Shown in pieces: positions 1-64,000 of a stretch of DNA of 64,000 nt. A program made the translations under genes and the position numbers. Source of the DNA: a bacterium (lineage in GTDB: Bacteria; Patescibacteriota; Minisyncoccia; Phycocordibacterales; Zambryskibacteraceae). Where the stretch lies: assembly GCA_030649135.1 (NCBI GenBank), contig JAUSGI010000004.1, positions 32,001-96,000 on the forward strand, in the 5' to 3' direction. The notes beneath the pieces are model-generated. The model had not been told where the DNA came from. It searched no databases and saw nothing but the letters and a program-made list of their open reading frames with translations. The first letter of the stretch is position 1. Each line of letters opens with the position of its first letter.

Positions 1-60
1 TGGTACCAGCACTTATTATCGTTCCGAAAAGTTTTATGCCTCGGCGCTTTTACGTTAGCT

Positions 61-1380
61 ATGAGAAATCAAACGCCCATTGCTCTAAATCGCGGACAAG
101 CCCCTCGACTGGACTCGGGGCAAGCCATGATGATGGCCACCTTATTTTTCTTGGTGGTTTCTGTCACGATGATTTTCGGTTTGGTGGGTCCGGTATTAAG
201 ACAACAAAAAATCTCTTCCAATTTGGTTTTATCGCGCCAAAGTTATTTTCTCGCGGAAGCCGGTCTCGAAGACGTGGTCTATAGATTGAGCACCGGTCAA
301 CCGGTCTCCAGTACCGAGGTCCTGAACCTATCAGGTAGTACGGCCACGATAGTAACCACTGATACTCTGGAGGGCAAGCAGGTGATTGCCACGGCTGATG
401 TTCAGAGCGTAGTGCGCAAAGTGGAGACTAACCTAACCTTGGGGGACGGGGCGGCTTTCTACTATGGTGTTCAGACCGGACAGGGAGGTTTTATTATCGG
501 CAACGCGACGGTAAATGGCAGTGTTTATTCCAATGGCGCTATTACCGGCGCCAACGGGGCAAAAATTACCGGCTCGGCCGTCTCCGCGGAATCTTCCGGG
601 TTAATTGATAACATTGATGTCGGTCAAGACGGAGTGGGTGAAGCTTGGTCGCATACCGTAAAAGATTCAATAATTGCCGGGGCTCTGTATTGCCAAGTCG
701 GACAAAGTAACGACAAATCTTGCGACACGACTCGGCCCGATGCGCCGATGATTGATTTTCCAATTACTGACGCGCAAATGGCGGAGTGGAAAGCAGACGC
801 TCTCCTCGGGGGCACCATCGGTTCCTATAATCCCAGCGTAGATGCCTCTTTGGGACCCAAGAAAATCAGTGGCAACATGACTTTGGATGATGTCAATCTC
901 GATCTCACGATTAACGGAGTCGTTCACGTTACGGGTGATGTTGATTTAAGCAATAACCAAGGGTCGGTGCGTTGCGCCTCTGCTTTTACTTCTAATTCCT
1001 GCATGATTATTGCCGATGGGTCTATTCATATCAAAAATAACATCACTTTTGCCGGGTCCGGTCAGGCGGGGAGCTTCCTTCTCCTCGCTTCTACCTTGGA
1101 CTGTGACGGCACAGAGACACAGAGTCCGACTTCCGGCAAACTGTGCGGACATCACAATAGCGCGATTGATTTGCATAATAACAGCATCGGTTCCATTATC
1201 TACGCATCTCACGGTAAGTTGTATTTGCATCCGGGTGTCAATATCACCGGAGCGACGGCCTACCGGACGGAGCTTGAAAACAATGCGGTGGTAAATTACA
1301 ATCAAGGCCTAATTAACGCTGTTTTCTCCAGCGGTCCAAGTGGCGGTTATGAGATTCAGAATTGGAAAGAAATAGAGTAG
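61..1380 (+). CDS. large Gly/Ser/Thr/Asn-rich repeat protein with N-terminal hydrophobic anchor (beta-helix-like, secreted/surface); true start may be the MMM at ~127
   Basis: 439-aa ORF; hydrophobic stretch MMMATLFFLVVSVTMIFGLVG near the N-terminus; repetitive NGxxxGxNG segments; no recognised catalytic motif. Confidence 0.4.
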   Translation: MRNQTPIALNRGQAPRLDSGQAMMMATLFFLVVSVTMIFGLVGPVLRQQKISSNLVLSRQSYFLAEAGLEDVVYRLSTGQPVSSTEVLNLSGSTATIVTTDTLEGKQVIATADVQSVVRKVETNLTLGDGAAFYYGVQTGQGGFIIGNATVNGSVYSNGAITGANGAKITGSAVSAESSGLIDNIDVGQDGVGEAWSHTVKDSIIAGALYCQVGQSNDKSCDTTRPDAPMIDFPITDAQMAEWKADALLGGTIGSYNPSVDASLGPKKISGNMTLDDVNLDLTINGVVHVTGDVDLSNNQGSVRCASAFTSNSCMIIADGSIHIKNNITFAGSGQAGSFLLLASTLDCDGTETQSPTSGKLCGHHNSAIDLHNNSIGSIIYASHGKLYLHPGVNITGATAYRTELENNAVVNYNQGLINAVFSSGPSGGYEIQNWKEIE

Positions 1381-1392
1381 TATGAGAGTGTC

Positions 1393-2157
1393 ATGGCTAA
1401 GCCTATTCTAGTCGCGAATTGGAAAAATCATCCCGGCTCGCTCTCCGAAGCCGGGGTTCTACTGAAACAGCTTTCGGGAAGTGCGCGTCTCTACCAGAAG
1501 TTGTCTCTCTTTATTGCTCCGCCCTTACCGTACCTGGAGTCTGTGTCTCTTCGTACCGGAAATTTTGCCCACTTGGCCTTGCAAGACTTTCCCGCTTCAT
1601 CGGATGGGACGCACACCGGGATGGTTACGCCGGATATTTTAAAAAGTTTCGGAGTTAAACTTGCTATTATCGGCCATAGTGAACGGCGGGCGCTAGGCGA
1701 GACGAATGACTCGGTTGCCCAGAAAGTCAAAGCCGCTCTACGCTCCGGCATCTTATCTCTGGTCTGTGTTGGTGAGTTGTCTCGAGACCAGGATGGTGAA
1801 CACTTCGAATTCCTGCGTGAACAAATTAAACTCTCGCTTGCCGGTTTGAATCGGAAAACGGATATTTCTAAATTAGCGCTTGCTTACGAACCGGTTTGGG
1901 CCATAGGCAAGCGCGCGGATGATGCAATCACGCCTGCCGACCTGTCGCAGTCCGTCATTTTTATCAAAAAGGTTCTCGTCGATATGTTCGGTCGCACTAT
2001 CGCTGAGCGCATTCCTATTCTTTATGGTGGCGCCGTTGAGCCAGTCGATGCGACTGCTCTTTTTGGCGGAACAGGCATCAAAGGCTTTTTGGTCGGACAT
2101 GCCTCTCTTAACGCCAAAAGTTTCAAGACTATCGCCGAATCACTTATTCGAAAATGA
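1393..2157 (+). CDS. tpiA: triosephosphate isomerase
   Basis: VANWKNH, IGHSERR and YEPVWAIG motifs; 254 aa. Confidence 0.9.
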   Translation: MAKPILVANWKNHPGSLSEAGVLLKQLSGSARLYQKLSLFIAPPLPYLESVSLRTGNFAHLALQDFPASSDGTHTGMVTPDILKSFGVKLAIIGHSERRALGETNDSVAQKVKAALRSGILSLVCVGELSRDQDGEHFEFLREQIKLSLAGLNRKTDISKLALAYEPVWAIGKRADDAITPADLSQSVIFIKKVLVDMFGRTIAERIPILYGGAVEPVDATALFGGTGIKGFLVGHASLNAKSFKTIAESLIRK

Positions 2158-3155
2158 ACCCCAAATCAATTACTGAAGCAGGAGATTTGAAAGGCAAGAG
2201 AGTGCTCGTTAGAGTAGATTGGAATGTGCCGATAGAGGATGGCAAAGTGATTGATGATTTTCGTATCAAAAAATCTTTACCGACCCTCGAATATTTGAAA
2301 AACGCCGGGGCAAAGGTGACAATTATTACTCACTTGGAACCGAAAGGCACTTCGGTTGAATTTCTCAAGATGTATGTACCGGAAGGCATGGAGCTTCTCG
2401 AAAACTTACGAGATAATCTGGGGGAAGAAAGCAATTCGGAGGCATTCGCCAAAGAATTGGCATCTGGAGCCGATATTTATGTGAACGAAGCTTTCTCGGT
2501 AGCGCATCGCAGACATGCTTCGATAGTAGGAGTGCCCTCGCTTCTGCCGAGTTTCATTGGCCTGCAATTCGCTCTCGAAATCAAAGAACTTTCTAAAGCC
2601 TTCTACCCTAAGAAGCCGTTCCTCTTCATTCTTGGAGGCGCCAAATTTGATACCAAACTGCCACTTCTGAAAAAATTTATCCATATTGCCGACTATATTT
2701 TTGTCGGGGGCGCTTTAGCCAATAATTTTTTCAAAGAGCAGGGTATGGATGTTGACGGTTCGCTAGTGAAAGAAGGAAACTTTGGGCTTAAAGAACTTTT
2801 GAAGACCGGTAAAATTATTTTGCCGGAGGACACTATCGTAAAAGACGGCAAAATTCTTGATGCCGGTCCTAAGGCTATGGAGAACTTGAAGCCCATAATT
2901 TCTGCTTCGAAGCTGGTGTTGTGGAACGGTCCTTTGGGAGGTTACGAGCATGGTTACAATGTGGCCACACTTGCTTTGGCCCAAATGATTTCTGAGTTTG
3001 CAAGTGAGTCTATCATAGGAGGAGGGGATACGATTGCGGCCATAAGGGAATTAAATCTTTTTGACAAATTTTCTTTTGTTTCGACAGGCGGCGGCGCGAT
3101 GCTTGATTTCCTGGCCACCGGTACTTTGCCCGGCATTGAGGCTATGAAACAATAG
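2154..3155 (+). CDS. pgk: phosphoglycerate kinase (short form, 333 aa)
   Basis: N-terminal RVDWNVP motif; C-terminal GGGDTIAAI; immediately downstream of tpiA. Confidence 0.85.
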   Translation: MNPKSITEAGDLKGKRVLVRVDWNVPIEDGKVIDDFRIKKSLPTLEYLKNAGAKVTIITHLEPKGTSVEFLKMYVPEGMELLENLRDNLGEESNSEAFAKELASGADIYVNEAFSVAHRRHASIVGVPSLLPSFIGLQFALEIKELSKAFYPKKPFLFILGGAKFDTKLPLLKKFIHIADYIFVGGALANNFFKEQGMDVDGSLVKEGNFGLKELLKTGKIILPEDTIVKDGKILDAGPKAMENLKPIISASKLVLWNGPLGGYEHGYNVATLALAQMISEFASESIIGGGDTIAAIRELNLFDKFSFVSTGGGAMLDFLATGTLPGIEAMKQ

Positions 3156-3513
3156 CTTGACGGATTTTCTCGGAGTTAGCTACAAAATCTTTTGCGTTGC
3201 CTGAAACACTAGGGTCCGGAAAGACCCAAATGTGCGCGTGCTCCACTTCGTCGCCGATTATTTTGGAAAGTATAAAATCTGTGCCAAACGCCTTTTGTTG
3301 AGCTAGGGCAATCTTCTTTACAACTTCGAAATACTCGCCCGCATTAGGCACATCCCAAACCCATCTGTGGTGTTTTTTAGTAACCACTTGAGTGTGTCCG
3401 GGAGACTGCGGGTTAATGTCGAGGAATGCCAGAAAATTTTCGTCCTCGTAGACCTTATGTGAAGGAATTTCGCCACTGACAATTTTACAAAATACGCAGT
3501 TCGTGTCCGCCAT
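3142..3513 (-). CDS. HIT-family (histidine triad) nucleotide hydrolase
   Basis: CVFCKI N-terminus; HxHxH triad (EVEHAHIWVFP); 123 aa. Confidence 0.85.
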   Translation of the reverse strand: MADTNCVFCKIVSGEIPSHKVYEDENFLAFLDINPQSPGHTQVVTKKHHRWVWDVPNAGEYFEVVKKIALAQQKAFGTDFILSKIIGDEVEHAHIWVFPDPSVSGNAKDFVANSEKIRQAIVS

Positions 3514-3518
3514 TTTAT

Positions 3519-4430
3519 TTAGTAAGTATAATCATCTGCCAATCGGCCTAGTTGGTCGAACAATTCTATAGTCTCATACTTTTGGGCCCACATTTCCCAG
3601 CCCTTGCCGAGAAATATTCGCCATGTCCGGCCGAAAAAATTCGAGTCGGTGGAATGATTGGCAATACAAGCACTATAATTGAAATGGCTTTTGATAAAGG
3701 CGACACAAGAACCGGAAAATAATTTACCATCCACGCAGTTGTAGCAAATATCTCCTTCCGCGTTGCGGGTATTGAATTCTGGCGTACGGCAAGGTGATAG
3801 CCTTTCTATAAATTCTCGACACTCGTTTTCAAGCGCGTTGACTCCGGGTTCATTGGCCGGTACGGGGCAATTGCGTGTGAGCGCCGGGGTAAATGTGTAT
3901 TCGGACAAGTCTTCCAAGAAGCCCGAACAAATATTTTCTTTGAAGCTGACAATTTTGTATGGTGACTGCGGTCCGGCCGAGCCGGTAGTGACGACGGCTG
4001 TCTCACCGCTTTGGAGTACTGCGTTCTGTAAGATATTGGAACCGGTTGGTGAGACATAGAGCGCTGCCTGACCGATAACCGCGGTGTCCGCCGGGAAATA
4101 TCGAAGCACACCACCGGAATTGTAGGCGCGCTTATCTTTACCGTTTTTCAGTTGCCAGCCGGTAATGTTGACCGGCTCTCTGTCCCTGTTGTCTATGGTA
4201 ATGTACTCCTCGTATGGTTGATAAGCATAGGACGCGTTGCCGGCGCCAAGAGAAACATTTCGTACTTGGGACGAGCCCAGTGTAGTCGTATTAGCGCCGA
4301 TACTGGTATTACCGGAAGGACTGGATGGATTGGCCGTGAGGTTGGGCGCTCCCTTGGGTGTCACTAATATGATGACAATGAGTACGGCCAAAATCACGAT
4401 GCCTTCCGCGGTGCCGTTGCCGTCTTTCAT
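3519..4430 (-). CDS. prepilin-like secreted protein with lamin-tail (LTD) domain and Cys-rich C-terminus
   Basis: N-terminus MKDG|NGTAEGIVILAVLIVIIL has class-III-signal-like features (Glu at +5, hydrophobic helix); ITIDNRDREPVNITGWQLKNG resembles the LTD motif; 8 Cys in the C-terminal half. Confidence 0.5.
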   Translation of the reverse strand: MKDGNGTAEGIVILAVLIVIILVTPKGAPNLTANPSSPSGNTSIGANTTTLGSSQVRNVSLGAGNASYAYQPYEEYITIDNRDREPVNITGWQLKNGKDKRAYNSGGVLRYFPADTAVIGQAALYVSPTGSNILQNAVLQSGETAVVTTGSAGPQSPYKIVSFKENICSGFLEDLSEYTFTPALTRNCPVPANEPGVNALENECREFIERLSPCRTPEFNTRNAEGDICYNCVDGKLFSGSCVAFIKSHFNYSACIANHSTDSNFFGRTWRIFLGKGWEMWAQKYETIELFDQLGRLADDYTY

Positions 4431-4464
4431 AAGTCTATCTTAATACGCGTGCTAGAATAGTCCA

Positions 4465-6099
4465 ATGCAGCATTTCCCTGAATTATTTGAGACCCTGCTT
4501 AAACAGCGAGGCATCCTACCGGAGGAACAAGAAGATTTTTTGAGTCCTGACTATGAGAAGCTTTATGACCCCTTACTTCTGCCGGATATGCTCAAAGCTC
4601 GTGACAGAGTAATTAAAGCTATTAAGAACAATGAGCATATTGTCATCTTCTCCGACTATGACTGTGACGGCTTGCCGGGCGCGGTGGTATTCTCTGATTT
4701 TTTTGTGAGGATGAATTATGAAAACGTATCATTCTATATTCCACACAGGCATGATGAAGGCTTCGGTCTCAATCTCGGCGCGATAGAAGAAATCGCCGCC
4801 CGTGGCGCCGGACTCATGATTACTATCGATTGCGGTATCGCCAATACGGCGGAAGTGGCGTTCGCCAACGATAAGGGTATTGATGTTATCATCACCGACC
4901 ATCACAAACCGAACCCGACTCTGCCGGCGGCTTATGCTGTCGTCAATCAGAATAGGGAAGATTCAGATTATCCGTTCAAAGGACTCTGCGGCGCAGCCGT
5001 GGCGTTCAAGTTGGTGCAGGCTATAACCGCCCACGAAACTTTCGGCGTGAAGCCGGGTATGGAAAAGTGGTCTCTTGATATGGTGGCCATCGCCACACTC
5101 TCGGATATGGTACCGCTGACGGGTGAGAACAGAATTCTCGCAAGCTTTGGACTTAGTGTCTTGCGCAAATCTCCGCGACCCGGTCTGGCGGCACTTTTCA
5201 AAAGAATGAATCTCGACCAGAGAACTGTTTCGGAGGACGATGTTACATTCATGATTACCCCGCGCATTAATGCCGCCTCGCGCATGGGTATGCCGGAGGA
5301 TGCCTTCAAACTCTTGAAGACCAAAGACCACGAAGAAGCCGAGAGACTGGCTCTTCACCTAGAGAAAATCAACAATGAACGCAAAGGGGTGGTAGCAAGC
5401 GTTGTAAAAGAAGCTAAGTCACATTTAGCAAAACGCGAAGTGATTACCGATGTGATTGTGATCGGTAATCCGGATTGGCGTCCCGCGCTTCTGGGTTTGG
5501 TAGCAAATTCTTTGGTTGAGGAATATGAGAGGCCGGCATTTGTCTGGGGTCGAAGCGGTGACGGAACACTTAAAGGTTCGTGCCGTTCGTACAATGGCCA
5601 TGACCTGTTTGCTCTGATGAGTGTTACTGGTGATGCATTCGTGGAGTTTGGCGGACATGCCGGAGCTGGCGGCTTTTCTGTCACCCTCGAGAGTCTCACT
5701 ACGCTTGAAGAGAGGCTGTCCCAAGCTCTACCCGATTTGGGGGCCGGACTCACAGAGGCAGATGTGCCCGCTCTCCATATAAAATTGGACGATATCGGGG
5801 ACCACCTCTGGAGTCTCGTCTCACGATTTGCGCCGTTCGGCATGGGAAACGAGAAACCTGTTTTTAAAATTCCGCAAGCGGAAATCAAATCGGTAAAAAG
5901 ATTTGGCAAGGAGAATAATCATCTGGAACTTATGTTTAACGGCGGAGTCAAGGCTATTTCTTTTTTCTCCGACCCTGCTTCATACTCCGTCCTCCTTACT
6001 CCCGGCACTCGTATTTCTCTGCTTGCCAATCTAGAAAAATCTTTTTTCCGTAATCGTCCCGAATTGCGCTTGAGGATTGTTGATATCGTAGAATCATGA
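4465..6099 (+). CDS. recJ: single-stranded-DNA-specific exonuclease RecJ
   Basis: DHH-family motifs (DYDCDGL, ITDHH); 544 aa. Confidence 0.9.
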   Translation: MQHFPELFETLLKQRGILPEEQEDFLSPDYEKLYDPLLLPDMLKARDRVIKAIKNNEHIVIFSDYDCDGLPGAVVFSDFFVRMNYENVSFYIPHRHDEGFGLNLGAIEEIAARGAGLMITIDCGIANTAEVAFANDKGIDVIITDHHKPNPTLPAAYAVVNQNREDSDYPFKGLCGAAVAFKLVQAITAHETFGVKPGMEKWSLDMVAIATLSDMVPLTGENRILASFGLSVLRKSPRPGLAALFKRMNLDQRTVSEDDVTFMITPRINAASRMGMPEDAFKLLKTKDHEEAERLALHLEKINNERKGVVASVVKEAKSHLAKREVITDVIVIGNPDWRPALLGLVANSLVEEYERPAFVWGRSGDGTLKGSCRSYNGHDLFALMSVTGDAFVEFGGHAGAGGFSVTLESLTTLEERLSQALPDLGAGLTEADVPALHIKLDDIGDHLWSLVSRFAPFGMGNEKPVFKIPQAEIKSVKRFGKENNHLELMFNGGVKAISFFSDPASYSVLLTPGTRISLLANLEKSFFRNRPELRLRIVDIVES

Positions 6100-6554
6100 C
6101 TATTATTTACACAGATGGGGCGTCGAGGGGAAACCCTGGACCGGGGGGGTGGGGGGCAATAATTTCGAACGACAATTCCGTGGTAGAAATTGGCGGAAGG
6201 GAAGAGCATACGACAAATAACCGCATGGAACTTACGGCGGCAATCAAAGCTCTAGAATCGACACCGGATAAAGAAGTTACCGTTTACGCGGATTCGGAAT
6301 ATGTGACGAAGGGCATGACCGAATGGATCAAGAGATGGCAACAGAAAGGCTGGAGGACGGCAGGTAAGAAGCCGGTACTCAGCCAAGATTTATGGCAGAA
6401 ACTCCTCGAGCTTACGGAGGGAAGACGAGTGGAGTGGAAATATGTGGCAGGACATGCCGGTGTGCCTCTCAATGAGCGCGCGGACGAGATAGCTACCACT
6501 TTTGCCGATAATCTTCTACCCAAACTTTATAATGGACCAAGAGGTAAGTACTAA
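6096..6554 (+). CDS. rnhA: ribonuclease HI
   Basis: TDGASRGNPGPGGWG, TNNRMEL and NERADE motifs; overlaps recJ stop by 4 nt. Confidence 0.9.
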   Translation: MTIIYTDGASRGNPGPGGWGAIISNDNSVVEIGGREEHTTNNRMELTAAIKALESTPDKEVTVYADSEYVTKGMTEWIKRWQQKGWRTAGKKPVLSQDLWQKLLELTEGRRVEWKYVAGHAGVPLNERADEIATTFADNLLPKLYNGPRGKY

Positions 6555-7983
6555 AAGTATTTTCGTATTTATATTTGGTTCTATCTTCGGTATTCTGATT
6601 TCTTCTTTTGTTTTTATTGCTCCGCTGGTGGGCGTTTTGTTTATCATTATCGGTTCGGCCTTACTTAATGTGGAGAAACTTTGGAATAAAATAATAAATA
6701 AAGAAGTTTTATTTCTCTCTCTTGCGTTTCTATCGTTCGGCCTCGGTGTCCTGCGTTATTCGATTAAAGATTTTCACGAGCCGCTCGTTCCAACTTTCCA
6801 AGGCGTTGTTATAAGCGAGCCGGAACAGGGAGAAAATACTACTCGTTTTGTCTTGCGGACAGACAATGGCGAAAAAGTTTTAGTGAGTACGGATTTGTAT
6901 AGTGCTGTGCAGTATGGAGATGATGTTAAGGCCGCAGGTAAGCTGGAAAAGCCGGGTATTATTGATAATGATACCGGCCGGCCGTTTAATTATGCCGAGT
7001 ATCTTTCGAAAGACGATATTTATTACACTCTAAGTTTTGCGAAAGTCGAAATTTTGTCACACGACCACGGCAATCCCGCGAAGAGCATTCTCTTGAAGAT
7101 AAAAAGGAGTTTCGTAGCCAAAACCAAAGAAATTCTGGCCGAGCCATATGCTAGCCTGCTTTCTGGTCTCATTGTTTCAGGCAAGGAAGCGATGCCGAAA
7201 AATATTCTCGAAGAGTTTCGTCGGGCCGGCATCATACATATCGTGGTACTCTCCGGCTATAACATCACTATCATTGCGGAGTTTGTGAGAACGGTGTTTA
7301 GAAGCGCAGGGTTCTCTATCGTAGGAATTATTCTCTTTGTCATTATGACGGGAGCGCAAGCCACGGTTGTGCGCGCGGCACTTATGGTACTTGCGGTGAT
7401 TCTCGCTAAGGTTTTTCATAGAAAGTTTTCGGCTCCCAGAGCGCTTCTCGTTGCGGCCTTCTTAATGCTTCTCCAGAATCCGAAAATTCTTGTCTTTGAC
7501 CCGTCTTTTCAACTTTCGTTTCTTGCGACTCTCGGCTTAATTTATGTTGTGCCTATAGTCGACCGGTATTTAAAATGGATACCGGGGAAGTGGGGTCTGC
7601 GGGTGGCCATTGCCACTACCTTAGCTACCCAAGTGACCGTTCTGCCCTTCCTCATCTATTCTATGGGTAATGTTTCTTTAGTGTCGCTTCCTGCCAATAT
7701 TATGATTTTGCTCATCATACCCGCCACCATGCTTGCGGGCTTTGTCGCAACACTTGTTGCATACGTAAGTTCTGTCTTAGCCTTACCATTTTCTTACATA
7801 GCCCATCTTCTTTTGGCTTGGATTCTCGGTGTTTCTCACTATCTCGGTAGTTTTTCTTTCGCTTCTATTGCTGTTCCACCTGTGCCCTGGTGGTTAGTGG
7901 TTTTGATTTACCTTGCGATAGTTATTTTTATACAGCGTTGGAAACCTAACGGAGTGGCATATGATACTGTAAACAAGATATGA
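6532..7983 (+). CDS. comEC: ComEC/Rec2 competence membrane channel domain, lacking a fused MBL domain
   Basis: polytopic membrane protein; competence-domain-like IIHIVVLSGYNITII; ORF opens at 6502 but the Met at 6532 is the more likely start. Confidence 0.7.
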   Translation: MDQEVSTKSIFVFIFGSIFGILISSFVFIAPLVGVLFIIIGSALLNVEKLWNKIINKEVLFLSLAFLSFGLGVLRYSIKDFHEPLVPTFQGVVISEPEQGENTTRFVLRTDNGEKVLVSTDLYSAVQYGDDVKAAGKLEKPGIIDNDTGRPFNYAEYLSKDDIYYTLSFAKVEILSHDHGNPAKSILLKIKRSFVAKTKEILAEPYASLLSGLIVSGKEAMPKNILEEFRRAGIIHIVVLSGYNITIIAEFVRTVFRSAGFSIVGIILFVIMTGAQATVVRAALMVLAVILAKVFHRKFSAPRALLVAAFLMLLQNPKILVFDPSFQLSFLATLGLIYVVPIVDRYLKWIPGKWGLRVAIATTLATQVTVLPFLIYSMGNVSLVSLPANIMILLIIPATMLAGFVATLVAYVSSVLALPFSYIAHLLLAWILGVSHYLGSFSFASIAVPPVPWWLVVLIYLAIVIFIQRWKPNGVAYDTVNKI

Positions 7984-8639
7984 CTTACTATGATACTCGA
8001 GAACAAATCACTAGGGGGCTTCCTCTGGAGGAAATTAAGAAAATTAATATCATCGAAACTAATGAGCCATTGGTTGAAATTATTGAGAATGATAGAATCA
8101 AGCTTTTAAGTGATCATAAATATTTGTCTCCCAATTTACGTAAAAGTGCCAGAGATATTTTATATATAGCAGCTGGCAATTTGCCACCAGACAATAAATT
8201 ACTCATTGTTACGGCGTATCGGTCTATTCAGATGCAAAAAGAATTGTATAACTCTAGATTAAAGCAACTTGCGATGAAACACCCATTCAAAATGGTATTT
8301 GATTACAAAGGATGGAAGAAAACAGTTGGCCTCTATACATCTCCACCAGGGGGATCATCTCACCAGTCTGGGGGGGCTCTGGATTTAACAGTAATCGATG
8401 CGGAAGGCGATAGACTAGATATGGGAACGGAACTAACCGATTTTGGAGTGAAGGTTCATACTGAAAATAATTTGATTACAGATGAGCAGAGAAAAAATAG
8501 GAAGATATTGTATGACGCAATGACGAAAGCTGGCTTTGTAAACTATCCGCTCGAGTGGTGGCACTATTCTTATGGGGACAGAATGTGGGCTGCTTATAGC
8601 AGGAGAGAAGAATGTTTTTACGGACCCATTCCTGACTAG
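7980..8639 (+). CDS. M15-family D-Ala-D-Ala dipeptidase/carboxypeptidase (VanX/VanY-like)
   Basis: SSHQSGGALDLTV (SxHxxGxAxD zinc motif) and EWWHY near the C-terminus. Confidence 0.7.
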   Translation: MTYYDTREQITRGLPLEEIKKINIIETNEPLVEIIENDRIKLLSDHKYLSPNLRKSARDILYIAAGNLPPDNKLLIVTAYRSIQMQKELYNSRLKQLAMKHPFKMVFDYKGWKKTVGLYTSPPGGSSHQSGGALDLTVIDAEGDRLDMGTELTDFGVKVHTENNLITDEQRKNRKILYDAMTKAGFVNYPLEWWHYSYGDRMWAAYSRREECFYGPIPD

Positions 8640-8734
8640 CAGTTTTAAAATTCTTCTCCACCCCAGTAGTAGAGCAAAGCTCACTACGGGGCAGGCATTC
8701 TGCCAATTGAGATTTCCCCCAAAAGCTTTGATGC

Positions 8735-9508
8735 TCACCCTTCGATGCAAGCAAGTATTCTGCTTATATGCTCTTTAGAAATTCTAGTTTTAAAATATTC
8801 CTTAGTCAGAGTCTTAGGATAATGATCGATGGGCTCCGACGCAATATGTAACTCATGAAGATTTTTGATGAACACTTCTACTACGTGGTCAAAGTTGATC
8901 GTTGTATCCGCAAAATTGCCAATGAGAAAATGTGGTAGAAGATGAAATTTTGGCCTTTTTCTATAATTTAGTAAGGTGGCAGCAACCGAAAAGAAAGTTT
9001 TAGGGTCAATGTGTTCAATGATAATATTTACGCGTTCGGCAGGATAATCCGACTGCCTTTGGAGGTATTCATTAAACCATTTGGATTTCCAGATGTAGTC
9101 TTCCGCTCCAAGTACATGAATAAGCTTCATTAAGCCAATGATTAGGGCGTACTTCCTTTGTTTCCAGAATGGGATACTTAAACACTCGGTATTTATGAAA
9201 GGCTCCATTGCCAGTATGGCTTTACAGTTTTTGCCTAGCTTTGCCTTGTTCACTACCAGAAAGCCAAAGGAAATGCCTCCAACCACGTATTTATCGGAGT
9301 TTAAATCAGCTATTTTCTGGTCAAGGTAATTCGCAAATTTTTCTACAGTTATAGGCCACTTTAATGGGGGAATATCCCTATGAAACCCAGGCAGGTCGAC
9401 GAAATGGACAGTAAAGTAGTCAGAAAGAAATTCAGTTAGCCCATGCAGTAACACGCTGTTTGTTGGAAAAGAGTGTACAAGGAGCAAGTCCGGTTTTGGG
9501 GAATACAT
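8735..9508 (-). CDS. alpha/beta-fold hydrolase
   Basis: HG oxyanion region (VLLHGL) and GISFG nucleophile elbow (GxSxG). Confidence 0.6.
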   Translation of the reverse strand: MYSPKPDLLLVHSFPTNSVLLHGLTEFLSDYFTVHFVDLPGFHRDIPPLKWPITVEKFANYLDQKIADLNSDKYVVGGISFGFLVVNKAKLGKNCKAILAMEPFINTECLSIPFWKQRKYALIIGLMKLIHVLGAEDYIWKSKWFNEYLQRQSDYPAERVNIIIEHIDPKTFFSVAATLLNYRKRPKFHLLPHFLIGNFADTTINFDHVVEVFIKNLHELHIASEPIDHYPKTLTKEYFKTRISKEHISRILACIEG

Positions 9509-9524
9509 TGGGAATTTTCAGTTA

Positions 9525-10121
9525 TTATTTTGCATCTAAAAAATTTTGTTCGACGTTACCCCAGTTCAGGTTCTCGAAGAAGGCTTCAATGTATTTCTTT
9601 TTTTCCGCGGGAGTGTAGTCGATAAAATATGCATGTTCCCACATGTCGAGCACCAGAATCGGTGCAGGGCCAACGAGTTGACCCAGATGATGTTCGTCCA
9701 CCCAAGCGTTTAGAAGTCTTTTAGTATGAGGGTCGTAATAAAGGATGGCCCAGCCGATACCGCGGGTGAGCGCAATGGATTTGAATCTATTTAACCACTT
9801 ATCGAAGTCGCCCCATTCTTCCTCGACTGCTTTTTTGAGAGAACTTTCTACGGTAAGTGCGGTCGAACCATTCTCAAAATGCGCGAAATAGTATTCGTGA
9901 TTCCTCATGCCATCGAATTCGAAAGCGAATCGGCGTTGGATTTCCCCGAGAGCGTAAGCGTTAGCTTCGGCATTTTCCGCATACTCATCTATTTTCGTCA
10001 GGATAGTGTTGGTGTTTTTCACATAACCCGAATAGAGGCCGAGATGTATCTCAATCGCTTTCTCGCTAATGCCATTGAGTTTGGGAATATTAAACTTCTT
10101 TTCTTCAAATAATTTGGTCAT
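9525..10121 (-). CDS. sodA: Fe/Mn superoxide dismutase
   Basis: DMWEHAYFIDY metal-binding motif and HH pattern; 198 aa. Confidence 0.9.
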   Translation of the reverse strand: MTKLFEEKKFNIPKLNGISEKAIEIHLGLYSGYVKNTNTILTKIDEYAENAEANAYALGEIQRRFAFEFDGMRNHEYYFAHFENGSTALTVESSLKKAVEEEWGDFDKWLNRFKSIALTRGIGWAILYYDPHTKRLLNAWVDEHHLGQLVGPAPILVLDMWEHAYFIDYTPAEKKKYIEAFFENLNWGNVEQNFLDAK

Positions 10122-10144
10122 AGTGCCTAGATTATACTATAGGT

Positions 10145-11002
10145 ATGGATTTCCTGAAAAAGTATTCCCAAGAAGCAGTTTTGGCGGTACTTGTTCTCTC
10201 GAATATCTTTGTATGGTTTGCGGTCTACCAAAGACAGCCGAGTAATATTCTTAGCGTCTATTTCCTCGACATTGGCCAGGGTGATGCTATTTTTATCGAC
10301 TCACCCGCGCATGGTCGTCTGCTTCTTGATGGCGGTAAGAACAGGTCAGTATTGACGGAACTAGGCAAAATTTTGCCTTTTGCCGACAAGCGTATAGATG
10401 TGATGATTGAATCTCATCCCGACGCTGACCACATTGGCGGTCTGCCGGAAGTAGTTTCGAGATACGATGTCGGAATGTTTCTTGAACCCGGGGTGGAATC
10501 TGATAATAGTATTGATGACGAACTTCACAGGCGAGTAGATGAGAAAAATATTCCGAAAATACTTGCGAGAAGGGGAATGGTGGTGAACTTTGGTGACGGT
10601 GCGAAGCTCCAGATACTTTTTCCTAATCAAGGTGTTTCTAATTGGGAGACAAATAGAGCCTCTATTGTGGCAAAATTGGTGTACGGAAACAAATCTTTCT
10701 TGCTGACAGGAGATTCGCCCATAGCGATTGAAAATGTTTTAATTAATCTTGACCAAAAAATCTTAGATTCTGATGTTTTGAAAGCCGGTCATCACGGTTC
10801 ACGCACCTCTACCTCTCTAGTTTATGCTCAAGCTGTATCGCCAGAATATGCCGTCATTTCTGCCGGCAAAGATAATACTTATGGTCATCCGCACAAAGAA
10901 GTGCTCGATATTTTACAAAAAGTCGGCGCGAAGGTGGTTAGTACCGCCTCCTCCGGCACCATCAAATTTGAAACGGACGGAAAAAATTTAAAATCTAAAT
11001 GA
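10145..11002 (+). CDS. metallo-beta-lactamase-fold protein (free-standing ComEC C-terminal-domain-like)
   Basis: N-terminal TM helix, then HPDADHIGG (HxHxDH) and later GHHGS motifs typical of the ComEC MBL domain. Confidence 0.7.
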   Translation: MDFLKKYSQEAVLAVLVLSNIFVWFAVYQRQPSNILSVYFLDIGQGDAIFIDSPAHGRLLLDGGKNRSVLTELGKILPFADKRIDVMIESHPDADHIGGLPEVVSRYDVGMFLEPGVESDNSIDDELHRRVDEKNIPKILARRGMVVNFGDGAKLQILFPNQGVSNWETNRASIVAKLVYGNKSFLLTGDSPIAIENVLINLDQKILDSDVLKAGHHGSRTSTSLVYAQAVSPEYAVISAGKDNTYGHPHKEVLDILQKVGAKVVSTASSGTIKFETDGKNLKSK

Positions 11003-11043
11003 AGAGGGCGTCACCGTGTGACCGGCGACGCCCTTGTGTCGGA

Positions 11044-12420
11044 CTAGAGTCCGAGTTTCTGCTTCCATCGTTCCGCAACAGCCCTCGCTTTCTTGGGGGC
11101 GATGCCGATATAGAGTGATGGATTCGAGATGACGCTTCGCTGGCGTGGCGTCATCTTCTCGAGGTAGTCCGCCAACTCCGCATCACCCATGACCACCTCC
11201 TCGAGTGGTCGCGATTCGCGTCTAGCTTGGCGCGCCAGGATTCGCACCTTCTCGTGGGCATGAGAATGTCCCAGCGCGGAGAGAATGAGCTGTAACGGCT
11301 CGGCGGCAGTCCCTCCCTTCGTCATGTTGAGATTTCTCTGAAGGTTTTCATGGTTCACCGTGAGTTTATTCATCACTCTCGTCAGGCGTTTAGCCATGGA
11401 AAAGACGTAGGCCACAACCTCGCCATAAGTTCGGGCCGAGGCGGAGTTCGTGAGGTCGCGTTGGTGTTCGCTGATCTGATCAAGGAACACAGTAATGATG
11501 CGCGGCATGACGACCTTCCAGAGACTCTTGGCGTTCTCAAAGTTGATGGGGTTCATCTTCTGCGGCATAGTCGAGGAGCCGACCTGGTCCTCTTCGACTG
11601 GTTCTCCTACCTCAGCGATTTCTGTGCGCTGGAGATGGCGCATATCGTCGGCGAGATTGGCCAGTATGCCGGCAGTAATGGTGACTTCACAGAGAAGACG
11701 CGTCATCGCTTCGGGCGGTACAATCTGGGTTGAGTATTCGGCCGGGATGAGTCCCATCTCGGCAAGTACTTCAGCTTCGAAGACCTCTGGGTCGTCGAAG
11801 AAGAGCGAAGAAGCGTTGTATGCTCCGACTGCTCCCGAGAACTTCCCGGGGAGTTTATCAGCACGAAGCTTCAGCTCTTCGATTGAACCGCCGATGCGAC
11901 TGACGTACTCGGCGATTGCGAAGCCGAACGAGGTCGGGACCGCATGCTGACCATGGGTTCTTCCGGCTTGGGGTGTCTCGGCTTCGTTGTCGGCGAGTGT
12001 GATAAGGACTTTTTCCAACTCGATGAGCGCTGGGATGACCACAATTTCGACAACGTGCTTGTAGCGTGCAGCGTTGGCCGATTCGATGATATCGAATGAT
12101 GTTGCCGATAGATGGACAAACGGTTTCGCGCGATCGCTCAGTCTCGTCTGGATGCGATTCACGAGAGCTCGGATGTCATGCCCGATTCGACCTTCCTCAT
12201 CGTACACTTCTTCGGTCACGACTTCGCCACAGGCCGCCACGATTTCACGCAAAGTGTCTTCGGAGCAAACTCCCCGGCGCTCTAATACGGTTGCAAGTGC
12301 TCGCTCCACACGGAGCTTGTAACGGGTGAACCCGTTCTCGGAGAGATACTTCGCTACTTCGGCATCCCAGTATCGATAATCGATCGGTGAAAGGCTGTCG
12401 AACACATCACGCATTCTCAT
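11044..12420 (-). CDS. purB: adenylosuccinate lyase (G+C-rich gene)
   Basis: SPIDYRY (cf. SPLDGRY), GRTHGQHAVPTSFG and fumarate-lyase signature GSSTMPQKMNP; start taken at MRMRD (ORF opens at 12504). Confidence 0.85.
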   Translation of the reverse strand: MRMRDVFDSLSPIDYRYWDAEVAKYLSENGFTRYKLRVERALATVLERRGVCSEDTLREIVAACGEVVTEEVYDEEGRIGHDIRALVNRIQTRLSDRAKPFVHLSATSFDIIESANAARYKHVVEIVVIPALIELEKVLITLADNEAETPQAGRTHGQHAVPTSFGFAIAEYVSRIGGSIEELKLRADKLPGKFSGAVGAYNASSLFFDDPEVFEAEVLAEMGLIPAEYSTQIVPPEAMTRLLCEVTITAGILANLADDMRHLQRTEIAEVGEPVEEDQVGSSTMPQKMNPINFENAKSLWKVVMPRIITVFLDQISEHQRDLTNSASARTYGEVVAYVFSMAKRLTRVMNKLTVNHENLQRNLNMTKGGTAAEPLQLILSALGHSHAHEKVRILARQARRESRPLEEVVMGDAELADYLEKMTPRQRSVISNPSLYIGIAPKKARAVAERWKQKLGL

Positions 12421-12481
12421 ATCATCCTCCTGTAAAGGTGCGATTCTCGAAACAAAAACTTCGTGTTCCTCGCTAAACCTA

Positions 12482-12688
12482 TCAGTTTCCACCCATCTTT
12501 TCAATCAGCAGTCCGAGTTGCTCATGTATGACTTTTGCTTCGGCAAGGGTCACATTATTTTCCGTATTGGACGTGGGTCCTGATATAAAAATTGAGACTC
12601 CTTTGATACCTTCTATGTCTTTCGCACTTACTTGGACATCAATTGCGTTCCCAAGTTCGTTTATAAATTTTTTCTCGTATTTCTGCAT
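12482..12688 (-). CDS. hypothetical small protein (68 aa)
   Basis: A+T-rich ORF with plausible coding composition; no recognised motif. Confidence 0.3.
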   Translation of the reverse strand: MQKYEKKFINELGNAIDVQVSAKDIEGIKGVSIFISGPTSNTENNVTLAEAKVIHEQLGLLIEKMGGN

Positions 12689-12760
12689 ATTTTTTAATTG
12701 AATATTTATTTGTTATCCATCTGGCCTGCCTGCGCAGGTAGGGGTGATGTTTGAGTCAGT

Positions 12761-13558
12761 CTAAGTAGTTATAGGAAAGATTGCGGAGGGTCCTTCTGTA
12801 AAATCCTGAACTAAACTTCGACTACCAGCTATGAGGTCTGTGTTTCTATAATCATAGGAAGTGCTTCCTATATTAATTACCGTTCCCCCTGCTTCAGAAA
12901 CCAATAGAGAACCTGGAGCAAAGTCATAATCTTTGCCGAATGGGTCAAAACATATCCTTCCTTCTATCTTGCCAGTGGCAACCAGAACAAACTCGTAACC
13001 AGCGCTTATAGTTTGAAGCAAAAGAGATTTCGCCCGTATCTTATTTCGAATCTCCACATTTGCTGGCTTGGCTTGGTTGGTTTCGAGCGCCACAATCGAC
13101 TGATTGGTTGGGCGATCACTGACACTAATCCTTTTTCCATCCTCAAATGCCCCTTTGCCTTTTTCTGCGTGATACATAATATCATTTCTGAAATCATAGA
13201 TTGCAGAAAAGATAACCTGACCATCTTCAACCAAGGCAACCATAGTTGTACAAAACGGTATACCTCGTACAAAGTGCATAGTTCCATCTATCGGATCTAC
13301 AAGCCATAATTTCTTACCATCCCGACTACCTCCAAATTCTTCGCCCACAAATTCTATTGTCGGATCAATTTTCTTGAATTCAGCTCTAAGATACTGCTCT
13401 ACTTCATGATCCAGTTTCGTGACCACATTATGGGGAGACTCATCTTTTTGGCTTACGATTTCTACTTTGCCGTAAAAGGGTAAAGTGATGCTTCTCGTGG
13501 AGCGAATAATTGATAAAGCTTCTTCGGTAACGGTTTTCATATCTTGAGAATACCACAA
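12761..13558 (-). CDS. suhB: inositol monophosphatase-family phosphatase
   Basis: WLVDPIDGT metal-binding motif; 265 aa. Confidence 0.85.
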   Translation of the reverse strand: MWYSQDMKTVTEEALSIIRSTRSITLPFYGKVEIVSQKDESPHNVVTKLDHEVEQYLRAEFKKIDPTIEFVGEEFGGSRDGKKLWLVDPIDGTMHFVRGIPFCTTMVALVEDGQVIFSAIYDFRNDIMYHAEKGKGAFEDGKRISVSDRPTNQSIVALETNQAKPANVEIRNKIRAKSLLLQTISAGYEFVLVATGKIEGRICFDPFGKDYDFAPGSLLVSEAGGTVINIGSTSYDYRNTDLIAGSRSLVQDFTEGPSAIFPITT

Positions 13559-13583
13559 GCTGGCTGTCTGGCACGATACAGAC

Positions 13584-13856
13584 CTATTTTAAGGAAATAA
13601 TTTGGAGGCCTTTTTCGTCAATATCTTTGCGAGGATAGAATACAGTTAAGTCATCAATCTTCTTTCTGTCGACATAACTAACCTGTTTCTCCAACTCTCG
13701 ACCGGTATAATTCTTAGCCACTGGGTCCCATTCTTTAAGAACCAAAGTGTCTCCTTCAGCAATGTCAAAATCATTTAAGCGTAATTCAAATGTCTTCTTG
13801 CCATCAAGAATGGCTTGGAAAGATTCCGGCCAAATTTTCTTTTCTACTTTTCTCAT
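13584..13856 (-). CDS. ASCH-like / DUF3850-type small protein
   Basis: WPESFQAILDGKKTFELRLNDFD closely resembles the DUF3850 N-terminus. Confidence 0.5.
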   Translation of the reverse strand: MRKVEKKIWPESFQAILDGKKTFELRLNDFDIAEGDTLVLKEWDPVAKNYTGRELEKQVSYVDRKKIDDLTVFYPRKDIDEKGLQIISLK

Positions 13857-13897
13857 AATCTAATTTTATACTACCTGCACAACGTGTTTCATGGATT

Positions 13898-14848
13898 CTA
13901 CTTTTTTGTTCTGGCACGAGCCCCAGCAGAGCTTTTTGGCTGGACAACTGTTTTTTTGGGACCGGCGTCTTCCTTGGTAGAACCAAGTTTTTTGGGAGCA
14001 ATTACATCTATGTAATGTGAGCTGGCATCATCATCTTTTTTATTAACAATATGTATAAGTTTTTTTAGTTCCGTTAAATATTCATCAGAATTTTTAGAAT
14101 CTTCAATTTTAAGTCCCATATCTTTGCAGGCATCTCTGTCGTAACAGTGTCCATGAGAGAAAGTGTTTCTCGCAAGGTCTCTGGATATGTCTCTTGCCAC
14201 ATTCTTGTCATAGCCAGCCAATTCTAATAGCTCATCAGCATAGAATTGTGCCTCCCACACTATTGTTTCCATCTCTCTGTAATGTACTATGTCTATTTTT
14301 TCTACCATTTGTTTCCATGGTATAGGCATTTCGTCAGGTGTCATTTTCTTAAACTTGCGTTCGATGTCATTGACCTTTTCTATAATTCCATAGCTAGAAA
14401 CCCATTCTCCTCTGTATCGTATCTGAGGGTCAATGGGGGTTAGGTATCCAAGATCGCCAAGAGTGATATTGTTACCCGCAAGTGACATTAATGTGGCTCC
14501 GCTCGCTGCCTCATAAGGAACAAAAACATGCAAAAAATCAAATCTCTTCCTAAGAAATCTGGCTATATTATAGGCGGAAGAAAGACTACCACCAGGGGAA
14601 TGAAGAAGTAAAAATGCTTTTTTTACGTTCTGGCAGTTTTTATCCACTTCCTCCTCGAGTTTATATACATCATTGGTGGATATTGAGACTGAACTGTAAC
14701 TTGCAGGATTGATTCTTATTAATTTATCTGAGGCAATAAAAGTAATAACGGCAACTGCGTTTCTGTCTGCTATCTTTTGCAACGGCTCCAGTTCTTCTTC
14801 AGTAAACATAATCGAGTACATCCTTTCATAAAGGCAACTAATATTCAA
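13898..14848 (-). CDS. ClpP/crotonase-fold serine protease (S49/SDH family)
   Basis: LLLHSPGGSLSSAYNIARFL with catalytic-Ser SPGG motif; Lys-rich C-terminal tail. Confidence 0.6.
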   Translation of the reverse strand: MNISCLYERMYSIMFTEEELEPLQKIADRNAVAVITFIASDKLIRINPASYSSVSISTNDVYKLEEEVDKNCQNVKKAFLLLHSPGGSLSSAYNIARFLRKRFDFLHVFVPYEAASGATLMSLAGNNITLGDLGYLTPIDPQIRYRGEWVSSYGIIEKVNDIERKFKKMTPDEMPIPWKQMVEKIDIVHYREMETIVWEAQFYADELLELAGYDKNVARDISRDLARNTFSHGHCYDRDACKDMGLKIEDSKNSDEYLTELKKLIHIVNKKDDDASSHYIDVIAPKKLGSTKEDAGPKKTVVQPKSSAGARARTKK

Positions 14849-14920
14849 CTCTCTCTAATTCTAAGTGCACCTAATTGACGCGTTATTGGCAGGGAGGCTC
14901 TAAAACAAGACTCTCAAAAC

Positions 14921-15163
14921 TTAAATCACCCCGGCTTTTTTGAGGACGGAGTGGGCGCCGCGTTTGTTAATGGTCTTGATGGCTCTGGTGGAGAGAATGA
15001 GAGTAATAGTCTTCTTCAGTTCCGGCACGTAAATGCGCTTTTTCTGGAGATTGGGGTACTTACGAACAGACCCGGTGGGGTTAAATTGGGTGGCACGGGT
15101 GCGGTTGGAATATCCGCCTCCCATCCTCGAACCCTTGCTGTTTATTGGACAAATTCTCGGCAT
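14921..15163 (-). CDS. rpmB: ribosomal protein L28
   Basis: MPRICPINSKGSRMGGGYSNRTRATQF...NLQKKRIYV; 80 aa. Confidence 0.85.
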   Translation of the reverse strand: MPRICPINSKGSRMGGGYSNRTRATQFNPTGSVRKYPNLQKKRIYVPELKKTITLILSTRAIKTINKRGAHSVLKKAGVI

Positions 15164-15195
15164 AATCGAGTTAATTTACATGATATAATCGGCAA

Positions 15196-15804
15196 ATGCA
15201 AGTCGATTTTATCTTCCAAATCGCCATTCTCATCATGTCGGTGGTCATTCACGAAGTCTCTCACGGTTATGTCGCAAGCTATCTGGGGGACCAGACTGCC
15301 CGATATCAAGGTCGTCTGACCCTCAACCCCATCAAGCACCTCGATATGACTGGTTCAATATTGGTGCCAGCCCTTTCCTACTTTCTGGGTGGTTTCATTT
15401 TCGGTTGGGCCAAGCCCGTGCCATATAATCCCTACAACCTAAGGCCGGGACGCTGGTCGGAGGCGGCCGTGGCGGCCGCCGGTCCGGTCTCCAATCTTCT
15501 CCTGGCACTTATTTTCGGCCTGCTTCTACGCGTTGGTATTTCCGACGACCCTGCTTTTGTCAAAATCACGGCGATGATTGTCTTTATCAATATTCTGCTC
15601 GCCATCTTTAATCTGGTGCCCATCCCACCTCTTGATGGCTCTAAACTGCTTTTTGCCGTTTTTCCTAATAAACTCTTCCAAATCAGAGGATTCTTTGAGA
15701 GATACGGTCTCGTCCTTATCCTTTTCTTCATCTTCTTCCTCTGGCAGTTTATTTCCCCGGTCATTGTCCTACTCTTTCGCCTGATTACCGGTATTGCAAT
15801 TTAG
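15196..15804 (+). CDS. M50-family (site-2-protease-like) membrane zinc metalloprotease
   Basis: HEVSHGY (HExxH) in the first TM helix; multi-TM; 202 aa. Confidence 0.7.
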
Positions 15805-15851
15805 GCTACTGTTTAGTAGAGTTACGGTCTCCCGCTGGGAGCATTTTTGTA

Positions 15852-16265
15852 ATGAGCACCATCAATCAACTCATCAAGCGCAAAAGGAAAAAGATTGCCC
15901 GCAAAACCAAGGCAATTGCTTTGACGCGTGGCTTTAATACCATCAAGAACCGCCCTGTTTTCTACAAATCTCCCTTCAAGCGGGGAGTGGCTACTAAAGT
16001 AACAACCAAGACTCCCAAGAAACCAAACTCCGCCATCAGAAAGATTGCCAGAGTCCGTCTGACCAATGGTATGGAGGTCACCGCCTATATCCCCGGCATC
16101 GGGCACAATTTACAGGAGCACTCGGTGGTTGTGATTCGCGGCGGGCGCGTTAAGGATGTGGGTCTGCGTTACACTATTGTGCGCGGGGTGCTTGACGCCA
16201 CTGGAGTTGAGAACAGGAAGCAGACCCGAAGTCAGTACGGAGTCAAAAAACCTAAAAATAAATGA
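15852..16265 (+). CDS. rpsL: ribosomal protein S12
   Basis: [19 protein letters not shown]...[10 protein letters not shown] motifs. Confidence 0.95.
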
Positions 16266-16732
16266 GACGCAAACTTAAAGCCAAGCCCAAGATAAATCCC
16301 GATTTCGTTTATGATTCGGAGAAAGTCACGAAGTTTATTAACTACTGCATGGAACGCGGCAAGAAGACTACCGCCCGCAAAATTGTCTACCAATCTTTTG
16401 ATGTAATAAAAGAGAAGACCAAGAACCCGAACCCCTTGGAAGTCTTTGAGTCAGCGCTCAAAAATACCGGTCCGACCATGGAAGTACGCTCAAGACGTGT
16501 CGGCGGAGCCAACTATCAGATTCCCCGCGAAGTACGTCCGGAACGCCGCCAATTTCTCTCGATGATGTGGATTATCGATGCCGCTCGCCACAAGAAAGGT
16601 AAACCCATGCATGAAAAATTAGCCGAAGAAATTATTGCCGCTTCCAATAATGAAGGTGACGCAGTCCGCAAGCGCGAGAATACTCACAAAATGGCGGAAG
16701 CCAACAAGGCCTTCGCCCACTTCGCGTGGTGA
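16262..16732 (+). CDS. rpsG: ribosomal protein S7
   Basis: S7 N- and C-terminal signatures; str-operon position. Confidence 0.95.
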
Positions 16733-16737
16733 GGGTC

Positions 16738-16775
16738 TGAAAGACCCCACCCCGCCATGGCGGGGTCTAAGATTT
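16738..16775 (+). terminator. tandem GC hairpins between rpsG and fusA
   Basis: ggggtctgaaagacccc followed by ccccgccatggcgggg. Confidence 0.5.
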
Positions 16776-16807
16776 TATAATTCATTTCATTCATAATAAA
16801 ATCTAAG

Positions 16808-18976
16808 ATGGAACGAGACTATCCTTTAGAACGCGTCAGAAATTTTGGAATAATTGCGCATATTGACGCTGGTAAGACCACCACTTCCGAACGAGTACTT
16901 TTTTATACCGGTTCACAGCACGATATTGGCGAAGTGCATGAGGGAGATACCACTACCGACTGGATGGAACAAGAACGCGAACGCGGTATCACTATCACTG
17001 CCGCTGCCATTACCTGTTTCTGGGCGCCGACTTATCTAACCGAAGCTGAAAGACTGAAAAAAGAAAATAAGTTTCGTTTCAATATTATCGATACCCCCGG
17101 CCACATCGACTTTACCGTGGAAGTGAAGCGCTCGCTTAGGGTGCTTGACGGCGCGGTGGTCGTTTTCGACGGGGTGGCCGGTGTGGAACCGCAGTCCGAG
17201 ACCAACTGGCGTTATGCCGAAGAAGCTCTGGTACCTCGTATTTGCTTCGTCAATAAACTGGACCGCACCGGCGCATCCTTCGAGCGCTCATACAAATCAA
17301 TTCTTGACCGGCTTTCCAAAAAAGCGGTGCGCATGCAGATTCCGATAGGGGAAGAAGCCAAACACGAGGGTGTAATAGATTTGCTCAAAATGAAAGCTTA
17401 TTATTTCGAAGGTAATATGGGCAACTTGGTGATTGAGAAAGAAATTCCGGAAAATCTGCGTGCCGATGCGGAAAAGTATCGTGCCGAATTGGTGGAAAAG
17501 GTGGCGGAGAGTGATGAAGTGCTTATGAACATGTATCTCGAAGGCAAAGAGAAAGAGATTAGTCTTGATGCTCTTAAAGCGACCCTTCGTAAAGCGGTTA
17601 TCGCCAATAAAATTTTCCCGGTCTTTGCCGGCTCGGCTCTCAAGAATAAAGGCGTCCAGCTTGTACTTGATTCGGTGGTAGATTTCCTGCCTTCTCCTCT
17701 CGACATTCCTAGCATTCGCGGTATTGACCCTCGCACCGGAGAGGAAGTAGAGCGCCATGCATCGGATAGTGAACCATTCTCGGCCTTGGCATTCAAACTC
17801 CAGTCCGACCCGTTCGTTGGTCAACTGACTTTCTTCCGCGTCTATTCCGGCACGATTGAATCCGGCACTTATTTGCATAATTCAACCACTGGCGAGAACG
17901 AGCGACTCGGCCGCATCGTACGTCTGCAGGCTAATCAGCGGGAGGAGGTTAAAAAAGTTTTTGCCGGAGAAATTGCCGCCGCTGTTGGTCTAAAGAATGC
18001 CAAGACTTCGCATACTTTCTCAGACGAAGCTCACCCCATTATTCTCGGAGAGATTTCATTCCCGGAACCGGTCATCTCTCTGCGCATCGAACCGAAGACT
18101 AAGGCTGACCAAGAGAAAATGGGTATGGCTCTCAAGCGATTATCCGATGAGGACCCGACTTTCAAAATTAAATCGGACCAGGAGACCGGCGAGACGGTCA
18201 TCATGGGTATGGGCGAACTTCATCTCGAAATTATTGTGGACCGTATGAAGCGGGAATTTTCCGTTGAAGCTAATGTTGGCAAACCACAAGTGGCGTACAA
18301 AGAGACCATTACAGGCGAAGCGGAGGTGGAAAATAAATATATCAAGCAAACCGGAGGTAAGGGTCAGTACGGACACGTCAAAATTAAGATTAAGCCTCTG
18401 CCTAAATATGACCCTGAAGAAAAAGTGCCGAAGAATGCTTCTCGCGAGCCCGGATTCGAATTTATTAATGCTATTAAAGGAGGTGTCATCCCGCAGGAAT
18501 TTATTCCAGCTGTGGAGAAAGGTATTAGAGAAGCTATGGACAGAGGTATCGTGGCTGGCTATAAGATGACGGATATTTCGGCCGAACTTAATTACGGTTC
18601 TTACCACGACGTTGACTCTTCAGAAATTGCCTACAAAATTGCGGCCTCGCAGGCTTTCCAAGAAGCGGCAAGGAAAGCCAAACCGGTGCTCCTCGAACCT
18701 ATTATGAAAGTAGAAGTAGTAATGCCGGAGAAGTTTATGGGCGATATCACCGGTAATCTCTCTGGCAAGCGGGCCCAAATCGAAGCTATGGAAGATAGGG
18801 GAGAACTCAAAGTAGTCCGGGCCAAAGTGCCTCTCTCCGAAATGTTCGGTTATGTCACCTCGCTTCGCTCTATGACCGAAGGCCGCGGTTCCTCGACTAT
18901 GGAATTCGACCACTATGCCATCGTGCCGACAAACGTTGCTCTAACTATCATCGAAGCGAGAACAGGCGGGAAATAG
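16808..18976 (+). CDS. fusA: elongation factor G
   Basis: AHIDAGKTT G-domain and NIIDTPGHIDF; 722 aa. Confidence 0.95.
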   Translation: MERDYPLERVRNFGIIAHIDAGKTTTSERVLFYTGSQHDIGEVHEGDTTTDWMEQERERGITITAAAITCFWAPTYLTEAERLKKENKFRFNIIDTPGHIDFTVEVKRSLRVLDGAVVVFDGVAGVEPQSETNWRYAEEALVPRICFVNKLDRTGASFERSYKSILDRLSKKAVRMQIPIGEEAKHEGVIDLLKMKAYYFEGNMGNLVIEKEIPENLRADAEKYRAELVEKVAESDEVLMNMYLEGKEKEISLDALKATLRKAVIANKIFPVFAGSALKNKGVQLVLDSVVDFLPSPLDIPSIRGIDPRTGEEVERHASDSEPFSALAFKLQSDPFVGQLTFFRVYSGTIESGTYLHNSTTGENERLGRIVRLQANQREEVKKVFAGEIAAAVGLKNAKTSHTFSDEAHPIILGEISFPEPVISLRIEPKTKADQEKMGMALKRLSDEDPTFKIKSDQETGETVIMGMGELHLEIIVDRMKREFSVEANVGKPQVAYKETITGEAEVENKYIKQTGGKGQYGHVKIKIKPLPKYDPEEKVPKNASREPGFEFINAIKGGVIPQEFIPAVEKGIREAMDRGIVAGYKMTDISAELNYGSYHDVDSSEIAYKIAASQAFQEAARKAKPVLLEPIMKVEVVMPEKFMGDITGNLSGKRAQIEAMEDRGELKVVRAKVPLSEMFGYVTSLRSMTEGRGSSTMEFDHYAIVPTNVALTIIEARTGGK

Positions 18977-19070
18977 CTTTTAATACGGAAAATTTGACAT
19001 TGTGATTAGTTTGTGACAGAGTGAAAGTAGACGTACGGCCCTGCGGGCCAAATTCAAGGAGGACACTATC

Positions 19071-19337
19071 ATGTTGCGTTGGGGTGCTATGCTCTTCATC
19101 GGCGTGCTGATCTTTCTGTGCGGGGTGTTTGTGTCAGACAGGTGGGTGGTCGTCGGTAAGGCAGAGGCCATATCATCCGGCCGTCCACACTGTCAGGCGT
19201 ACATGGACCACGCCGTTCGGGCGGTCCAGGAAAGTGAGCATCAGTATGGAGCGCCGAACTACGCGAAAGCAGTAGCATCGACGGCCTGGAGTGCCATCTA
19301 CCGTAACTGCATGGGGGGGGCCCTACTAGTCCGGTAA
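19071..19337 (+). CDS. hypothetical small membrane protein (G+C-rich cassette, first gene)
   Basis: AAGGAGG SD 8 nt upstream; one TM helix; a G8 tract lies in its 3' end. Confidence 0.35.
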   Translation: MLRWGAMLFIGVLIFLCGVFVSDRWVVVGKAEAISSGRPHCQAYMDHAVRAVQESEHQYGAPNYAKAVASTAWSAIYRNCMGGALLVR

Positions 19338-19442
19338 GGGACTTCCAATGCGCTAATCTTTTTTCATGTTCGCCGCCGGTCTGCTTACCCAGACCGGCTT
19401 TATTATTTCTTACTTTGAAGATTGCACATTCAGAATTTTCGG

Positions 19443-19471
19443 TTGACGAATTTTATATTAAGTCTTATAAT
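19443..19471 (+). promoter_or_regulatory. sigma70-like promoter TTGACG-N17-TATAAT for the 19522 ORF
   Basis: ttgacgaattttatattaagtcttataat gives exact -35/-10 spacing. Confidence 0.5.
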
Positions 19472-19521
19472 ATAGGAAGGAACGAACACGAGTTAACCCT
19501 CTATCCATAAAGGGGGAAGAG

Positions 19522-19803
19522 ATGAAAAAGGTTATCGTCCTCTTACTGCTTCTCGGCACCGATTACTGGATTGACCAAGACAACCGAATCATCTTCGGCA
19601 GGACGCCGAAGATCGTGAACGAGATTTGCTTCATGAGGGGAGGGGCGTTTTTCGGAAAAAACGGCAGAAGGCTCGTCTGGGCCGACGGCTGTCATGACCC
19701 GTGGGACGATGTAATGATTCTCCCGCTCGAGGCCCGGAGCCCCGAGCACTACATTCACAGGCACGAACTCAAGCACCGTCTCGACGGTGCTTGGCATGAC
19801 TGA
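19522..19803 (+). CDS. hypothetical secreted small protein (G+C-rich cassette, second gene)
   Basis: signal-peptide-like MKKVIVLLLLLG; GGGGAAGAG SD. Confidence 0.4.
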   Translation: MKKVIVLLLLLGTDYWIDQDNRIIFGRTPKIVNEICFMRGGAFFGKNGRRLVWADGCHDPWDDVMILPLEARSPEHYIHRHELKHRLDGAWHD

Positions 19804-19814
19804 CAATGAGGGAG

Positions 19815-19850
19815 CTGGACCCCCGGCACGCACGCGTGCCGGGGTTTTCG
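19815..19850 (+). terminator. hairpin terminator ending the fusA|tuf cassette
   Basis: ccccggcacgcacgcgtgccgggg followed by a T-run. Confidence 0.55.
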
Positions 19851-19991
19851 CTGGATTGACTATTTCTGCCCTTTTGTATACCATAGCCCTTACGCGTTAA
19901 CGTTTGTTGGTACTTTGATATTTTCTTCATAGACCATATAGCGGTTTAGTGCGTTAAAACATTAATATCTATTCAATAATAATTTACTAAT

Positions 19992-21185
19992 ATGGCAGCA
20001 GAATTTGATCGCTCCAAACCGCACATCAACGTAGGCACCATCGGCCACGTTGACCACGGCAAGACCACTCTTACCGCGGCTATTCTTAATGTGCTTCACC
20101 GCGCAGGCAAGAATGCCACGATTAAGAGCGTTGACCAAATCGATAACTCTCCGGAAGAAAAAGCTCGGGGCATTACCATCGCCCTTTCCCACTCGGAATA
20201 CGAGACCGACTTGCGCCACTACGCACACGTTGATGCTCCCGGCCACGCGGACTACATAAAGAACATGATTACCGGTGCCGCCCAAATGGACGGAGCTATT
20301 CTCGTGGTTGCCGCTACCGATGGTGTGATGCCTCAGACTCGCGAACACATTCTGCTTGCCAAACAGGTTGGAGTGCCGAAGATTGTAGTTTTCCTCAACA
20401 AGTGCGACATGGTTCCCGACAAGGAACTCATTGCTCTAGTCGAAGAAGAAGTTCGCGACCTCTTGAAGAAATATGACTATGACGGTGCCAATGCGCCGAT
20501 TATCCAAGGTTCGGCCCTTAAAGCTCTGGAAGCCACCGGTATTGACGACGAATGGTCAAAGAAAATCTTGGAACTTACAGATGCTCTCGACACCTATTTC
20601 CCAATTCCGGTGCGCGAAACCGACAAGCCATTCCTCATGCCTATTGAAGACATCTTCTCCATTGAAGGCCGCGGCACGGTTGTGACCGGTCGTATCGAGC
20701 GAGGCAAGGTGAAAGTGGGTGAAGAAGTCGAAATTGTGGGTATCAAGGATACTGCCAAAACTACGGTGACGGGTATCGAGATGTTTAACAAGTCTCTCCA
20801 AGAGGGTCTGGCTGGAGATAATGCCGGCGTTCTCTTGCGAGGTGTGAAGAAGGAAGATTTGCACCGAGGACAAGTCTTGTCCAAACCTGGTTCCGTTACC
20901 CCTCATACCAACTTTACTGCCGAGGTCTACATTCTGAAAAAGGAAGAAGGTGGTCGACACACGCCATTCTTTACCGGCTACAAACCGCAGTTCTACATTC
21001 GTACTACTGACGTAACCGGAGAAGTTACTTTGGCTGAAGGTGTAGAGATGGTTATGCCCGGAGATACCGCCACCTTTACGGTTAAGCTGGTTGCGCCTGT
21101 CGCTCTCGAAAATGAACAGCGCTTTGCCATCCGCGAAGGTGGTAAGACTGTCGGAGCCGGCGTGGTTACCAAAGTCATCGCGTAA
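19992..21185 (+). CDS. tuf: elongation factor Tu
   Basis: [14 protein letters not shown] and DAPGHADY; 397 aa. Confidence 0.95.
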
Positions 21186-21190
21186 ATTAC

Positions 21191-21583
21191 GTGCCCAAAA
21201 AAGTACCTCTAAAACCAAAAAGGGTTCTTAAACCTAAAGTTCCTAAGGCTCCCAAAGTTCCCAAAGCGGAAGAAGTAACCTCGCGTCTGCGTATCCGAGT
21301 GATGGCTTATGAGTCCAAGCTTTTGGACCTCTCGGTCAAACAAATCATAGACACAGCACTCCGTTATGACGCCAAGGTGCAAGGTCCGATTCCTCTGCCA
21401 ACGGGAATCAAGAAATACACGGTTAATCGTGCCGCATTTATCTACAAAAATGCGCGTGAGCAGTTCGAGATGCGGATTCACAAGCGGTTAATCGATATTC
21501 TGAATCCCACTCCCAAGATTATCGAGTCGCTCACCAACTTGAGTTTGCCGAGTGGGGTCAACATTGATGTCAAGCTCATATGA
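21191..21583 (+). CDS. rpsJ: ribosomal protein S10 with Lys/Pro-rich N-terminal extension
   Basis: RLRIRVMAYESKLLD...GPIPLPT core, preceded by a ~27-aa KPK-repeat extension. Confidence 0.9.
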   Translation: MPKKVPLKPKRVLKPKVPKAPKVPKAEEVTSRLRIRVMAYESKLLDLSVKQIIDTALRYDAKVQGPIPLPTGIKKYTVNRAAFIYKNAREQFEMRIHKRLIDILNPTPKIIESLTNLSLPSGVNIDVKLI

Positions 21584-22053
21584 AAAAGCTTATTGCCAAG
21601 AAGGTAAATATGACCCAAATTTTCGGCGAAACCGGGGAGGTTTACCCTGTGACTGTGGTCATGCCAGTAGAAAAAGGTCAGACCTTAAGTACTGATTCCC
21701 AAGGTCTGACCTTGGATACTGGCGACGATTTCCAGGAGGGTGAAATGGTCAATGTCTCCGGTACATCGAAAGGCAAGGGTTTCCAGGGAGTAGTTAAGAG
21801 GCACAAGTTTGAAGGCGGCCGCCGCTCGCACGGACAGAAACATTCCGAGCGTGAAGCGGGTTCCATCGGCGGCGGCGGCCGCGCGGGAGGCCGGGTCATC
21901 AAGGGTATGCGCATGGCTGGTCGGATGGGCAACGAGCGAGTGACGGTCAAGAACCTGAAAATTATCAAGATTCTTCCCGAAACACGAGAAATCTTCATTC
22001 AGGGAGCCATTCCCGGCCGACGAGGCAGTACGGTTGAGATTAAAGCCAGATAA
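21580..22053 (+). CDS. rplC: ribosomal protein L3 (short, 157 aa)
   Basis: KKVNMTQIFGETGE...GTSKGKGFQGVVKRHKF...GMRMAGRMGNERVTV; lacks an internal ~50-aa segment relative to E. coli L3. Confidence 0.85.
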   Translation: MKKLIAKKVNMTQIFGETGEVYPVTVVMPVEKGQTLSTDSQGLTLDTGDDFQEGEMVNVSGTSKGKGFQGVVKRHKFEGGRRSHGQKHSEREAGSIGGGGRAGGRVIKGMRMAGRMGNERVTVKNLKIIKILPETREIFIQGAIPGRRGSTVEIKAR

Positions 22054-22057
22054 AATT

Positions 22058-22705
22058 ATGGACGCAACAGTCTATAGCATCGATGGCAAGAAGTCCGGTA
22101 CGGTATCCCTGCCGGAGAACGTCTTCGGTATTCATTGGAACGCTGACTTGGTCAAACAAGTGGCAGATTCACTGCTTTCAGCAAAGCGTAAAAATGTTGC
22201 CCACACCAAGGACCGAAGCGAGGTGCGGGGTGGAGGCAAGAAGCCGTGGAAACAGAAAGGTACCGGTCGCGCGCGGCACGGTTCCATCCGTTCTCCCATC
22301 TGGGTGGGTGGCGGTGTGACCGGTGGCCCGAGAAATGAAAAAAATTTCGAGCGTAAGGTTTCAAAGAAAATGAGGACCAAGGCACTCTACACCATTCTCT
22401 CCCGCAAATGGCATGATGGCGAAATACTTTTTGTTGATTCGGTGGCGCTTGCCGAGCCCAAGACGAGAGTGGCCGTGAAGGCCCTCCAGTCTCTCTCTGG
22501 CATCAAGGGGTTTGAAAGTATTTTTTCGAAGAGAAACAACGCAACAGTTATCGCTCTGTCGGGTAAAAATAAGGAAACCGAACGCGCCTTCGATAATCTC
22601 GGTAATATTGAAGTGGTCGAAGCAAGAAACTTAAACCCTCTCTTGCTGCTTGAGCACAAATATTTAATAATCGAGAATCCCAAATTGATTTATGGCAAAT
22701 CTTAA
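22058..22705 (+). CDS. rplD: ribosomal protein L4
   Basis: L4-like; S10-operon position; start taken at MDATVYS. Confidence 0.85.
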   Translation: MDATVYSIDGKKSGTVSLPENVFGIHWNADLVKQVADSLLSAKRKNVAHTKDRSEVRGGGKKPWKQKGTGRARHGSIRSPIWVGGGVTGGPRNEKNFERKVSKKMRTKALYTILSRKWHDGEILFVDSVALAEPKTRVAVKALQSLSGIKGFESIFSKRNNATVIALSGKNKETERAFDNLGNIEVVEARNLNPLLLLEHKYLIIENPKLIYGKS

Positions 22706-22985
22706 TTTAAAGCCGAATAATGTTCTCTTGCGCCCTCGTATTACCGAGAAGGCCGCTTTGGGAGCCGACAAGTCCAATGTCTATGTTTTTGAGGTGACAA
22801 CGGACGCCACCAAAAAGTCCATCAGCGCTTCCGTTCGCGATGCTTACGGAGTGACGCCCAAACAGGTGCATGTTGCCGCCATTCCTTCCAAACGAGTTTT
22901 TGTCCGGGGCAAAAGAGGGGTAAAGGGTGGAGGCAAGAAAGCGTATGTCTATCTGAAGAAGGGGGATAAAATCGAACTAATATAA
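22692..22985 (+). CDS. rplW: ribosomal protein L23
   Basis: LLRPRITEKA N-terminus; 97 aa. Confidence 0.9.
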   Translation: MANLNLKPNNVLLRPRITEKAALGADKSNVYVFEVTTDATKKSISASVRDAYGVTPKQVHVAAIPSKRVFVRGKRGVKGGGKKAYVYLKKGDKIELI

Positions 22986-23824
22986 TGAAAAAGTACCGAC
23001 CAACAACAGATTCCCGTCGCCATATGTCTGGCATAGACTTCCGCAAGATTCTTACTTCAGATAAACCTGAAAAGTCTCTGACTAGTGGCTTCAGGCGTGG
23101 TACCGGTCGGAATAATCGTGGTCGTATTACCACTCGGCATAAAGGCGGGGGTCATAAACGTCTTTTTCGGGAGGTTGATTTTTCCTACGATAAGTATGAC
23201 GTACCCTTTACCATAAAGACCATCGAATATGATCCCAATCGTTCCGGTTTTATCGGGCTCGCGGTCTACCGAGACGGGGAGAAGAGATATGTGCTTTTGC
23301 ACAATAGCGCGCGAGTCGGGCAAACTTTTGTGGTTTCCGAGAATGCTCCACAAGTGCCTGGTAATCGTTTGCCTCTCGGCAATATCTCTGTCGGCACTTT
23401 TGTTTATAACGTTGAACTTAAACACAAGGGTGGCGCGAAAATTGCCCGCTCTGGAGGTGATTATGTAGAAATATTGGCTAAGGAGGGGGGCTTTGTTGAT
23501 TTGAAAATGCCTTCAAGCGAGGTGCGTAAAGTGCCTATTAACGCCTGGGCCTCTATCGGGGAAGTTTCTAATAATGAAAATCGTTTGGTAACCATCGGCA
23601 AGGCCGGTCGTTCACGTTGGCTTGGTATCCGCCCACACGTCCGCGGTACCGCTATGAATCCGGTAGACCATCCGCACGGAGGTGGAGAAGGCCGTTCCGG
23701 CCGAGGTCGCAGGCGTGCTATTTCTTACTACGGTAAACCGACTGGCAAGGGTCAGAAATCTCGCCGAACCAAAAAATATTCAAACAAGTTTATGGTCAGT
23801 CGCCGAAAAGTAGGGAAGAGGTAG
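22985..23824 (+). CDS. rplB: ribosomal protein L2
   Basis: GRNNRGRITTRHKGGGHKR and HGGGEGR motifs. Confidence 0.95.
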   Translation: MKKYRPTTDSRRHMSGIDFRKILTSDKPEKSLTSGFRRGTGRNNRGRITTRHKGGGHKRLFREVDFSYDKYDVPFTIKTIEYDPNRSGFIGLAVYRDGEKRYVLLHNSARVGQTFVVSENAPQVPGNRLPLGNISVGTFVYNVELKHKGGAKIARSGGDYVEILAKEGGFVDLKMPSSEVRKVPINAWASIGEVSNNENRLVTIGKAGRSRWLGIRPHVRGTAMNPVDHPHGGGEGRSGRGRRRAISYYGKPTGKGQKSRRTKKYSNKFMVSRRKVGKR

Positions 23825-23896
23825 GTAATGTTGACGCCAGCTTCTCGTTAGTGTATAATGTAGGTAGGAGTACCAAGAATTACCAGGAGGGGGGAC

Positions 23897-24322
23897 ATGA
23901 CAGTTGCGGGAACGTTGTTTAACAAGTTGTTGAGGGTGTGCGGCAAGCGGGTGGTCGACTCCGCTAGCAACAGGAAGGAGTTCGTCGACAACGGCACCTT
24001 GTTTCCGGTGCCCAACATCGGCCAGGAGATGTACCTATTCCCGGTCACTCGCCGTCTCACCGGTGATGAGGCAGAGGACGCCTATGCATCTTTTGGCCTC
24101 GAAGCTGCCGGGTGGGAGGAGCTCGCTCTGGCCAATGACGCCAACCCTGCCATGGCGTCAGAGAGACCCAACGCCACTCAATGGCGGGATCGGGGGCGGT
24201 GGTGCTACATCACCTTCTCCGAGCCTGGGGAGAACTATCTCCTTCGGGCGGGGAAGGTCGATAGGTGGGACCCCGGGTGGTGGCTCGCAGGTCGTCCCAT
24301 CAAGTGGGACGAGTACCGGTAA
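23897..24322 (+). CDS. hypothetical protein (G+C-rich cassette at the rplB|rplJ junction)
   Basis: extended -10 TGTATAAT and CAGGAGGGGGG SD upstream; W-rich 141-aa product; hairpin terminator follows. Confidence 0.4.
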   Translation: MTVAGTLFNKLLRVCGKRVVDSASNRKEFVDNGTLFPVPNIGQEMYLFPVTRRLTGDEAEDAYASFGLEAAGWEELALANDANPAMASERPNATQWRDRGRWCYITFSEPGENYLLRAGKVDRWDPGWWLAGRPIKWDEYR

Positions 24323-24362
24323 TTCGGGGTCTGGGCGTTCGGACAGTCGTCCGAACGCCCTT
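24322..24362 (+). terminator. perfect hairpin terminator
   Basis: gggcgttcggacagtcgtccgaacgccc followed by ttttcgttt. Confidence 0.6.
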
Positions 24363-24479
24363 TTCGTTTGTATACTTGCATTAAATTTTTATTCCTGTAA
24401 GGTATTTCTCCATAAGGTCAAAGACAGTAGGCATCCATAAGCCCTACCGAGACTAAACCACTCTGGCCTTATTAAATTA

Positions 24480-24968
24480 ATGGCCATTTCGAAAGCCAAA
24501 AAGGGAGAAGTGCTCACGAAGCTTAAGGCGGCCTTCAAAAGTGCCAAGTCTTTGGTGTTCATTAACTTTAAGGGCTTGAATGTGGCCAATGCCACTCAAA
24601 TGCGCCGTGCTCTCAAAAGTGAAGGTATTTCTTACACGGTTGCCAAAAAGACTCTAACCAACTTAGCGCTTGAGGGAGAGAAGTTTCAGGGCACAGCACC
24701 AGTGCTCGAAGGTGAGTTAGCTCTTGCGTGGGGAGAAGACTTGGTGGCTCCGGCTCGCGGAGTTTATGGTTTCCAGAAAAAGTTTCCGGAGAGTCTCAAG
24801 ATTATGGGTGGAGTCTTCGAAGGTCGTTTTATGACGGCAGTCGAAATGGAGGAGATTGCCCAGATTCCTACGCTCGAGGTGCTTCGCGGCAAGTTCGTCA
24901 ATATTATTAATTCCCCGATACAGCGCTTTGTGATTGGGCTTAATGAAATTAGTAAGATTAAGAGTTAA
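24480..24968 (+). CDS. rplJ: ribosomal protein L10
   Basis: L10-like N-terminus MAISKAKKGEVLTKLKAAFKSAKSLVF; directly upstream of L7/L12. Confidence 0.85.
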   Translation: MAISKAKKGEVLTKLKAAFKSAKSLVFINFKGLNVANATQMRRALKSEGISYTVAKKTLTNLALEGEKFQGTAPVLEGELALAWGEDLVAPARGVYGFQKKFPESLKIMGGVFEGRFMTAVEMEEIAQIPTLEVLRGKFVNIINSPIQRFVIGLNEISKIKS

Positions 24969-24972
24969 AAAC

Positions 24973-25386
24973 ATGGAAGATACACAAAATACAAATACCG
25001 AAATAGTTAAGGAAGTTCCTACAAAGTTCAAAAAGATTGTTGAAGAAGTTGAGACCATGTCGGTACTTGAACTCAATGAACTGGTGAAAGTTTTCGAAAA
25101 CAAGTTCGGAGTTTCTGCTACAGCTGTAGCCGCGCCCGCCTCCGCGCAAGGCTCCGGCGAGGCAATAGAAGAGAAATTGACAGCAAGCGTGGAGCTCACT
25201 AATAGCGGTGCCAACAAAATCGCCATCATCAAGGTGGTCAAAGAAGTGCTCGGCCTCGGTCTCAAAGAAGCTAAGGACCTCGTCGATGCTGCTCCCTCGA
25301 TGCTTAAAGCAGACATGAAGAAAGAAGAGGCAGAAGCGCTCAAAAAGCAGATAGAAGACGCTGGTGGTAAAGTGACGCTCAAGTAG
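24973..25386 (+). CDS. rplL: ribosomal protein L7/L12
   Basis: C-terminal KVVKEVLGLGLKEAKDLVDAAP...EEAEALKKQIEDAGGKVTLK. Confidence 0.9.
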   Translation: MEDTQNTNTEIVKEVPTKFKKIVEEVETMSVLELNELVKVFENKFGVSATAVAAPASAQGSGEAIEEKLTASVELTNSGANKIAIIKVVKEVLGLGLKEAKDLVDAAPSMLKADMKKEEAEALKKQIEDAGGKVTLK

Positions 25387-25398
25387 TAGAATGGGCGC

Positions 25399-25956
25399 AT
25401 GAAATCCGTTTCCCACATCTTCGGCGGAGAGGCCAAAGTAAAGATTATGCGCCTGTTTATCTTTAACCCAGGTCTCACTTTTACTTCCGCTGAAGTGGCC
25501 CACCGTGCCAAAGAGAGACCTCATACGGCCCGCAAGGAACTTAGAATTCTCGCCAAGGCGGGTCTCATCAAGCGACGCACGAAGGGCTTTGCTCTCAACT
25601 CTTCCTACCTGTATCTTCCCGCGATTGAAAATTTTCTGATAGATGCCACGCCCATCACGGAGAAAGAGATAATCCAGAAAGTTTCTCGCGCCGGCAACAT
25701 CAGACTTGTCTTAATTTCCGGTGTCTTTCTACATGACCGTGATTCTCGTGTGGACATCCTCGTCGTGGGGGACCATCTCAAAGGAGCCAAACTCTTGTCG
25801 GCTATATCATCGATTGAAGCTCTCTTGGGCAAGGAGTTGCGTTATGCCGCTTTCGAGACCGCCGATTTCCGATATCGTCTGGGTATCTACGACAAGCTTA
25901 TTAGAGATATTCTGGACTACCAGCACGAGAAGATTCTTAATAAATTGGGTATTTAA
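25399..25956 (+). CDS. winged-helix regulator-like protein
   Basis: N-terminal HTH-like segment (TSAEVAHRAKERPHTARKELRILAKAGLIKR); C-terminal domain of unknown function; CCCCGCC-TTGG-CGGGG hairpin follows. Confidence 0.4.
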   Translation: MKSVSHIFGGEAKVKIMRLFIFNPGLTFTSAEVAHRAKERPHTARKELRILAKAGLIKRRTKGFALNSSYLYLPAIENFLIDATPITEKEIIQKVSRAGNIRLVLISGVFLHDRDSRVDILVVGDHLKGAKLLSAISSIEALLGKELRYAAFETADFRYRLGIYDKLIRDILDYQHEKILNKLGI

Positions 25957-26116
25957 CCCCGCTTCACCCCGCCTTGGCGGGGCAAGCGGCGGGGCAGGAT
26001 TATCCACACCCCAATAAACCTCGTATTTTATAGGTGTATAATGAATCGCGTACCCCTTTTAGAGTGGTCACAATTAGAAGCTAAGTGCATTTGCACAGAC
26101 ATCGAGCTAAGAATAT

Positions 26117-26815
26117 ATGTTATTAAACACATGGGGAGAAGTGCTAACCCTTTCCTTCCAGAATCTTTGGGTAGGAGTGGTTAACTTTGTCCCGAACCTT
26201 GTTATTGCTATCGTCATCCTTATCCTAGGATGGTTAGTTGGCGCGCTTATCGGCCGAGCAATTTGGCAAGTGTTCAAGTCTCTGAAAGTTGATGACGCTC
26301 TTCGCCAGGCGGGATTCGACTCTTTTGTGCGTCGTGGAGGTATTGACCTTGATTCCGGCGCGTTTGTTGGTGGTTTGGTGAAGTGGTTTGTGATAGTGAT
26401 GTTTTTAGTGGCAGCTCTGGATGTTTTAGGCCTTTCACAAGTCAACTTCTTCCTCCAAGACGTAGTACTTGGCTATTTGCCTCGTGTACTCGCTGCGGCT
26501 TTGGTTCTCTTGGTGGCTGGCGTTATCGGTGATGTCACCGGACGTGTGGTTGTCACAGCAGCTCGGACGGCAGGTATTGATTCAGCACATTTTGTGGGTG
26601 CTGTGGCCAAGTGGGCCATCTGGATTTTCGCCATTCTCGTAGCTCTTTCCCAACTGGGTATTGCTGCGGCGTTTAGTCAGACTCTCTTCACAGGCATTGT
26701 CATCGCGGTCTCTCTCGCCCTCGGTCTCTCCTTCGGTCTCGGCGGACAGGAAGCGGCATCTCGCTTCCTCGAAAAGCTTCGCGGAGAAATGAGTGGTAAA
26801 AACCACAACGGTTAA
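26117..26815 (+). CDS. integral membrane protein with repeated conserved-TM-helix units (mechanosensitive-channel-associated type)
   Basis: repeated ~30-aa hydrophobic helix units; terminator hairpin at 26860-26890. Confidence 0.5.
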   Translation: MLLNTWGEVLTLSFQNLWVGVVNFVPNLVIAIVILILGWLVGALIGRAIWQVFKSLKVDDALRQAGFDSFVRRGGIDLDSGAFVGGLVKWFVIVMFLVAALDVLGLSQVNFFLQDVVLGYLPRVLAAALVLLVAGVIGDVTGRVVVTAARTAGIDSAHFVGAVAKWAIWIFAILVALSQLGIAAAFSQTLFTGIVIAVSLALGLSFGLGGQEAASRFLEKLRGEMSGKNHNG

Positions 26816-26996
26816 CCTCGAGGTATTACTTAGCTAGATAATACCCGGATAATCTGTAGGGAAGAGCCCGTTTTCGGGCTCTTTTCTGTTCTATTGACTT
26901 TTAAACCTCATTGTGATATGATTAGGGCAGGATGGGCATTGGCCCATAAGACGATCTTCGTTTACTACCTTCAAGGCTACACCTTAGGAGAGTGTC

Positions 26997-27506
26997 ATGA
27001 GCGTAGTGGAGAAAGCCGAACTCTCGCCAATCCTGGGTAGCGTACCGGTCGTGATGTTTTTCTTCAACGTCACCGACAAGAGGCTCGTGCCTTGGTGGGC
27101 GAAGACCGTGTCGGGCCTCGAGCAGAAGCCGGCCACCGAAGGTCAGCCCTCCGGTGTCGAGTTGATCAGGGGCAAGCACGTGAATCTCTATTCCGTTCTC
27201 GACGAGATCGGAGAGCAGGGATTCATTCCGGTCCGGCTCCTCGTCATCGAGAGGGGTCAAGGTAGGGTTCGTATGGCCCTGGTGTGCGTTCACTCGGATC
27301 ACCTGAAAGAGGGCGATCGACGGATGCCCCGGAGAGAGGAAGCTGATGTACGGGGGCTTCTCAAGAAGCTCTGGGACGTTCGGGTTCATCGTAACCCGGG
27401 CGAGCACGGAGGGAACTTCATCATCGGGTGTGCCTACCCGGCGATGGGGAATTCCAGGGGCAAGCTGCTCGTCGCCGACGGGCAGTTCCGGTTGGAGACG
27501 AAGTAG
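26997..27506 (+). CDS. hypothetical protein (G+C-rich cassette upstream of rpsS)
   Basis: AGGAGA SD; 169 aa; GC hairpin at 27513-27552. Confidence 0.4.
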   Translation: MSVVEKAELSPILGSVPVVMFFFNVTDKRLVPWWAKTVSGLEQKPATEGQPSGVELIRGKHVNLYSVLDEIGEQGFIPVRLLVIERGQGRVRMALVCVHSDHLKEGDRRMPRREEADVRGLLKKLWDVRVHRNPGEHGGNFIIGCAYPAMGNSRGKLLVADGQFRLETK

Positions 27507-27613
27507 CTGTGAGGTCTGGACCGGGGGCGCAACGCGCGCTCCCGGTCCTTTACTTTTTACGTTGATTTATATACTATATCCCGCATAGCTCGCTCGAGCT
27601 TTTTCATTTAATA

Positions 27614-27955
27614 ATGACCAGGTCATCTAAAAAAGGTCCATACGTCGACCCTCGAGTACTCAAGAAGTTAGAGGGCAAAAGCCCCACGACCGCTGGGGTT
27701 ATAAAGACGTGGTCGAGGGCCTGCCAAATTGCTCCGGAGATGGTTGGTTTTACCTTCGGGGTTCATAATGGTAAGGACCACGTAGCGGTGTTTGTCAGCG
27801 AAGACATGGTCGGACATCGCCTTGGCGAGTTTTCGCTAACGCGCAAATTTACAAGACACGGCGGTAGAATGCAGAAGGACCTTGAACAGAAGCAAAAGGA
27901 GTCCGAAATTGCTGCCGCTAAGGCAGTCAAGGGTGCGGCGGAATCAAAGAAGTAG
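27614..27955 (+). CDS. rpsS: ribosomal protein S19 with C-terminal extension
   Basis: SSKKGPYVD...GHRLGEF core. Confidence 0.9.
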
Positions 27956-27980
27956 ATTCAAGATTTAGAATTTAAGATTT

Positions 27981-28316
27981 ATGAATGAAGCAACAGCACA
28001 ACTTAATAACTACCGACAATCTCCACGCAAGGTGCGTTTAGTGGTGGATACTCTGCGTGGCAAAAAAATAGAGGAAGCAATTACTCTACTCTCGTTTATC
28101 CCAAGGCGTTCCGCCCTGCCACTTCAGAAACTTTTGACCTCGGCTTTGGCAAATGCCAAAGACCTTGCTTTGCCTACGGAAGATTTAATTGTCAAAGAGA
28201 TTAGAGTTGATGCCGGTGGCACCCTTTACCGCCGCCGCCCGCGTTCGAAAGGTATGGCCAACCCGATTCGTAAAAGGACGTCGCGTATTCGCGTAACGCT
28301 TGCTCCCAAGAAATAA
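27981..28316 (+). CDS. rplV: ribosomal protein L22
   Basis: L22-like; operon position. Confidence 0.9.
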   Translation: MNEATAQLNNYRQSPRKVRLVVDTLRGKKIEEAITLLSFIPRRSALPLQKLLTSALANAKDLALPTEDLIVKEIRVDAGGTLYRRRPRSKGMANPIRKRTSRIRVTLAPKK

Positions 28317-28317
28317 T

Positions 28318-28974
28318 ATGACACACACAGTACATCCATATTCACATCGTCTTGGTATCCTGCGGGATTGGAAATCGCGTTGGTTTGCGCCGAAGGGTAA
28401 ATACAAATACATTTTGCGTGGTGATATTTTGATTAGGCAATATTTGGAGAAGAAACTTAAAGGATTTTTCGTGGCCGATGTTGAAATAGAGAGAAGTGAG
28501 AAGTCCTTGCGCATTATTGTCAGCTCCTCTCGTCCGGGCATGATTATCGGCCGTCAAGGTGACGGCGCGGAATTGCTTCGTAAAGAAATTAAGTCATTCC
28601 TTTTGAAACATAAATTACTTGAGGAAAAAGTGGACGTCAGGCTCGACATCAAAGAAATTAAATCGGCCGAGACCAATGCCGCCATCGTGTCGCAGATGAT
28701 AGTCGAGGGATTGGAGAAACGTTTGCCGTTCAGAAGGGTGATGAAGCAGATGCTTGAGAAGGTCATGGCTAATCGCGACGTGCTCGGGGTGCGAATCTTT
28801 CTGGCTGGCCGCTTGGGTGGTGCCACTATGAGCCGCACGGAAGACCGCAAGCTCGGCCGTATTCCTTTGCAGACTCTGCGCGCTGATGTTGACTACGCTC
28901 TTACCAAAGCAGTAATGCCCTACGGCACTATTGGGGTCAAGGTTTGGATATATAAAGGCGATATATTTAAATAA
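28318..28974 (+). CDS. rpsC: ribosomal protein S3
   Basis: KH-domain GMIIGRQG; start at MTHTVHPY. Confidence 0.9.
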   Translation: MTHTVHPYSHRLGILRDWKSRWFAPKGKYKYILRGDILIRQYLEKKLKGFFVADVEIERSEKSLRIIVSSSRPGMIIGRQGDGAELLRKEIKSFLLKHKLLEEKVDVRLDIKEIKSAETNAAIVSQMIVEGLEKRLPFRRVMKQMLEKVMANRDVLGVRIFLAGRLGGATMSRTEDRKLGRIPLQTLRADVDYALTKAVMPYGTIGVKVWIYKGDIFK

Positions 28975-28975
28975 C

Positions 28976-29392
28976 ATGCTCTTTCCCAAAAAAGTTAAAC
29001 ATCGAAAGTGGCACACCATGCGAAGGAATCCATCGAGGGTCTCCGTGGCCACTCGTGGACTCTCGGTAGCGTTCGGCTCGTATGGATTGAAGGCACTCGG
29101 CTCCGCTCGTATCCGCTCCAATCAAATTGAATCTTCGAGGAAAGTCTTATCTCGCTCTGTAGGTAAGACCGGTCGCTTCTGGATTCGAATTTTCCCGGAC
29201 ATGCCTTATACCACCAAGCCTGCGGAAGTGAAGCTCGGTAAGGGCAAGGGAGATTTGGCAGGTTATGCGGCGCCGGTTCTCCCCGGTAGAATCATTTTTG
29301 AGGTAGACGGTATCAGCGAGGTAGATGCCCGGGAAGCGCTTCGTAAAGCGGGTACTAAACTACCGGTCAAGACTAAAGTAGTAGCCAGATAG
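28976..29392 (+). CDS. rplP: ribosomal protein L16
   Basis: MLFPKKVKHRKWH N-terminus. Confidence 0.9.
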   Translation: MLFPKKVKHRKWHTMRRNPSRVSVATRGLSVAFGSYGLKALGSARIRSNQIESSRKVLSRSVGKTGRFWIRIFPDMPYTTKPAEVKLGKGKGDLAGYAAPVLPGRIIFEVDGISEVDAREALRKAGTKLPVKTKVVAR

Positions 29393-29416
29393 TTCGACAA
29401 GCTCACCATAAATAAT

Positions 29417-29599
29417 ATGAAGAAAACTATCTACATCGGCAAATCAAAACAGGATTTGGTAAAAGCCCTCGGAGAGAGGCGAGAAATTTTGCGTAAACTA
29501 AGATTCGGAGCTTCCGGTTCCAAGACCCGCAATGTGAAAGAAGGTATGGTTATCAGAAAAGATATTGCCCGTATCATGACTGAACTTAATAAAGCGTAA
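29417..29599 (+). CDS. rpmC: ribosomal protein L29
   Basis: 60-aa helical protein in canonical position. Confidence 0.85.
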   Translation: MKKTIYIGKSKQDLVKALGERREILRKLRFGASGSKTRNVKEGMVIRKDIARIMTELNKA

Positions 29600-29600
29600 T

Positions 29601-29849
29601 ATGGAAACTGACAAAACAAAAAAGCCCCAAATTTTTTCCGGCACGGTAGTCTCGGATAAAATGAAAGACACTATCGTGGTCTCGGTCGAGCGCTATGAAA
29701 AACATCCCCGATATTCCAAATTCATCAGGCGACGTAAGAAATTCAAGGTGCATGACGCTGGTAATACCGCCAAGGTGGGTGATAAAGTACAAATCATCGC
29801 TACTAGGCCGATATCGAAGGATAAAAGTTTCAAATTGTTAACTTCCTAA
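29601..29849 (+). CDS. rpsQ: ribosomal protein S17
   Basis: GTVVSDKMKDTIVVSVER...; canonical position. Confidence 0.9.
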   Translation: METDKTKKPQIFSGTVVSDKMKDTIVVSVERYEKHPRYSKFIRRRKKFKVHDAGNTAKVGDKVQIIATRPISKDKSFKLLTS

Positions 29850-29852
29850 GCC

Positions 29853-30224
29853 ATGATTCAACCACAATCCATTGTGCAAATAGCAGACAATTCCGGGGCA
29901 AAACTCGGTCGCGTTTTCAAGGTGCTTGGAAGCTCAAAAAAACGCTACGCTTCCATCGGAGAGCTGGTGGTGCTCTCGGTTCAAAAGGCCGAACCCAGGA
30001 AGCTGGTAAAGAAAAAGGATATTCTTTACGGGATAGTGGTGAGACAAAGGGCGCCTTTCCGACGCAAGGATGGTACGTATGTACGTTTTGACGAAAATGC
30101 CGTGGTTATCCTGGATAGTACCAAAAAGGAGCCAATGGCGGGCCGAGTTTTCGGCCCGGTACCCAGAGAAATTGGCGAAATGGGATTCCAGAAAATTATT
30201 TCTTTAGCGCCGGAAGTAGTTTAA
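29853..30224 (+). CDS. rplN: ribosomal protein L14
   Basis: [17 protein letters not shown]. Confidence 0.95.
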
Positions 30225-30229
30225 ATATC

Positions 30230-30454
30230 ATGCATGTAAAAAAGGGAGACAACGTAATAGTTTTAACGGGAAAAGATAAAGGTAAGATTGGTAAAATCTT
30301 GCGCGCCTTTCCAAAACAAGACCAAGTGCTGGTGGAAGGGGTGAATACCAAAAAGGTTCACGAACGGCCGAAAAAGAGTGGCGCCAAAGGTACCATTATC
30401 GAAAAGAATTTTCCCATTCACGTCTCTAATGTAAAAATCCATGGAAAATCTTAG
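30230..30454 (+). CDS. rplX: ribosomal protein L24
   Basis: [23 protein letters not shown] motif. Confidence 0.9.
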
Positions 30455-30953
30455 AGAAAAATCAAAAACGATTCCGGGTTATAAAAACCCCATGCAGGCG
30501 CCACGAGTTTTGAAGGTGGTGGTCTCTTCCGGAGTCGGTTCATTTAAAGACAAGAACAAATTTAAAGTAGTGGAAGACCGTCTGGCGCGTATTACCGGAC
30601 AGAAAGCAGCCCCACGAGGAGCTAAAATTTCGATCGCTACTTTCAAATCTCGACAAGGAGACATTGTGGGCTACCAAGTAACTTTGCGTGGCAAGCGTAT
30701 GTACGATTTTTTGGACAGATTAGTACATCTTGCCCTTCCGCGCACCAAAGACTTCCGTGGTATTTCCCCGAACGCTGTTGATGAGATGGGCAATTATACT
30801 TTGGGTATCAAAGAACACAACATTTTTCCCGAAACTTCCGACGAAGAGCTTAAAGACGTCTTCGGTCTCGCTGTGACCATCGTCACTACCGCCAAGTCCA
30901 AAGAAGAAGTGCTCGCTTTCCTTGCCCATCTCGGTTTCCCGTTCAAGAAGTAG
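30441..30953 (+). CDS. rplE: ribosomal protein L5
   Basis: L5-like; canonical position. Confidence 0.95.
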
Positions 30954-30984
30954 AAGTTATCTACATTATATAAAATAGAAAAAT

Positions 30985-31015
30985 CCCCGCGCACAGTGCT
31001 CTGTGCGCGGGGGTC
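30985..31015. terminator. bidirectional hairpin between rplE (+) and the HNH gene (-)
   Basis: ccccgcgcacagtgctctgtgcgcgggg. Confidence 0.55.
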
Positions 31016-31033
31016 TGAAATTGTGACGGATAG

Positions 31034-31630
31034 CTATGAGTCCGACAGGATGCGAACATCCGCTTCTGCCGTCGGGCCCTTTTGTGTCAGGAAAGCGATG
31101 GCGCGGGCGAGTAACGCCGGGCTGTCCCGGAACATGGATAGTCCCATGTTGCAGAGCTTGCAGAGCAATGCCATTCTTCTCGCGCCGTAGTGCGCCGCCC
31201 CATAGAGCGAAAGTGGCAATGCCTGCCCAATCTCATCGCATGAGGTTTCGGGCTGGCTGCAGATCGCGCACCGACCACCCTGCTTCTTGAAGAGTTCATT
31301 GTAGTGACCGTTCATTTTCACGGCAGGGTGCGGATGGGTCTGCGCAAGTGGCGGAGCTGCTGATATGACAGCAGGCAATCCCGTGCTCACACCATCGTGG
31401 AGCTTGCAGTTTTGTCTGGTCCTGATGCTACCCCCATATGGGTATGTCCCAAACTCCTCGATTGGCCTGTTTTCTCCGCACTCCTTGCAAGGTCTTGTTT
31501 CCATACCAACCTGCTTTCCTTCCTGAACGTGAAGGTTGCAATCTCGCTGTGCACGACCTCCCGCACCAAGCTTGAAACTGTCCAATGGCCTCATTTTCTC
31601 GCACTTAATGCAGTATCTTTTCCCTCCCAT
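31034..31630 (-). CDS. Endonuclease-VII/HNH-type zinc-finger nuclease (free-standing, G+C-rich) inserted between rplE and rpsN
   Basis: multiple CxxC pairs; C-terminal GHYNELFKKQGGRCAICSQPE...AHYGARRMALLCKLCNMGLSMF matches the Endo VII pattern (W/Y..Q.G.CaiC...H.G..RGLLC..CN.GLG.F). Confidence 0.6.
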   Translation of the reverse strand: MGGKRYCIKCEKMRPLDSFKLGAGGRAQRDCNLHVQEGKQVGMETRPCKECGENRPIEEFGTYPYGGSIRTRQNCKLHDGVSTGLPAVISAAPPLAQTHPHPAVKMNGHYNELFKKQGGRCAICSQPETSCDEIGQALPLSLYGAAHYGARRMALLCKLCNMGLSMFRDSPALLARAIAFLTQKGPTAEADVRILSDS

Positions 31631-31729
31631 GCCATGCTCCCTTCTTTAGGGACGGCAACCAATATGGTCGTCTGAACTTGAGTCTGGCGCGAATCCTACA
31701 TTGTGTCCACGGGTATGGCAAGTCTAAGG

Positions 31730-31758
31730 TTTGACAATACCCCTTTCAGTTGATAAGC
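31730..31758 (+). promoter_or_regulatory. re-start promoter TTGACA-N17-TAAGCT for rpsN and downstream spc genes
   Basis: ttgacaatacccctttcagttgataagct lies downstream of the convergent HNH insertion. Confidence 0.45.
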
Positions 31759-31795
31759 TGAAACGCGAGCTTTTCGAAGCTTTTTTAGTTTAATT

Positions 31796-31981
31796 ATGGC
31801 CAAAACGTCAGTTATTGCTCGGTCGAAAAAGAAGCCCAAGTTCTCCACTAGGGCGACTTCACGCTGTTTCCGTTGCGGCAGGGGCCGCGGTTACATGCGC
31901 GACTTCGACCTTTGTCGTATCTGCTTTCGGGAGCTTGCCAATGAAGGTAAGATTCCGGGTGTAAAAAAGTCTTCTTGGTAA
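31796..31981 (+). CDS. rpsN: ribosomal protein S14 (Zn-binding short Z-type)
   Basis: CxxC...CxxC with RGYMRDF; 61 aa. Confidence 0.9.
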
Positions 31982-31987
31982 TTTCAT

Positions 31988-32374
31988 ATGGATACGATTT
32001 CAAACATGATTATCCAAATCAAGAATGCCGGTCTCACCGGGCATGACCGTGTATTGGTGCCTTACTCCAAACTGAGACACTCCATAGCGGAGGCGTTGAA
32101 GAAAGAGCACTTCATCAAAGATGTCGAAACCGAATCAGAGAAAGGTAGGAAAATGTTGGCCGTAGGTTTGTTCATGGAAAATCGCGTGCCGAAAATTAAG
32201 GGAGTGAAGCGTATTTCCAAACCTTCCAGACGAATTTACAAGAAAGCTTCCGAGATTCGCGGGGTGAAAAGTGGTTACGGCGCCCTGATACTTTCCACCT
32301 CTAAAGGCATTATGTCCGGTCGCGAGGCCAAGCGGGCCAGTCTTGGCGGCGAAGCTCTGTTTCAAATCTGGTAA
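31988..32374 (+). CDS. rpsH: ribosomal protein S8
   Basis: MDTISNMIIQIKNA N-terminus. Confidence 0.9.
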   Translation: MDTISNMIIQIKNAGLTGHDRVLVPYSKLRHSIAEALKKEHFIKDVETESEKGRKMLAVGLFMENRVPKIKGVKRISKPSRRIYKKASEIRGVKSGYGALILSTSKGIMSGREAKRASLGGEALFQIW

Positions 32375-32381
32375 AAAATTT

Positions 32382-32915
32382 ATGTCACGCATAGGAAAAA
32401 AAATTATTATTTTGCCGGCAAACACCGAGCTTAAAGTTGCCGGTGATAGGGTGCTGGTCAAAGGTCCTTTGGGCGAACTATCACGCGCGCTTCATCCGGT
32501 TATTGAGGTCAGGGTTAGTGGCAATGAAGTGACTGTCCATCCGAAAAAGACTTCTATCGAGTCGAGGGCTCTGTGGGGTACTTATGCTTCGCACATTACC
32601 AACATGATTTCCGGCGTCAATAAGTTGTTTGAAAAGGGGTTGATTCTCGAAGGCGTTGGTTTTAAATCCGAAGTGCAAGGTAATAAAATTAATCTGGCCC
32701 TCGGATTCTCTCATCCGGTCATTGTCCCGATTCCAGAGGGTTTGAAAGTGACTGCCGAAAAAAATGTTATCACCGTATCAGGCAAAGATAAGGAGGAAGT
32801 TGGCCAGTTTACTTCGAGACTTCGCTCGCTCAAGAAACCGGAACCGTACAAAGGCAAGGGTATGCGTTATAGAGATGAGATTATTAGGCGTAAGCAGGGT
32901 AAAAAATTAGTATAA
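32382..32915 (+). CDS. rplF: ribosomal protein L6
   Basis: MSRIGKKIIILP start; two-domain L6 pattern. Confidence 0.9.
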   Translation: MSRIGKKIIILPANTELKVAGDRVLVKGPLGELSRALHPVIEVRVSGNEVTVHPKKTSIESRALWGTYASHITNMISGVNKLFEKGLILEGVGFKSEVQGNKINLALGFSHPVIVPIPEGLKVTAEKNVITVSGKDKEEVGQFTSRLRSLKKPEPYKGKGMRYRDEIIRRKQGKKLV

Positions 32916-33220
32916 TGGAATCCCGACGCGATAGAATTCATAAAAAGATTAGGGCCAAAGTTTCCGGCACTTCCGCTTGCCCACGTCTGGCCGTTTATAA
33001 ATCCAATACTGCCATCTACGCCCAGCTTATCGACGACGATAAGGCTGTAACCTTGGCTTCCGCCAAAGGAACCGATGCTTCCAAGGTAGGTGCGGAAATC
33101 GCCAAAAAAGCGATAGCAAAAAAAATTGAAAAGGTGGCTTTCGACCGGGGTGGCTATATTTATACCGGTAAGGTTCGAGCCTTGGCTGAGAGTGCGCGCA
33201 AGCTTGGATTAAAATTCTAA
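32915..33220 (+). CDS. rplR: ribosomal protein L18
   Basis: canonical position; RLAVYKSNTAIYAQLIDD. Confidence 0.85.
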   Translation: MESRRDRIHKKIRAKVSGTSACPRLAVYKSNTAIYAQLIDDDKAVTLASAKGTDASKVGAEIAKKAIAKKIEKVAFDRGGYIYTGKVRALAESARKLGLKF

Positions 33221-33221
33221 T

Positions 33222-33854
33222 ATGGATGAAATAACAAATACAATTATTCCCGTTGACCCGGCTCCGACTATTCCCGTTCCTGCTAAAAGCCATGATAGCC
33301 GAGACAATAGGCCTGCCCGCCCTCACGATAGTTCGGGAGCAGGCGGGGGGGATAAAGGGAAGAGACCGGGACGTCGTTCGTCACGACGCGATACGCGCAC
33401 CAAGCCGGAATTTGACCAAAAAATTGTCAGTCTTCGCCGTGTGACTCGCGTGATGGCCGGTGGCAGACGTTTCAGTTTTTCGGTTTGCTTAGTGGCAGGC
33501 AACAGAAAAGGGTCTGTGGGTGTCGGTCAGGGCAAGGCCTCGGATACGCCGCTTGCGATAGAGAAAGCTTTTCGTGATGCCAAGAAACATATGATTACGG
33601 TCAATACCACCAAGGAGATGTCCATTCCGCACGAGGTGGAAGCGAAATATGCTTCTTCGCGCGTTAAAATTATGCCGGCACGGGGTAAGGGGATTCTGGC
33701 CGGTAGTTCCGTGCGCACAGTACTCGAGCTTGCCGGTCTTCGGGAGATAGGCGCCAAGCTTTTCTCCAGAAGCAAAAATAGCGCCAACAATGCCTACGTG
33801 GCCATCAAAGCGCTTAAACAACTCGAGGCTACTAAAATAAGAGACTATAAATAG
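33222..33854 (+). CDS. rpsE: ribosomal protein S5 with ~60-aa N-terminal extension
   Basis: S5 dsRBD-like VTRVMAGGRRFSF and C-terminal domain. Confidence 0.9.
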   Translation: MDEITNTIIPVDPAPTIPVPAKSHDSRDNRPARPHDSSGAGGGDKGKRPGRRSSRRDTRTKPEFDQKIVSLRRVTRVMAGGRRFSFSVCLVAGNRKGSVGVGQGKASDTPLAIEKAFRDAKKHMITVNTTKEMSIPHEVEAKYASSRVKIMPARGKGILAGSSVRTVLELAGLREIGAKLFSRSKNSANNAYVAIKALKQLEATKIRDYK

Positions 33855-33855
33855 T

Positions 33856-34128
33856 ATGCAATTTCATAATCTTCAAGCTCGGACGAAGAGGAAATATTCA
33901 CGACAAGTGGGGCGTGGCGGTACTCGTGGCAAAACATCCGGCCGCGGCACTAAGGGTCAGAATGCCCGCGCCGGTCGGAAAAAGCGACCGGAGTTACGCG
34001 ATATTATTAAACGCATACCGAAACTACGCGGTCGTGGCAAGTCATCTCTAAAGTCCTTCCAACCAAGGCTTGATGGACGAGCCCTTAAGGAATTTTTGGC
34101 CAAAAAGAAACTTAATGTTAAAACTTAG
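33856..34128 (+). CDS. rplO: ribosomal protein L15 (short, 90 aa); L30 gene absent upstream
   Basis: GRGGTRGKTSGRGTKGQNARAG matches the L15 N-terminal core; its stop overlaps the secY start. Confidence 0.6.
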   Translation: MQFHNLQARTKRKYSRQVGRGGTRGKTSGRGTKGQNARAGRKKRPELRDIIKRIPKLRGRGKSSLKSFQPRLDGRALKEFLAKKKLNVKT

Positions 34129-35386
34129 TGAGAAATTAAGACTGATTGTCCGGGATGAGTCGCTGCGAAAGCGGTTGCTTTTTGTGCTCGGCATTCTGGC
34201 CGTGACGCGCTTGTTTGCCATTGTTCCCATTCCGGGGATTGATACTTCGCGCCTCCAGAGTCTCTTCGCCGGGTCTGAATTTCTCAACCTGTTGAATGTC
34301 TTCTCCGGTGGCGGCCTGTCGAATCTATCCATCGTTATGCTCGGAGTTGGTCCATACATCACGGCCTCGATTATCATGCAATTGCTAACTGTCATGGTGC
34401 CGAAGTTCAAGGCGCTTAGTCAAGAAGAAGGAGAGGCGGGTCGACGTCGGTTCGCTCAATATTCTCGGCTTCTGACGGTGCCTTTGGCGGTCATCCAAGG
34501 CTATACCTTTATCAAATTACTCCAGGGGCAGAACATATTGCCGCCACTTCCTATCAATATTTTCTTGGTGGATATCCTGGTGATTGTAGCCGGGTCGATG
34601 CTCTTGATGTGGCTTGGCGAGCTTATTACGGAATTCGGGGTAGGTAATGGTGTTTCCCTCATCATTTTTGCCGGTATTATTTCACGACTGCCTACGGTGG
34701 CTGGCCAACTGATTTTTACCTTTGATCTGGCGCAACTGCCGATTTATCTCGTGGGTCTCGCCGTAACACTTCTTGTCATCTGGGGCGTGGTTGTGGTAAC
34801 GGAGGCAGAGCGGCCGATACCAATTACTTACGCCAAACAAGTCAGAGGAGGGCGCAGTTATAGCGGTCTTTCCACCTATTTGCCCTTACGCGTCAATCAG
34901 GCCGGCGTTATCCCTATTATTTTTGCCCTCTCGATTCTGCTTTTTCCTCAAATGATTTTCCAATTTTTAACCCAATCGACTGTGGCTGTCATAGCGGATG
35001 CCGCCAGTTTTGCGCTGGTACTGCTCTCTAATAATTGGTTTTACACTTCCGCCTACTTCGTGCTGGTCTTCCTTTTCACTTACTTCTACACCGCCGTTAC
35101 TTTCGACCCTGACTCCATCGCCACCAATCTCCAGAAATCCGGCGCCTTTGTTCCCGGGGTGCGACCGGGCACGGCTACCTCCGAATATATCTCACGCGTG
35201 CTTATCCGACTGACATTGGTCGGGGCGCTCTTCTTGGGCGTAATCGCTATCTTGCCCCTCATTTTACGCTCCCTGACAGGCATTCAAGCCTTGGCTATCG
35301 GAGGTACCGCCCTTCTTATCGTGGTCTCGGTAGTGATTGATTTAATAAAAAAGGTGGACGCCCAGGTTTCGGCACGCGAGTACTAA
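34115..35386 (+). CDS. secY: preprotein translocase SecY
   Basis: 10-TM protein in canonical position; start at MLKLSEK. Confidence 0.9.
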   Translation: MLKLSEKLRLIVRDESLRKRLLFVLGILAVTRLFAIVPIPGIDTSRLQSLFAGSEFLNLLNVFSGGGLSNLSIVMLGVGPYITASIIMQLLTVMVPKFKALSQEEGEAGRRRFAQYSRLLTVPLAVIQGYTFIKLLQGQNILPPLPINIFLVDILVIVAGSMLLMWLGELITEFGVGNGVSLIIFAGIISRLPTVAGQLIFTFDLAQLPIYLVGLAVTLLVIWGVVVVTEAERPIPITYAKQVRGGRSYSGLSTYLPLRVNQAGVIPIIFALSILLFPQMIFQFLTQSTVAVIADAASFALVLLSNNWFYTSAYFVLVFLFTYFYTAVTFDPDSIATNLQKSGAFVPGVRPGTATSEYISRVLIRLTLVGALFLGVIAILPLILRSLTGIQALAIGGTALLIVVSVVIDLIKKVDAQVSAREY

Positions 35387-35405
35387 TTTGGACTATAATA
35401 GATAG

Positions 35406-36005
35406 ATGCTTCATACGATTGTTTTCATCGGTCGTTCCGGTTGCGGCAAGGGTACGCAAGCAGACCTGCTTAAAAATCATATCGCGCGCCTTGATTCCGA
35501 CAAACACCAGATTCTCTATGTGGAAACCGGCGAACGCTTTCGTAGATTCATCGGTGGCGAAAGTTTTTCCTCCAAGCTTTCCAAAGAAATCTATGAAAAG
35601 GATGAACGTCAGCCGGATTTTCTCGCTTGTTTGATGTGGGCGAGTATGCTCTCGGAAGAACTGGAGCCCGGGATGCATCTGGTTTTCGACGGCGCCCCGC
35701 GGTCTCACACCGAAGCGGCTTTGCTTACCACCGCGCTCAAGTTTTATCAAAGAACACGTCCCACGATAATTTATCTCAATGTCAGCCGGAAGTGGTCCGA
35801 GGACCGTCTACTTAGCCGTGGCAGACAAGATGACCGGACCCTTCAGAAAATTAATAAACGTCTGGACTGGTTTGAGGCCGATACTTGGCCGGCTGTCGAA
35901 TATTTTAAAACCAATAATTTTTACCGCTTTCTTGAAATTGACGGTGAACAGCCGATTAAGAAAGTGCATGCCGATATCATTGCTGCTTATGACCAGTCGT
36001 CTTAA
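35406..36005 (+). CDS. adk: adenylate kinase
   Basis: GRSGCGKGTQ P-loop; DGAPRSHTEA; canonical position. Confidence 0.8.
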   Translation: MLHTIVFIGRSGCGKGTQADLLKNHIARLDSDKHQILYVETGERFRRFIGGESFSSKLSKEIYEKDERQPDFLACLMWASMLSEELEPGMHLVFDGAPRSHTEAALLTTALKFYQRTRPTIIYLNVSRKWSEDRLLSRGRQDDRTLQKINKRLDWFEADTWPAVEYFKTNNFYRFLEIDGEQPIKKVHADIIAAYDQSS

Positions 36006-36765
36006 AACTCCCGAAGAAATAAAAATTCTCAAAGAAGGAGGCCAGAGGCTCGCGGAAATTCTTGCACTTCTTGCTTCCAAGGTTAAACCCGGCATCTCGA
36101 CCCTTCTTCTCGAAGAAGAAGCCATGCGACTGATAAAAGAGGGCGGTGATAAGCCAGCCTTCTTGGGATATCGGCCACAAGGCGCCAAGCGTCCGTTTCC
36201 CGCGTCACTTTGCGTGTCCATCAACGAAGAGATTGTCCATGGTATACCAAACGAAATTGAGAAAATTATCAAAGAGGGAGATATTGTCTCTCTGGATTTC
36301 GGCATCGTGCATCGCGGTCTCATTACCGATGCCGCCGTCACCGTGCCGGCCGGTACTATTGACGAAGAATCACGAAAGCTCATTGAGGTTACGAGAGAGG
36401 CTTTGGCAAGCGGTATTAAGGCCGCCTTGCCCGGTTCCACTATTGGCGATATTGGCGCCGCTATAAGCAGAGTTGTCCGGGCGAGCGGTTTTACTCTGGC
36501 GGATGACTTGGTTGGTCATGGTGTCGGTTATGCCGTCCACGAGGACCCGTTTGTGCCGAATGTTGGTATCGAAGGTAAAGGAGAGAGACTGGTTCCCGGG
36601 CTAGTGATTGCTCTTGAGCCGATGGTCAATGTCGGGAAATCCGGCATTAAAGTATTACCGGATGGTTATACTATCGTTACTCGCGACGGCTCCAGGAGCG
36701 CCCACTTTGAGCACTCGATTGCAATTACAGAGAAAGGCAATATAATTCTCACATCCAATGAATAA
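35989..36765 (+). CDS. map: methionine aminopeptidase type I
   Basis: pita-bread fold metal ligands (D..D..H..E..E pattern); start at MTSRLKTPEE. Confidence 0.9.
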   Translation: MTSRLKTPEEIKILKEGGQRLAEILALLASKVKPGISTLLLEEEAMRLIKEGGDKPAFLGYRPQGAKRPFPASLCVSINEEIVHGIPNEIEKIIKEGDIVSLDFGIVHRGLITDAAVTVPAGTIDEESRKLIEVTREALASGIKAALPGSTIGDIGAAISRVVRASGFTLADDLVGHGVGYAVHEDPFVPNVGIEGKGERLVPGLVIALEPMVNVGKSGIKVLPDGYTIVTRDGSRSAHFEHSIAITEKGNIILTSNE

Positions 36766-37366
36766 GCATCCCAAAAAAGAACAAACATTTGTGGCGATAA
36801 AGCCGGATGGTATCGAGAGGGGTCTTGTCGGCGAAATCATCTCCAGATTTGAAAGAGTGGGCTTGAAACTGGTGGCCATGAAAATGATTGTAGTGGATGA
36901 GCATCAAGTCGAAAAACACTATACTCTAGACCCGGAGTGGCGCCGCATTACGGGGGAAAAGACTATTGCGGGTTATCTCTCCAAAGGTCTGAAACCGCCG
37001 CTGGAGGACCCTCTAGCCATTACCGCCATCATCCTGGAGAACCTGAAGAAATATATGACCAGTGGCCCTGTCTTGGCGATGGTGTGGGAAGGAGCCCACG
37101 CGGTAGCTATTGTACGTAAGCTTGTCGGCGGCACCGAGCCCTTAGTATCGGATGTTGGCTCTATCAGGGGGGATTTTGTACTCGATTCGTACACTATGTC
37201 CGATGCCGACGGCAGGTCTGTACGTAACCTGGTGCACGCCTCCGGTTCGGTAGCGGAAGCGGAGAAGGAAATCAATCTGTGGTTTAAGGCGGAGGAGATC
37301 ATCAATTACCGTCTGGTAGCCGAAGAGATACTTTATGACGTTAATCTGGACGGTATTTTGGAATAG
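36758..37366 (+). CDS. ndk: nucleoside diphosphate kinase (long form, 202 aa)
   Basis: TFVAIKPDGIERGLVGEIISRFE and NLVHASGS (active-site His). Confidence 0.85.
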   Translation: MNKHPKKEQTFVAIKPDGIERGLVGEIISRFERVGLKLVAMKMIVVDEHQVEKHYTLDPEWRRITGEKTIAGYLSKGLKPPLEDPLAITAIILENLKKYMTSGPVLAMVWEGAHAVAIVRKLVGGTEPLVSDVGSIRGDFVLDSYTMSDADGRSVRNLVHASGSVAEAEKEINLWFKAEEIINYRLVAEEILYDVNLDGILE

Positions 37367-37662
37367 CACGATTTCAACAATAGGAATAAGGAGAAATACG
37401 AAATATTTTTAGCGGTAAGTCTATACAATATCAACAGGCAGGTTTATTTTTACGAGTTATAATGTATGCAGGGTTATTTGAGGTATTATCTAGCTAAAAT
37501 ATTTTTAGGGAGTCCTAATTGTTTCGTCCCTTGGGATGAATCTGCGGACACCCACCTAGTTTTGAAACTAGGGTATACCAAAATAACCCTCCAAAAGTCC
37601 TCCGCCTTGCCCCGCCTAGATCAGGTCGGGGTGAAGCGGAGAATTTTTGTTAAAATGAATCA

Positions 37663-38055
37663 ATGAGAAAATCTTCCCTCCTCTATACCGCTTTCGGCCT
37701 AATGGTCGCGCTTGGAACGCTGCATTTTGTCGCGGAGGCGTTTTATTTCTATTGGATTTTTTGGTGGTATGACATCATGATGCATCTCTTGGCGGGATTA
37801 GTTGGAGGACTCTTGATTGTATGGTTCGCCCGACCAGACAGCTTTTTAAAATCGATTTTCTTTGCCATCGTTTGCATGCTTGCCATAGGTATAGTCTGGG
37901 AAGTATTCGAATATGTTTACCACATAGCGCAAACCTCGGATTATTGGCAGGACACGACGCTCGACCTAATCGCGGACGTGGTAGGGGCGGCGCTGGCCTG
38001 CTTTTATGCTAGCGAACAGCGTCCAAAATCTTCTTTAGAGTCTCCGGATATTTGA
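37663..38055 (+). CDS. hypothetical 4-TM membrane protein
   Basis: four hydrophobic helices; W/Y-rich. Confidence 0.4.
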   Translation: MRKSSLLYTAFGLMVALGTLHFVAEAFYFYWIFWWYDIMMHLLAGLVGGLLIVWFARPDSFLKSIFFAIVCMLAIGIVWEVFEYVYHIAQTSDYWQDTTLDLIADVVGAALACFYASEQRPKSSLESPDI

Positions 38056-38353
38056 GGGCGGTTTCGGCAAGAATTTTTCTATCCAGAGCGATGCCTTTCT
38101 TCTTTAACAGATAAATAAATTTTGAGTATGAAGTGCCGTTTTGTTTGAGTAGGGCAGAGAGGCGCACATTCCAGAGACGGCGGAAGTCGCCCTTCTTGTC
38201 CCTTCGGTGCTCAAAGGAATAAGTCCCGGCATGCATAATAGCTTCGTTGGCCTGTCTCTCTTTGGTCGAGCGGCCGTGTCGGTAGCCTTTCACCTTGCGG
38301 AGAATATTTTTTCTGCTCTTGAGTGCGTTTACGCCTTTCTTGACTCTTGTCAT
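38009..38353 (-). CDS. rplT: ribosomal protein L20
   Basis: MTRVKKGVNALKSRKNILRKVKGYRHGRS. Confidence 0.9.
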   Translation of the reverse strand: MTRVKKGVNALKSRKNILRKVKGYRHGRSTKERQANEAIMHAGTYSFEHRRDKKGDFRRLWNVRLSALLKQNGTSYSKFIYLLKKKGIALDRKILAETALKYPETLKKILDAVR

Positions 38354-38357
38354 TGGA

Positions 38358-38549
38358 CTAAAAATTAACTAAATAACGGCTTCTGGATTTGTTGCTCATA
38401 TGGAATTCGGTATCACGATTTTTGACCGACTTGACCGCGTGGCGCTCCTTGGCGTTGAAATGGTTTTGTCCGGACTTGCGCGCCAAAAGCTTGCCCGATT
38501 TGGTGAGCTTGAGGCGCTTGGTATAAGACTTATTGGTTTTCATGCTCAT
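38358..38549 (-). CDS. rpmI: ribosomal protein L35
   Basis: MSMKTNKSYTKRLKLTKSGKLLARKSG. Confidence 0.85.
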   Translation of the reverse strand: MSMKTNKSYTKRLKLTKSGKLLARKSGQNHFNAKERHAVKSVKNRDTEFHMSNKSRSRYLVNF

Positions 38550-38611
38550 ATTGAGCCCTACATACTACTGATTTCTGTCTGGATGTCCAGCTCGCCTGCC
38601 GATAGAGAGGT

Positions 38612-39115
38612 TTAGGCTCTCTCGATAATGGCCGTCATGCCCTTGGGGCTCTTTTTGGCAGGGTCGGCAACTTTGTAGTCGACACTCACGAATTTGAGCA
38701 TACGCTCGATGCGTTCCTTGAGGAATTTCTCATCTAGGTACTTGGCCCGCCCTGGTAAGAAGAGATCCACCTTGACGCGATTACCTTCTGTGAGCCATTC
38801 GCTGGTCTTTTTAGCTTTAAGAATTAAGTCGTGGTCACCGGTGCCGAGTTTGACCTGCACGGTCTTTACTTCTGCAGAGTGAGCTTTCTTGACCTGTTTA
38901 GACTTCTTGTTTTCTTCGTAGAGATAGCGGCCGAAGTCGGCAATCTTAGCCACCGGCGGGACGGCGTTGGGGGAAATCTCAATAAGGTCAAGTCCGAGCT
39001 CCTCGGTTTTTTTCAGAGCTTCCTCAAGAGTGAGGACACCCAGGTTTTCTCCTTTTGACCCGATAATACGCAGTTCGCGCGCTCTTATCTGTTGATTAAT
39101 ACGAGGTTGTTGCAA
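38612..39115 (-). CDS. infC: translation initiation factor IF-3
   Basis: RINQQIRARELRIIG...LDLIEISPNAVPPVAKI. Confidence 0.9.
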   Translation of the reverse strand: MQQPRINQQIRARELRIIGSKGENLGVLTLEEALKKTEELGLDLIEISPNAVPPVAKIADFGRYLYEENKKSKQVKKAHSAEVKTVQVKLGTGDHDLILKAKKTSEWLTEGNRVKVDLFLPGRAKYLDEKFLKERIERMLKFVSVDYKVADPAKKSPKGMTAIIERA

Positions 39116-39158
39116 CGTCTATGTATGACTTAGTATTAATACTATTGTACACTATTAT

Positions 39159-39617
39159 ATGATGGAATACAAACACAACCCGCCCACTCTAGCCGAATTG
39201 AGGCAATACCGAAAGCCCGTAAGGCATCCTTACAGAGAAGCCAAAATTTCTTTCTCTCCCTTGGAGCGTTTTGCAGTTGGTATTACTCGTGGCGTTGGTA
39301 CTATGGGTTTCTTTTTTCTGCTTGTTCTCTGGACAGTGGTCTGGCTTCTCTGGAATCTCTACGGGCCTACAGAACTACGCTTCGACCCGGCGCCGGCCTT
39401 TGTCATTTGGCTCTTTGCCTCCAATATTATTCAATTGGTGCTCCTGCCACTTATCATGGTGGGGCAGAATTTGGAAGGCAAGTTTGCCGAGCATCGCGCC
39501 GAGGCGGACTTCGAGATCAATCAGAAAGCGGAACATGAAATTGAGGTCATCATTGCTCACCTCGAGAATCAAAACGAGCTTTTATTGGAATTAATCCGTA
39601 AAATAGATAGGAAATAA
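39159..39617 (+). CDS. DUF1003-family membrane protein
   Basis: two TM helices then LLPLIMVGQNLEG (cf. DUF1003 IMMSQNRQ region) and a coiled-coil tail. Confidence 0.55.
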   Translation: MMEYKHNPPTLAELRQYRKPVRHPYREAKISFSPLERFAVGITRGVGTMGFFFLLVLWTVVWLLWNLYGPTELRFDPAPAFVIWLFASNIIQLVLLPLIMVGQNLEGKFAEHRAEADFEINQKAEHEIEVIIAHLENQNELLLELIRKIDRK

Positions 39618-39632
39618 TTATAAAACAATACT

Positions 39633-39905
39633 ATGAAAACAATAATCCTCATTGTCTTGTTGGGTAGCCTAGTGGCTATTGGCCTAATATTCTACATTTC
39701 CCCTGACTTGACCATTCGTTCATTTCGCGAAGTGATTCTGCCGCAAGACACCCAGCAAGAAGGTGTGGTAGCGTGTCGAAGTATTGCCGACTGCCCATCG
39801 GGTCTTGATTGCTTTAAGCAGGCTGAAGAAACGACTGGTCTCTGTTACAAAAATGGACAAATGAGCCTTCCTACTCCTGTAGACCGAGAACCTAGCATAT
39901 GGTAG
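39633..39905 (+). CDS. small secreted Cys-containing protein
   Basis: signal/TM segment and 4 Cys (CRSIADCPSGLDCF...LCY). Confidence 0.35.
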   Translation: MKTIILIVLLGSLVAIGLIFYISPDLTIRSFREVILPQDTQQEGVVACRSIADCPSGLDCFKQAEETTGLCYKNGQMSLPTPVDREPSIW

Positions 39906-39939
39906 AAAATTTTCTCCGAAGATGATAAGAAGTAATTAA

Positions 39940-39985
39940 GTAGAAAAAACGAAAAGGCCTCTCGCGGTGATGCTATCACTGCGAG
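39940..39985 (-). terminator. rho-independent terminator for the tandem small-peptide genes
   Basis: minus-strand RNA reads ggucucucgcagugauagcaucaccgcgagaggcc then uuuucguuuuuu. Confidence 0.5.
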
Positions 39986-40005
39986 AGACCCTGAACTGCC
40001 GGCTG

Positions 40006-40161
40006 CTACGGTTCGTCGACCTTGAGTACCCGGTGGTCGCCGCTCTTGACCAGGGACTCGTTGTGCGGCCGTGGTCCGAGCGGGAAAGAGATGATGAGGT
40101 AGACGAGGGTGGAGGCGATGATGAAACCAACGAGAACACTTACCAGATTATTCCAATTCAT
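40006..40161 (-). CDS. small single-TM peptide (51 aa), tandem copy 1
   Basis: MNWNNLVSVLVGFIIASTLVYLIISFPLG...; the leader AACAGAAAGGAACAAGAACATG is shared with copy 2. Confidence 0.4.
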   Translation of the reverse strand: MNWNNLVSVLVGFIIASTLVYLIISFPLGPRPHNESLVKSGDHRVLKVDEP

Positions 40162-40278
40162 GTTCTTGTTCCTTTCTGTTGATTGGGTTGTCTCACATCC
40201 GGTTAGGCCACCGTGGACCAGAACTTCTGCCACACAGTGTATCTTATTTCTATCAGTTTGTCAAGTAATCAAACCGTG

Positions 40279-40434
40279 CTCAAAGTTGGATTGGAGTGGG
40301 CTGGTCACCTACGGTCTGGTTACCAAGAAGGTGATTCCTACGGCCATCCCGACTGCAACAACGGCGAACGCAAGAAAAATAGCGATAACTACGATGACTG
40401 AACTTCTAAGCGATCTCTGGCACCTCGTATCCAT
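40279..40434 (-). CDS. small single-TM peptide (51 aa), tandem copy 2
   Basis: hand translation: MDTRCQRSLRSSVIVVIAIFLAFAVVAVGMAVGITFLVNQTVGDQPTPIQL; same ~35-nt leader and RBS as copy 1. Confidence 0.35.
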
Positions 40435-40571
40435 GTTTGTTCCTTTCTGTTGAGTTGGCGTTGTCACTGACTACAATGTTCTGCTTTGAACACTATACTT
40501 TTCTTCTAAAAATACAACAAACCGCCCGCTATTATTGTGCAAGAACCGTTCTTGCATAATTACTAAATTGA

Positions 40572-41003
40572 TTATCCTAATCTATCTTTATATAGAGCTA
40601 GAAAGTTTGGAAATTGGGAGTGGAGAGGGTGGGGTAGGGAATCTAATTTAAACCATTGCACGTCGTCAAACTTATGAGGTTCGCCGTTCTTAACCTTGTC
40701 CTTATCCACCAAAACTTTGAAGTCCAAAGCAATCCAATGAGTTTTCTTGCCATTGTGAGTTCTATGGGCGTCCCTGTAGCCGAGGAATTCGTATCCTAAA
40801 ACATCTGTGCAATATTCTTCGAAAATCTCTTTTTTGAGTGTTTCCTCTACCGTATCTCCGAATTCCAGGCTGCCACCGCCCGGATCCCAAGCGCCATGTT
40901 CGTCACGACAGTTCACACTCCTTTTGTTAAGAAGGATATTGCCGTTACCGTCATGGCAACAGTAAACGATTGTTACTCCTGTATAGTCCTCTCCTTTTTT
41001 CAT
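40572..41003 (-). CDS. NUDIX hydrolase
   Basis: NUDIX box GGGSLEFGDTVEETLKKEIFEE. Confidence 0.8.
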   Translation of the reverse strand: MKKGEDYTGVTIVYCCHDGNGNILLNKRSVNCRDEHGAWDPGGGSLEFGDTVEETLKKEIFEEYCTDVLGYEFLGYRDAHRTHNGKKTHWIALDFKVLVDKDKVKNGEPHKFDDVQWFKLDSLPHPLHSQFPNFLALYKDRLG

Positions 41004-41060
41004 ATGGCTATTGTATCAAAAACAAAAAACACCCGATTAGGTGTTTTTTGTTTTCTACCG

Positions 41061-41469
41061 TGGTGGAGATGGCGCGAATCGAACGCGCGTGCAAGAAGAA
41101 ATCGGAGTGAAGTCTACGCGAAGTAGTTTGCTTCATTTGATTCAAGAAATGAGGTACAAAACAAACAAAAGCCCTCAAATCTCTATCCTCTAAGTTTTGA
41201 AATAAGGCGAGGAGATCTTATTCCGTAAGTCCCGTCTGAATTACACAGCTTCCCGGGCATGAGACACTCCCAGAGGCTACGTCGCAAGGCTCGAGTTAAA
41301 CTCGAACGTAAGCGAAAGCGAAGTCGTTTCTCGTAAAATACGGAGAAACAATTGACTTCACTCGTGAGACAATTGAGTCTGCACTTAAATTTTGAAGCAG
41401 ATTAAAGAGTTACTTCAGCTCTTTCGCGCATCAATCCGATGAATCTCCCTGTCTAGGCCGATCATCCCC
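41061..41469 (-). ncRNA. ssrA: tmRNA (SsrA), adjacent to smpB
   Basis: minus-strand 5' GGGGATG pairs with 3' CATCTCC-A-CCA, giving a G3·U70 Ala identity pair; T-arm GCGCG-TTCGATT-CGCGC precedes the acceptor; candidate tag ORF AAC GAC TTC GCT TTC GCT TAC GTT CGA GTT TAA parallels the E. coli AAC GAC ... TAA frame; ends approximate. Confidence 0.6.
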
Positions 41470-41514
41470 ATATTCAAATCATCGCCGAAGGCGAGATCCC
41501 GCCATAGGCGGTGA

Positions 41515-41973
41515 TTACAATGTTCTCTTCAGGTCTCTCTCGACGTCCCGCTTTTTAATCGCTTGGCGCTTATCGAATTTCTTTTTACCACGGGCGATAG
41601 CGATGTCGAGCTTCAGAAACCTACCCTTATTATACACCGAAAGAGGGACAATTGTCAATCCTTTGGTTCCTTCCGCTATTCTTAACTCTTCCAGTTCGTC
41701 TCTGGAGAGCAGAAGTTTGCGAGTTCGCATGGGGTCATAATCTTTTGGCGCATTTTTGGGTTGATAGGCGGGAATACTGGCACCAATCAAAAAGGCTTCA
41801 CCACCGCCAAGGCGGGGCAAGTTGCCTCGTATCGCCACGAATGTCCCCCTCAAACTGCATTTCCCGTCTCGCACGGACTTCACTTCCATACCTAAAAGTT
41901 CCATGCCAGCCGTGAAGTGCTTGAGAATCTCGTAATCAAATAATGCCTTGGAATTATCCGCCAATCTTGCCAT
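41515..41973 (-). CDS. smpB: SsrA-binding protein
   Basis: ADNSKALFDYEILKHFTAGMELLGMEVKSVRDGK (SmpB N-terminal signature). Confidence 0.9.
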   Translation of the reverse strand: MARLADNSKALFDYEILKHFTAGMELLGMEVKSVRDGKCSLRGTFVAIRGNLPRLGGGEAFLIGASIPAYQPKNAPKDYDPMRTRKLLLSRDELEELRIAEGTKGLTIVPLSVYNKGRFLKLDIAIARGKKKFDKRQAIKKRDVERDLKRTL

Positions 41974-42027
41974 GACAGAATAATAGCAAAAAATAGTCAA
42001 ATCTCATTTTTTCAGTATAATGCCACT

Positions 42028-43959
42028 ATGAAGATGCCGCTCAATAAACCCAAGAAATTTATCATCACCAAGTCGCCCAAGGGCAGCGGCACTCCGCCCG
42101 GCCGAGCTCTTTTAAAACAGGTATTTCTTGTCCTCGTTATTTTCTTATCTTTGGTTAGTATCTATTCGTTAATTTCCGATGTTTCCAAGTCGGTCGAAGA
42201 AATTCCTCTCTCCACTCTGGCTCAAGAAATAGCTCTCGGTAAAGTTTCGTCCATCACCATTGTTGGTGATAAGCTCGAGATTGTCTTTATTGAAGGCGAA
42301 GATAAAGTTTCTAAGAAGGAAGCCGGTACCGCTCTCTCCACCACGCTTAAAAATTATAATGTTTCTCCGGAGGCGCTCTCTAAGGTGGATATTGAAGTCA
42401 AAAATGACCAAGGGCTTTTGTATTGGTTCGTTTCGCTTGCTCCCATTATTTTGCCCATCGCTTTTATAGTTTTCTTCCTGTGGTTTCTTTCAAGACAAGT
42501 GAAAGGTGCCGGTATGCAGGCCTTTACCTTCGGTCAATCGAAGGCGCGCATGACCCATCCGGATGATAAGAGCCAGAAGGTTACTTTCAAGGATGTGGCC
42601 GGGTGCAAAGAAGCCAAGGAAGAACTTCGCGAGATAGTGGATTTCCTCAAGAATCCTAAAAAGTTTCTCGACATCGGGGCGCGTATTCCCAAAGGCATAC
42701 TTCTTATGGGGGCGCCGGGTACGGGCAAGACCCTGCTTGCCCGCGCGGTCGCGGGCGAGGCGGGGGTATCATTCTTTTCCATCTCCGGTTCGGAGTTTGT
42801 AGAAATGTTTGTGGGAGTGGGCGCTTCACGTGTGCGCGACCTCTTTGACTTGGCCAAGAAGGCGGCCCCGGCTATTATTTTTGTTGACGAAATAGATGCG
42901 GTTGGTCGAGTGCGAGGCACTGGAGTCGGGGGCGGCAACGACGAGCGCGAGCAGACTCTCAATCAGATTCTGGTCGAGCTTGACGGTTTCGAGCCCAATG
43001 AAAAAGTTATTGTCATGGCGGCCACCAATCGTCCCGACGTGCTCGACCCGGCGCTTCTACGTCCGGGGCGATTTGATAGGCGGGTAACGCTTGATTTGCC
43101 TGACCGTAAAGACAGGGAAGAAATTCTTTTGATACACGCGCGACAAAAACCGTTTGCCGAAGATGTCAATCTGGTTTTAATCGCCGAGCGGACGCCCGGC
43201 TTTTCCGGCGCCGACCTCTATTCGCTGATGAATGAGGCGGCGATTCTTGCGGCGCGCGAAGAGCGTAGCAAAGTCTCGCAATTTGACCTCATCCGTTCAA
43301 TTGAGAAGGTGATGCTCGGTCCGGAAAGGAAGAGTCACATCCTTTCCCGGAAAGAAAAAGAGTTGACCGCTTTCCACGAAGCCGGCCACGCGGTGACTGC
43401 TTCCGTGCTTCCATATGCCGACCCGGTTCATAAAATTTCTATCATTTCCCGTGGCCGCGTGGCCGGCTATGTTTTGAAGTTGCCGTTCGAAGACCGCAAA
43501 CTCCAGTCCAAAAAAGAATTTCTGGATGATATCGCGGTAGGACTCGGCGGTTACGTGGTGGAGAAAACTATTTTCAACGATTTAACCACCGGTCCGTCAA
43601 ATGACCTCCAAGTTGCTACGGCTCTGGCGCGCGATATGGTGACCAAGTACGGTATGAGCGAGAAGATGGGGCCAATCGCGCTTGAGGGTGCCGGCGGCAA
43701 ACCGCTCTTTGGTCTTGGTGTCGGGGACAAAGAATATTCGGAGAAAGTGGGAGCCGAAATTGATGCCGAAGTCTACAAGATTATGAACGAGGCGATGAAG
43801 AAGGTGGAGAAGATTATTAAAGAGCATCGAAAAGTGCTTGATACCATCGCTCGGCGACTGATTGAAGTCGAAACTATTGAACGAAAAGAGTTTGAAGAAA
43901 TACTGGTGGCACACGGTATTGTGCCGAAGAAGAAGAAAGATATCGAGCACCAATCATAA
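42028..43959 (+). CDS. ftsH: ATP-dependent zinc metalloprotease FtsH
   Basis: Walker A GAPGTGKT; SRH; HEAGHA zinc site; N-terminal TMs. Confidence 0.95.
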
Positions 43960-43975
43960 TTCGGGTTAGAATAAG

Positions 43976-44905
43976 GTGATGTATAAGAGGCCCGCTCTCC
44001 TGGTTCTTCTCGCTCTGGTAGCTTTTTTGGCTGTGGCTAAGCCTCACTTGTCCCTATACGAAGATACTCGTAATTTTCTGGCCGCTACTTTTTTCGTGCC
44101 AAGTATTACTATGAGCGATTTGAAGCATAAGTATCTTGAGGCAGAACGGACAGGCGAGAAGATTAGGATAGTTTTGGTGCCGGGCCATGAGCCCCACTTT
44201 GGCGGAGCTGAGTTCGGCAAACTCAAGGAGCGTGACATGAACGTGGACCTGGCTCAAGAGCTTAAAGATAAGCTCGAGAGTGATAAGCGTTTCGAAATTA
44301 TCATGACTCGTGACAAGGATAACTGGAATCCGAAGTTGGAAAAATATTTTGATGCTAACTGGGAAGCTATCAAGGATTTCACCAAGGTTAAAAAGACGGA
44401 GATGAACCTGCTCGTCGCCGAAGGCAAGGTTAAGAAAGTGTTGAGCGGCATAGAACACAATACCGCGCCCGGTGACGTGGCTTACAGACTCTTCGGTATT
44501 AACCGCTGGTCAAGGGATATTGGCGCAGACGTTCTCATACACATACACTTCAACGATTATCCTCGCTCACGCGCTTATTTGCCTGGAAGACATAAGGGCT
44601 TTGCCATCTATATACCCGATAAACAGTATTCAAATTCCGTGGCTACCAAGGAAATTGCAACCAATATATTTGAAAGACTGGAGAACTTTTTCGTGATAAG
44701 TGATTTGCCGGAGGAGGACATTGGCATTATTGAAAGTCAAGACTTGATTGCAGTAGGGCAGAGTAATAGTCTCGATGCCGCGAGTATCCTCATCGAATAC
44801 GGGTATATCTACAGGCCGCAGTTTACCCGCCAAGTTTCCCGCGCGAGTCTCATTGAACAGATGGCGGAACAGACCTATCTGGGACTGGAAGATTCTTTTA
44901 AATGA
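43976..44905 (+). CDS. cell-wall amidase-like protein (Amidase_3/SpoIIP-like)
   Basis: signal peptide; IRIVLVPGHEPHFGGAE resembles the Amidase_3 N-terminal metal site; later HIHFND. Confidence 0.45.
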   Translation: MMYKRPALLVLLALVAFLAVAKPHLSLYEDTRNFLAATFFVPSITMSDLKHKYLEAERTGEKIRIVLVPGHEPHFGGAEFGKLKERDMNVDLAQELKDKLESDKRFEIIMTRDKDNWNPKLEKYFDANWEAIKDFTKVKKTEMNLLVAEGKVKKVLSGIEHNTAPGDVAYRLFGINRWSRDIGADVLIHIHFNDYPRSRAYLPGRHKGFAIYIPDKQYSNSVATKEIATNIFERLENFFVISDLPEEDIGIIESQDLIAVGQSNSLDAASILIEYGYIYRPQFTRQVSRASLIEQMAEQTYLGLEDSFK

Positions 44906-44911
44906 CGAATC

Positions 44912-45115
44912 TCACATTCCTCCTTGAGGGGAGCAATTGCGACAGAGTCCTTTGTGGCTGAAGATTTCGTAAAGGGCCGAAAGGGCGACTAGGACGTAGA
45001 TGGCTGTGGCTACTCCGCTCGGCACGTAGTTGCCGATGCCGTAATTAGCAGCCTCGAGACCCCAGTTAAGACCACCGATGATAAGCAGAACAAATGTAAT
45101 CTTGTGAATTTTCAT
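44912..45115 (-). CDS. DUF378-family small membrane protein
   Basis: LIIGGLNWGLEAANYG matches the DUF378 core. Confidence 0.6.
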   Translation of the reverse strand: MKIHKITFVLLIIGGLNWGLEAANYGIGNYVPSGVATAIYVLVALSALYEIFSHKGLCRNCSPQGGM

Positions 45116-45175
45116 ACAATTAATTAGCTGCTAAGTTAATCGCTCACCGATATTCATTATATCAGAATATGCACG

Positions 45176-45772
45176 CTAGATATCCCAATGGTTCTCCCCG
45201 TCCTGTTTCGTCTGAAGGTTTGCCTTGACTCCGGTATGACTTGAGGCGGTAATCTGCATAATGATATCTTTCACTTTATCGGGTCTGGGAATCTGGTGAA
45301 AGACGAAATGTTTTTCCGACGCGGCGGTTTGAACCGTTACATCTCCGAATCGAAGCATGGTTTCCACAAACCCGTTGGTATGCGTGGAGACATCCTGTAT
45401 GCGGTGGCTGTGTAGTTCGGAAATCTTCTGGTTGAAAAGGCCGCGCTGGTCGCTGTCAATGATACGGCTGTCGGTAATGATGACGATGTTAAGCGTATAG
45501 ATAGTCAGGACGTGGAAGATAGCCAGCCACAAGCCTAGATACCAGATGCTTGATACGAAAAGGAAAAAGTCGAGCCAGCCGTACGCCGAAATGTATGACA
45601 AAAACATGGAACCGGCAACGACCGGTACAAGACCAGCTACGGTGAAAAATCCAACTCGCACCGAGACATTGAAGAGGTGCTGTCGCAGAAGTAACAAGAC
45701 TTTTTCACCCTCTTTTTGTCCCTCGAAGGAATTTGCGGATTCTTGAAAGATTGAGAAAAGCGATTTTATCAT
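45176..45772 (-). CDS. hypothetical membrane protein
   Basis: two central TM helices; no motif recognised. Confidence 0.4.
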   Translation of the reverse strand: MIKSLFSIFQESANSFEGQKEGEKVLLLLRQHLFNVSVRVGFFTVAGLVPVVAGSMFLSYISAYGWLDFFLFVSSIWYLGLWLAIFHVLTIYTLNIVIITDSRIIDSDQRGLFNQKISELHSHRIQDVSTHTNGFVETMLRFGDVTVQTAASEKHFVFHQIPRPDKVKDIIMQITASSHTGVKANLQTKQDGENHWDI

Positions 45773-45987
45773 TGTGGTAAGAGAGCGTTGATATCGATAC
45801 TCACAAACAGGACTATCGCCGCGCCGGAAAGGACGACCGAACCGAAAAGGAAGACGGCGGCAAACCTTTTCGGCTGAACACCGATGCCGAAGCGGGTGAG
45901 ATGGTAGAGGATGATGAAAGTCGCACCCCAGTAGACGAGGAATACGAACGCGGCTAGAAAGTTAAAAATGATTTCTAAAGAGAGCAT
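45769..45987 (-). CDS. small 2-TM membrane protein
   Basis: 72 aa, hydrophobic; translationally coupled to the downstream gene. Confidence 0.3.
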   Translation of the reverse strand: MLSLEIIFNFLAAFVFLVYWGATFIILYHLTRFGIGVQPKRFAAVFLFGSVVLSGAAIVLFVSIDINALLPQ

Positions 45988-46020
45988 GAATGTTGGGCTT
46001 ATATTTATTTTAACATCATT

Positions 46021-47346
46021 TCAGCTGTTCTTGTGCCACCCAACAAGCCTGTCAGAAATATTTGTAATACTCCCGGCTCCCATAAAAAGTAAGACATCCC
46101 CATTAGCAACCTCATTTTTAATTGTATGGAGTACATCTTTGAAATTTCTCACAAATCTAGTGGGTTGAGAAAGGGCAATTTTTTGGGCCAGACTTTTCGC
46201 GCCTCGATTTTTTTTAGAATCCGATTCGCGGCCCAGAACCGTATAAGTTTCGAGGATTATCACTTGGTCAGCTTCGTGGAAGGCCTTAGCAAAATCCGAA
46301 AAAAGTAAGGATAGACGTTCCGCTAGATGTGGCTGGAATATAACCCAAATTTTAGCTTTAGGAAATTTTTCTCTGGCACCGGATAATGTTGCTTTAATTT
46401 CCGTCGGGTGATGTGCATAATCATCGTAAATCTTCGCTTTTCTATATATACCGCGGTACTCGAATCTGCGCCACGTTCCCATAAATCTAGAAAATACCTT
46501 GTCTCGAACCAAAACTGGAATACCTAGAAAACTTCCCAATGTATCACAAGCCATTGCGTTTGAATGATTATGTGCTCCCGGAATTTTCAAGAGGGATTTT
46601 ACTTTTGCTGCTCGTGCTCCTTGCCGATCATAATATGCTATCTTTGTCTTGGTCTTTAATTGTAACGATGCAAGATTTTTGTCTTCGTGGTTCAATACCA
46701 GATACCCATTCTCCTTCACCCTGCTGATAAAAGTACGGAAGGCTTTTTTAATATTTTCGAACGTCTTATAAAACTCAAGATGCTCCCGGTCAATATTGGT
46801 AATAATAGCTGCAAATGGAGTGTAATGAAGAAACGAGCCGTGGAACTCATCTGCCTCCAAAACAAGCCATTCTGACTTTCCCTTCCGAAAATTAGAATCA
46901 CCAAACGCCTTTAGTCTCGTTCCCACTATGATAGTGGGGTCAAAGCCGGCTTTCAGAAGCATCAATCCTACTAACGCTGTCGTTGTGGACTTTCCATGAG
47001 CGCCGGCGACTGCGATTGTCTTATAATTTTTCGTCAGCTCGCCAAGCGCTTCGGCGTAGGAAAATTGTGGAATTTTGAGTGACGTTGCCTTTTTACGTTC
47101 GGAATTTTCTTTTTTAACAGCGACACTATAAATCACACGCGAAACATCAGGACTAAGCCAGTTAGCGTTATGGAGGCCAGTATGTATTACCGCACCATGA
47201 CGAATTAAATTATTGGTGATAGGTGAACGAATAGCATCGGAGCCGGTAACATGCCAACCTTCCGAAAGATACCACTGTGCCAAAGCAGAGACACCAATAC
47301 CACCAATCCCGACAAAATGTACTCTCCGGTTTTTTGCTTGGCTCAT
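46021..47346 (-). CDS. murC: UDP-N-acetylmuramate--L-alanine ligase
   Basis: VHFVGIGGIGVSALAQWYL...VTGSD Rossmann N-terminus and GKSTTT P-loop; start at MSQAKN (the longer ORF reads through the adjacent tRNA). Confidence 0.85.
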   Translation of the reverse strand: MSQAKNRRVHFVGIGGIGVSALAQWYLSEGWHVTGSDAIRSPITNNLIRHGAVIHTGLHNANWLSPDVSRVIYSVAVKKENSERKKATSLKIPQFSYAEALGELTKNYKTIAVAGAHGKSTTTALVGLMLLKAGFDPTIIVGTRLKAFGDSNFRKGKSEWLVLEADEFHGSFLHYTPFAAIITNIDREHLEFYKTFENIKKAFRTFISRVKENGYLVLNHEDKNLASLQLKTKTKIAYYDRQGARAAKVKSLLKIPGAHNHSNAMACDTLGSFLGIPVLVRDKVFSRFMGTWRRFEYRGIYRKAKIYDDYAHHPTEIKATLSGAREKFPKAKIWVIFQPHLAERLSLLFSDFAKAFHEADQVIILETYTVLGRESDSKKNRGAKSLAQKIALSQPTRFVRNFKDVLHTIKNEVANGDVLLFMGAGSITNISDRLVGWHKNS

Positions 47347-47356
47347 AGATAACGTG

Positions 47357-47430
47357 TCCACCCTCTTGGATTCGAACCAAGGACCCCAGAGGTATAAGCT
47401 CTGTGCTCTAACCAGCTGAGCTAAGGGTGG
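47357..47430 (-). tRNA. tRNA-Ile with anticodon UAU
   Basis: minus-strand cloverleaf CCACCCT-TA-GCTCAGCTGGTTAGAGC-A-CAGAG-CTTATAC-CTCTG-GGGTC-CTTGG-TTCGAAT-CCAAG-AGGGTGG-A; perfect 7-bp acceptor; anticodon loop CUUAUAC; CCA not encoded. Confidence 0.75.
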
Positions 47431-47458
47431 TATCAACACAATATCTCAAAATAGCGGT

Positions 47459-49594
47459 TTATTCAAAATGAATTTTGGTGGCGGAAGATTCGAGGCGTTC
47501 TTTCAGTAGCGGAAATTTTGAAAGTTCTGAATCATTTGCGATAAGTTTAATTGCCTCCGCGCGTGCCGCTTCAACCATCTTGATATTTTTAATCGCTTCC
47601 ATGCCGAGGTCAGAGATACCCCATTGTTTTCTCCCTGCCAGTTCGCCCGCGCCTCTTTGGACCAAATCAAATTCCGCCAATTCAAAACCATTTTTCGCCG
47701 TTACCAAAGCTTTGAGCCTTTCTCTTGATTTCTCGCCTTGGCTTTCCGTAAACACATAACAATATGCCTGGTGATTGGAGCGGATGACTCTGCCTCGGAG
47801 TTGATGGAGTTGCGCCAAGCCGAATCGTTCCGCGCCCTCTATCACGATAAGTGAAGCATTTTCGACATTGACGCCCACCTCTACCACTGATGTCGCTACT
47901 AAGATATCAATCTTTTTATCTTCGAAATCGCGCATCACCTTTTCTTTTTCCACCGGTCGCATTTTGCTGTGGAGAATTCCAATCTCGTATTCCGGAAAAA
48001 TTTCTTTTTTAAGTCGCTTAGCTTCTTCTTTAACCGACTTGGCCTGGACGGCTAATTCTTTGGTCGGGTCGGGTTCATCTATTCTCGGGCAAATGACGTA
48101 GAGTTGCCGGCCGGCCTCCAGCTCCAATCTAATTTTTTCATACGCACCACCTCTTCTTTCTGGAGTGACGACTTCAGTAATAATTTTCTTCCGGCCGATA
48201 GGCATCTCGTCGATAAGTGACAAGTCTAGGTCGCCGTAAAGTGTCAGTGCAAGTGTGCGGGGGATGGGAGTGGCGGTCATTGATAATAAATGCGGAGTAA
48301 TCTCATGTTTATTGACGAGTTTTTGCCTTTGAGCGGTGCCGAAGCGGTGTTGCTCATCCACAATCACTAGCGCGAGGTGTTTGAATTTGACACTCTTTTG
48401 AATCAGGGCATGAGTACCGATGAGAACGGCAATCTCACCGGAGGCAACCCATTTTAATAATTGCGTTCTAGAAATATCCGTCCATCCATCCGGGTTTAAC
48501 TTAGATGGAAATTTGCGACAGCCGGAACCAGTAATGAGAGCAATGTTTACAGGCAGATGCTTAAAATATTTTATGAAAGATTCGAAGTGTTGCTGGGCAA
48601 GGATTTCGGTCGGTGCCATGTAAGCCGACTGGAGGGTGCCGAAGTCCTGACCTTTCGGCTTGGAAGTGGTTATGGCATAAACTGCCGTGGCGGCGATGGC
48701 CGTTTTGCCGGAGCCCACGTCCCCCTCGAGTAGTCGGCTCATGGGATGTCCGCGGTGAAAGTCGTCAAGAATGTGCTGGATAGACCTCTTTTGTGTCGCT
48801 GTAGCCTCGAACGGAAATCTTTTTACAAATTTTTCCAGTTCCTCTTCACTTTTTTCTATGATAAAAGCGTTGCGCTCCTTGAATTCATGACGTACTTTCT
48901 GTCTTTCTAGCTGGATGAAGAATATTTCTTCGAACGCGAAGCGTTTGCGCGCCATTTGCGCGTGCTCCTCTTTTTTCGGTGTATGGATATAAATGAGAGA
49001 AGTGCGGAGGTCTGGTAGACTATATTTTTTCAAAATCTCTGCCGGTATAGGGTCTACAATCTCATCAAGAATCTTGGAAACAAAGAGATTTTGGATTTTG
49101 TGGTAAATCCAGTTGGAAGTGAGTCCTCGCGTTTCCGGATAAATAGGATAGAGAGAATGCGTTCGGCTAGTTTGAGTAAACAAATCTGGTGCGCTTTCAA
49201 CTTTTGGGTTCGAGAAATATAACTGACCATTTCTCTCCGAAACTTTTCCTTCCACTCGGACATTTGAACCTTCGGCTATCATTTTGGCCAGGTAGGCTTG
49301 ATGGAACCAAATAATTTTTATTTTACCCGTATCGTCTTCTACCACTCCTTCGGCCATGGGAATTTTCTTCCGGAAAGCTTTAGAAGTTTTCAGTCCGGAG
49401 ATGTTGCCAAAGATGACAGCGACACTTCCTTTTGTAAGCGTCTCAATTTTTTGCACTTGTGCCGTATCGCCGTAGCGCGCGGGGACGTGATAGAGCAAGT
49501 CTTTAATACTCGTAATCCCGAGCTTCTTTAACGCTTTCTGTTGTACCGGCAAAATGCGAAACGAGCTCAAGAGAGAATCATCCAATTTCATCAT
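47459..49594 (-). CDS. recG: ATP-dependent DNA helicase RecG
   Basis: helicase motifs GDVGSGKTAIA and DEQHRFG; 711 aa. Confidence 0.9.
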   Translation of the reverse strand: MMKLDDSLLSSFRILPVQQKALKKLGITSIKDLLYHVPARYGDTAQVQKIETLTKGSVAVIFGNISGLKTSKAFRKKIPMAEGVVEDDTGKIKIIWFHQAYLAKMIAEGSNVRVEGKVSERNGQLYFSNPKVESAPDLFTQTSRTHSLYPIYPETRGLTSNWIYHKIQNLFVSKILDEIVDPIPAEILKKYSLPDLRTSLIYIHTPKKEEHAQMARKRFAFEEIFFIQLERQKVRHEFKERNAFIIEKSEEELEKFVKRFPFEATATQKRSIQHILDDFHRGHPMSRLLEGDVGSGKTAIAATAVYAITTSKPKGQDFGTLQSAYMAPTEILAQQHFESFIKYFKHLPVNIALITGSGCRKFPSKLNPDGWTDISRTQLLKWVASGEIAVLIGTHALIQKSVKFKHLALVIVDEQHRFGTAQRQKLVNKHEITPHLLSMTATPIPRTLALTLYGDLDLSLIDEMPIGRKKIITEVVTPERRGGAYEKIRLELEAGRQLYVICPRIDEPDPTKELAVQAKSVKEEAKRLKKEIFPEYEIGILHSKMRPVEKEKVMRDFEDKKIDILVATSVVEVGVNVENASLIVIEGAERFGLAQLHQLRGRVIRSNHQAYCYVFTESQGEKSRERLKALVTAKNGFELAEFDLVQRGAGELAGRKQWGISDLGMEAIKNIKMVEAARAEAIKLIANDSELSKFPLLKERLESSATKIHFE

Positions 49595-49672
49595 GCCATT
49601 GTACTCTAGAGCCGGAATCCGCCCAAAGAAAATGCCCCACCCTCCGGGAGGGTGGGGCGCGCTTGCGGGTGG

Positions 49673-50356
49673 TCAGTACGGGAAGTATCCCCGTGTATAG
49701 AACAAAATCCTGTCCGGCATGGCCTTGTCCGCATTCGCTAAGAGGTACTTCTCGAGGGCTCCCGCCGTATTGCAGACGGAAGAGTCTTTGATGCAGAACT
49801 CATGGACCCAGGTCATGCCACCGTCGCTGAAGGCGACATGCGTTGCCGTGCCGGGTATGTCATGCTCGAGGGCGCCACGCGCGTCGAGACGTCCGCCAGC
49901 GGACATCTCGTCCATGTCTTTCTTGCTCATCCGCAGAGACATGTTCACCTGAAGCCAGCCATCAGGGCTGGTATAGGCGAACCAGTGGAACTTCTCGCCA
50001 TTGTACCAACCGACGCCCCAGCCGACCGACCTGTCGAGAGCTCGACCTTTGTCATCGTGGGTCTCGAAGGCAAGGAACTGATACCTTACCCAGGGGTGCA
50101 GTTGGGGTGCCAATGCCCGGAGCCGTTGGTCTTGCAGGTCCATGATAATGGTGTCGTTGCGCGCCTTCTCGGTAGGGGTGAGCTCCGGTGCCGTCTCGAG
50201 TTGAGCGGCATTTGCCGAGGCAGCATTCGCCCGGGGGGCGGCTGCCCGTATGACCGGTTCGGGCTGTGGCGACGGCGGTGTTGAGCTGATACTTTGGTGC
50301 ACTACGACTGTGAGTAGGCCTAAGCTAACAAGCAGTGCGCCACGCGACAGTGTCAT
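49673..50356 (-). CDS. hypothetical secreted protein (G+C-rich)
   Basis: signal peptide; GAGGAGG SD; Pro/Ala-rich linker; W-rich domain. Confidence 0.45.
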   Translation of the reverse strand: MTLSRGALLVSLGLLTVVVHQSISSTPPSPQPEPVIRAAAPRANAASANAAQLETAPELTPTEKARNDTIIMDLQDQRLRALAPQLHPWVRYQFLAFETHDDKGRALDRSVGWGVGWYNGEKFHWFAYTSPDGWLQVNMSLRMSKKDMDEMSAGGRLDARGALEHDIPGTATHVAFSDGGMTWVHEFCIKDSSVCNTAGALEKYLLANADKAMPDRILFYTRGYFPY

Positions 50357-50484
50357 CTGAGTCCTCCTCGGTAAGTGATATATGAGCTACGGGTTTGTCT
50401 TGTAACTTAATACCATTAAATATCGCCGTCTGTCAATGATACGAATGTTCCAAACAGGATTGAGGATTAGTGTATAATAATTTC

Positions 50485-50619
50485 ATGATGCGATATGGAT
50501 TCGGCTACGGAGGTGAGATGGCCGGAGGAGCGGGAATCTTCATGAGCCTTGTCTGGCTTATGCTTGTGATTGATCTCATCCTCGTCGGTGTCTGGCTCTG
50601 GAAGCAGATAAACAAATAA
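50485..50619 (+). CDS. small Gly-rich membrane peptide (44 aa), possibly leaderless
   Basis: TGTATAAT sits 7 nt before the ATG with no SD; MMRYGFGYGGEMAGGAGIFMSLVWLMLVIDLILVGVWLW. Confidence 0.3.
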   Translation: MMRYGFGYGGEMAGGAGIFMSLVWLMLVIDLILVGVWLWKQINK

Positions 50620-50635
50620 GAATTTCCGATTCAGT

Positions 50636-50881
50636 TTAGTTTTTAATCTCAAAGACTTTTCTTTTCGACGTGGCGCCAGAGATAAGTCGTACTTGAGAGT
50701 GTGGAACCTTGAAGTGCTCTGCGATAAGTTTCGTAATGGCTTGGTTCGCCTTGCCTTCCGCCGGCCTTTCTTTAACCGAGACGGTATACCAATCTTCCGC
50801 GTCCGGCATGAGTTTCAATGGCGGAGGAATAACTTTATTTTCTTTTGCGTTTGGCTTGGCTTTTACAAAAATTCTGGTCAT
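50636..50881 (-). CDS. DUF167 (YggU/UPF0235) family protein
   Basis: KAKPNAKENKV...ERPAEGKANQAITKLIAEHFKVPHSQVRLISGATSKRKVFEI. Confidence 0.7.
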   Translation of the reverse strand: MTRIFVKAKPNAKENKVIPPPLKLMPDAEDWYTVSVKERPAEGKANQAITKLIAEHFKVPHSQVRLISGATSKRKVFEIKN

Positions 50882-50888
50882 TCAATTT

Positions 50889-50918
50889 CCTTATTCTCCT
50901 ATTCGAGCGAATTAGAGA
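50889..50918 (+). repeat. ArsR-associated imperfect palindromic repeat, copy 1
   Basis: CTTATTCTCCTATTCGAGCGAATTAGAGAT; arms ATTCTCCTATTCG / CGAATTAGAGAAT. Confidence 0.8.
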
Positions 50919-51162
50919 TATATTTTGAGATGTGGTGGGGTTGCGAGGGGAGTCGGTACCACATTTGAAGGCCCCTTTGTTCTTTCTCCACAATATCCAC
51001 TGCGGCCAGCACATGGAGATGTTTGGAAGTAGCCTTGAATGAGAGTTTGATATGCTCGGCGATGTCCCCGACGGTAGCTTCCTTGCTCTTTTTCAAATAT
51101 TTAATAATAGTCAGGCGTCTCTGATTGGCTAAAGCTTTAAGTAGTCTTTCGAGATTTTTCAT
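50899..51162 (-). CDS. ArsR/SmtB-family transcriptional regulator
   Basis: LKALANQRRLTIIKYL...TVGDIAEHIKLSFKATSKHLHVL wHTH; the last three codons lie inside repeat copy 1. Confidence 0.8.
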   Translation of the reverse strand: MKNLERLLKALANQRRLTIIKYLKKSKEATVGDIAEHIKLSFKATSKHLHVLAAVDIVEKEQRGLQMWYRLPSQPHHISKYISNSLE

Positions 51163-51185
51163 ACCTATATTGTAAACTGCTTTGG

Positions 51186-51223
51186 CTTATTCTCCTATTC
51201 GCGCGAATTAGAGAATAGATTTG
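51186..51223 (+). repeat. palindromic repeat copy 2, in the divergent arsR / 51260 promoter region
   Basis: CTTATTCTCCTATTCGCGCGAATTAGAGAATAGATTTG. Confidence 0.8.
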
Positions 51224-51259
51224 GATGATTTGATGATAAAATAAGGGAGGAGGTGTCAT

Positions 51260-51535
51260 ATGGATGAAGGTGAGCAGGCAACCGAGTTCTGGTTGGACAA
51301 GAATCTCAGTTGTACCGAGTTCATCAAGGCGTTTGAGTCTCACTTTCAGGGAGGTCGGGTCGAAAGCCTATCCTTGGTGCGGGTTGCCAAGCCGGGGTAC
51401 ATGCTTTTCCATCTGAGTGTGCCGCTCGAGAGAAAAGGGGAGCTCCTCGTGTTTCTCCATGAGTACGCCGAGACACGCGACGCCGACAGCGATTGGAAGA
51501 CGGCGGGCGTCCATCCATTCAATCTATTTTCATAA
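51260..51535 (+). CDS. small acidic protein, paralog A
   Basis: EFWLDKNLSCTEFIKAFESHFQGG; leader TGATAAAATAAGGGAGGAGGTGTCATATG is shared with paralog B. Confidence 0.45.
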   Translation: MDEGEQATEFWLDKNLSCTEFIKAFESHFQGGRVESLSLVRVAKPGYMLFHLSVPLERKGELLVFLHEYAETRDADSDWKTAGVHPFNLFS

Positions 51536-51589
51536 CCACGCGTCGGACGGAGCATCGCGCTCCGTCCGACGCGGTTTTGTTTTTAGTAA

Positions 51590-52438
51590 TTATAGATTGC
51601 TGGGATTTGCAGGGTTTGGAGAGTGCGGAGATTTTCTTCCCACGATATAACCAAGTACTCCACCCACGAGAAGGAGAGCTGCCATCAATATTATTTTAGT
51701 ATCGAGATTTTTTTGTGGAGTAGATGAAGTAGGTGACGCGGTGGCATAAACTACCATGTTGCCTGTGTTTGGTTCAGTCGCACCATTTCCCTTAACACTC
51801 CTGATGATATTTGTATCGTAATATTTTATCCCCTTAACGACAGAAAGATTCTCTTTGACATACCCACCTTCGAAACAATCTCCCTTGTTGGAAATGAGAA
51901 TGGCCATAGCATCTGTATTGGGAATTCCATATCCCTCAAAGATATGAGGTTGATCTTCGGCACAGCCACGGAAGTCCAGTTTGGCTACTTCTTTATTGTC
52001 TTGAGTAAGAGTGGCGCGGAATTCAGTCCAATATTTCTCACCATTCTCAATGCGTTCGGAAAGGACTTCGACACGAACAGCAATATTATTATTTTTTAGA
52101 CTGACACTACCGAGATATGGAAGACTTTGGTAAGTATCTGTAATAAATTGACTGTACTTTTGTTCCCCACTTTCACCAGAGAAGAATTGTTGGAATACCT
52201 CGTCACAAGTTTTCACCTCAACGTCTTTGTTTGTGGCGAGGGAAATCGAATGAATAATAGACGGGCATCCTTTCCCACCCATATCACTTTCAAGATAATA
52301 GACTGAATTGTCCGAAGCTTTATAGGCAATTTGAGAAAGGTATGTTGGCCCACCTACAGTGGCCAAGACCTGCTCGCTTGAAATTAAGAGTAATAATGTG
52401 GCCAAGGAAAAAGATAACAATATATAATTTTTATTCAT
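51590..52438 (-). CDS. hypothetical secreted / C-terminally anchored protein
   Basis: signal peptide; C-terminal TM plus a PNPANPSNL tail. Confidence 0.45.
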   Translation of the reverse strand: MNKNYILLSFSLATLLLLISSEQVLATVGGPTYLSQIAYKASDNSVYYLESDMGGKGCPSIIHSISLATNKDVEVKTCDEVFQQFFSGESGEQKYSQFITDTYQSLPYLGSVSLKNNNIAVRVEVLSERIENGEKYWTEFRATLTQDNKEVAKLDFRGCAEDQPHIFEGYGIPNTDAMAILISNKGDCFEGGYVKENLSVVKGIKYYDTNIIRSVKGNGATEPNTGNMVVYATASPTSSTPQKNLDTKIILMAALLLVGGVLGYIVGRKSPHSPNPANPSNL

Positions 52439-52486
52439 ACCATAATGATAACATCTGGGGCTTTGTTTTATATAGGATTGGTTCGG

Positions 52487-52524
52487 CTTATTCTCCTATT
52501 CGAGCGAATTAGAGAATAGATTTG
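52487..52524 (+). repeat. palindromic repeat copy 3, upstream of the 51590..52438(-) gene
   Basis: differs from copy 2 at one position (A vs C). Confidence 0.8.
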
Positions 52525-52534
52525 TATAAATAGA

Positions 52535-52568
52535 AAATCGGGTTCCGCGAGGCGCGGAACCCGATTCG
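52535..52568. terminator. perfect GC hairpin
   Basis: cgggttccgcgaggcgcggaacccg. Confidence 0.5.
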
Positions 52569-52590
52569 AATCGTCGGCCAGTCTTCTATG

Positions 52591-52947
52591 CTACAGGACG
52601 GTCCACTCGTCTGGGTCGGGCTGCTTGAAGCGCCCAGCGAAAGGGCCATCTGGCCGCCGCATGGCGTGCTGTTTGTGGGGAATGACGTGTTCCCCAAGCG
52701 CGCGAAGAAGCTCGTGCGGGGAACTCGCATACCCGGCGCTGACTTTCCGCTCGAAGCGTCGCCCAAGGTGCAGGACGAATGCTTCGGAGTTGCCCATCTT
52801 GATATCATCGTCCTCTTCCCAGATGAACACTCTTCGCTTTACCGTGGGGTTGCCCGGCACTGGGTCGACACCTACATAGGCATCGACGATATACCCCAGT
52901 ACCTCACCTTTTCCCAACCAATCGTAGAAGCCGATCTCGTTGGCCAT
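52591..52947 (-). CDS. hypothetical protein (G+C-rich)
   Basis: GGGAGG SD and TATAAT upstream; a plus-strand ORF 52588..52968 overlaps it and is the alternative. Confidence 0.35.
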   Translation of the reverse strand: MANEIGFYDWLGKGEVLGYIVDAYVGVDPVPGNPTVKRRVFIWEEDDDIKMGNSEAFVLHLGRRFERKVSAGYASSPHELLRALGEHVIPHKQHAMRRPDGPFAGRFKQPDPDEWTVL

Positions 52948-53063
52948 GTGGCCTCCCGGCGCGCCTGAATTTCATTCCTCTCATATTATACCATATATCA
53001 ATATATTATACAAGTAGATAAGGTGCTCATTTTTTAGTGATAAGGTATGAGAGGAGGTGTGAT

Positions 53064-53330
53064 ATGAGAGATGATATGCGGGTGAGCGAGTTCAGATTAG
53101 ATGAAGATTTCGACCGTGACGAGTTCGTAAAGGCGTTCAAGACCTACTTCGAGGGAGGTGATGCCAAAGATCTGGAAGTTGTTCCCGACGCGATTTTGTT
53201 TTATAAAGGACGAGTGTCGCTTATTCTACTATTCGCACGAATTAGAGATGTAGAGGGGGGGGATTGGGTTGACAATTCAAATAATATATCATACACTTTT
53301 GAAAGAGCCACATGCGTGGCTATGCTCTAA
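53064..53330 (+). CDS. small acidic protein, paralog B
   Basis: EFRLDEDFDRDEFVKAFKTYFEGG aligns to paralog A; leader GAGGAGGTGTGATATG is conserved; repeat copy 4 and a G8 tract lie in its 3' end. Confidence 0.45.
   Translation: MRDDMRVSEFRLDEDFDRDEFVKAFKTYFEGGDAKDLEVVPDAILFYKGRVSLILLFARIRDVEGGDWVDNSNNISYTFERATCVAML
53220..53250 (+). repeat. palindromic repeat copy 4, degenerate, inside the 3' end of the 53064 ORF
   Basis: CTTATTCTACTATTCGCACGAATTAGAGATG. Confidence 0.7.
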
Positions 53331-53358
53331 ACCCGAAACCACTTAATGAGGGAGGCAG

Positions 53359-54039
53359 ATGATGGTAATCAGGGGAGGCATCCCCGCGATCGTGCGAAAC
53401 GATGCTGGTTGCTACGAAGGCAACCTAGTGTCGTACTTCCAGATCCTCTGGAACCACGCACAGAACCTCAACAACCCGTACCACAACTTCCGGCACATCT
53501 GCCACGTCCTGTGGTTGTGCCACGAGGCGTGCCTGTACTACACGAAGTACTACCCGAGCGAGCTGACATTGCGGCAGAAGAGGAATCTACTCATCGCAGC
53601 GCTTTTCCACGACTTCGATCACACCGGCAAGTCGGGACCCGACTGGATGAACATCGCGATAGCGATGAGGGCCATCGATCGGTTCCTTCTGCCGGAGGAC
53701 CGTCCGTACCGCATGGACATCTCCCGTCTGGTTTCCTTCACGGAGTATCCGTACGCCGTGGGTCCAGAGGATCTCGACCTCTCGGCACTCATCCTCCGCG
53801 ATGCGGACATGGGCCAGGCGTTCAGCGTGGCCTGGATCCAGCAGGTCATCTTCGGTCTTGCTGCCGAGTGGGGCAAGACTCCGCTCGAGGTGGTCAAGAT
53901 GCAAGGGCCGTTCCACGAGAAGGTTCGTTTCCACACCAAGTGGGGGCAGAAGATGTTCCCCGCTTCGGATGTGAGAACGAAGATCAATGAGGCCACTGAG
54001 CTTCTCGAACTGCTCACCACCGAACCCGTTCTGGCCTGA
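53359..54039 (+). CDS. HD-domain phosphohydrolase with class-I cyclic-nucleotide-PDE-like motifs (G+C-rich)
   Basis: PYHNFRHICHV and LFHDFDHTG (cf. PDE YHNxxHAADV / HDxDHPG); 226 aa. Confidence 0.5.
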   Translation: MMVIRGGIPAIVRNDAGCYEGNLVSYFQILWNHAQNLNNPYHNFRHICHVLWLCHEACLYYTKYYPSELTLRQKRNLLIAALFHDFDHTGKSGPDWMNIAIAMRAIDRFLLPEDRPYRMDISRLVSFTEYPYAVGPEDLDLSALILRDADMGQAFSVAWIQQVIFGLAAEWGKTPLEVVKMQGPFHEKVRFHTKWGQKMFPASDVRTKINEATELLELLTTEPVLA

Positions 54040-54042
54040 GAC

Positions 54043-54098
54043 ATCGCCCCGCCTGATGAATCGCCCCGCGGCTCATCAGGCGGGGCGATTTTATTTTA
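54043..54098 (+). terminator. strong hairpin terminator after the PDE-like gene
   Basis: ATCGCCCCGCCTGATGA ... TCATCAGGCGGGGCGAT (17-bp stem) then TTTTATTTTA. Confidence 0.65.
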
Positions 54099-54109
54099 TA
54101 GAGAGTAGG

Positions 54110-54138
54110 GTTTGTAAGTGCCCCAAATTTGTGGGATA
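54110..54138 (+). promoter_or_regulatory. conserved promoter/operator motif, copy 1 (dinB)
   Basis: GTTTGTAAGTGCCCCAAATTTGTGGGATA; a -10 TGTATAAT follows. Confidence 0.55.
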
Positions 54139-54177
54139 GGGTCGGAACAGGAATATAGTCCGCTGTATAATGCTCGG

Positions 54178-55410
54178 ATGGCGCGAGAAAAGACCATTTT
54201 ACATATGGATGGAGATGCCTTCTTCGTCGCCTGTGAGGTCTCGAAGAATCCCAAGCTCAAGGGTAAAGCAGTGGTGACAGGCGAGGAGCGCGGGATAGTC
54301 TCGGCCCTCTCATACGAAGCGAAGGCGCTTGGGGTAGTTAGAGGCATGCCGATATTTTCCTTGCGCAAATCGTTTCCAAGTGTCTTAGTGCTGCCGGGAG
54401 ATTATGCTTGTTACGCGCGACTCTCGGGAGAAATGTTTGACATCGTGAGGAGGTATGCCGACGAGGTCGAGGAGTACAGTATCGATGAGTGTTTCGCCGA
54501 TCTCTCCGGCCTAGATAAGCCGCTTAAAATGAGTTATAGAGAAATTGCGGAGCGGATAAAGAAAGAAATCGAAAGCGAACTTAGACTCTCTGTCTCTATC
54601 GGGCTCGGGCCCTCAAAGGGGCTCGCCAAGGTGGCGTCGAAGTGGCAGAAGCCCAATGGTCTTACAGTGATAGAAGCAAAGACGGCCCCAGATTTTCTCA
54701 AAAAGACTCCGATTGAGAAAATCTGGGGCATCGGCCCGCGCACAGCAGAGTTTCTAAAGAAGAAAGGAATAGGAACTGCCGGCGAGTTCGCCTCGCGTGA
54801 ACTCGCCTGGGTCAGAAAGGAACTTTCCAAACCTTACGAAGTTATTTGGAGAGAGCTCAACGGTGAATACATCATGGAGTTAGACCCCTTGCCGAAGACT
54901 GTCTATTCCTCTGTCCAGAAGACAAGGACATTTCACCCGGCGACAGGGGACAAAGTCTTTCTCCTCTCCGAACTTTCTAAGCATGTGGAAGAAGCGTGCC
55001 GCAAGGCGAGGTACTACCACCTCGTACCGAAGAAGTTTTCTTTTTTCCTCAAGAGCCAGAGCTTCAAATATTTCTCTTACAATATAAATCTTCCCTCGCC
55101 CACTAATGCTCCGGAGACGCTGGTCGCTCTAGTCCGTAAACATTTCAAAGAAGTTTGGAGAGAGGGAATACTCTTCCGTACCACTGGAGTGGTGTTGCAA
55201 GAGCTTGCTCCGAGAGCGGCAATGCAGGGAGATTTGTTCGGAGGCTCCGATAGAGCCGGTAAGTTTGAAAAGATTCATGGTCAGATCGACGCTCTGGAAG
55301 AGAAGTTCGGCAAGTCGGTAGTCTATCTCGCCTCCACTCACCAGTCCCTGAAGCGTAAAAAGGTCGGCACCGACTCCGACGACCTCGACCGCAACCTGCT
55401 GTTTTTGTGA
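54178..55410 (+). CDS. dinB: Y-family DNA polymerase IV
   Basis: ILHMDGDAFFVACE...; little-finger domain; ~410 aa. Confidence 0.9.
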   Translation: MAREKTILHMDGDAFFVACEVSKNPKLKGKAVVTGEERGIVSALSYEAKALGVVRGMPIFSLRKSFPSVLVLPGDYACYARLSGEMFDIVRRYADEVEEYSIDECFADLSGLDKPLKMSYREIAERIKKEIESELRLSVSIGLGPSKGLAKVASKWQKPNGLTVIEAKTAPDFLKKTPIEKIWGIGPRTAEFLKKKGIGTAGEFASRELAWVRKELSKPYEVIWRELNGEYIMELDPLPKTVYSSVQKTRTFHPATGDKVFLLSELSKHVEEACRKARYYHLVPKKFSFFLKSQSFKYFSYNINLPSPTNAPETLVALVRKHFKEVWREGILFRTTGVVLQELAPRAAMQGDLFGGSDRAGKFEKIHGQIDALEEKFGKSVVYLASTHQSLKRKKVGTDSDDLDRNLLFL

Positions 55411-55412
55411 GG

Positions 55413-55442
55413 GTTTGTTTTAAGCCAAAATTTGTGGGATTA
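55413..55442 (+). promoter_or_regulatory. conserved promoter/operator motif, copy 2 (ATPase gene)
   Basis: GTTTGTTTTAAGCCAAAATTTGTGGGATTA. Confidence 0.55.
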
Positions 55443-55460
55443 TTTTGTGCAAGTATATTT

Positions 55461-56606
55461 ATGGATGTAGAAATAAAGAAACAACCAAAAACCAGCATTA
55501 CTGAGGATATTGATTGTGTAATTAAGCTTGAGCCACTTACAATTTTTGCTGGGAATAATAATTCAGGTAAGACTCATTTGATTAACGCTATAGGGAAAAA
55601 ACTGTCTGAGAATGACATAAATGTTGTGCATATCCCAAGTGAGAGGATACTTGTAGAGAATGAATTGAAGACAGGAGCAGAAAAGGATCCATTAAGAGCG
55701 GCTCTCGGTGATTTGATTGAGTTTGCTTTTGATGCCGACAGTTCAATCTCTAGTGATGTTTCTGATATCTCAGTAATACTTCCTGCTGAATTTATACAAT
55801 ATGGTATTGAGAATATAGATATTTCGGTAAAGACAAACACTCTCACTAACGATGAATATAAAAAAGCTTTAAAAGATGCTCACATAAAAAAGCTTATCGA
55901 TTCCATAGTTATATCTGACAAATACTGTGGAGTTGAGGACATAAGTCCATCAAATGTGGGTCAAGGAACACAAAGAATGATTGTCGTTTCTCTAATTAGA
56001 TATCTACAGCGTAAAAAATTTGAGAAGGATGGTCGAACAAGTAAACCAACATATATTATTTTTGAAGAACCAGAGATATACCTTCACCCAAAAATGAAGG
56101 CAACCTTGTATGCACTAATTCAAGCCATAGCTAATGATGGAAGATTGAATACTAAAGTTATCTTAACTACCCACGACCCATACTTTATTGATATGGGTAG
56201 AAATGCAAAAATTTATCGGGTCTTTAGGGATCCTTTGAAGAATTTTTCTACACAATTAATGGATGTACAAAAAGACGTATTACTGTACCCATCTTCTGCA
56301 GAAATAAACTATATTGTATTTGAGCAGGTTAGCCCTACTTATTTACTTGAATTGTATGAAAGTAAAAAACAAGAAACTGAATTAAAGCTTGGAAAGAAGT
56401 TGGGAGGTCTTAAGTATTATGAATTCGATCTAGCTTTATTTAATAAAATTGGAGAACCTCAATCTTCTACTGATGATGATGGACATCCCGTTACGTTTAT
56501 AACTCGGATAAGGCATGATATGGCACACCCCTCTACCTCCATATTAGATTCTTTTGAGTCTAGAGGAAAGGAAGCTATTGAAAAATTAAGAAATTACAAA
56601 GCTTAA
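55461..56606 (+). CDS. AAA15/AAA21-type ABC-like ATPase (PtuA/OLD-N-terminal-like)
   Basis: Walker A GNNNSGKT; Q-loop/signature-like NVGQGTQR; Walker B TYIIFEEPEIYLHP; H-loop LTTHDP. Confidence 0.7.
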   Translation: MDVEIKKQPKTSITEDIDCVIKLEPLTIFAGNNNSGKTHLINAIGKKLSENDINVVHIPSERILVENELKTGAEKDPLRAALGDLIEFAFDADSSISSDVSDISVILPAEFIQYGIENIDISVKTNTLTNDEYKKALKDAHIKKLIDSIVISDKYCGVEDISPSNVGQGTQRMIVVSLIRYLQRKKFEKDGRTSKPTYIIFEEPEIYLHPKMKATLYALIQAIANDGRLNTKVILTTHDPYFIDMGRNAKIYRVFRDPLKNFSTQLMDVQKDVLLYPSSAEINYIVFEQVSPTYLLELYESKKQETELKLGKKLGGLKYYEFDLALFNKIGEPQSSTDDDGHPVTFITRIRHDMAHPSTSILDSFESRGKEAIEKLRNYKA

Positions 56607-56610
56607 ATCT

Positions 56611-56640
56611 GTTTGTAAAACTCTAAAATTTGTGGGATAT
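56611..56640 (+). promoter_or_regulatory. conserved promoter/operator motif, copy 3 (HNH gene)
   Basis: GTTTGTAAAACTCTAAAATTTGTGGGATAT followed by a GGAGG SD. Confidence 0.55.
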
Positions 56641-56653
56641 TTGGAGGACAAAC

Positions 56654-57841
56654 ATGGAAGATGAAATAAAGCGATATTTTGAGGGCATAGATCTTGATAT
56701 TCGGAAGCAATCTCGGGGCTATTCACGCTTCATGGATCAGAAAGTTGCTCCAGATGTCCTGTCTTTTATTGCTGATTCTGTAGTCAATTCTATGGATGGA
56801 AAGGAGCCTGGTACCACCTTTACCATTGGTGATGTATGGGAGTTTCCTTACTTTGTAAAAAATACAGAAGCTGTATTCGGGAAACCCTCTCCAGAAAATG
56901 AAACCACGGAATCTGAGTATGATAAATTTATCGCCCAGCCCTTAAAAACCCTTGCTTTTGCTAAGATTCTGGAAGAAGAAAAAGTTGGAGGGAAAAATAC
57001 ATATAAGGTTCTAAGGCCCGATATTTTGGAGTATATTTCTCAAAGCGAGAAAAACGCCTTTATATTTTTAGTCCTCTATATTGAAAAGGTTTTATCTGAC
57101 AGTGGATTCATAAAAAACTTCGAGGAATATAGGGAAAAGGCGCAGTCAAATAAACTAAAACCAGAAGATCTTGAAATATTAAAAAAAAGATTCCAAAAAT
57201 TCATTTTGGGCAATACCAATATAAATGGCGTAATAGAAATAAATAGAGTATTTCCGAAAGTTCTAAATCCTTATGCAGCTTCACATCAAATTCCAGGAAT
57301 AGAAAGGGGGCACATAACTTCTGGTAGATTTATTTACCCAGATCTCATGTATAACCGAGAAAATTTTAGGGACATTGGAAAAGACAAGACTGTAAGTAGA
57401 CAAGAAGCGTTAAGAGAAATTACTCAGCAGCCAGAAGTTGTTGAATATCGAGTTCAAAAAGCAAAAAGTATTATACGGCGCCATCATTCAAGTAGTGAGG
57501 TTAAGGATAGCTTGGCAGTAGGCGAAGCGACTCAGGTTCATCATATTTTTTCAGACCATGAATTTCCTGAAATATCTGATTATATTGAAAACCTTATTTT
57601 ACTAACACCTCAGCAGCACAACACAAGAGCTCATCCAAAAAATAAAACAAATACCGTTGACGCAGAGTATCAAAGGGAATGCTTGTTATCTAAAATTGAT
57701 TCGATTGAGATGTCCGTAAGTAAGCGAGACAGCCTGTATTCTAAGGAAAGATTTATACACGTTGTGAATATTGGCTATGAACTTGATCTCTCGACAAATA
57801 CTAGTTTTGAAGAATTGAGAGATATTATTCGAAAGAGATAG
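56654..57841 (+). CDS. HNH-motif protein (PtuB-like partner) with a large N-terminal domain of unknown function
   Basis: C-terminal region QVHHIFSDHEFPEISDYIENLILLTPQQHNTRAH (HH...N...H); start at MEDEIKRYF (the listed ORF uses an upstream TTG). Confidence 0.55.
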   Translation: MEDEIKRYFEGIDLDIRKQSRGYSRFMDQKVAPDVLSFIADSVVNSMDGKEPGTTFTIGDVWEFPYFVKNTEAVFGKPSPENETTESEYDKFIAQPLKTLAFAKILEEEKVGGKNTYKVLRPDILEYISQSEKNAFIFLVLYIEKVLSDSGFIKNFEEYREKAQSNKLKPEDLEILKKRFQKFILGNTNINGVIEINRVFPKVLNPYAASHQIPGIERGHITSGRFIYPDLMYNRENFRDIGKDKTVSRQEALREITQQPEVVEYRVQKAKSIIRRHHSSSEVKDSLAVGEATQVHHIFSDHEFPEISDYIENLILLTPQQHNTRAHPKNKTNTVDAEYQRECLLSKIDSIEMSVSKRDSLYSKERFIHVVNIGYELDLSTNTSFEELRDIIRKR

Positions 57842-57845
57842 TTTT

Positions 57846-60365
57846 CTAGCGATTTATGCCAAAAAAGAATACTGAATTATTGTCGATGTTTAAAGATCTG
57901 GTACCGTGATTCCTTGCTACTCGATAAAATTGGGTGAATTCGTCTGTTCCAAAATAATCAAGGTCTTTTAGAGTTATCTTAGCTCCGGGTTCTTTTAGGG
58001 TGAGGATTGCCACAGACCCATCAACAAGCGTGTTCTCTGGTAAAAATGAAGCTCTGGGAGCATAGGTCAGGTTTGGCACCAAGACGCTATTTTCTTTATT
58101 CCAAAACTTAGAGATTGATAACCCGTCTAACGAATCAACATAAGAGTCATAATTTGGAATGTTCAGGATCTCATTTCGTCCGATATTTCTTGATTTCAAT
58201 ATTCTTATTTTCCCCTTGTTTTTTGTTATCTTTTTTGTAATTTGTCGATCTCTGTAAGATGTAAATATATTGAATCGAAGTTTTTTTGCAACGAAGTCAA
58301 AGAATTCATTTCTGTACACCAACCAGTAAGGAAAATCTTTCGAACAAATATAAGATTGATCTTTATAACCAATTTCGTTTTTTACATAAGACTCAACGAG
58401 AGTCCGGGCCCCTTTATTACGAGTATTGATAATCAAACTGATTGTCTCAATCTTCACACCCCTGAACCCTTTTTCTCCATAGTCTGTGATTTTTTCAATG
58501 GCAAATGACGAAGCAAGTTCTCTTGTTTTGTTAAATTCGGGTGCTGATAGAAAACTTTTGGGAATAATAAGACCTACGGTATCTCCTTGTTGCATTGCTT
58601 TCTCGAGAAAAAAAGAAAATAGATTATTTGTTTCGGCATTATATTTATTCTTCTTATAAGTGTTTAGGAGAACTTTATTTTCAGATATATCTCCGAATGG
58701 TGGATTGCCAATAACGATATCGTATCTTTTAGATTGGCCAAATAAATTAGTCTCTCCATGCAATAGAAAATCTGCGTTAATTAAATTGATCTTGATATTT
58801 TTTGGAACATCAAGTTTTTTTAGTAAAAGTTTAAGAATCTCAATTGCATTTTTGTCGATATCAACTACATCAATAGTTACCTCCTTAACTGTTTTATATT
58901 TTTGAACAAGAAGCGGGAGAAAATTACCAGCACCGACTGATGGTTCTAATATAGAAAGTTTTTCAAACTTTGATACATCAGGAAGATCTTTTACTATAGT
59001 GAAGCAAATGTCCTGTCTGGTGTAATACGCGGCGTGCTGAAGACGTTGGGCATTTGAAAGCTCGACGATTTTAGCTAATTCGGGGTAGCTAAAATTTTGC
59101 ATATTCTCTTCGAGAAAAGTCTTAATATTTTCTTCTATATTAAGCCTTTCATCTTGGATTAATTTTTTTATTTGGATTTCATTATTTTCAACATTTCTAA
59201 GCTTTGACTTGATATTTTTAGCTATACCGTTGAATATAATTGTGGGGACTGCCTCACCTAGTGATTGTCTTATATTTATCTCTTCTTTCTTGAGAATTTT
59301 CCTCTTTTCTTCATTTGACAACTTATTTAATTCATCAAGCGGAGTAGATACCCAATTAAAAGAATCTGGTACGGACATCATTCTCATTAACTCTCTAATA
59401 CTAAATACCCTGTTATCTTTTGGATGAATGGTTGCTTGGCTCGCAAATATATCGTTTCGGGTATGTATACAAGGAGCAACTTTATCCCAATAACATCGTG
59501 AGTATTTATCTCCGTTCTTGTTTTCATTGTGTACAATCTTTCCGTTTATGATTTGGTGAGGTCGCTTTTTGGCATCAGTATTATCAAACGCAGATTGTCC
59601 CTCCTTGGTATTCTCAATCCAAGAAAGCATATGCTCAGCGTACGGACGAAAATTGTGATAGATGTCCTTTTTATCAATCTCACCCATATTTTTAAGAGAT
59701 GAAAGGTTGCCTATCGTATCACGCAAGGTACCACCATCTTTCAATACTGGCATTAGATCAAGAGGTGTAACTTCTTGAATATCTTTTCGTACTCCTATAA
59801 CGAGTGTTCGGGTTCTACTCGATGGATTACCATAATCTTTGAAATTGATTACTTGATAGTGGATGTTATATTTACCTCCAAGATTTACTTCAATTGCTTC
59901 ACGAATTTGTTTTTGTTTCTTATCGATGTCAGTGCAGAGTGTAGATAGAAAAGCCCTCACATTCTCAAATATAAAAACTTTCGGTCTAATTTCATCTACA
60001 ATTTTTATTGATTCAACGACAAGAGAATTTCGTTCAAGCTCATCCCTTTTTTTGTGATTGGCTACAGACATACCCTGACATGGGGGTGTTGCCAATAAAA
60101 CTTCAACTTCTTTTAAACCTTGCTTTGATTTCCAGAGATCAATTTCTGAAAATATTTTTTCTTGAGTGGCTTTTTTTGTGATGTCATCAGCAATATAACC
60201 ACTTGGATATAAACACTTATTATTATGTCTTTGCACATCCAAACGTCTGTTCATAAGTTCAACAGTTGCAACACAATCAAATCCTTCTTTAGAAAAACCA
60301 TAGCAACCAACGCCGGCGCTACTGAATAAACTTATATATGTTAATTTTTTATTTTGGTTTTTCAT
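57846..60365 (-). CDS. fused DNA methyltransferase: N-terminal C5-cytosine MTase plus C-terminal N6-adenine (gamma-class) MTase
   Basis: C5 motifs: I (FSSAGVG), IV (PPCQGMS), VI (FENVRAF), X-like (GEAVP). N6A motifs: I (LEPSVGAGNF), IV (NPPFG). 839 aa. Confidence 0.75.
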   Translation of the reverse strand: MKNQNKKLTYISLFSSAGVGCYGFSKEGFDCVATVELMNRRLDVQRHNNKCLYPSGYIADDITKKATQEKIFSEIDLWKSKQGLKEVEVLLATPPCQGMSVANHKKRDELERNSLVVESIKIVDEIRPKVFIFENVRAFLSTLCTDIDKKQKQIREAIEVNLGGKYNIHYQVINFKDYGNPSSRTRTLVIGVRKDIQEVTPLDLMPVLKDGGTLRDTIGNLSSLKNMGEIDKKDIYHNFRPYAEHMLSWIENTKEGQSAFDNTDAKKRPHQIINGKIVHNENKNGDKYSRCYWDKVAPCIHTRNDIFASQATIHPKDNRVFSIRELMRMMSVPDSFNWVSTPLDELNKLSNEEKRKILKKEEINIRQSLGEAVPTIIFNGIAKNIKSKLRNVENNEIQIKKLIQDERLNIEENIKTFLEENMQNFSYPELAKIVELSNAQRLQHAAYYTRQDICFTIVKDLPDVSKFEKLSILEPSVGAGNFLPLLVQKYKTVKEVTIDVVDIDKNAIEILKLLLKKLDVPKNIKINLINADFLLHGETNLFGQSKRYDIVIGNPPFGDISENKVLLNTYKKNKYNAETNNLFSFFLEKAMQQGDTVGLIIPKSFLSAPEFNKTRELASSFAIEKITDYGEKGFRGVKIETISLIINTRNKGARTLVESYVKNEIGYKDQSYICSKDFPYWLVYRNEFFDFVAKKLRFNIFTSYRDRQITKKITKNKGKIRILKSRNIGRNEILNIPNYDSYVDSLDGLSISKFWNKENSVLVPNLTYAPRASFLPENTLVDGSVAILTLKEPGAKITLKDLDYFGTDEFTQFYRVARNHGTRSLNIDNNSVFFFGINR

Positions 60366-60369
60366 GAAT

Positions 60370-60984
60370 TTATAGTGTTCTAATTATTTTTTCTACTATA
60401 CCCCTAATCTCAACTTGTTTTCGGTAAAAAGGTTTGAGGTTTTTATTTGCAGGCTGTAATCTGATTTTCCCTTTTTCCTTATATATTTTTTTAAGTGTTA
60501 CTTGATTGTCGTCAATGATGGCCACGGCAGTTTGTCCATTATCAGCTACGTTTTGAGATCGAATGACAACAATATCTCCATCAAAGATTCCATCCTCAAT
60601 CATACTGTCTCCTTTAACCTGTAGCGCATAGTGTTGAAAAGGTAGTTTGATATCACTTCTCGGGACGGTAATTGTTTTTTCGTTTATTTCCATTGCTTCA
60701 ATAGGCTCTCCAGCTGCAATACTACCAAGCAGTGGAATTTCTACGGTCGATTTTTCTTTCATCGTAGAAATAGTTCTTGGTTGATTTTCTTCTTTTGTGA
60801 GTAAACCCTTTTTTTGTAAGTGTTTAATGTGGAAATGGGCTGTTGAGACGGAAGCAAGTTTAAAATTTTGCTGTATTTCTACTAAAGAGGGAGCATACCC
60901 ATTCTTTTTTTGTGATTGCTTCACAAAATCTAGAACCATTTTTTGTTTTTTAGTAAGCATAGATATTGACATACTATTTATCAC
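60370..60984 (-). CDS. lexA: LexA repressor (S24 peptidase)
   Basis: LexA DNA-binding domain (LTKKQKMVLDFV...GYAPSLVEI); AAGEP Ala-Gly cleavage site; GDSM Ser and TLKK Lys. Confidence 0.85.
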   Translation of the reverse strand: MINSMSISMLTKKQKMVLDFVKQSQKKNGYAPSLVEIQQNFKLASVSTAHFHIKHLQKKGLLTKEENQPRTISTMKEKSTVEIPLLGSIAAGEPIEAMEINEKTITVPRSDIKLPFQHYALQVKGDSMIEDGIFDGDIVVIRSQNVADNGQTAVAIIDDNQVTLKKIYKEKGKIRLQPANKNLKPFYRKQVEIRGIVEKIIRTL

Positions 60985-61085
60985 GGAGGTATACTTCCAT
61001 TATAGAAGGAAAATAGAAGGTCTACAAGACCTACTTATCCACACCTCCTATATAAAGATCGAATTAGTAATAGTTCTAAAAAAAT

Positions 61086-61292
61086 ATGGCAAAACCTAAA
61101 TACATAGCAAAGTCTGGTCAGCCTTGGGCTCCAGCTGAAGTAAAACAGTTGAAAAGCATGGGAGGCAGGGTGCCTACTGGCGTTATTGGTTTGAAACTTC
61201 AGAGACCAGTTGCAGGAGTACGGGCAAAAGCTCAAGAAATCGGCATGAGTTTGAAGCCGGTAAATAAATCGCCACGATCAAAGCTTAAATAG
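61086..61292 (+). CDS. hypothetical small basic protein
   Basis: 68 aa; no motif recognised. Confidence 0.3.
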   Translation: MAKPKYIAKSGQPWAPAEVKQLKSMGGRVPTGVIGLKLQRPVAGVRAKAQEIGMSLKPVNKSPRSKLK

Positions 61293-61410
61293 GTAAACCT
61301 GAGCAAAAGGAATGGTAGTAAGTCGCAAGAGCGGTTATCGCGGTATAATTTATTTATGTCTGAATATTACAACCAAAACAGAATAGAATCTTGGAATTAC
61401 ATATCCTTGT

Positions 61411-61650
61411 ATGAACCAAGTTGAACGAGATTTAACATATAGATTGGATGCACTGAAAGCTACTTGTAATCAATACGGTCTACAGAGTTATGAGTGCAAG
61501 ACTTCTATGGAGATATGGCAAGATCAACATGACTGGAATGTAATGTATGAAAAATATGGTGATTACTTTGGTATAGGCTCTTTGACTGCCTTATTAATTG
61601 TTTTCTTCTATTATTTGTGGTTAAGTTCACTAAATTTAAGTAATAAATAG
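61411..61650 (+). CDS. hypothetical small protein with C-terminal TM
   Basis: 79 aa; hydrophobic tail. Confidence 0.3.
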   Translation: MNQVERDLTYRLDALKATCNQYGLQSYECKTSMEIWQDQHDWNVMYEKYGDYFGIGSLTALLIVFFYYLWLSSLNLSNK

Positions 61651-61651
61651 T

Positions 61652-62131
61652 ATGGATAAAAATAATACAAATGAATTGAGTGCTGTTTTATCTGGAGTAG
61701 CCGGGGAGTATTTTGTTGCCGGTGAGTTATCGAGAAGAGGATTTCTTGCTTCGATCACCCTTAGAAATACTAAAGGGGTTGATATCCAATGTTCAAATGG
61801 AGACGCTAGTAAATCAGTCAGCATACAAGTAAAAACAAATAAGGGTTCATCTAGAAAATGGGTTATGAACCGCAAGGCCGAGGATTATTATGCTGATAAT
61901 CTTTTCTATATTTTTGTGAATCTAAATGACAATAAAAAATCTCCAGATTATTTTGTGGTACCGAGTAAAGTCGCTGCGGAATATACAAAAAAGAATCATA
62001 TTGAATGGCTAGGAAGGCCAAGACGTGATGGTAATCCTCACAAAGATAACGACATGAGAAAATTTGTTGACTTAGAAGAAAGGTACTTAAATCGCTGGGA
62101 ATTGCTTGGGCTGGATATTCAAATTATATAG
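61652..62131 (+). CDS. hypothetical protein, possible PD-(D/E)xK-fold nuclease
   Basis: GVDIQCSN...SVSIQVKTN resembles a D...(E/Q)xK core; weak. Confidence 0.3.
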   Translation: MDKNNTNELSAVLSGVAGEYFVAGELSRRGFLASITLRNTKGVDIQCSNGDASKSVSIQVKTNKGSSRKWVMNRKAEDYYADNLFYIFVNLNDNKKSPDYFVVPSKVAAEYTKKNHIEWLGRPRRDGNPHKDNDMRKFVDLEERYLNRWELLGLDIQII

Positions 62132-62198
62132 GGGTAAATTTGAATCTGACGGAATTGGAAAAGATTAGAAATAAAATGGCAAAATTTAAAATAAATCC

Positions 62199-62603
62199 AT
62201 GAACACCTACAACTGGTACTCACAATTAATTAAACCACTGTGGGCACCGCCGGCAGAAGTTTTCGGCCCAGTATGGACCGTGCTATACGTCATTATCGCC
62301 ATCTCTTTCGGCCTCGTATTCTACAGAGTGTGGAAAGGGGAGTTGCCCAAGATGGTTGCATTGCCATTTGCGCTGAACCTCGTCTTCAACTTCGCCTTTA
62401 CCCCCATTCAATTTGGACTCAAGAATAATCTGTTCGCCGCGCTTGATATCCTGCTTGTGCTTGCGACTCTCGTCTGGGCGCTTTACCTCCTCTGGCGCAC
62501 TTCGAGCAAACTCCGCTCTGTTGTCTATGCCAATATCCCGTATCTGTTGTGGGTGACATTTGCGACCTATTTGCAATTAACCATCACTTATCTAAACAGA
62601 TAA
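62199..62603 (+). CDS. tspO: TspO/MBR-family tryptophan-rich membrane protein
   Basis: WYSQLIKPLWAPPAEVFGPVWTVLYVIIAIS; 5 TM helices. Confidence 0.8.
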   Translation: MNTYNWYSQLIKPLWAPPAEVFGPVWTVLYVIIAISFGLVFYRVWKGELPKMVALPFALNLVFNFAFTPIQFGLKNNLFAALDILLVLATLVWALYLLWRTSSKLRSVVYANIPYLLWVTFATYLQLTITYLNR

Positions 62604-62656
62604 TGTAACTCGGCGGGTTCAGCTTAATGGGAAATGGCTTAAAAATATGCTAAATT

Positions 62657-62746
62657 GACGCTTACTGGAGCCGTCGCATAGTGGTCTAGTGCGCCTCACT
62701 GCTAACGAGGTAGGGTCTAAAAGCCCTCGAGGGTTCAAATCCCTCC
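62657..62746 (+). tRNA. tRNA-Ser (anticodon GCU), type II with long variable arm, CCA encoded
   Basis: GGAGCCG acceptor pairs with CGGCTCC; anticodon loop CTGCTAA; variable arm AGGG...CCCT; T-arm GAGGG-TTCAAAT-CCCTC; G-CCA 3' end. Confidence 0.8.
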
Positions 62747-62804
62747 GGCTCCGCCAGATGACCAAGTTTGAACCGAAGCAAAATAAGGATATATTACCCA
62801 AATT

Positions 62805-63506
62805 ATGACCCTACTAGAACTCAAACGAAAATTGAGAGCCATTCAAGCTCTCGGATTTGTAAAGACACATCGTACAGGTGATACAGGCATTGGGAAAACG
62901 CTCGAGGATCTTCTTGGTATTAAAGAAAACAATATCCCACTTCCTGATATCGGCGAAATAGCAGAACTCAAAGCATATCGAAAAAATGCAACATCAATGC
63001 TGACGCTTTTTACGCTTGAACCTCGACCTAAAGGTGGAGATCGCGATCGAGTACTTCTGGATAGTTTTGGCTATTCAAAAAGAGATAATGGTCGCTCAAA
63101 AGAATTGCATAGCACTCTTTCGTGTAAGCGTTACAACAATCAAGGTCTGAAGCTCAAGGTTGAGAAAGATAAAGTGCGAGTCGTTGGCAAAGGCAGGAGA
63201 TTAAATATTTACTGGGACATGGAGGATCTCCAAAAGAAATTCGAGGCAAAATTGCCAGCCTTAGTATATGCACTAGCAGACTGTAAAGAAGTAAGAGGTG
63301 TCGAGCATTTCCATTTTAACCAAGCTTTCTTTTTAGAGGGCTTCGATTTTGAACACTTCAAAAGTCTGGTAAAGAAAGACGCCATTGTTGTAGATTTTAG
63401 AATGTTTTATCGTCCAAGTGGCTCCGTCCGTAATCACGGCACTGGTTTTAGGGTAAAAATAAAACAACTCTATAACTGCTTCGACACAAAGGTTGAGCTG
63501 ATTTAA
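62805..63506 (+). CDS. Type II restriction endonuclease, MvaI/BcnI-like
   Basis: TGDTGIGKTLEDLLGIKENNIPLPDIGEIAELK...SMLTLFT matches my recollection of the MvaI/BcnI family N-terminal region; convergent with an MTase. Confidence 0.6.
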   Translation: MTLLELKRKLRAIQALGFVKTHRTGDTGIGKTLEDLLGIKENNIPLPDIGEIAELKAYRKNATSMLTLFTLEPRPKGGDRDRVLLDSFGYSKRDNGRSKELHSTLSCKRYNNQGLKLKVEKDKVRVVGKGRRLNIYWDMEDLQKKFEAKLPALVYALADCKEVRGVEHFHFNQAFFLEGFDFEHFKSLVKKDAIVVDFRMFYRPSGSVRNHGTGFRVKIKQLYNCFDTKVELI

Positions 63507-64000
63507 TTTTTTCTCAAAACAACAATACTTTCTTTGTTCATCGTTTCCTCTAATGCACCCACGATATTTGTCGGAGAGTTTTTGATCGGCATTCTTTTGC
63601 CGGGAATATTTCGAACTATTATATCTTCGCAAGTAAATCCTATTTTTTCTGCTAATTCAGCAATAATAAAATCGGTGGGAATTCGCACTTGTTTAACTAA
63701 TCTATTTCCAACAACGAGACAGAAGTACTTTTTTGGTTTGAGTACCCTATGTGCTTGTTTCAAGCATTCATTTAAGCCTATATTAAAACTCAATACATCT
63801 CTTGCTCTTGCCTCATCTTGCTTGGCGATTTTTTCTAATGATTCTTTGAGATAATCGGATGAAAGTATATGAGTTAGATTCTTGCTGGCTCTACCCCCAA
63901 GAAGATTATTGTCTACAGCAGAAGCATCGTTTGGATCATCAAAAACATCAATCCACTGCGCCGAAAGGCGAGAAAACTGTCCATAAGCAACTGTAGTGCG
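63503..64000 (-). CDS. N4/N6 DNA methyltransferase (C-terminal part; gene continues beyond the window end)
   Basis: ECLKQAHRVLKPKKYFCLVVGN is typical of the N6_N4_Mtase family; the reading frame stays open to position 64000. Confidence 0.65.
   Translation of the reverse strand, partial: RTTVAYGQFSRLSAQWIDVFDDPNDASAVDNNLLGGRASKNLTHILSSDYLKESLEKIAKQDEARARDVLSFNIGLNECLKQAHRVLKPKKYFCLVVGNRLVKQVRIPTDFIIAELAEKIGFTCEDIIVRNIPGKRMPIKNSPTNIVGALEETMNKESIVVLRKN

Follow-up and report, generated by a model that had tools for sequence, protein, structure and literature searches.

A compact HD-domain protein shared by jumbo phages and Patescibacteria resembles the class I phosphodiesterase catalytic core

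By combining profile and structure searches with residue-level alignment and a survey of gene neighbourhoods, we find that a small HD-domain protein encoded in the window (the whole 64-kb stretch of DNA analysed here) is most aptly seen as a divergent and compact relative of the catalytic domain of class I phosphodiesterases (PDEs), short of bona fide membership of that class. We judge it slightly better than even, at a probability of roughly 0.55, that this HD protein is a phosphodiesterase acting on a small nucleotide. It would work as a stand-alone, cytosolic, metal-dependent enzyme of the HD superfamily, with a catalytic core that amounts to a cut-down class I (PDE1-11 type) domain. The gene and the putative signals around it are laid out as follows:

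50899-51162, minus strand: 87-aa helix-turn-helix regulator of the ArsR/SmtB family that probably binds the box below (Pfam HTH_5, 1.1e-9)
53220-53248, no strand: fourth copy of the ArsR-box palindrome, with 2 mismatches (pattern search), 21 nt upstream of the -35 hexamer
53269-53297, plus strand: sigma-70-like promoter TTGACA-17-TACACT, from a consensus scan alone with 10/12 matches; a candidate, not proof of function
53350-53355, plus strand: Shine-Dalgarno sequence GGGAGG (direct reading of the sequence)
53359-54039, plus strand: coding sequence of the compact class-I-PDE-like HD protein, a putative phosphodiesterase (list of open reading frames); 226 aa, or 225 aa from a second ATG at 53362
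54043-54100, plus strand: intrinsic terminator, a hairpin at 54043-54089 followed by a T-tract (inverted repeat I1 and RNA fold)

The gene is real and intact. The preliminary description of this DNA had drawn attention to a 226-aa reading frame carrying YHNFRH and HDFDHTG, and the frame is indeed present at 53359-54039. A word-index search recovered 655 homologues, nearly all of them unnamed proteins of 216-245 aa and for the most part from Patescibacteria metagenome-assembled genomes (MAGs), and the motif residues are invariant or almost so in the 63 cellular and 49 viral sequences compared below. A database protein of 225 aa (P0001) is 100% identical to its product, and since the first ATG lies merely 3 nt from GGGAGG, the second ATG is the likelier start, as in P0001. 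The gene was also rightly called G+C-rich: its G+C content is 58% against 46% for the window, and its GC3 is 0.80 against 0.48-0.59 in SecY, FtsH, RecG and DinB. Owing to this high G+C, the segment also holds long overlapping frames (53346-53990 on the plus strand and 53619-54044 on the minus strand), which, together with the decayed state of the small ORFs adjoining the gene, might suggest that the frame has no function, having arisen by chance in G+C-rich inserted DNA or being a pseudogene in decay. Such an origin is vanishingly improbable given the full-length alignment with hundreds of homologues in which every catalytic residue is intact, the confident structure model, and a Shine-Dalgarno sequence, promoter-like site and terminator belonging to the gene itself; the homology and conservation data already rule out a non-functional gene. 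Between the HD protein and the other G+C-rich frame nearby, a 227-aa ORF at 49673-50356 on the minus strand, no paralogy was found.

Affinity with class I PDEs is visible in the profile scores. PDEase_I (PF00233) is the best Pfam match of the HD protein (E 1.1e-5), its 25.7 bits lying above the gathering cutoff of 24.8 and ahead of the 14.5 bits of the generic HD model (PF01966; aa 44-150, ending at profile position 111/116), so that the comparison of these two profiles, proposed in the preliminary description as a check, came out on the side of PDEase_I. The match is confined to aa 41-91, that is, to profile positions 1-49 of 238, or about 20% of the model, and does not span the whole domain. 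When ten diverse members of the clade from candidate phyla radiation (CPR) bacteria were compared, PDEase_I scored above HD in all nine that gave any match; seven passed the PDEase_I gathering cutoff and one had a sub-threshold match alone, and the matches in relatives ran from profile positions 1-47 to 1-84. In jumbo-phage and other distant relatives the two models score about equally, with PDEase_I at 19.5-24.4 bits, under the cutoff. A search of the HD protein against NCBIfam profiles gave no match; PHROG 16069, annotated as "phosphohydrolase", matched at E 6.6e-21 (aa 31-200 against profile positions 36-220 of 245).

Structural comparison points the same way. The single sequence already finds PDE10A, PDE5, trypanosomatid PDEB1 and PDE8A in the PDB at E of about 2e-5, and a 44-sequence family profile finds class I PDEs alone among the 60 matches listed, the best at E 3e-8. 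An AlphaFold2 model built from that 44-sequence alignment (pLDDT 95.5, pTM 0.91, 11 helices) shows the H...HD...D signature of the HD superfamily (PF01966) in a predicted all-helical fold, and the 50 PDB matches listed for it by Foldseek are again all class I PDEs. HD-GYP phosphodiesterases and the PDE domains of the Legionella SidE family give structural scores much below those of class I PDEs, and the HHExxDGxGYP motif of the former is absent from the HD protein.

The differences from class I PDEs are equally clear. Their catalytic domain (PF00233; PDE5A 2H40, PDE4D 1OYN, PDE9A 2YY2, PDE10A) comprises about 270-330 aa and 16 helices in three subdomains, whereas the HD protein, with 226 aa and the 11 helices of its model, is about 100 residues shorter and carries no regulatory domains. 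Class I PDEs carry three insertions relative to the HD family, about 41, 12 and 9 residues long, and the 41-residue one includes the "MEHHH" segment. The Glu/His of that segment organises the water shell of the second metal, and its falling within the ~41-residue stretch absent from the HD protein counts against the phosphodiesterase reading that we prefer.

The catalytic residues can be placed with the help of four short motifs:

53479-53496, plus strand: YHNFRH, aa 41-46, with H42 as candidate general acid and H46 as predicted first metal ligand (HMMER and HHalign to PDE5A YHNWRH, H613 and H617)
53608-53628, plus strand: HDFDHTG, aa 84-90, with H84 and D85 as predicted metal ligands, followed by H88 (aligned to PDE5A HDLDH; H653, D654 and H657)
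53797-53817, plus strand: RDADMGQ, in which D150, the last Asp of the HD signature, is the predicted fourth metal ligand (HHalign to PDE5A D764)
53899-53913, plus strand: MQGPF, with Q182 and F185 as candidate purine-binding Gln and Phe clamp (HHalign to PDE5A Q817 and F820)

For these alignments we used catalytic-domain sequences of PDE5A and PDE4D that are 100% identical to PDB chains 2H40_A and 1OYN_A. Against the two of them, HHalign with a 112-sequence family profile reached a probability of 97-98% and an E value of 5.5e-11 over 201 columns, spanning residues 7-224 of the HD protein and positions 46-317 of the PDE5A construct, and a reversed PDE alignment scored 20.5 against 76.3 for the real one. 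H42 aligns with PDE5A H613, the general acid of class I PDEs, while H46, H84/D85 and D150 align with H617, H653/D654 and D764, all of which are metal ligands in that class. The alignment would in this way provide the four ligands (His, His-Asp, Asp) from H46, H84, D85 and D150, and the general-acid His from H42. It further pairs H88 with H657, the histidine of HDxxH; D114 with D724, the Asp of the "ATD" motif; W159-I-Q-Q with W772-P-I-Q-Q; Q182 with Q817, the invariant glutamine of class I PDEs; and F185 with F820, their clamp phenylalanine.

Conservation within the family, counted over 63 cellular and 49 viral sequences (112 in all), falls on these same positions. Y41, H42, H46, H84, D85, H88, D95, N98, T128, D150 and E170 are found in all or almost all of the sequences: Y41, H42 and H46 are kept in every sequence that has a residue there (111/112, one being gapped), H84 and D85 are invariant, H88 is found in 111/112 and D150 in 112/112. 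Q182 is present in 94 of the 112 sequences and F185 in 110, and D114, N14 and G21 are conserved in the cellular clade and not in the phage members.

Two published signatures of the class help to gauge how far the likeness goes. The class I metal motif, given in one study as H(X)3H(X)25-35[D/E] (PMC4320098), is recognisable in H42-x3-H46; a 4-residue insert in the HD protein lengthens the spacer up to D85 to 38 residues, from the 34 that are typical of the family. The PROSITE pattern PS00126, quoted in another paper as H-D-[LIVMFY]-x-H-x-[AG]-x(2)-[NQ]-x-[LIVMFY] (PMC5617230), is not matched in HDFDHTGKSGPD: H84-D85-F-D-H88-T-G90-K-S fits, position 93 is G and not N/Q, and an invariant asparagine, N98, follows five residues past G93. 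To call the protein eukaryotic-type thus goes too far, given the ~20% of the Pfam model that matches, the ~100 missing residues and the unmatched PROSITE pattern.

Support for the mapping is uneven along the chain. As judged by alignment, the correspondence of the N-terminal residues with those of class I PDEs is strong. The C-terminal half by itself returned the same placement of Q182 and F185 with HHalign at a marginal score of 21.1 (P 0.0024), to be read against nine controls, of which the reversed alignment scored 14.0 and eight column shuffles 7.5-11.9; an HMMER profile of that half found nothing above shuffled controls in PDE5A or PDE4D, BLASTP against PDE5A gave no C-terminal high-scoring pair, and HHalign with the 44-sequence alignment against PDE4D alone aligned the N-terminal motif and nothing further. 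Because the C-terminal half is undetected by HMMER and marginal by HHalign, the Gln/Phe assignment rests on collinearity and fold, and we regard it as moderately supported. At the other end, the N-terminal IVRNDxxxYEGN gave a weak second BLASTP match (E 0.03), also seen by HMMER, to the PDE "ILATDLALY" helix. A circular permutation relative to the PDEs was considered and found unsupported, the HHalign alignment being collinear, with P-E-D114 opposite A-T-D724.

If the mapping holds, we suggest that H46, H84, D85 and D150 would hold a binuclear metal centre, that a metal-bound hydroxide would attack the phosphate and that H42 would protonate the leaving 3'-oxygen, while Q182 and F185 would hold the base, perhaps a purine. 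The substrate would then be a 3',5'-cyclic nucleotide, probably of a purine, or a similar small nucleotide phosphodiester, and the product a 5'-nucleotide. A different chemistry is offered by the small stand-alone HD hydrolases: the protein might be a (d)NTP pyrophosphohydrolase or 5'-nucleotidase of the YpgQ/YfbR/2pq7 type, with which jumbo phages and nucleotide-scavenging CPR bacteria reshape or salvage nucleotides, and no diesterase acting on signals. This is an alternative that we take seriously and yet think unlikely. Just 164-174 residues align with such enzymes (2PQ7; Bacillus subtilis YpgQ, 5DQV; Escherichia coli YedJ, 3GW7), and to our knowledge the families of YpgQ, YedJ and 2PQ7 have neither the general-acid histidine of HNxxH nor the HDxxH signature; in the HD protein both signatures, and some 40 additional aligned residues, are specific to PDEs. 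The consistent lead of PDEase_I over HD in the CPR-clade members, the conserved Q-x-x-F pair and the sporadic, mobile distribution of the gene, which speaks against a housekeeping role in salvage, argue further for a phosphodiesterase.

The family to which the protein belongs reaches its greatest diversity in jumbo phages, and one of its clades is scattered sporadically through Patescibacteria. An exhaustive search returned 1807 representatives at 50% identity, of which 1001 reach E<=1e-10, and the 150 family matches listed there are for the most part of single-domain length or shorter; apart from the identical P0001, the closest homologue shares 69% identity. In data with one genome per species we located 68 family loci, most in Paceibacterota/Parcubacteria and some, at about 50% identity, in soil Alphaproteobacteria, Acidobacteria and Verrucomicrobia. 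IMG/VR contributed 52 loci, many on contigs above 150 kb, and all 60 matching phage records in INPHARED are jumbo phages of 227-735 kb, among them Lu11, PaBG, Noxifer, BcepSauron/Saruman, Klebsiella phages of about 300 kb, Lak megaphages, and phages of Erwinia, Dickeya and Yersinia. A search of plasmids for family members gave no match. Where the phage copies are annotated they are named "phosphohydrolase", and these jumbo-phage "metal-dependent phosphohydrolases" (PHROG 16069; Lu11 gp288, PaBG, BcepSauron gp223) are distant members of one family with the HD protein, about 25-33% identical to it, that share its invariant residues and reach tblastn identities of 24-34%, with BFVD Foldseek matches, down to E 1e-10, that are the same jumbo-phage proteins. 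A neighbour-joining tree with midpoint rooting places the viral sequences on deep and diverse branches and the cellular ones in a single derived clade, within which a group of IMG/VR contigs and a soil-bacterial subclade are nested. Class I phosphodiesterases are usually described as mainly eukaryotic enzymes; the hosts of the HD family, in contrast, are prokaryotes and viruses. In our literature search we came upon no bacterial or phage member that had been characterised, no enzymatic data and no description of the family.

The surroundings of the gene differ from genome to genome, and its behaviour is that of a stand-alone accessory gene that moves singly between them. When the 1666 ORFs of 124 loci were clustered all against all, no recurrent neighbour emerged. 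Cellular contexts are wholly different between genomes, ranging from an island with Fic, AbiEii, a TaqI restriction-modification system and ParE to DUF1801 and GrpB, and including one with ribosomal protein L21, RmuC and ribonucleotide reductase; phage contexts consist mostly of hypothetical genes, with one replication module. The G+C content of the gene differs from that of its flanks by over 5 points in 36/62 genomes, in both directions, and in 3/51 viral contigs. In two MAGs of different phyla (L039 and L045) a DNA identity of 93.8% is confined to the gene.

These neighbourhoods also bear on whether the bond cleaved might be a 2',3'-cyclic one, in which case the protein would open 2',3'-cyclic nucleotides, 2',3'-cyclic RNA ends or an Appr>p-like cyclic phosphate and take part in the RNA damage and repair traffic of phage-host conflict. 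No Pfam family recurs among the 122 flanking proteins; LigT/2H phosphoesterases, the commonest neighbours, account for just 3, as does TrmB, the rest being singletons, and an RNA 2'-phosphotransferase lies two genes from the family member of Klebsiella phage MJ359. HD-domain enzymes that hydrolyse 2',3'-cNMPs are on record (PMC13262624); such activity of HD enzymes is often non-specific. With so few neighbour associations, and with the closest folds being those of PDEs specific for 3',5' bonds, we hold an RNA-end enzyme to be distinctly unlikely and keep to the cleavage of a small 3',5'-type nucleotide as the preferred reading.

In the genome studied here, the HD gene sits in a variable stretch between core genes. 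SecY of the window is 100% identical to a MAG protein and shares 85-88% identity with SecY of Candidatus Zambryskibacteria, which makes the host a Zambryskibacteria-like member of the Patescibacteria. Along the window, core genes (those of SecY, Map, NDK and FtsH, of an amidase and a Mur ligase, and of RecG) are followed by a mosaic stretch at 49.6-54.1 kb and by dinB. Next comes an insert of low G+C that encodes an AAA_15 (AriA/Old-like) ATPase, a type II restriction endonuclease and a fused double C5-methyltransferase; lexA, TspO, tRNA-Ser and, last, an MvaI/BcnI restriction endonuclease complete the order. Among 79 metagenomic loci of dinB orthologues (53-82% identity) none has an HD homologue (0/79); in one of them recG and dinB are likewise arranged, 5.4 kb apart, with no other query protein detected between them, and the ArsR gene lies nearby in six.

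Four copies of an imperfect palindrome of 29 nt, CTTATTCTCCTATTCGNGCGAATTAGAGA, are present in the window against 0 expected by chance (pattern search), and all of them fall within 50890-53248. Two flank the ArsR gene, at 51186-51214 on its 5' side and at 50890-50918 at its 3' end, and the fourth lies 111 nt upstream of the first ATG of the HD gene, where an ArsR-box repeat had been reported from the outset. Elsewhere the box stands beside ArsR orthologues on both sides in the same geometry (L135) or just upstream (L171 and L209), and this recurrence supports it as the operator of that regulator. Given the absence of the gene from other dinB loci and the recurrence of the box beside ArsR, the HD gene seems to have been acquired recently, as a single gene, into the variable recG-dinB interval of this Zambryskibacteria-like genome, where it was inserted behind one copy of an operator already resident there. 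Through this copy of its operator, the neighbouring ArsR-family repressor may control the HD gene, although the putative operator sits upstream of the -35 hexamer and not over the promoter, which counts against our favoured account. The terminator with a 17-bp stem that had been noted downstream is strong: the hairpin has 17 unbroken base pairs and four more, followed by UUUUAUUUUAU, and folds with a dG of -42.8 kcal/mol and a z of -6.9, a stability that 0/200 shuffles attained. With candidate promoter, Shine-Dalgarno sequence and terminator, the gene would form a transcription unit of its own.

A more specific role would be that of a dedicated degrader of immune signals, that is, an anti-Pycsar, anti-CBASS or anti-type-III-CRISPR enzyme in phages and, in this bacterium, the remnant of such a phage gene or the off-switch of a signalling defence system; since this proposal concerns the biological role, its chemistry overlaps that of the small-nucleotide phosphodiesterase, of which it would be a specialisation. 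It gains appeal from the concentration of the family in jumbo phages, from the placement of the gene in defence or toxin islands in two genomes, and from Iyer et al., who predict that jumbo-phage phosphodiesterases, including those of the HD superfamily (HD-GYP and alarmone types), are counter-nucleotide defences (PMC7824862). In the window, PADLOC matches among the neighbours are to AriA/Old-like ATPase, type II restriction endonuclease and methyltransferase models, while the HD protein itself matches no component model of PADLOC-DB 2.0. The proteins scanned (those at 46-64 kb together with SecY, Map, NDK, FtsH and the amidase, the scan having passed over ORFs below about 34 kb and small ORFs at 37-42 kb) include no cyclase, CD-NTase, TIR or Cas10, nor do the 68 related loci contain a signal-generating enzyme; many copies of the gene lie amid housekeeping genes, and no phage hallmark genes flank it in the window. 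We accordingly find immune-signal degradation as the dedicated role very doubtful. Of the two roles floated in the preliminary description, that of a part in a signalling module is left without contextual support by the lack of a signal-making enzyme among the scanned proteins, of a PADLOC match and of a conserved neighbour across 68 genomes, and that of an anti-defence enzyme is unsupported and stays conjectural.

The HD family is a large prokaryotic and viral one that has kept the catalytic residues of class I PDEs, and apparently their nucleotide clamp, in two thirds of the size. We entertain, tentatively and as a scheme that is on the whole improbable, the idea that the family is a minimal, virus-centred class I PDE with which jumbo phages destroy the cyclic-(oligo)nucleotide immune signals of their hosts, as a new counterpart, with an HD fold, to Apyc1 and Acb1; one lineage of it would have been captured by CPR bacteria, and the family could be the prokaryotic or viral stock from which the eukaryotic PDE domain arose by helical insertions. 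Should the family cleave cyclic nucleotides, it would add a fourth structural route to the turnover of cNMPs in bacteria, supply a candidate counter-defence enzyme of jumbo phages, and offer a minimal scaffold for learning which parts of the PDE fold, itself a drug target, are needed for catalysis and base recognition.

The recG–dinB interval is a patchwork of single-gene foreign inserts, comprising the gene for the predicted compact HD phosphodiesterase (53359-54039, plus strand) and two further G+C-rich open reading frames on the minus strand, neither of which found a match in Pfam, PADLOC or other family searches.

Features in and around the recG–dinB interval
47356-47430, minus strand: tRNA-Ile with the unusual anticodon TAT
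49673-50356, minus strand: G+C-rich open reading frame of 227 aa, GC3 0.70, with a signal-peptide-like N-terminus
50890-50918, 51186-51214, 52487-52515 and 53220-53248, all in the same orientation: four copies of a 29-nt palindrome
51260-51535, plus strand: paralogous small open reading frame, first copy
52591-52947, minus strand: G+C-rich open reading frame of 118 aa, GC3 0.70, with its own G+C-rich hairpin at 52536-52566
53037-53330, plus strand: paralogous small open reading frame, second copy, which looks truncated
62805-63506: second restriction enzyme, of the MvaI/BcnI type, immediately past tRNA-Ser

The two small plus-strand open reading frames are paralogues (33% identity, E 1e-10). 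The second runs from about 47 homologous codons into a terminator-tail remnant (53185-53202) that matches the terminator tail of the first copy (51566-51583), and then into the 29-nt palindrome. This succession suggests that a decayed segmental duplication lies immediately upstream of the HD gene.

All four copies of the palindrome in the window cluster within 2.4 kb around the gene for an 87-aa ArsR-family protein: one sits at the 5′ side of this gene and another overlaps its 3′ end. In metagenomic loci unrelated to this one, ArsR orthologues are likewise flanked by the box (L135, 5893-5921 and 6256-6284; L171/L209, 1314-1342). The box is probably the operator of the ArsR-family regulator and has probably been multiplied locally. 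The 87-aa protein sequence contains no obvious metal-binding Cys motif.

Near the N-terminus of the HD protein, a conserved IVRNDxxxYEGN segment (aa 10-25; window 53386-53433) gives weak HMMER and BLASTP matches (E ~0.03) to the PDE helix ‘I(I/L)ATDLALY(FGN)’. Instead of this segment, the collinear HHalign alignment pairs P-E-D114 of the HD protein with A-T-D724 of the PDE. The weak N-terminal matches may be fortuitous, or they may be a relic of rearrangement.

On one side of the interval, the tRNA-Ile falls within the 5′ extension of a Mur-ligase open reading frame as listed (46021-47439), whose true start must lie further downstream because its Pfam domain begins only at aa 40. Between dinB and lexA, a low-G+C insert (33-36%; window 55407-60365) encodes a type II restriction enzyme, a double C5-methyltransferase fused into a single 839-aa protein, and an AAA_15 ATPase that resembles AriA, Old and GajA but lacks a Toprim domain.

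HD homologues were found in 60 of 50,697 phage records, every one a jumbo phage (227-735 kb), and in none of the 72,556 plasmids searched. Among phages, then, this small HD enzyme is confined to jumbo phages, and it recurs in CPR bacteria. Between two soil MAGs assigned to separate phyla, one to Alphaproteobacteria and the other to Blastocatellia, DNA identity reaches 93.8% but is limited to the HD gene (L039, 5937-6692; L045, 946-1700). Three other loci with Alphaproteobacteria and ‘Chthoniobacterales’ assignments (L035, L037 and L069) are 94-98% identical across several kilobases, a likeness that looks like one lineage mis-binned.

A LigT/2H phosphoesterase gene directly adjoins the HD gene in three of the cellular genome loci (L005-L072), and in Klebsiella phage MJ359 (L127, 5110-5679) an RNA 2′-phosphotransferase lies two genes from the HD homologue. 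These neighbours offer a faint hint that the HD family is tied to cyclic-phosphate or RNA-repair chemistry.

Follow-up and report, generated by a model that had tools for sequence, protein, structure and literature searches.

The window considered here, namely the whole 64-kb stretch of Patescibacteria DNA that was analyzed, contains dinB (54178..55410, + strand), encoding DNA polymerase IV, as reflected in the Pfam domains IMS, IMS_C and IMS_HHH and in homologues corresponding to Patescibacteria DinB proteins. This gene is followed on the same strand by an ORF (55461..56606) assigned by domain searches to the AAA_15/AAA_21 ATPases of the OLD/AriA/GajA-like class, in which no Toprim or nuclease domain was detected, and by a gene encoding a type II restriction endonuclease (56654..57841; PADLOC REase_II, E = 4.6e-94). 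The endonuclease is probably of the HNH type, given a sub-threshold HNH match (E = 0.021) over residues 291-323. On the - strand lie the partner of the endonuclease, a fused C5-cytosine and N6-adenine DNA methyltransferase (57846..60365; domain searches, PADLOC), and lexA (60370..60969; TIGR00498, 188 bits vs. a cut-off of 111), the first gene of a lexA-methylase operon.

Upstream of dinB, an HD-domain gene is closed by an intrinsic-terminator-like hairpin and T run (54043..54098, + strand), detected as inverted repeat I1, with 22-nt arms that are 91% complementary. Directly before dinB lies a proximal promoter of the leaderless type (54164..54177, + strand), in which TG-TATAAT (hexamer at 54166-54171) is followed after 6 nt by the ATG. 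The same TAnnnT-N6-ATG spacing recurs at six or more further genes of the window, and the CTGTATAATGC block ahead of dinB is kept in the related loci L080, L081, L077/78 and L079.

Three copies of a promoter-like motif

When the window was searched for GTTTGT-N9-AAATTTGTGGGAT, exactly three matches were obtained, at 54110, 55413 and 56611, and the number remained three when up to 3 mismatches were tolerated. The chance expectation was 0.07 matches (shuffle mean), with three being reached in none of 100 shuffles. The first-pass annotation had described the same motif of some 30 bp before three consecutive genes, and three + strand sites were indeed found exactly as described, corresponding to the 28-base sites W1 (54110-54137; GTTTGTAAGTGCCCCAAATTTGTGGGAT), W2 (55413-55440; GTTTGTTTTAAGCCAAAATTTGTGGGAT) and W3 (56611-56638; GTTTGTAAAACTCTAAAATTTGTGGGAT). 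The hexamers and 17-nt spacer assigned at that time hold at all three. When extended through the -10 hexamer, W1 (54110..54140) comprises a -35 TTGTAA (54112-54117), a spacer ending in TGTGG and a -10 GATAGG (54135-54140), W2 (55413..55443) comprises TTGTTT (55415-55420) and GATTAT (55438-55443), and W3 (56611..56641) comprises TTGTAA (56613-56618) and GATATT (56636-56641). The 10-mer TTTGTGGGAT, covering positions -19 to -10, is matched exactly at these three sites and nowhere else in the window.

W1 lies upstream of dinB, just 3' of the terminator-like hairpin, and ends 40 nt before the dinB ATG (54178). W2 begins 2 nt past the dinB stop codon and ends 20 nt before the ATG of the ATPase (55461), while W3 begins 4 nt past the ATPase stop codon and ends 15 nt before the ATG of the endonuclease (56654). 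Just past W2, the G+C content falls from 51 to 35%, with the ATPase being AT-rich cargo. The motif is not coding sequence, since its reading frame relative to the downstream ORF differs at all three copies; gene calls of 430, 399 and 403 amino acids that begin inside the motif are open-frame artefacts.

Other identities were considered and rejected. A dispersed repeat of the MITE or REP type is not in question, since the copies number only three, lie close together within the 64 kb and lack inverted ends. Neither the spacing nor the sequence fits a sigma-D promoter (TAAA-N15-GCCGATAT) or ComK/competence boxes. A scan of viral contigs for a phage origin returned three matches with correct spacing, none with a -35-like hexamer or flanks resembling those of the dinB-locus copies, a chance-like outcome.

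It is scarcely credible that the motif acts in RNA, as a processing site, translational operator or small structured leader of a dinB-ATPase-endonuclease transcript. The three genes are not separated by terminators, such that read-through RNA probably contains the motif as well, and a hairpin at W3 could mask the ribosome-binding site (z = -1.7). Yet, no Rfam match or other known RNA family was found, nor was any fold common to the copies (z-scores of +1.1, -0.3 and -1.7), the distance from motif to start codon ranges from 15 to about 100 nt, and W1 sits past a terminator. This last point implies that a promoter is needed at W1, although the proximal promoter of dinB would make W1 partly redundant. 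Transcription from W3 is predicted to begin at about 56648, just 3' of the GGAGG ribosome-binding site, which would then serve read-through transcripts only, a point against a promoter at this position.

A generic strong promoter was ruled out. No other or weaker copy was detected in the window, rich as it is in translation genes, where the ribosomal-protein, EF-Tu and EF-G operons all lack the motif. A weight-matrix scan of the 64-kb window and 13 related loci likewise detected no further, weaker copy, such that the first-pass annotation's own caveat, that the motif might be common upstream of unrelated genes, is not borne out there.

Copies in related lineages

Three related Patescibacteria lineages (L081, L080 and L077/L078) contributed six further copies at corresponding positions, bringing the total to nine copies in four lineages, with DinB being 76-88% identical to that encoded in the window. 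These copies either precede the dinB operon or directly follow the dinB stop codon, with the downstream genes varying between genomes. Behind dinB, the clade presents two mutually dissimilar ATPases, a restriction endonuclease and a MazG-like hydrolase. In L080, where DinB is 88% identical, a copy orthologous to W1 occupies the same place. The comparison covers a small number of related loci, for the most part short metagenomic contigs. A scan of a genome collection with the exact 19 specified bases returned four matches, approximately the number expected by chance, L003 among them being an informative relative. A metagenome scan with spacing off by one (TTTGT-N10 instead of N9), which amounts to a control, yielded 56 matches, each a single copy per locus. 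The control loci are very diverse in base composition, and none of the eight most motif-like presented a convincing downstream gene.

Alignment of the nine copies revealed a spacer of 17 nt in every case. The -35 hexamer is TTGTAA, TTGTTT or TTGTAC in six copies, TGGTAA in one and TTTTCA in two, such that positions 1 and 4 never vary and six of the nine copies retain a full TTG. TGTG occupies -17 to -14 (TG at -15/-14) in all nine. In the -10 hexamer, A-11 is found in 9/9 copies, T-7 in 7/9 and T-12 in a single copy, the other eight having G. TTTGTG and A-11/T-10 are invariant, while nine bases between the two conserved blocks vary freely. Bases -19 to -10 (TTTGTGGGAT) are almost invariant, are preceded by an A/T tract and are far better kept than the 3' half of the -10 hexamer. 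The first-pass annotation had also pointed to a TTTGT direct repeat. This repeat is present in the window but is not kept in relatives (L080, TTTTCA; L077, CTGGTA) and is, therefore, probably incidental.

The earlier view that the motif reads like a sigma-70 promoter is strengthened by the conservation of -35 TTG, TG, A-11 and T-7 and by the constant 17-nt spacing. As neutral sites would not be expected to be identical in genomes where DinB is 76-88% identical, the invariance of TTTGTG and A-11/T-10 counts in favor of a promoter, as does the fact that the two invariant upstream bases coincide with positions 1 and 4 of a -35 hexamer. The L077/L078 variant reads TGG-TATCAT, CTATAA and then ATG, i.e., a canonical extended -10 (TGnTATCAT) 6 nt before the start codon, and the 6-nt distance from -10 to ATG in L077 is the geometry of leaderless promoters in the organism of the window, including that of dinB (TATAAT-GCTCGG-ATG). 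Against this, G rather than T is found at -12 in eight of nine copies, a plain TTGACA/TATAAT consensus scan does not pick up the sites, and conservation peaks in the spacer (-19 to -13) and not in the -10 hexamer, which is not predicted by sigma-70 contacts alone.

Such a pattern raises the possibility that the motif is the promoter of an alternative sigma factor of the sigma-B/sigma-F type, with a GTTTGT -35 and a GGGAT(A/T) -10, and that dinB and its cargo form a stress regulon. In Bacillus and mycobacteria, sigma-B/F promoters read GTTT(aa)...GGGwAw. The best-conserved bases of the motif include GGGAT, closer to GGGwAw than to TATAAT, GTTT is found in six of nine copies (W1-W3, one of the three L081 copies and both L080 copies), and very few promoters bear the motif, as a specialized sigma factor would predict. 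Still, this explanation is unlikely. GTTT and GGG are 19 nt apart, vs. 12-17 nt in known families, and a 15-nt spacer would make the -35 TTGTAA, matching GTTTAA at only 4/6 positions. Moreover, the change of GGGAT to GGTAT in L077 betters a sigma-A -10 but damages the GGG box, and a scan of some 40 window proteins revealed neither a sigma nor an anti-sigma gene.

The 3' flank of W2 (GGGATtATTTTGtGCAAG) matches that of the L081 copy that follows dinB (GGGATcATTTTGgGCAAG), with the match extending to GCAAG, some 12 nt 3' of the motif. The ATPases encoded after these two copies show no significant BLASTP similarity to each other. As judged from these flanks, the two copies are orthologous, with the promoter kept and the cargo changed.

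Alternatively, the motif could be chiefly a recombination or capture site for cassette exchange behind dinB, its promoter-like look being secondary. Exchange would then rely on homology, long or short, or on an unrecognized site-specific recombinase. Different genes do follow orthologous copies, and copies lie at the borders of units that differ in base composition and origin. In L080, two copies lie within a 124-bp direct repeat, 99% identical, on either side of dinB. The repeat terminates with the motif, an arrangement such as a Campbell-type insertion would leave (within-genome identity there could also partly reflect gene conversion rather than selection). Likewise, the mobile restriction-modification module described below landed with the endonuclease ATG 15 nt past a copy. 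Nonetheless, a capture site is decidedly unlikely. No integrase or recombinase domain is encoded by the neighboring genes, the motif lacks dyad symmetry or attC-like structure, and the cargo junction falls about 12 nt past the motif rather than inside it. In addition, no copy is found near 61050, the far end of the inserted module, and a variable 9-nt center between conserved blocks at fixed spacing is the signature of a promoter and not of a crossover site.

On balance, the motif would thus seem to be a clade-specific sigma-A-type promoter found around dinB and driving differing foreign genes behind it, a reading held with moderate confidence. Its layout would comprise a -35 TTGTAA, a weak -10 GATnAT and, between them, a 17-nt spacer ending in a -16 element of the Gram-positive style (T-G-T-G, -17 to -14). 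The dinB operon would be transcribed from one copy. A second lies directly past the stop codon of dinB, and certain genomes have a third behind it. The later copies would transcribe whichever gene sits behind them, in a position filled by differing horizontally acquired genes. Dependent on the same kind of promoter, dinB and its foreign neighbors would probably be expressed together. Bases -19 to -10 may additionally bind some factor besides sigma. Because conservation in this block far exceeds that in the 3' half of the -10 hexamer and because the motif is used nowhere else nearby, the block is probably read by a dedicated factor, whether a regulator whose site overlaps the promoter or a sigma factor of unusual specificity. 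Transcription start at the motif, factor binding and co-regulation of the genes are what we infer from the sequence.

The lexA module and the SOS response

Given the presence of dinB and of lexA 4 kb away, the first-pass annotation had suggested a shared, possibly damage-responsive regulon tying an error-prone polymerase to a nuclease/ATPase module and had proposed comparing the motif with the region upstream of lexA (60985-61080). The lexA promoter of the module (60985..61043, - strand) contains TGTGGATAA (61035-61043), then TTGTAG-N17-TATAAT, as well as tandem CCTTCTAT repeats (61001-61020). It presented no motif match at up to 3 mismatches and no weight-matrix match above threshold. Indeed, the lexA promoter is conserved across copies of the module with elements quite unlike the motif, namely the TGTGGATAA box and tandem CCTTCTAT. 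The proposed comparison hence revealed nothing like the motif. Whereas TGTGGATAA is a perfect DnaA box, the corresponding stretch of the motif, TGTGGGATA, differs from it at three of nine positions (ungapped), and the motif was accordingly rejected as a DnaA box.

LexA, the fused C5 and N6 methylase and the convergent endonuclease form a conserved three-gene unit that recurs in L068-L072. In three other Patescibacteria contigs (L068, L070 and L072), LexA is 83-92% identical and the gene order is the same, while the neighborhoods are unrelated. No motif was found upstream of the endonuclease in these contigs such that, among the module copies compared, the endonuclease is preceded by the motif in this window only. 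Conversely, L081, L080 and L077 contain the motif and no lexA in the sequence examined. As these gene neighborhoods indicate, lexA belongs to a mobile restriction-modification module that is independent of the motif. The suggested regulon is not upheld, and neither is the notion that the nuclease and the ATPase make up a single module, since the endonuclease goes with the methylase and lexA, while the ATPase is a separate insertion. In some relatives, LexA is fused to the methylase. In the literature examined, neither the motif nor a LexA-linked restriction-modification unit is described.

Were the motif nonetheless the operator of the neighboring LexA, then dinB, the ATPase and the endonuclease would constitute an SOS regulon. 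dinB is a core SOS gene that is LexA-controlled in other Patescibacteria, a true LexA homologue is encoded 4 kb away, and LexA motifs are known to differ from one lineage to another, direct repeats being among their possible forms (PMC8565304; PMC7739468). Such an operator is very improbable, given that lexA's own promoter lacks the motif and is conserved with other elements, that the module is found without the motif and the motif without the module, and that the TTTGT direct repeat is not conserved. No dyad of LexA-type half-sites was detected in the motif, and L080 and L077 have lost the TTTGT...TTTGT repeat while keeping the rest of the motif. In the window, recG and recJ are also without the motif.

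In more distant Patescibacteria, a canonical LexA box, GTGAAC-N4-GTTCAC, is found at the dinB promoter. No match to GAAC-N4-GTTC was obtained anywhere in the window, nor was one found in the motif-bearing clade, which has thus lost the LexA box at dinB. Co-regulation of dinB with its downstream neighbors via a factor other than the local LexA is plausible on sequence grounds. It is possible, if doubtful, that the ancestral LexA box on dinB was replaced by a new promoter-embedded operator read by a putative damage- or stress-sensing factor, with copies of the motif serving as a landing pad that would put acquired defense genes (restriction endonuclease, OLD-like ATPases and MazG) under the same signal. 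No nearby sigma factor or WYL-type regulator was detected among the approximately 40 window proteins scanned.

Significance and comparison with known systems

To our knowledge, almost nothing is known of how transcription is organized and regulated in Patescibacteria, most of which cannot be grown alone. The locus offers a concrete and testable case, in which a putative promoter element is kept base for base across diverged genomes, occurs in a clade whose dinB has lost the classical SOS operator and would be re-used to express incoming foreign genes beside dinB. If a specific factor reads the motif, this would represent a new way to control an error-prone polymerase together with defense genes. 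Should a promoter-embedded operator be involved, the locus would correspond to a LexA-independent, damage-linked defense island in a minimal-genome organism. At the same time, an attractive SOS inference is corrected, with the nearby LexA more likely being the regulator of a traveling restriction-modification unit, of interest in its own right.

The locus recalls integron cassette arrays in that consecutive, compositionally foreign genes in one orientation are each bounded by the same short repeat and in that genes turn over between strains. It differs in that the motif is promoter-like and lies 5' of each gene, as opposed to the attC hairpin found 3'; no attC-type palindromes were detected, the motif folding no better than shuffled sequence. 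Furthermore, no integrase was found among the domains of flanking genes, and each gene would have its own promoter, rather than a single Pc.

With the LexA boxes (GAAC-N4-GTTC) at dinB of other Patescibacteria, the motif shares a location, the promoter region of dinB, the SOS gene with the widest conservation, and in this clade it fills the regulatory space vacated by the LexA box. Unlike such boxes, the motif shows neither dyad nor conserved repeat symmetry, has no copy at lexA, does not resemble GAAC-N4-GTTC and is independent of the lexA module. A further parallel is offered by the mycobacterial RecA-NDp motif, used by PafBC as a LexA-independent damage promoter. There too, DNA-repair genes share, in place of a LexA box, a conserved block set into the promoter immediately 5' of the -10, although the sequence of the motif is different and no WYL/PafBC-like gene was seen in the window.

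The closest likeness to sigma-A promoters is to those of the Gram-positive type with a -16 TRTG or extended -10, with which the motif shares a -35 TTGnnA, the 17-nt spacer, TGTG, A-11 and, mostly, T-7. As in such promoters, the copies are intergenic, oriented in the sense direction and placed before ORFs, with one variant being a textbook TGnTATCAT. The motif departs from them in presenting G rather than T at -12 in eight of nine copies, in its ten consecutive, almost invariant bases (-19 to -10) preceded by an A/T tract and in being used only around dinB, pointing to an added specificity factor.

Distribution of the motif in the dinB region

The region considered lies in a stretch of Patescibacteria chromosome encoding EF-G, EF-Tu, SecY, FtsH, RecG, RecJ, MurC, tmRNA and tRNAs. 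The window sequence is also present on one metagenomic contig, and an identical DinB is encoded on a 98-kb NCBI MAG contig. The first copy of the repeated motif (W1, starting at 54110) is found between a terminator (54043-54098) and dinB (54178-55410), the second (W2, starting at 55413) begins 2 nt past the dinB stop codon and precedes an AAA_15/AAA_21 ATPase gene (55461-56606), and the third (W3, starting at 56611) begins 4 nt past the ATPase stop codon, before a gene encoding an HNH-like type II restriction endonuclease (56654-57841). On the opposite strand are a fused C5+N6 methyltransferase gene (57846-60365) and, preceding it, lexA (60370-60969). G+C content drops from ~51% to ~35% immediately past W2, staying low up to the window end. 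This AT-rich region, from 55.4 kb on, resembles a defence island beside a tRNA gene (62667-62753), the latter being followed by a second restriction endonuclease gene, of the MvaI/BcnI family (62805-63506). Within the dinB reading frame, a perfect 17-bp inverted repeat (54685-54701/54713-54729) was noted, in which the stretch encoding APDFL is the reverse complement of that encoding EKIWG. The repeat is also perfect in the related loci L080 and L077 and decayed in distant homologues. It could be a hairpin that has been conserved, or could have arisen by chance from codon usage.

The three sites reported in the first-pass annotation each match GTTTGT-N9-AAATTTGTGGGAT exactly. With three mismatches allowed, no fourth match was obtained in 64 kb (0.07 expected), and a dispersed repeat was ruled out, given only three copies in this length. 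Because the reading frame of the motif relative to the ORF behind it differs among all three copies, the motif is not coding, and long gene calls starting within it are artefacts. Nor was a match in Rfam, a fold common to the copies or an evident phage origin found, and the motif is not of the integron attC kind.

An exact-pattern scan of one genome per species returned four matches, about the number due to chance, of which one was informative, namely, a MAG labelled Candidatus Saccharibacteria (L003, later L081/L082), with a DinB 76% identical to that of the window. Here, three copies were found, one (with two mismatches) before a tag-dinB pair (tag being the 3-methyladenine glycosylase gene), one that begins at the stop codon of dinB and precedes a gene for a 520-aa SMC/AAA-type ATPase, and one before a MazG-like gene. 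Further copies came from contigs that encode the closest DinB proteins. In L080 (DinB 88% identical), one copy lies before and one after dinB, each forming the 3' terminus of one unit of a 124-bp direct repeat, with 99% identity between the units. L077/L078 (DinB 80% identical) carries a variant before a 74-aa ORF preceding dinB. The motif is absent from L076 and L079 (DinB 83% and 78% identical), as well as from L062, L064 and L067, which are Patescibacteria loci at a greater distance (72-73%). When a weight matrix was derived from the nine copies of the window and these three motif-bearing lineages, no further site in the window or 13 related loci scored above 14 bits. A metagenome scan using a spacer one base longer than that of the motif, serving only as control, yielded 56 matches, each locus holding one copy and base composition varying widely among the loci.

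A separate palindromic element, CTTATTCTCCTATTCGCGCGAATTAGAGAATA, occurs four times in the window (50882-50937, 51178-51233, 52479-52534 and 53212-53267), at least two copies being in divergent promoter regions adjoining an ArsR-family gene (50899-51162). In L080, the 124-bp repeat bracketing dinB has this palindrome (72-95 and 1493-1516) at its 5' end. The element probably serves as operator for a small regulon of its own.

Conservation of the motif and its reading as a promoter

Alignment of the nine copies revealed TTTGTG and AT in the 3' block and two T's in the 5' block to be invariant, with the 9 bases separating the blocks being freely variable. Since DinB is only 76-88% identical across these genomes, such that neutral intergenic bases should diverge, a 10-13-nt block identical among them points to selection, with gene conversion between the two L080 copies clearly also at work. 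Under a promoter reading, positions 1 and 4 of the -35 hexamer are filled by the two T's of the 5' block (most copies have TTGTAA here), the spacer to the -10 is 17 nt long in all nine copies, TGTG at -17 to -14 corresponds to the Gram-positive -16 element, and the -10 is GATnAT (A-11 in 9/9, T-7 in 7/9). In the L077 variant, GGGAT is changed to GGTAT, yielding TGG-TATCAT, then exactly 6 nt and an ATG, the same geometry as in the leaderless promoters of this organism, such as that of dinB itself (TG-TATAAT-GCTCGG-ATG). At least seven window genes, including dinB, have TACAAT, TATCAT, TAAAAT or TATAAT placed 6 nt before the ATG, and many window genes with TAnnnT exactly 6 nt before ATG, as at 41004-41020, 49595-49612, 51163-51180 and 52439-52456 (minus strand) and 54164-54177 (plus strand), show no ribosome-binding site. 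Leaderless transcription thus seems common in this organism, judging from these sequences.

The TTTGT direct repeat previously described in the motif exists in the window but is not retained in L080 or L077, and the predicted -35 is the better explanation of the conservation than is a repeated half-site. The motif is rated as a putative lineage-specific promoter or regulatory element, which would work like a sigma-A promoter of the extended -10 type carrying a further block that confers specificity.

Several features depart from a plain promoter. A G is unusual at -12, a simple promoter consensus scan does not recover the sites, conservation peaks at -19 to -13 and not in the -10, use is restricted to the surroundings of dinB (in the window and 13 related loci), and the transcription start predicted for W3 falls just beyond the ribosome-binding site. 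For these reasons, we infer that a specific factor reads TTTGTGGGAT, be it a promoter-overlapping regulator or a special sigma specificity. One possible such reading is a sigma-B/F-like promoter, the pattern of which is GTTT...GGGwAw; however, the motif spacing is ~2-3 nt too long, and the GGGAT to GGTAT change in L077 favours sigma-A. In read-through RNA spanning 56611-56653, GUUUGU...CUCUAAA pairs with UUUGGAG.ACAAAC, albeit weakly (z = -1.7). As modelled, such pairing would hide the endonuclease gene's GGAGG ribosome-binding site and could prevent translation of the endonuclease from transcripts originating upstream.

The lexA module and the question of SOS control

The lexA gene recognized earlier encodes a true LexA, according to a curated model. 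On three other Patescibacteria contigs encoding the closest homologues (83-92% identical), the same 839/840-aa methylase is in each case encoded directly downstream of lexA and the same 390-400-aa endonuclease convergently, in otherwise unrelated neighbourhoods (next to gyrA, EF-P and SSB, or polysaccharide genes). The lexA, fused C5+N6 methylase and convergent HNH-like endonuclease genes (window 56654-61043; also L068, L069, L070, L071 and L072) thus form a conserved, mobile three-gene restriction-modification unit, in which LexA appears to serve as regulator. No description of this unit was found in a literature search. In-frame fusion of a complete LexA (DNA-binding and S24 peptidase domains) to a DNA methyltransferase was seen in four proteins, of the N6/N4 type (motif DIFCGSGT) in P0228 and P0187 and of the C5 type (motif DLFAGIGG) in P0215 and P0227; methylase domains occur in ~14 of the top 120 LexA homologues.

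The module lexA promoter, conserved among copies, comprises TGTGGATAA (61035-61043, minus strand), the reverse complement of the consensus DnaA box, then TTGTAG-N17-TATAAT, with a tandem CCTTCTAT-TTT-CCTTCTAT repeat (61001-61020, minus strand) spanning the spacer and -10. Across four module copies that have diverged, TGTGGATAA is unchanged and the CCTTCTAT repeat almost unchanged; the latter is a candidate operator of the module LexA. This promoter does not resemble the motif, which is also absent upstream of the endonuclease gene in the other module copies. In distant Patescibacteria, the classical Gram-positive-type LexA box, GTGAAC-N4-GTTCAC, lies on leaderless dinB promoters (L062 3760, L064 9968, L067 9974 and 13880). 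GAAC-N4-GTTC is found nowhere in the window or any motif-bearing locus, and no intact LexA box remains at the corresponding spot upstream of CTGTATAATG in the window and L081. This clade thus appears to have lost any recognizable SOS operator at dinB, the motif now lying upstream. A link to LexA of the possibly damage-responsive regulon suggested in the first-pass annotation is not supported, given the motif's dissimilarity to the lexA promoter, its absence at the endonuclease in other module copies and the lack of a LexA box in motif-bearing loci. None of three defining features of the LexA-box family was found in the motif.

Gene turnover behind dinB and related systems

W2 and the copy behind dinB in L081 are orthologous, the match between them running from the 3' end of dinB through the motif and 12 nt further (GGGATyATTTTGkGCAAG). 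Beyond GCAAG, the ATPases of the window and L081 show no significant BLASTP similarity to each other. In L080, the copy behind dinB faces a convergent gene, with no cargo present, while in L078 dinB is followed, without the motif, by the gene for yet another ATPase, with 26% identity to that of the window. The third copy precedes the restriction endonuclease gene in the window and the MazG-like gene in L081. The finding of orthologous copies with differing genes behind them suggests that the promoter is kept while its cargo changes. That the motif is instead a dedicated capture site, as such turnover might also imply, is only a minor rival, since no recombinase in neighbouring genes, no dyad structure in the motif and no second boundary copy were found. 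AAA_15/AAA_21-class ATPases directly behind dinB (L078 3481-5198; L081 11339-12901; window 55461-56606), mutually 26% identical or without significant similarity in these three related genomes, could mean either that such genes repeatedly associate with dinB or that defence ATPases insert preferentially at this site.

It is considered unlikely that the motif defines a LexA-independent regulon into which defence genes behind dinB are also drawn. LexA-independent damage promoters include those with the mycobacterial RecA-NDp motif, used by PafBC. Although that motif is unrelated in sequence to the one described here and no PafBC-like regulator was seen in the window, such promoters are, as a concept, the closest counterpart to the motif.

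What the first reader, a model, noticed from the sequence alone, without database searches (positions are those of the whole stretch)
57846..60984. lexA immediately upstream of a C5-cytosine / N6-adenine fusion methyltransferase
The LexA ORF has the AAGEP cleavage site and the GDSM/K catalytic dyad. It ends 5 bp before an 839-aa ORF that fuses C5-MTase motifs I/IV/VI/X with gamma-class N6A motifs (LEPSVGAGNF, NPPFG). A dual-specificity MTase co-transcribed with the SOS repressor is unusual. The MTase might be an orphan or anti-restriction enzyme, or part of an R-M system whose nuclease is nearby (61652-62131?), with LexA acting as a controller. A 14-bp near-palindrome GGAGGTATACTTCC centred on GTATAC lies ~15-30 nt upstream of lexA and is a candidate LexA box.
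Basis: partly seen in the sequence, partly recalled or inferred. Interest (0 to 1): 0.6.

Follow-up and report, generated by a model that had tools for sequence, protein, structure and literature searches.

The report
LexA repressor controlling a restriction-modification cassette
The lexA gene here is probably not just the cell's general DNA-damage repressor: it travels with a horizontally acquired restriction-modification system, and in related ultra-small bacteria (Patescibacteria) the same LexA is usually fused directly to the DNA methyltransferase, which suggests a DNA-damage-sensitive way of controlling restriction enzymes that I could not find described.

Summary
lexA (60370-60960) ends 4 nt before an 839-aa C5+N6A methyltransferase (57846-60365).

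The interpretation needs three corrections.
1. The fused methyltransferase is a known type (HpyAV/Hin4II, type IIS). Its nuclease is the convergent HNH ORF at 56654-57841, not 61652-62131.
2. The GTATAC palindrome is not conserved. The likely LexA operator is a tandem direct repeat, CCTTCTAT-N3-CCTTCTAT (61002-61020), between the -35 and -10 of the lexA promoter. An equivalent repeat occurs in 64 of 66 related promoters, and its variable bases covary with the LexA recognition helix.
3. lexA belongs to a low-GC mobile cassette (0.35 against 0.48 for the host). The same lexA-M-R block sits in unrelated genome contexts.

The wider result: of the 54 closest LexA relatives, 50 carry a C-terminal extension. 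Sixty-four complete proteins of 454-890 aa have LexA at the N-terminus; every one of the 20 scanned with Pfam is fused to a DNA methyltransferase, from four families, usually with a restriction enzyme next door. All 54 complete fusions from the metagenome loci keep the cleavage site and the Ser/Lys dyad.

Best reading: LexA is a self-cleaving autorepressor that ties methyltransferase expression to DNA damage. I found no publication describing this.

The parts
60370..60960 (-). lexA, 196 aa from the ATG at 60960 (the ORF caller extends it to a GTG at 60984). N-terminal winged-helix DNA-binding domain plus S24 self-cleaving domain. Ala-Gly site at 60709-60714, Ser at 60604-60606, Lys at 60490-60492.
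   Evidence: The best solved relative is Thermotoga LexA 3K2Z (E 9e-37). GC is 0.347 against 0.477 for the host.
57846..60365 (-). Type II methyltransferase, 839 aa. An N-terminal C5-cytosine domain is fused to a C-terminal gamma-class N6-adenine domain (HpyAV/Hin4II type). It starts 4 nt after the lexA stop.
   Evidence: PADLOC PDLC03277 matches residues 6-839 against profile positions 5-820 of 823. M.HpyAV is an 823-aa C5+N6A fusion (PMC2816704).
56654..57841 (+). Cognate restriction endonuclease, convergent with the methyltransferase (the two stop codons are 4 nt apart). HNH (beta-beta-alpha-Me) site at H304, H305, N321, H330 in the numbering of the 403-aa ORF that starts at TTG 56630. The likely start is the ATG at 56654.
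   Evidence: PADLOC PDLC03488 REase_II, 313 bits. The HH-16-N-9-H spacing equals HpyAV H294/H295/N311/H320. It is present next to the methyltransferase in all 16 related loci.
60999..61022 (-). Probable LexA operator: GACCTTCTATTTTCCTTCTATAAT. This is a tandem direct repeat of CCTTCTAT (61013-61020 and 61002-61009, 11-bp period). It fills the spacer of the lexA promoter and overlaps the -10. Each repeat contains CCTTC.
   Evidence: The PWM score is 27.2 bits and it is the only strong site in the 64 kb; the next best scores 10.4, within the range of shuffled sequence. An equivalent repeat is found in 64 of 66 related promoters. It covaries with the LexA recognition helix.
60999..61027 (-). lexA-methyltransferase promoter: -35 TTGTAG (61022-61027), 17-nt spacer, -10 TATAAT (60999-61004).
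   Evidence: Read from the sequence and conserved in alignment with relatives. The -35 matches only 3 of 6 positions, so the consensus scan did not list it.
61035..61043 (+). Perfect DnaA-box-like 9-mer TTATCCACA (TGTGGATAA on the lexA strand), 8 nt upstream of the -35.
   Evidence: The exact 9-mer is present in 31 (plus 3 inverted) of 66 related promoters, against 0.07 expected. It usually lies 19-24 nt upstream of the repeat.
60966..60995 (+). Opposing sigma-70-like promoter TTGACA-18-TATACT (11 of 12 matches). It points towards orf68 and is interleaved with the lexA promoter, so its transcript would cross the LexA operator.
   Evidence: Similar opposing promoters occur in 30 of 66 relatives, against about 3 expected.
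60985..60998 (.). It contains the -10 (TATACT) of the opposing promoter and lies at about +1 of the lexA transcript.
   Evidence: It is not conserved as a palindrome in L001, L012 or L015.
61086..61292 (+). orf68, a small basic protein transcribed divergently from lexA. It is a conserved partner in HpyAV-type cassettes only. Function unknown.
   Evidence: 94% identical in L001-L008, 90% in L009, 59% in L015, 50% in L044. No Pfam hit at E<=5. The AlphaFold model has low confidence, pLDDT 60.
55461..56606 (+). AAA_15/AAA_21 ABC-type ATPase (resembles AriA, OLD and GajA) directly upstream of the nuclease gene, in the same low-GC island. It is absent from all other cassettes, so it is probably an add-on or a separate defence gene.
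   Evidence: GC 0.339.
62805..63506 (+). Nuclease of a second R-M cassette (MvaI/BcnI family), starting 49 nt after the tRNA-Ser gene (62667-62756).
   Evidence: Pfam PF15515, 182 bits. tRNA.
63503..64000 (-). C-terminal 165 residues of the second cassette's methyltransferase; the ORF is open at the window end. It is 94.5% identical to residues 457-621 of a 621-aa LexA-methyltransferase fusion, so a second LexA module probably lies just beyond the window.
   Evidence: blastx: all 13 homologs at 74-94.5% identity are 618-624-aa proteins that begin with LexA.

Best explanation
The region 55.4-62.1 kb is a horizontally acquired defence island. Its core is a type IIS restriction-modification cassette of the HpyAV/Hin4II kind: an HNH nuclease and a C5+N6A double methyltransferase, with CCTTC as the probable target. 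Its controller is a LexA protein.

Proposed mechanism:
1. LexA and the methyltransferase are made from one promoter.
2. A LexA dimer binds two tandem CCTTCTAT repeats that fill the space between the -35 and the -10, and so shuts off its own operon (negative autoregulation).
3. In a naive cell there is no LexA. The methyltransferase is therefore made at full rate first. Transcription from this promoter also runs head-on into the tail-to-tail nuclease gene.
4. Once LexA accumulates, methyltransferase synthesis falls to a maintenance level.
5. This LexA keeps the Ala-Gly cleavage site and the Ser/Lys dyad. RecA bound to single-stranded DNA should therefore trigger its self-cleavage. Such DNA could arise from DNA damage, from phage attack, or from the cell's own nuclease cutting under-methylated DNA. 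Cleavage would raise methyltransferase expression again.

The gene pair is the split form of a large Patescibacteria family in which the same LexA is fused in frame to the N-terminus of methyltransferases of many kinds.

Shown by computation: gene identities, cassette mobility, the fusion family, operator conservation and covariation, and retention of the catalytic residues.
Inferred, not shown: LexA binding to the repeat, RecA-dependent cleavage, the direction of the effect on the nuclease, and the CCTTC specificity.
For: Gene identities.

Mobility of the cassette:
- GC is 0.34-0.36 for the ATPase, nuclease, methyltransferase and lexA, against 0.48 for the host and 0.51 for the adjacent dinB.
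- The same lexA, 4-nt gap, methyltransferase and convergent nuclease occur in Taylorbacteria, Paceibacterota, Doudnabacteria and other contigs with unrelated flanks. LexA identity is 65-97% and methyltransferase identity 86-91%.

The fusion family:
- 54 of 83 related loci encode one complete ORF of 454-712 aa that begins with LexA. Another 17 ORFs are still open past LexA at a contig end.
- Pfam shows fusion to PF01555, PF02086, PF00145 and PF02384/PF07669.
- In a search of 1.84 billion cluster representatives, 50 of the 54 best LexA relatives are longer than 225 aa and 37 are at least 400 aa, with LexA always N-terminal.
- The fused proteins form one contiguous block that contains the window LexA.
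- P0264 is LexA fused to an HpyAV-type methyltransferase that is 58% identical to the window's.

These are R-M systems: the immediate neighbours are mostly abutting convergent ORFs. They include MvaI/BcnI (11), TaqI, MutH-like, BsobI, BglII, Bsp6I and BsaWI nucleases and HinfI.

Operator:
- TTTCKRT-N4-TTTCKRT is found in 64 of 66 promoters.
- The variable dinucleotide is the same in both repeats and tracks the recognition helix. TA or GA goes with S-T-A-H-[FYH]; GG goes with T-[VI]-H-[QE]-H.
- In 498 kb of related loci, 56 strong sites lie at lexA promoters and only 4 elsewhere.
- PMC7739468 states that the Patescibacteria LexA motif is a direct repeat.

Cleavage machinery: Ala-Gly, Ser and Lys are invariant in all 54 complete fusions from the metagenome loci plus the window protein.
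Against: - There is no experiment. Binding of LexA to the repeat and RecA-dependent cleavage are both inferred.
- The covariation is confounded by shared ancestry.
- Whether this genome also has a standalone LexA is unknown, since only 64 kb is available.
- Some HpyAV-type cassettes work without LexA (L014, L016 and the P0053 contig), so LexA is dispensable for the system.
- In fusions, cleavage would leave the S24 domain attached to the methyltransferase. The fate of that fragment is unknown and could reverse the predicted outcome.
- The -35 of the lexA promoter is weak (3 of 6), and there is no Shine-Dalgarno sequence before the ATG.
- I could not read Sanchez-Osuna et al. 2017 (Environ Microbiol 19:3465), which may already mention these proteins.
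Confidence: 0.62

Rival explanations
1. The gene is the organism's ordinary SOS repressor, and an R-M system simply landed next to it. Any co-transcription has no functional meaning.
For: It passes the NCBIfam lexA equivalog threshold. dinB, a classical SOS gene, lies 5 kb away. Standalone Patescibacteria LexAs use the same type of direct-repeat operator.
Against: - lexA has the island's GC, not the host's.
- The lexA-M-R block recurs in unrelated contexts.
- The closest relatives are fused to methyltransferases.
- There is no operator at dinB or anywhere else in the 64 kb.
- A second LexA-linked methyltransferase probably lies at the window end.
Confidence: 0.1
2. LexA is the CI/SetR-like maintenance repressor of a larger integrative mobile element, and the R-M system is cargo. 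DNA damage would then induce transfer or excision rather than tune methylation.
For: The island is low in GC and has several unknown small genes. Cassettes often abut the 3' ends of tRNA genes, as integrative islands do. S24 repressors of this kind are well known (established knowledge: lambda CI, SXT SetR).
Against: - No integrase, excisionase, replication or transfer genes are seen in the island or in 16 related loci.
- The only block common to all loci is lexA-M-R.
- The protein has the LexA winged helix, not a CI-type HTH.
- Translational fusion to the methyltransferase makes no sense for an element-wide repressor.
Confidence: 0.07
3. The LexA module is a suicide trigger. Damage-induced cleavage destabilises the methyltransferase (in fusions) or unbalances methyltransferase against nuclease, so the nuclease kills the damaged or infected cell (abortive infection).
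For: - In E. coli, LexA cleavage fragments are degraded by ClpXP (established knowledge).
- The N-terminal fragment here would end in -I-A-A, which resembles a degradation tag.
- In co-directional operons such as L019 (LexA-M-HinfI), derepression would also raise the nuclease.
Against: - Split and fused forms of the same methyltransferase exist at 58% identity. In the split form, cleavage can only derepress.
- Most loci (34 of 45 with a close neighbour) are convergent, so derepression should oppose nuclease transcription, not increase it.
Confidence: 0.1
4. The main control is the system's own target site in its promoter: methylation of CCTTC, or methyltransferase binding to it. LexA would be only a secondary layer, or its binding would be what reads the methylation state.
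For: - CCTTC lies in the operator of 7 of 7 HpyAV-type cassettes and 0 of 59 others. It arises from a T-to-C change at a position that is otherwise invariant.
- LexA-less cassettes L013, L014 and L016 also have CCTTCC at the -35 region of the methyltransferase promoter.
- Promoter-site methylation control is known for CfrBI (my own knowledge, not checked).
Against: - CCTTC specificity is inferred only from family membership.
- The seven cassettes are related to one another.
- MvaI/BcnI-, TaqI- and Dam-linked operators do not carry their expected sites.
Confidence: 0.11

Closest known systems
HpyAV / Hin4II type IIS restriction-modification systems (CCTTC 6/5; PMC2816704)
   Same: A single methyltransferase that fuses a C5 domain (N-terminal) to an N6A domain (823 aa against 839 aa here). 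An HNH nuclease of about 400-420 aa with identical HH-16-N-9-H spacing. Full-length PADLOC profile matches for both proteins.
   Different: The genes are convergent here, whereas in HpyAV the methyltransferase gene precedes the nuclease gene on the same strand. A lexA gene precedes the methyltransferase. The target sequence has not been determined. The host is Patescibacteria rather than an animal-associated proteobacterium.
Controller (C) proteins of type II R-M systems (e.g. C.PvuII, C.AhdI, C.Esp1396I)
   Same: A small DNA-binding protein encoded inside the cassette that autoregulates. It is thought to delay restriction relative to methylation after transfer to a new host.
   Different: C proteins are Xre-type HTH proteins that bind palindromic C-boxes. 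They usually activate and then repress the C-R operon and have no signal input. Here the regulator is a LexA with a winged helix plus a self-cleaving domain, the operator is a direct repeat, it heads the methyltransferase gene, and DNA damage can inactivate it.
SsoII / EcoRII / MspI-type C5 methyltransferases with an N-terminal HTH autoregulatory domain
   Same: A DNA-binding repressor module fused to the N-terminus of the methyltransferase. The enzyme represses its own promoter, and the balance with an overlapping or opposing promoter shifts as a result.
   Different: The fused module here is a complete LexA (about 196 aa) with protease activity. It is found on four unrelated methyltransferase families, and in the window it is a separate polypeptide.
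DNA-damage-responsive regulators of defence operons: CapW/BrxR (WYL), CapH+CapP, CapK+CapS (PMC11662680; bioRxiv 10.1101/2022.04.27.489752; PMC13373217)
   Same: A repressor encoded at the head of an immune operon that is inactivated when single-stranded DNA or DNA damage appears. CapK+CapS are also found next to R-M systems.
   Different: Those regulators sense ssDNA directly or through a partner peptidase or kinase. Here the sensor would be the classical RecA-LexA axis, and the repressor is physically fused to the protective enzyme. None of those papers mentions LexA.
Canonical SOS LexA, including the direct-repeat LexA motif reported for Patescibacteria (Sanchez-Osuna et al. 2017, cited in PMC7739468)
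   Same: Same domain architecture, cleavage site and catalytic dyad. An autoregulated promoter. A direct-repeat operator type.
   Different: No SOS gene in the window carries the operator. The gene lies in a mobile, low-GC R-M cassette. Its clade is dominated by methyltransferase fusions.

Membership tests
LexA (TIGR00498 / PF01726 + PF00717) | N-terminal LexA winged-helix DNA-binding domain plus C-terminal S24 peptidase domain, scoring above the family cut-off | tested here: met
   PF01726 61.9 bits, PF00717 102.2 bits, TIGR00498 188 bits against a cutoff of 111. Full-length alignment to Thermotoga LexA 3K2Z.
LexA (TIGR00498 / PF01726 + PF00717) | Ala-Gly cleavage site and Ser/Lys catalytic dyad | tested here: met
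   A83-G84, S119 and K157 (196-aa numbering) are present and invariant in 19 relatives and in 54 fusions.
LexA (TIGR00498 / PF01726 + PF00717) | RecA-stimulated self-cleavage | not testable with these tools
   Needs purified protein with activated RecA, or alkaline pH.
LexA (TIGR00498 / PF01726 + PF00717) | Represses a regulon of DNA-repair genes through a shared operator | tested here: inconclusive
   The only operator-type site in 64 kb is at its own promoter; dinB has none. The rest of the genome is not available.
HpyAV/Hin4II type IIS R-M | A single methyltransferase that fuses a C5-cytosine domain to an N6-adenine domain | tested here: met
   PF00145 at 9-340, PF07669/PF02384 at 443-652. 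PADLOC PDLC03277 matches end to end. Described for M.HpyAV in PMC2816704.
HpyAV/Hin4II type IIS R-M | HNH nuclease with catalytic His-His, Asn, His at the HpyAV spacing | tested here: met
   H304/H305, N321, H330: spacing 16 and 9, as in HpyAV H294/H295, N311, H320. PADLOC PDLC03488, 313 bits.
HpyAV/Hin4II type IIS R-M | Recognition of CCTTC with cleavage 6/5 nt downstream | not testable with these tools
   Only indirect evidence: CCTTC is embedded in the methyltransferase promoter of 10 of 10 cassettes of this type. CCTTC is not avoided in the host DNA, observed/expected 0.89.
HpyAV/Hin4II type IIS R-M | Methyltransferase gene followed by nuclease gene on the same strand | tested here: not met
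   The genes are convergent with stop codons 4 nt apart. The paper notes two exceptions to the usual order, so this is not a strict criterion.
C-protein-controlled R-M | Xre-type HTH controller that binds palindromic C-boxes upstream of the C (and nuclease) gene | tested here: not met
   The regulator has LexA_DNA_bind plus S24, with no HTH_3 or HTH_31 hit. The conserved element is a direct repeat upstream of lexA and the methyltransferase.
Septu (PtuA ATPase + PtuB HNH) | A dedicated AAA_15 ATPase and HNH nuclease pair | tested here: not met
   The PtuA hits are weak (PADLOC 37.5 bits; NCBIfam 18 bits against a cutoff of 500). The HNH protein is an HpyAV-type nuclease that occurs without the ATPase in all 16 related loci.

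The most novel reading that the evidence does not exclude
In Patescibacteria, which largely lack CRISPR, a dedicated LexA lineage has become the standard portable control head of type II R-M systems. It is fused or coupled to methyltransferases of at least four families. This would wire methylation, and through convergent transcription restriction too, to the RecA/ssDNA damage signal. A conserved DnaA box may add a link to replication status. In HpyAV-type cassettes, the system's own methylation state may be read through CCTTC sites inside the LexA operator. In genomes where these are the only lexA genes, the cell's SOS repressor would be supplied by mobile R-M cassettes, so losing the cassette would deregulate the SOS response.
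Probability: 0.35. Interest if true: 0.85.

Novelty: new variant of a known kind. Interest (0 to 1): 0.72.

Why it matters
How restriction systems avoid killing their own host is a long-standing question, both when they enter a new cell and when repair or replication leaves DNA unmethylated. The known answers are C proteins, HTH-methyltransferase fusions, antisense RNAs and, for type I systems only, proteolytic restriction alleviation after DNA damage.

A self-cleaving LexA fused to methyltransferases would be a further solution. It would give type II systems a direct DNA-damage input. It would also extend the recently recognised theme of damage-responsive control of defence systems (CapW, CapH/CapP, CapK/CapS) to the classical SOS repressor itself.

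The proposal is readily testable in E. coli with synthetic genes. It also offers compact, damage-inducible repressor-operator pairs with natural specificity variants (TA, GA and GG operators). Finally, it corrects database annotation: 500-890-aa proteins are currently labelled "transcriptional repressor LexA", "DNA adenine methylase" or "hypothetical protein".

Tried and rejected
- GTATAC near-palindrome as the LexA box. Rejected: it is not conserved, it overlaps the -10 of an opposing promoter, and a different element is conserved.
- The perfect 6-3-6 palindrome AGGTCTTGTAGACCT (61018-61032) over the -35. It is present only in the closest relatives and absent in L001, L012 and L015.
- 61652-62131 as the nuclease. 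It has no family hit, and a bona fide HpyAV-type nuclease is present. Its homologs do recur near two other LexA-methyltransferase loci.
- Frameshifted merge of two methyltransferase genes. Rejected.
- Septu-like ATPase plus HNH pair. Rejected.
- A Gram-positive-type GAAC-N4-GTTC box. I looked for it by eye around the promoter and did not see one.
- LexA site at dinB. None found.
- orf68 identity. No Pfam hit even at E<=5, and the single-sequence AlphaFold model is too poor for a fold search (pLDDT 60). A resemblance to the GcrA N-terminus that I recalled was not confirmed.
- Extending the window. The window's own proteins are not indexed for contig look-up.
- Viral contigs. These contain only standalone LexAs, no fusions.
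- Literature. Four full-text searches found no report of LexA-methyltransferase fusions or LexA-controlled R-M. The Patescibacteria SOS paper is not held in the library.

Full report
**1. What is in the sequence**

All features of the finding lie on the minus strand.

- The LexA ORF runs 60370-60984 from a GTG. Every relative starts M-[LIV]-T-K-[KR]-Q, which corresponds to the ATG at 60960, giving a 196-aa protein.
- It has the LexA winged-helix domain and the S24 peptidase domain. It passes the NCBIfam lexA equivalog cut-off (188 against 111 bits). It aligns over its full length with solved LexA structures (3K2Z, E 9e-37).
- The Ala-Gly cleavage site, the GDSM serine and the TLKK lysine are present.
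- Four nucleotides after its stop codon an 839-aa ORF begins (57846-60365). It has a C5-cytosine methyltransferase domain at residues 9-340 and an Eco57I/N6-adenine domain at residues 443-652.

**2. The methyltransferase and its nuclease are a known kind**

- The fusion is not an artefact. More than 100 homologs of 829-855 aa with the same domain set were found at 77-100% identity.
- A single PADLOC type II methyltransferase profile of 823 positions matches residues 6-839 at 768 bits.
- The convergent ORF at 56630-57841 (likely start ATG 56654) matches a PADLOC type II restriction-enzyme profile at 313 bits.
- The HpyAV paper (PMC2816704) describes exactly this pair. M.HpyAV is 823 aa and is a confirmed fusion of a C5 and an N6A methyltransferase. 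HpyAV is a 419-aa HNH nuclease with H294, H295, N311 and H320, cutting at CCTTC(6/5).
- The window nuclease has H304, H305, N321 and H330, so the spacing is identical.
A dual-specificity methyltransferase is what an asymmetric type IIS site requires.
- The two stop codons are 4 nt apart and no terminator was predicted between the genes.

**3. lexA belongs to the cassette, not to the host backbone**

- GC content falls from 0.48 (host; dinB 0.51) to 0.34-0.36 across the ATPase, nuclease, methyltransferase and lexA.
- The same block occurs between type IV secretion system (T4SS) pilin genes and rbfA-infB in Taylorbacteria contigs. The block is a 68-aa divergent gene, lexA, a 4-nt gap, the methyltransferase and a convergent nuclease.
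- It also occurs in six further lineages with unrelated flanks. There, LexA identity is 65-97% and methyltransferase identity 86-91%.
- Some cassettes of the same type lack LexA: L014, L016, and the P0053 contig, where the pair sits inside the ribosomal protein operon.
- A PWM for the operator described in section 5 finds one strong site in the whole window, at the lexA promoter: 27.2 bits against 10.4 for the next best, which is within the range of shuffled sequence. There is no site at dinB.

**4. The wider pattern: LexA-methyltransferase fusions**

*How common they are*
- Searching with LexA gave many hits at 55-63% identity that were longer than LexA and carried methyltransferase Pfam domains.
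- I fetched 80 metagenome loci with LexA at 51-81% identity and analysed them together with three loci fetched earlier. In 54 of these 83 loci, LexA is the N-terminal part of one complete ORF of 454-712 aa. In 17 more the ORF is still open beyond LexA at the contig end.
- An exhaustive HMMER search of 1.84 billion cluster representatives gave the same picture. Of the 54 best LexA relatives, 37 are at least 400 aa and 50 are longer than 225 aa, always with LexA at residues 1-196. Ordinary LexAs of about 200 aa take over below about 48% identity.
- In an identity-based clustering, the extended proteins form one contiguous block that includes the window LexA.

*What LexA is fused to*
- Pfam confirms LexA_DNA_bind plus Peptidase_S24 fused to N6_N4_Mtase, the Dam-like D12 class, C5 DNA_methylase, or gamma-class N6_Mtase/Eco57I/TaqI_C.
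- One protein (P0264) is LexA fused to an HpyAV-type double methyltransferase that is 58% identical to the window's. The window gene pair is therefore the split version of a fusion.

*Their neighbours and annotation*
- The immediate neighbours are mostly convergent ORFs that abut the stop codon. They include MvaI/BcnI (11), TaqI, MutH-like, BsobI, BglII, Bsp6I and BsaWI nucleases. One co-directional operon reads LexA, methyltransferase, HinfI nuclease.
- All 54 complete fusions from the metagenome loci retain Ala-Gly, Ser and Lys.
- Public annotation calls these proteins "transcriptional repressor LexA" (841 aa), "LexA repressor" or "hypothetical protein" (615 aa, Nealsonbacteria), or "DNA adenine methylase" (512 aa).

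**5. The operator**

- What is conserved in 64 of 66 non-redundant promoters is a tandem direct repeat, TTTCKRT-N4-TTTCKRT, with an 11-bp period. It usually fills the spacer between the -35 and the -10.
- In the window it reads CCTTCTAT-TTT-CCTTCTAT (61002-61020), between TTGTAG (-35) and TATAAT (-10).
- The variable dinucleotide is the same in both repeats of a promoter (TA/TA, GG/GG, GA/GA) and tracks the predicted recognition helix. S-T-A-H-[F/Y/H] goes with TA or GA, and T-[V/I]-H-[Q/E]-H goes with GG. This is what co-evolution of a repressor and its site would look like, although shared ancestry contributes.
- Across 498 kb of related loci, 56 strong sites lie at lexA promoters and only four elsewhere, none of them at nuclease starts.
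- A published statement that the Patescibacteria LexA motif is a direct repeat agrees with this (PMC7739468). I could not read the primary paper.

**6. Further promoter features**

- A perfect DnaA-box 9-mer (TTATCCACA, 61035-61043) lies 8 nt upstream of the -35. The exact 9-mer is present in 34 of 66 related promoters against 0.07 expected, at a preferred distance from the repeat.
- A strong opposing promoter (TTGACA-18-TATACT, 60966-60995) is interleaved with the lexA promoter and points to orf68. Comparable opposing promoters occur in 30 of 66 relatives against about 3 expected. LexA bound to the repeat would sit just downstream of that promoter's start site, so it could block both directions.
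- Every HpyAV-type cassette has CCTTC, the family's recognition sequence, inside the operator (7 of 7 against 0 of 59 others). This comes from a T-to-C change at a position that is otherwise invariant.
- The three LexA-less cassettes also carry CCTTCC at the -35 region of the methyltransferase promoter. This suggests, without proving, that methylation of the promoter, or methyltransferase binding to it, feeds back on expression.

**7. Mechanism proposed**

LexA is a cassette-borne autorepressor of the methyltransferase operon.
- In a new host the operon fires unrepressed, giving methylation first, and transcription runs into the convergent nuclease gene.
- As LexA accumulates, methyltransferase expression drops to maintenance level.
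- The cleavage machinery is strictly conserved. RecA-ssDNA, generated by damage, by phage, or by self-restriction of under-methylated DNA, should therefore inactivate LexA and boost methylation. This would act as a restriction-alleviation loop for a type II system.
- Split and fused forms of the same methyltransferase exist, so the common consequence of cleavage must be derepression rather than loss of the enzyme.
- These steps are inferred. Only the anatomy and the comparative patterns are shown.

**8. Rivals**

- An ordinary SOS LexA that is adjacent by chance fits poorly with the GC content, the cassette's mobility, the fusions and the lack of other operators.
- A CI/SetR-like repressor of a larger mobile element lacks any mobility genes to control.
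- A damage-triggered suicide switch cannot be excluded for fusions or for co-directional operons.
- Control mainly through the CCTTC sites is compatible with the main model and may work together with it.

**9. Comparison with what is known, and novelty**

- The R-M enzymes are new members of the HpyAV/Hin4II family.
- The control principle resembles C proteins and SsoII-type HTH-methyltransferase fusions.
- The damage input resembles CapW/BrxR, CapH+CapP and CapK+CapS. Those papers do not mention LexA.
- Four full-text searches found no description of LexA-methyltransferase fusions or LexA-controlled R-M systems. A 2026 preprint on CPR methyltransferases contains no occurrence of "LexA".
- I therefore rate this a new variant of a known kind, with the caveat that the 2017 Patescibacteria SOS paper could not be checked.

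**10. Limits**

- There is no experimental evidence.
- Only 64 kb of the genome is available.
- The number of independent fusion events was not established with a proper phylogeny.
- The target sequence is unverified.
- The second LexA at the window end is inferred from 13 of 13 homologs being fusions, although the accompanying nuclease is only 37% identical to its counterpart in L024.

Noticed in passing
window 61035-61043 (+); related loci L018, L019, L024, L033, L036, L039 and others: A perfect DnaA-box 9-mer (TTATCCACA) sits just upstream of the -35 of the lexA-methyltransferase promoter. The exact 9-mer is present in 34 of 66 related promoters (0.07 expected), mostly 19-24 nt from the LexA repeat. 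This could link methyltransferase expression to replication initiation. It is also the homology boundary of the cassette in L010 and L012.
   Followed up: partly
window 62805-64000: A second R-M cassette sits right after tRNA-Ser: an MvaI/BcnI-type nuclease plus a convergent methyltransferase. The methyltransferase's C-terminal 165 residues are 94.5% identical to a 621-aa LexA-methyltransferase fusion. The genome therefore probably carries two LexA modules within 5 kb, the second one lying beyond the window end.
   Followed up: partly
window 60966-60995 (+): A strong opposing promoter (11 of 12 match) is interleaved with the lexA promoter and points at orf68. The conserved GTCAA just before the lexA ATG in many relatives is its -35. 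RNA polymerase could probably occupy only one of the two promoters at a time.
   Followed up: partly
L001-L016 compared with window 56654-57841; window 62805-63506 compared with L024: Within both cassette types the methyltransferase is far more conserved than its nuclease. For the HpyAV type it is 84-91% against 31-77%. For the MvaI type the methyltransferase C-terminus is 94.5% identical and the nuclease 37%. This suggests nuclease replacement or much faster nuclease evolution next to a fixed methyltransferase.
   Followed up: no
L001, L010, L011, L012, L019, L022; window 62667-62756: The nuclease side of these cassettes repeatedly abuts the 3' end of a tRNA gene (Ser-CGA, Ser-GCT, Leu), as integrative islands do. 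No integrase is seen.
   Followed up: partly
window 55461-56606 (+): An AAA_15/AAA_21 ATPase (resembling AriA, OLD and GajA but lacking a nuclease domain) lies 47 nt upstream of the nuclease gene's likely ATG (56654), in the same low-GC island. It is absent from every other cassette examined. It may be a separate defence gene or a local accessory of the nuclease.
   Followed up: partly
Homologs at 33-36% identity lie about 1.9 kb upstream of two other LexA-methyltransferase genes, so it may be a recurrent defence-island neighbour.
   Followed up: partly
contig of P0053: An HpyAV-type methyltransferase-nuclease pair without LexA, plus several unknown genes, is inserted inside the ribosomal protein operon between rplB and rpsS.
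   Followed up: no
window 1-55400: Pentamer statistics of the host DNA show strong avoidance of CTCAG/CTGAG (18 observed, 55 expected). They also show avoidance of CCWGG (53 against 84), GCWGC, CAGTG and GGWCC. These look like footprints of several R-M systems, and CCWGG fits the MvaI-type cassette. CCTTC is not avoided (observed/expected 0.89).
   Followed up: no
window 47356-47430 (-): A tRNA-Ile with anticodon TAT, which is uncommon in bacteria. [quoted passage not shown]
   Followed up: no
L013 about 385-400, L014 about 7960-7975, L016 about 6590-6605: HpyAV-type cassettes without LexA still have CCTTCC at the -35 position of the methyltransferase promoter. L016 also keeps a TGTGGATAAC motif upstream, possibly a remnant of a lost lexA promoter.
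   Followed up: partly
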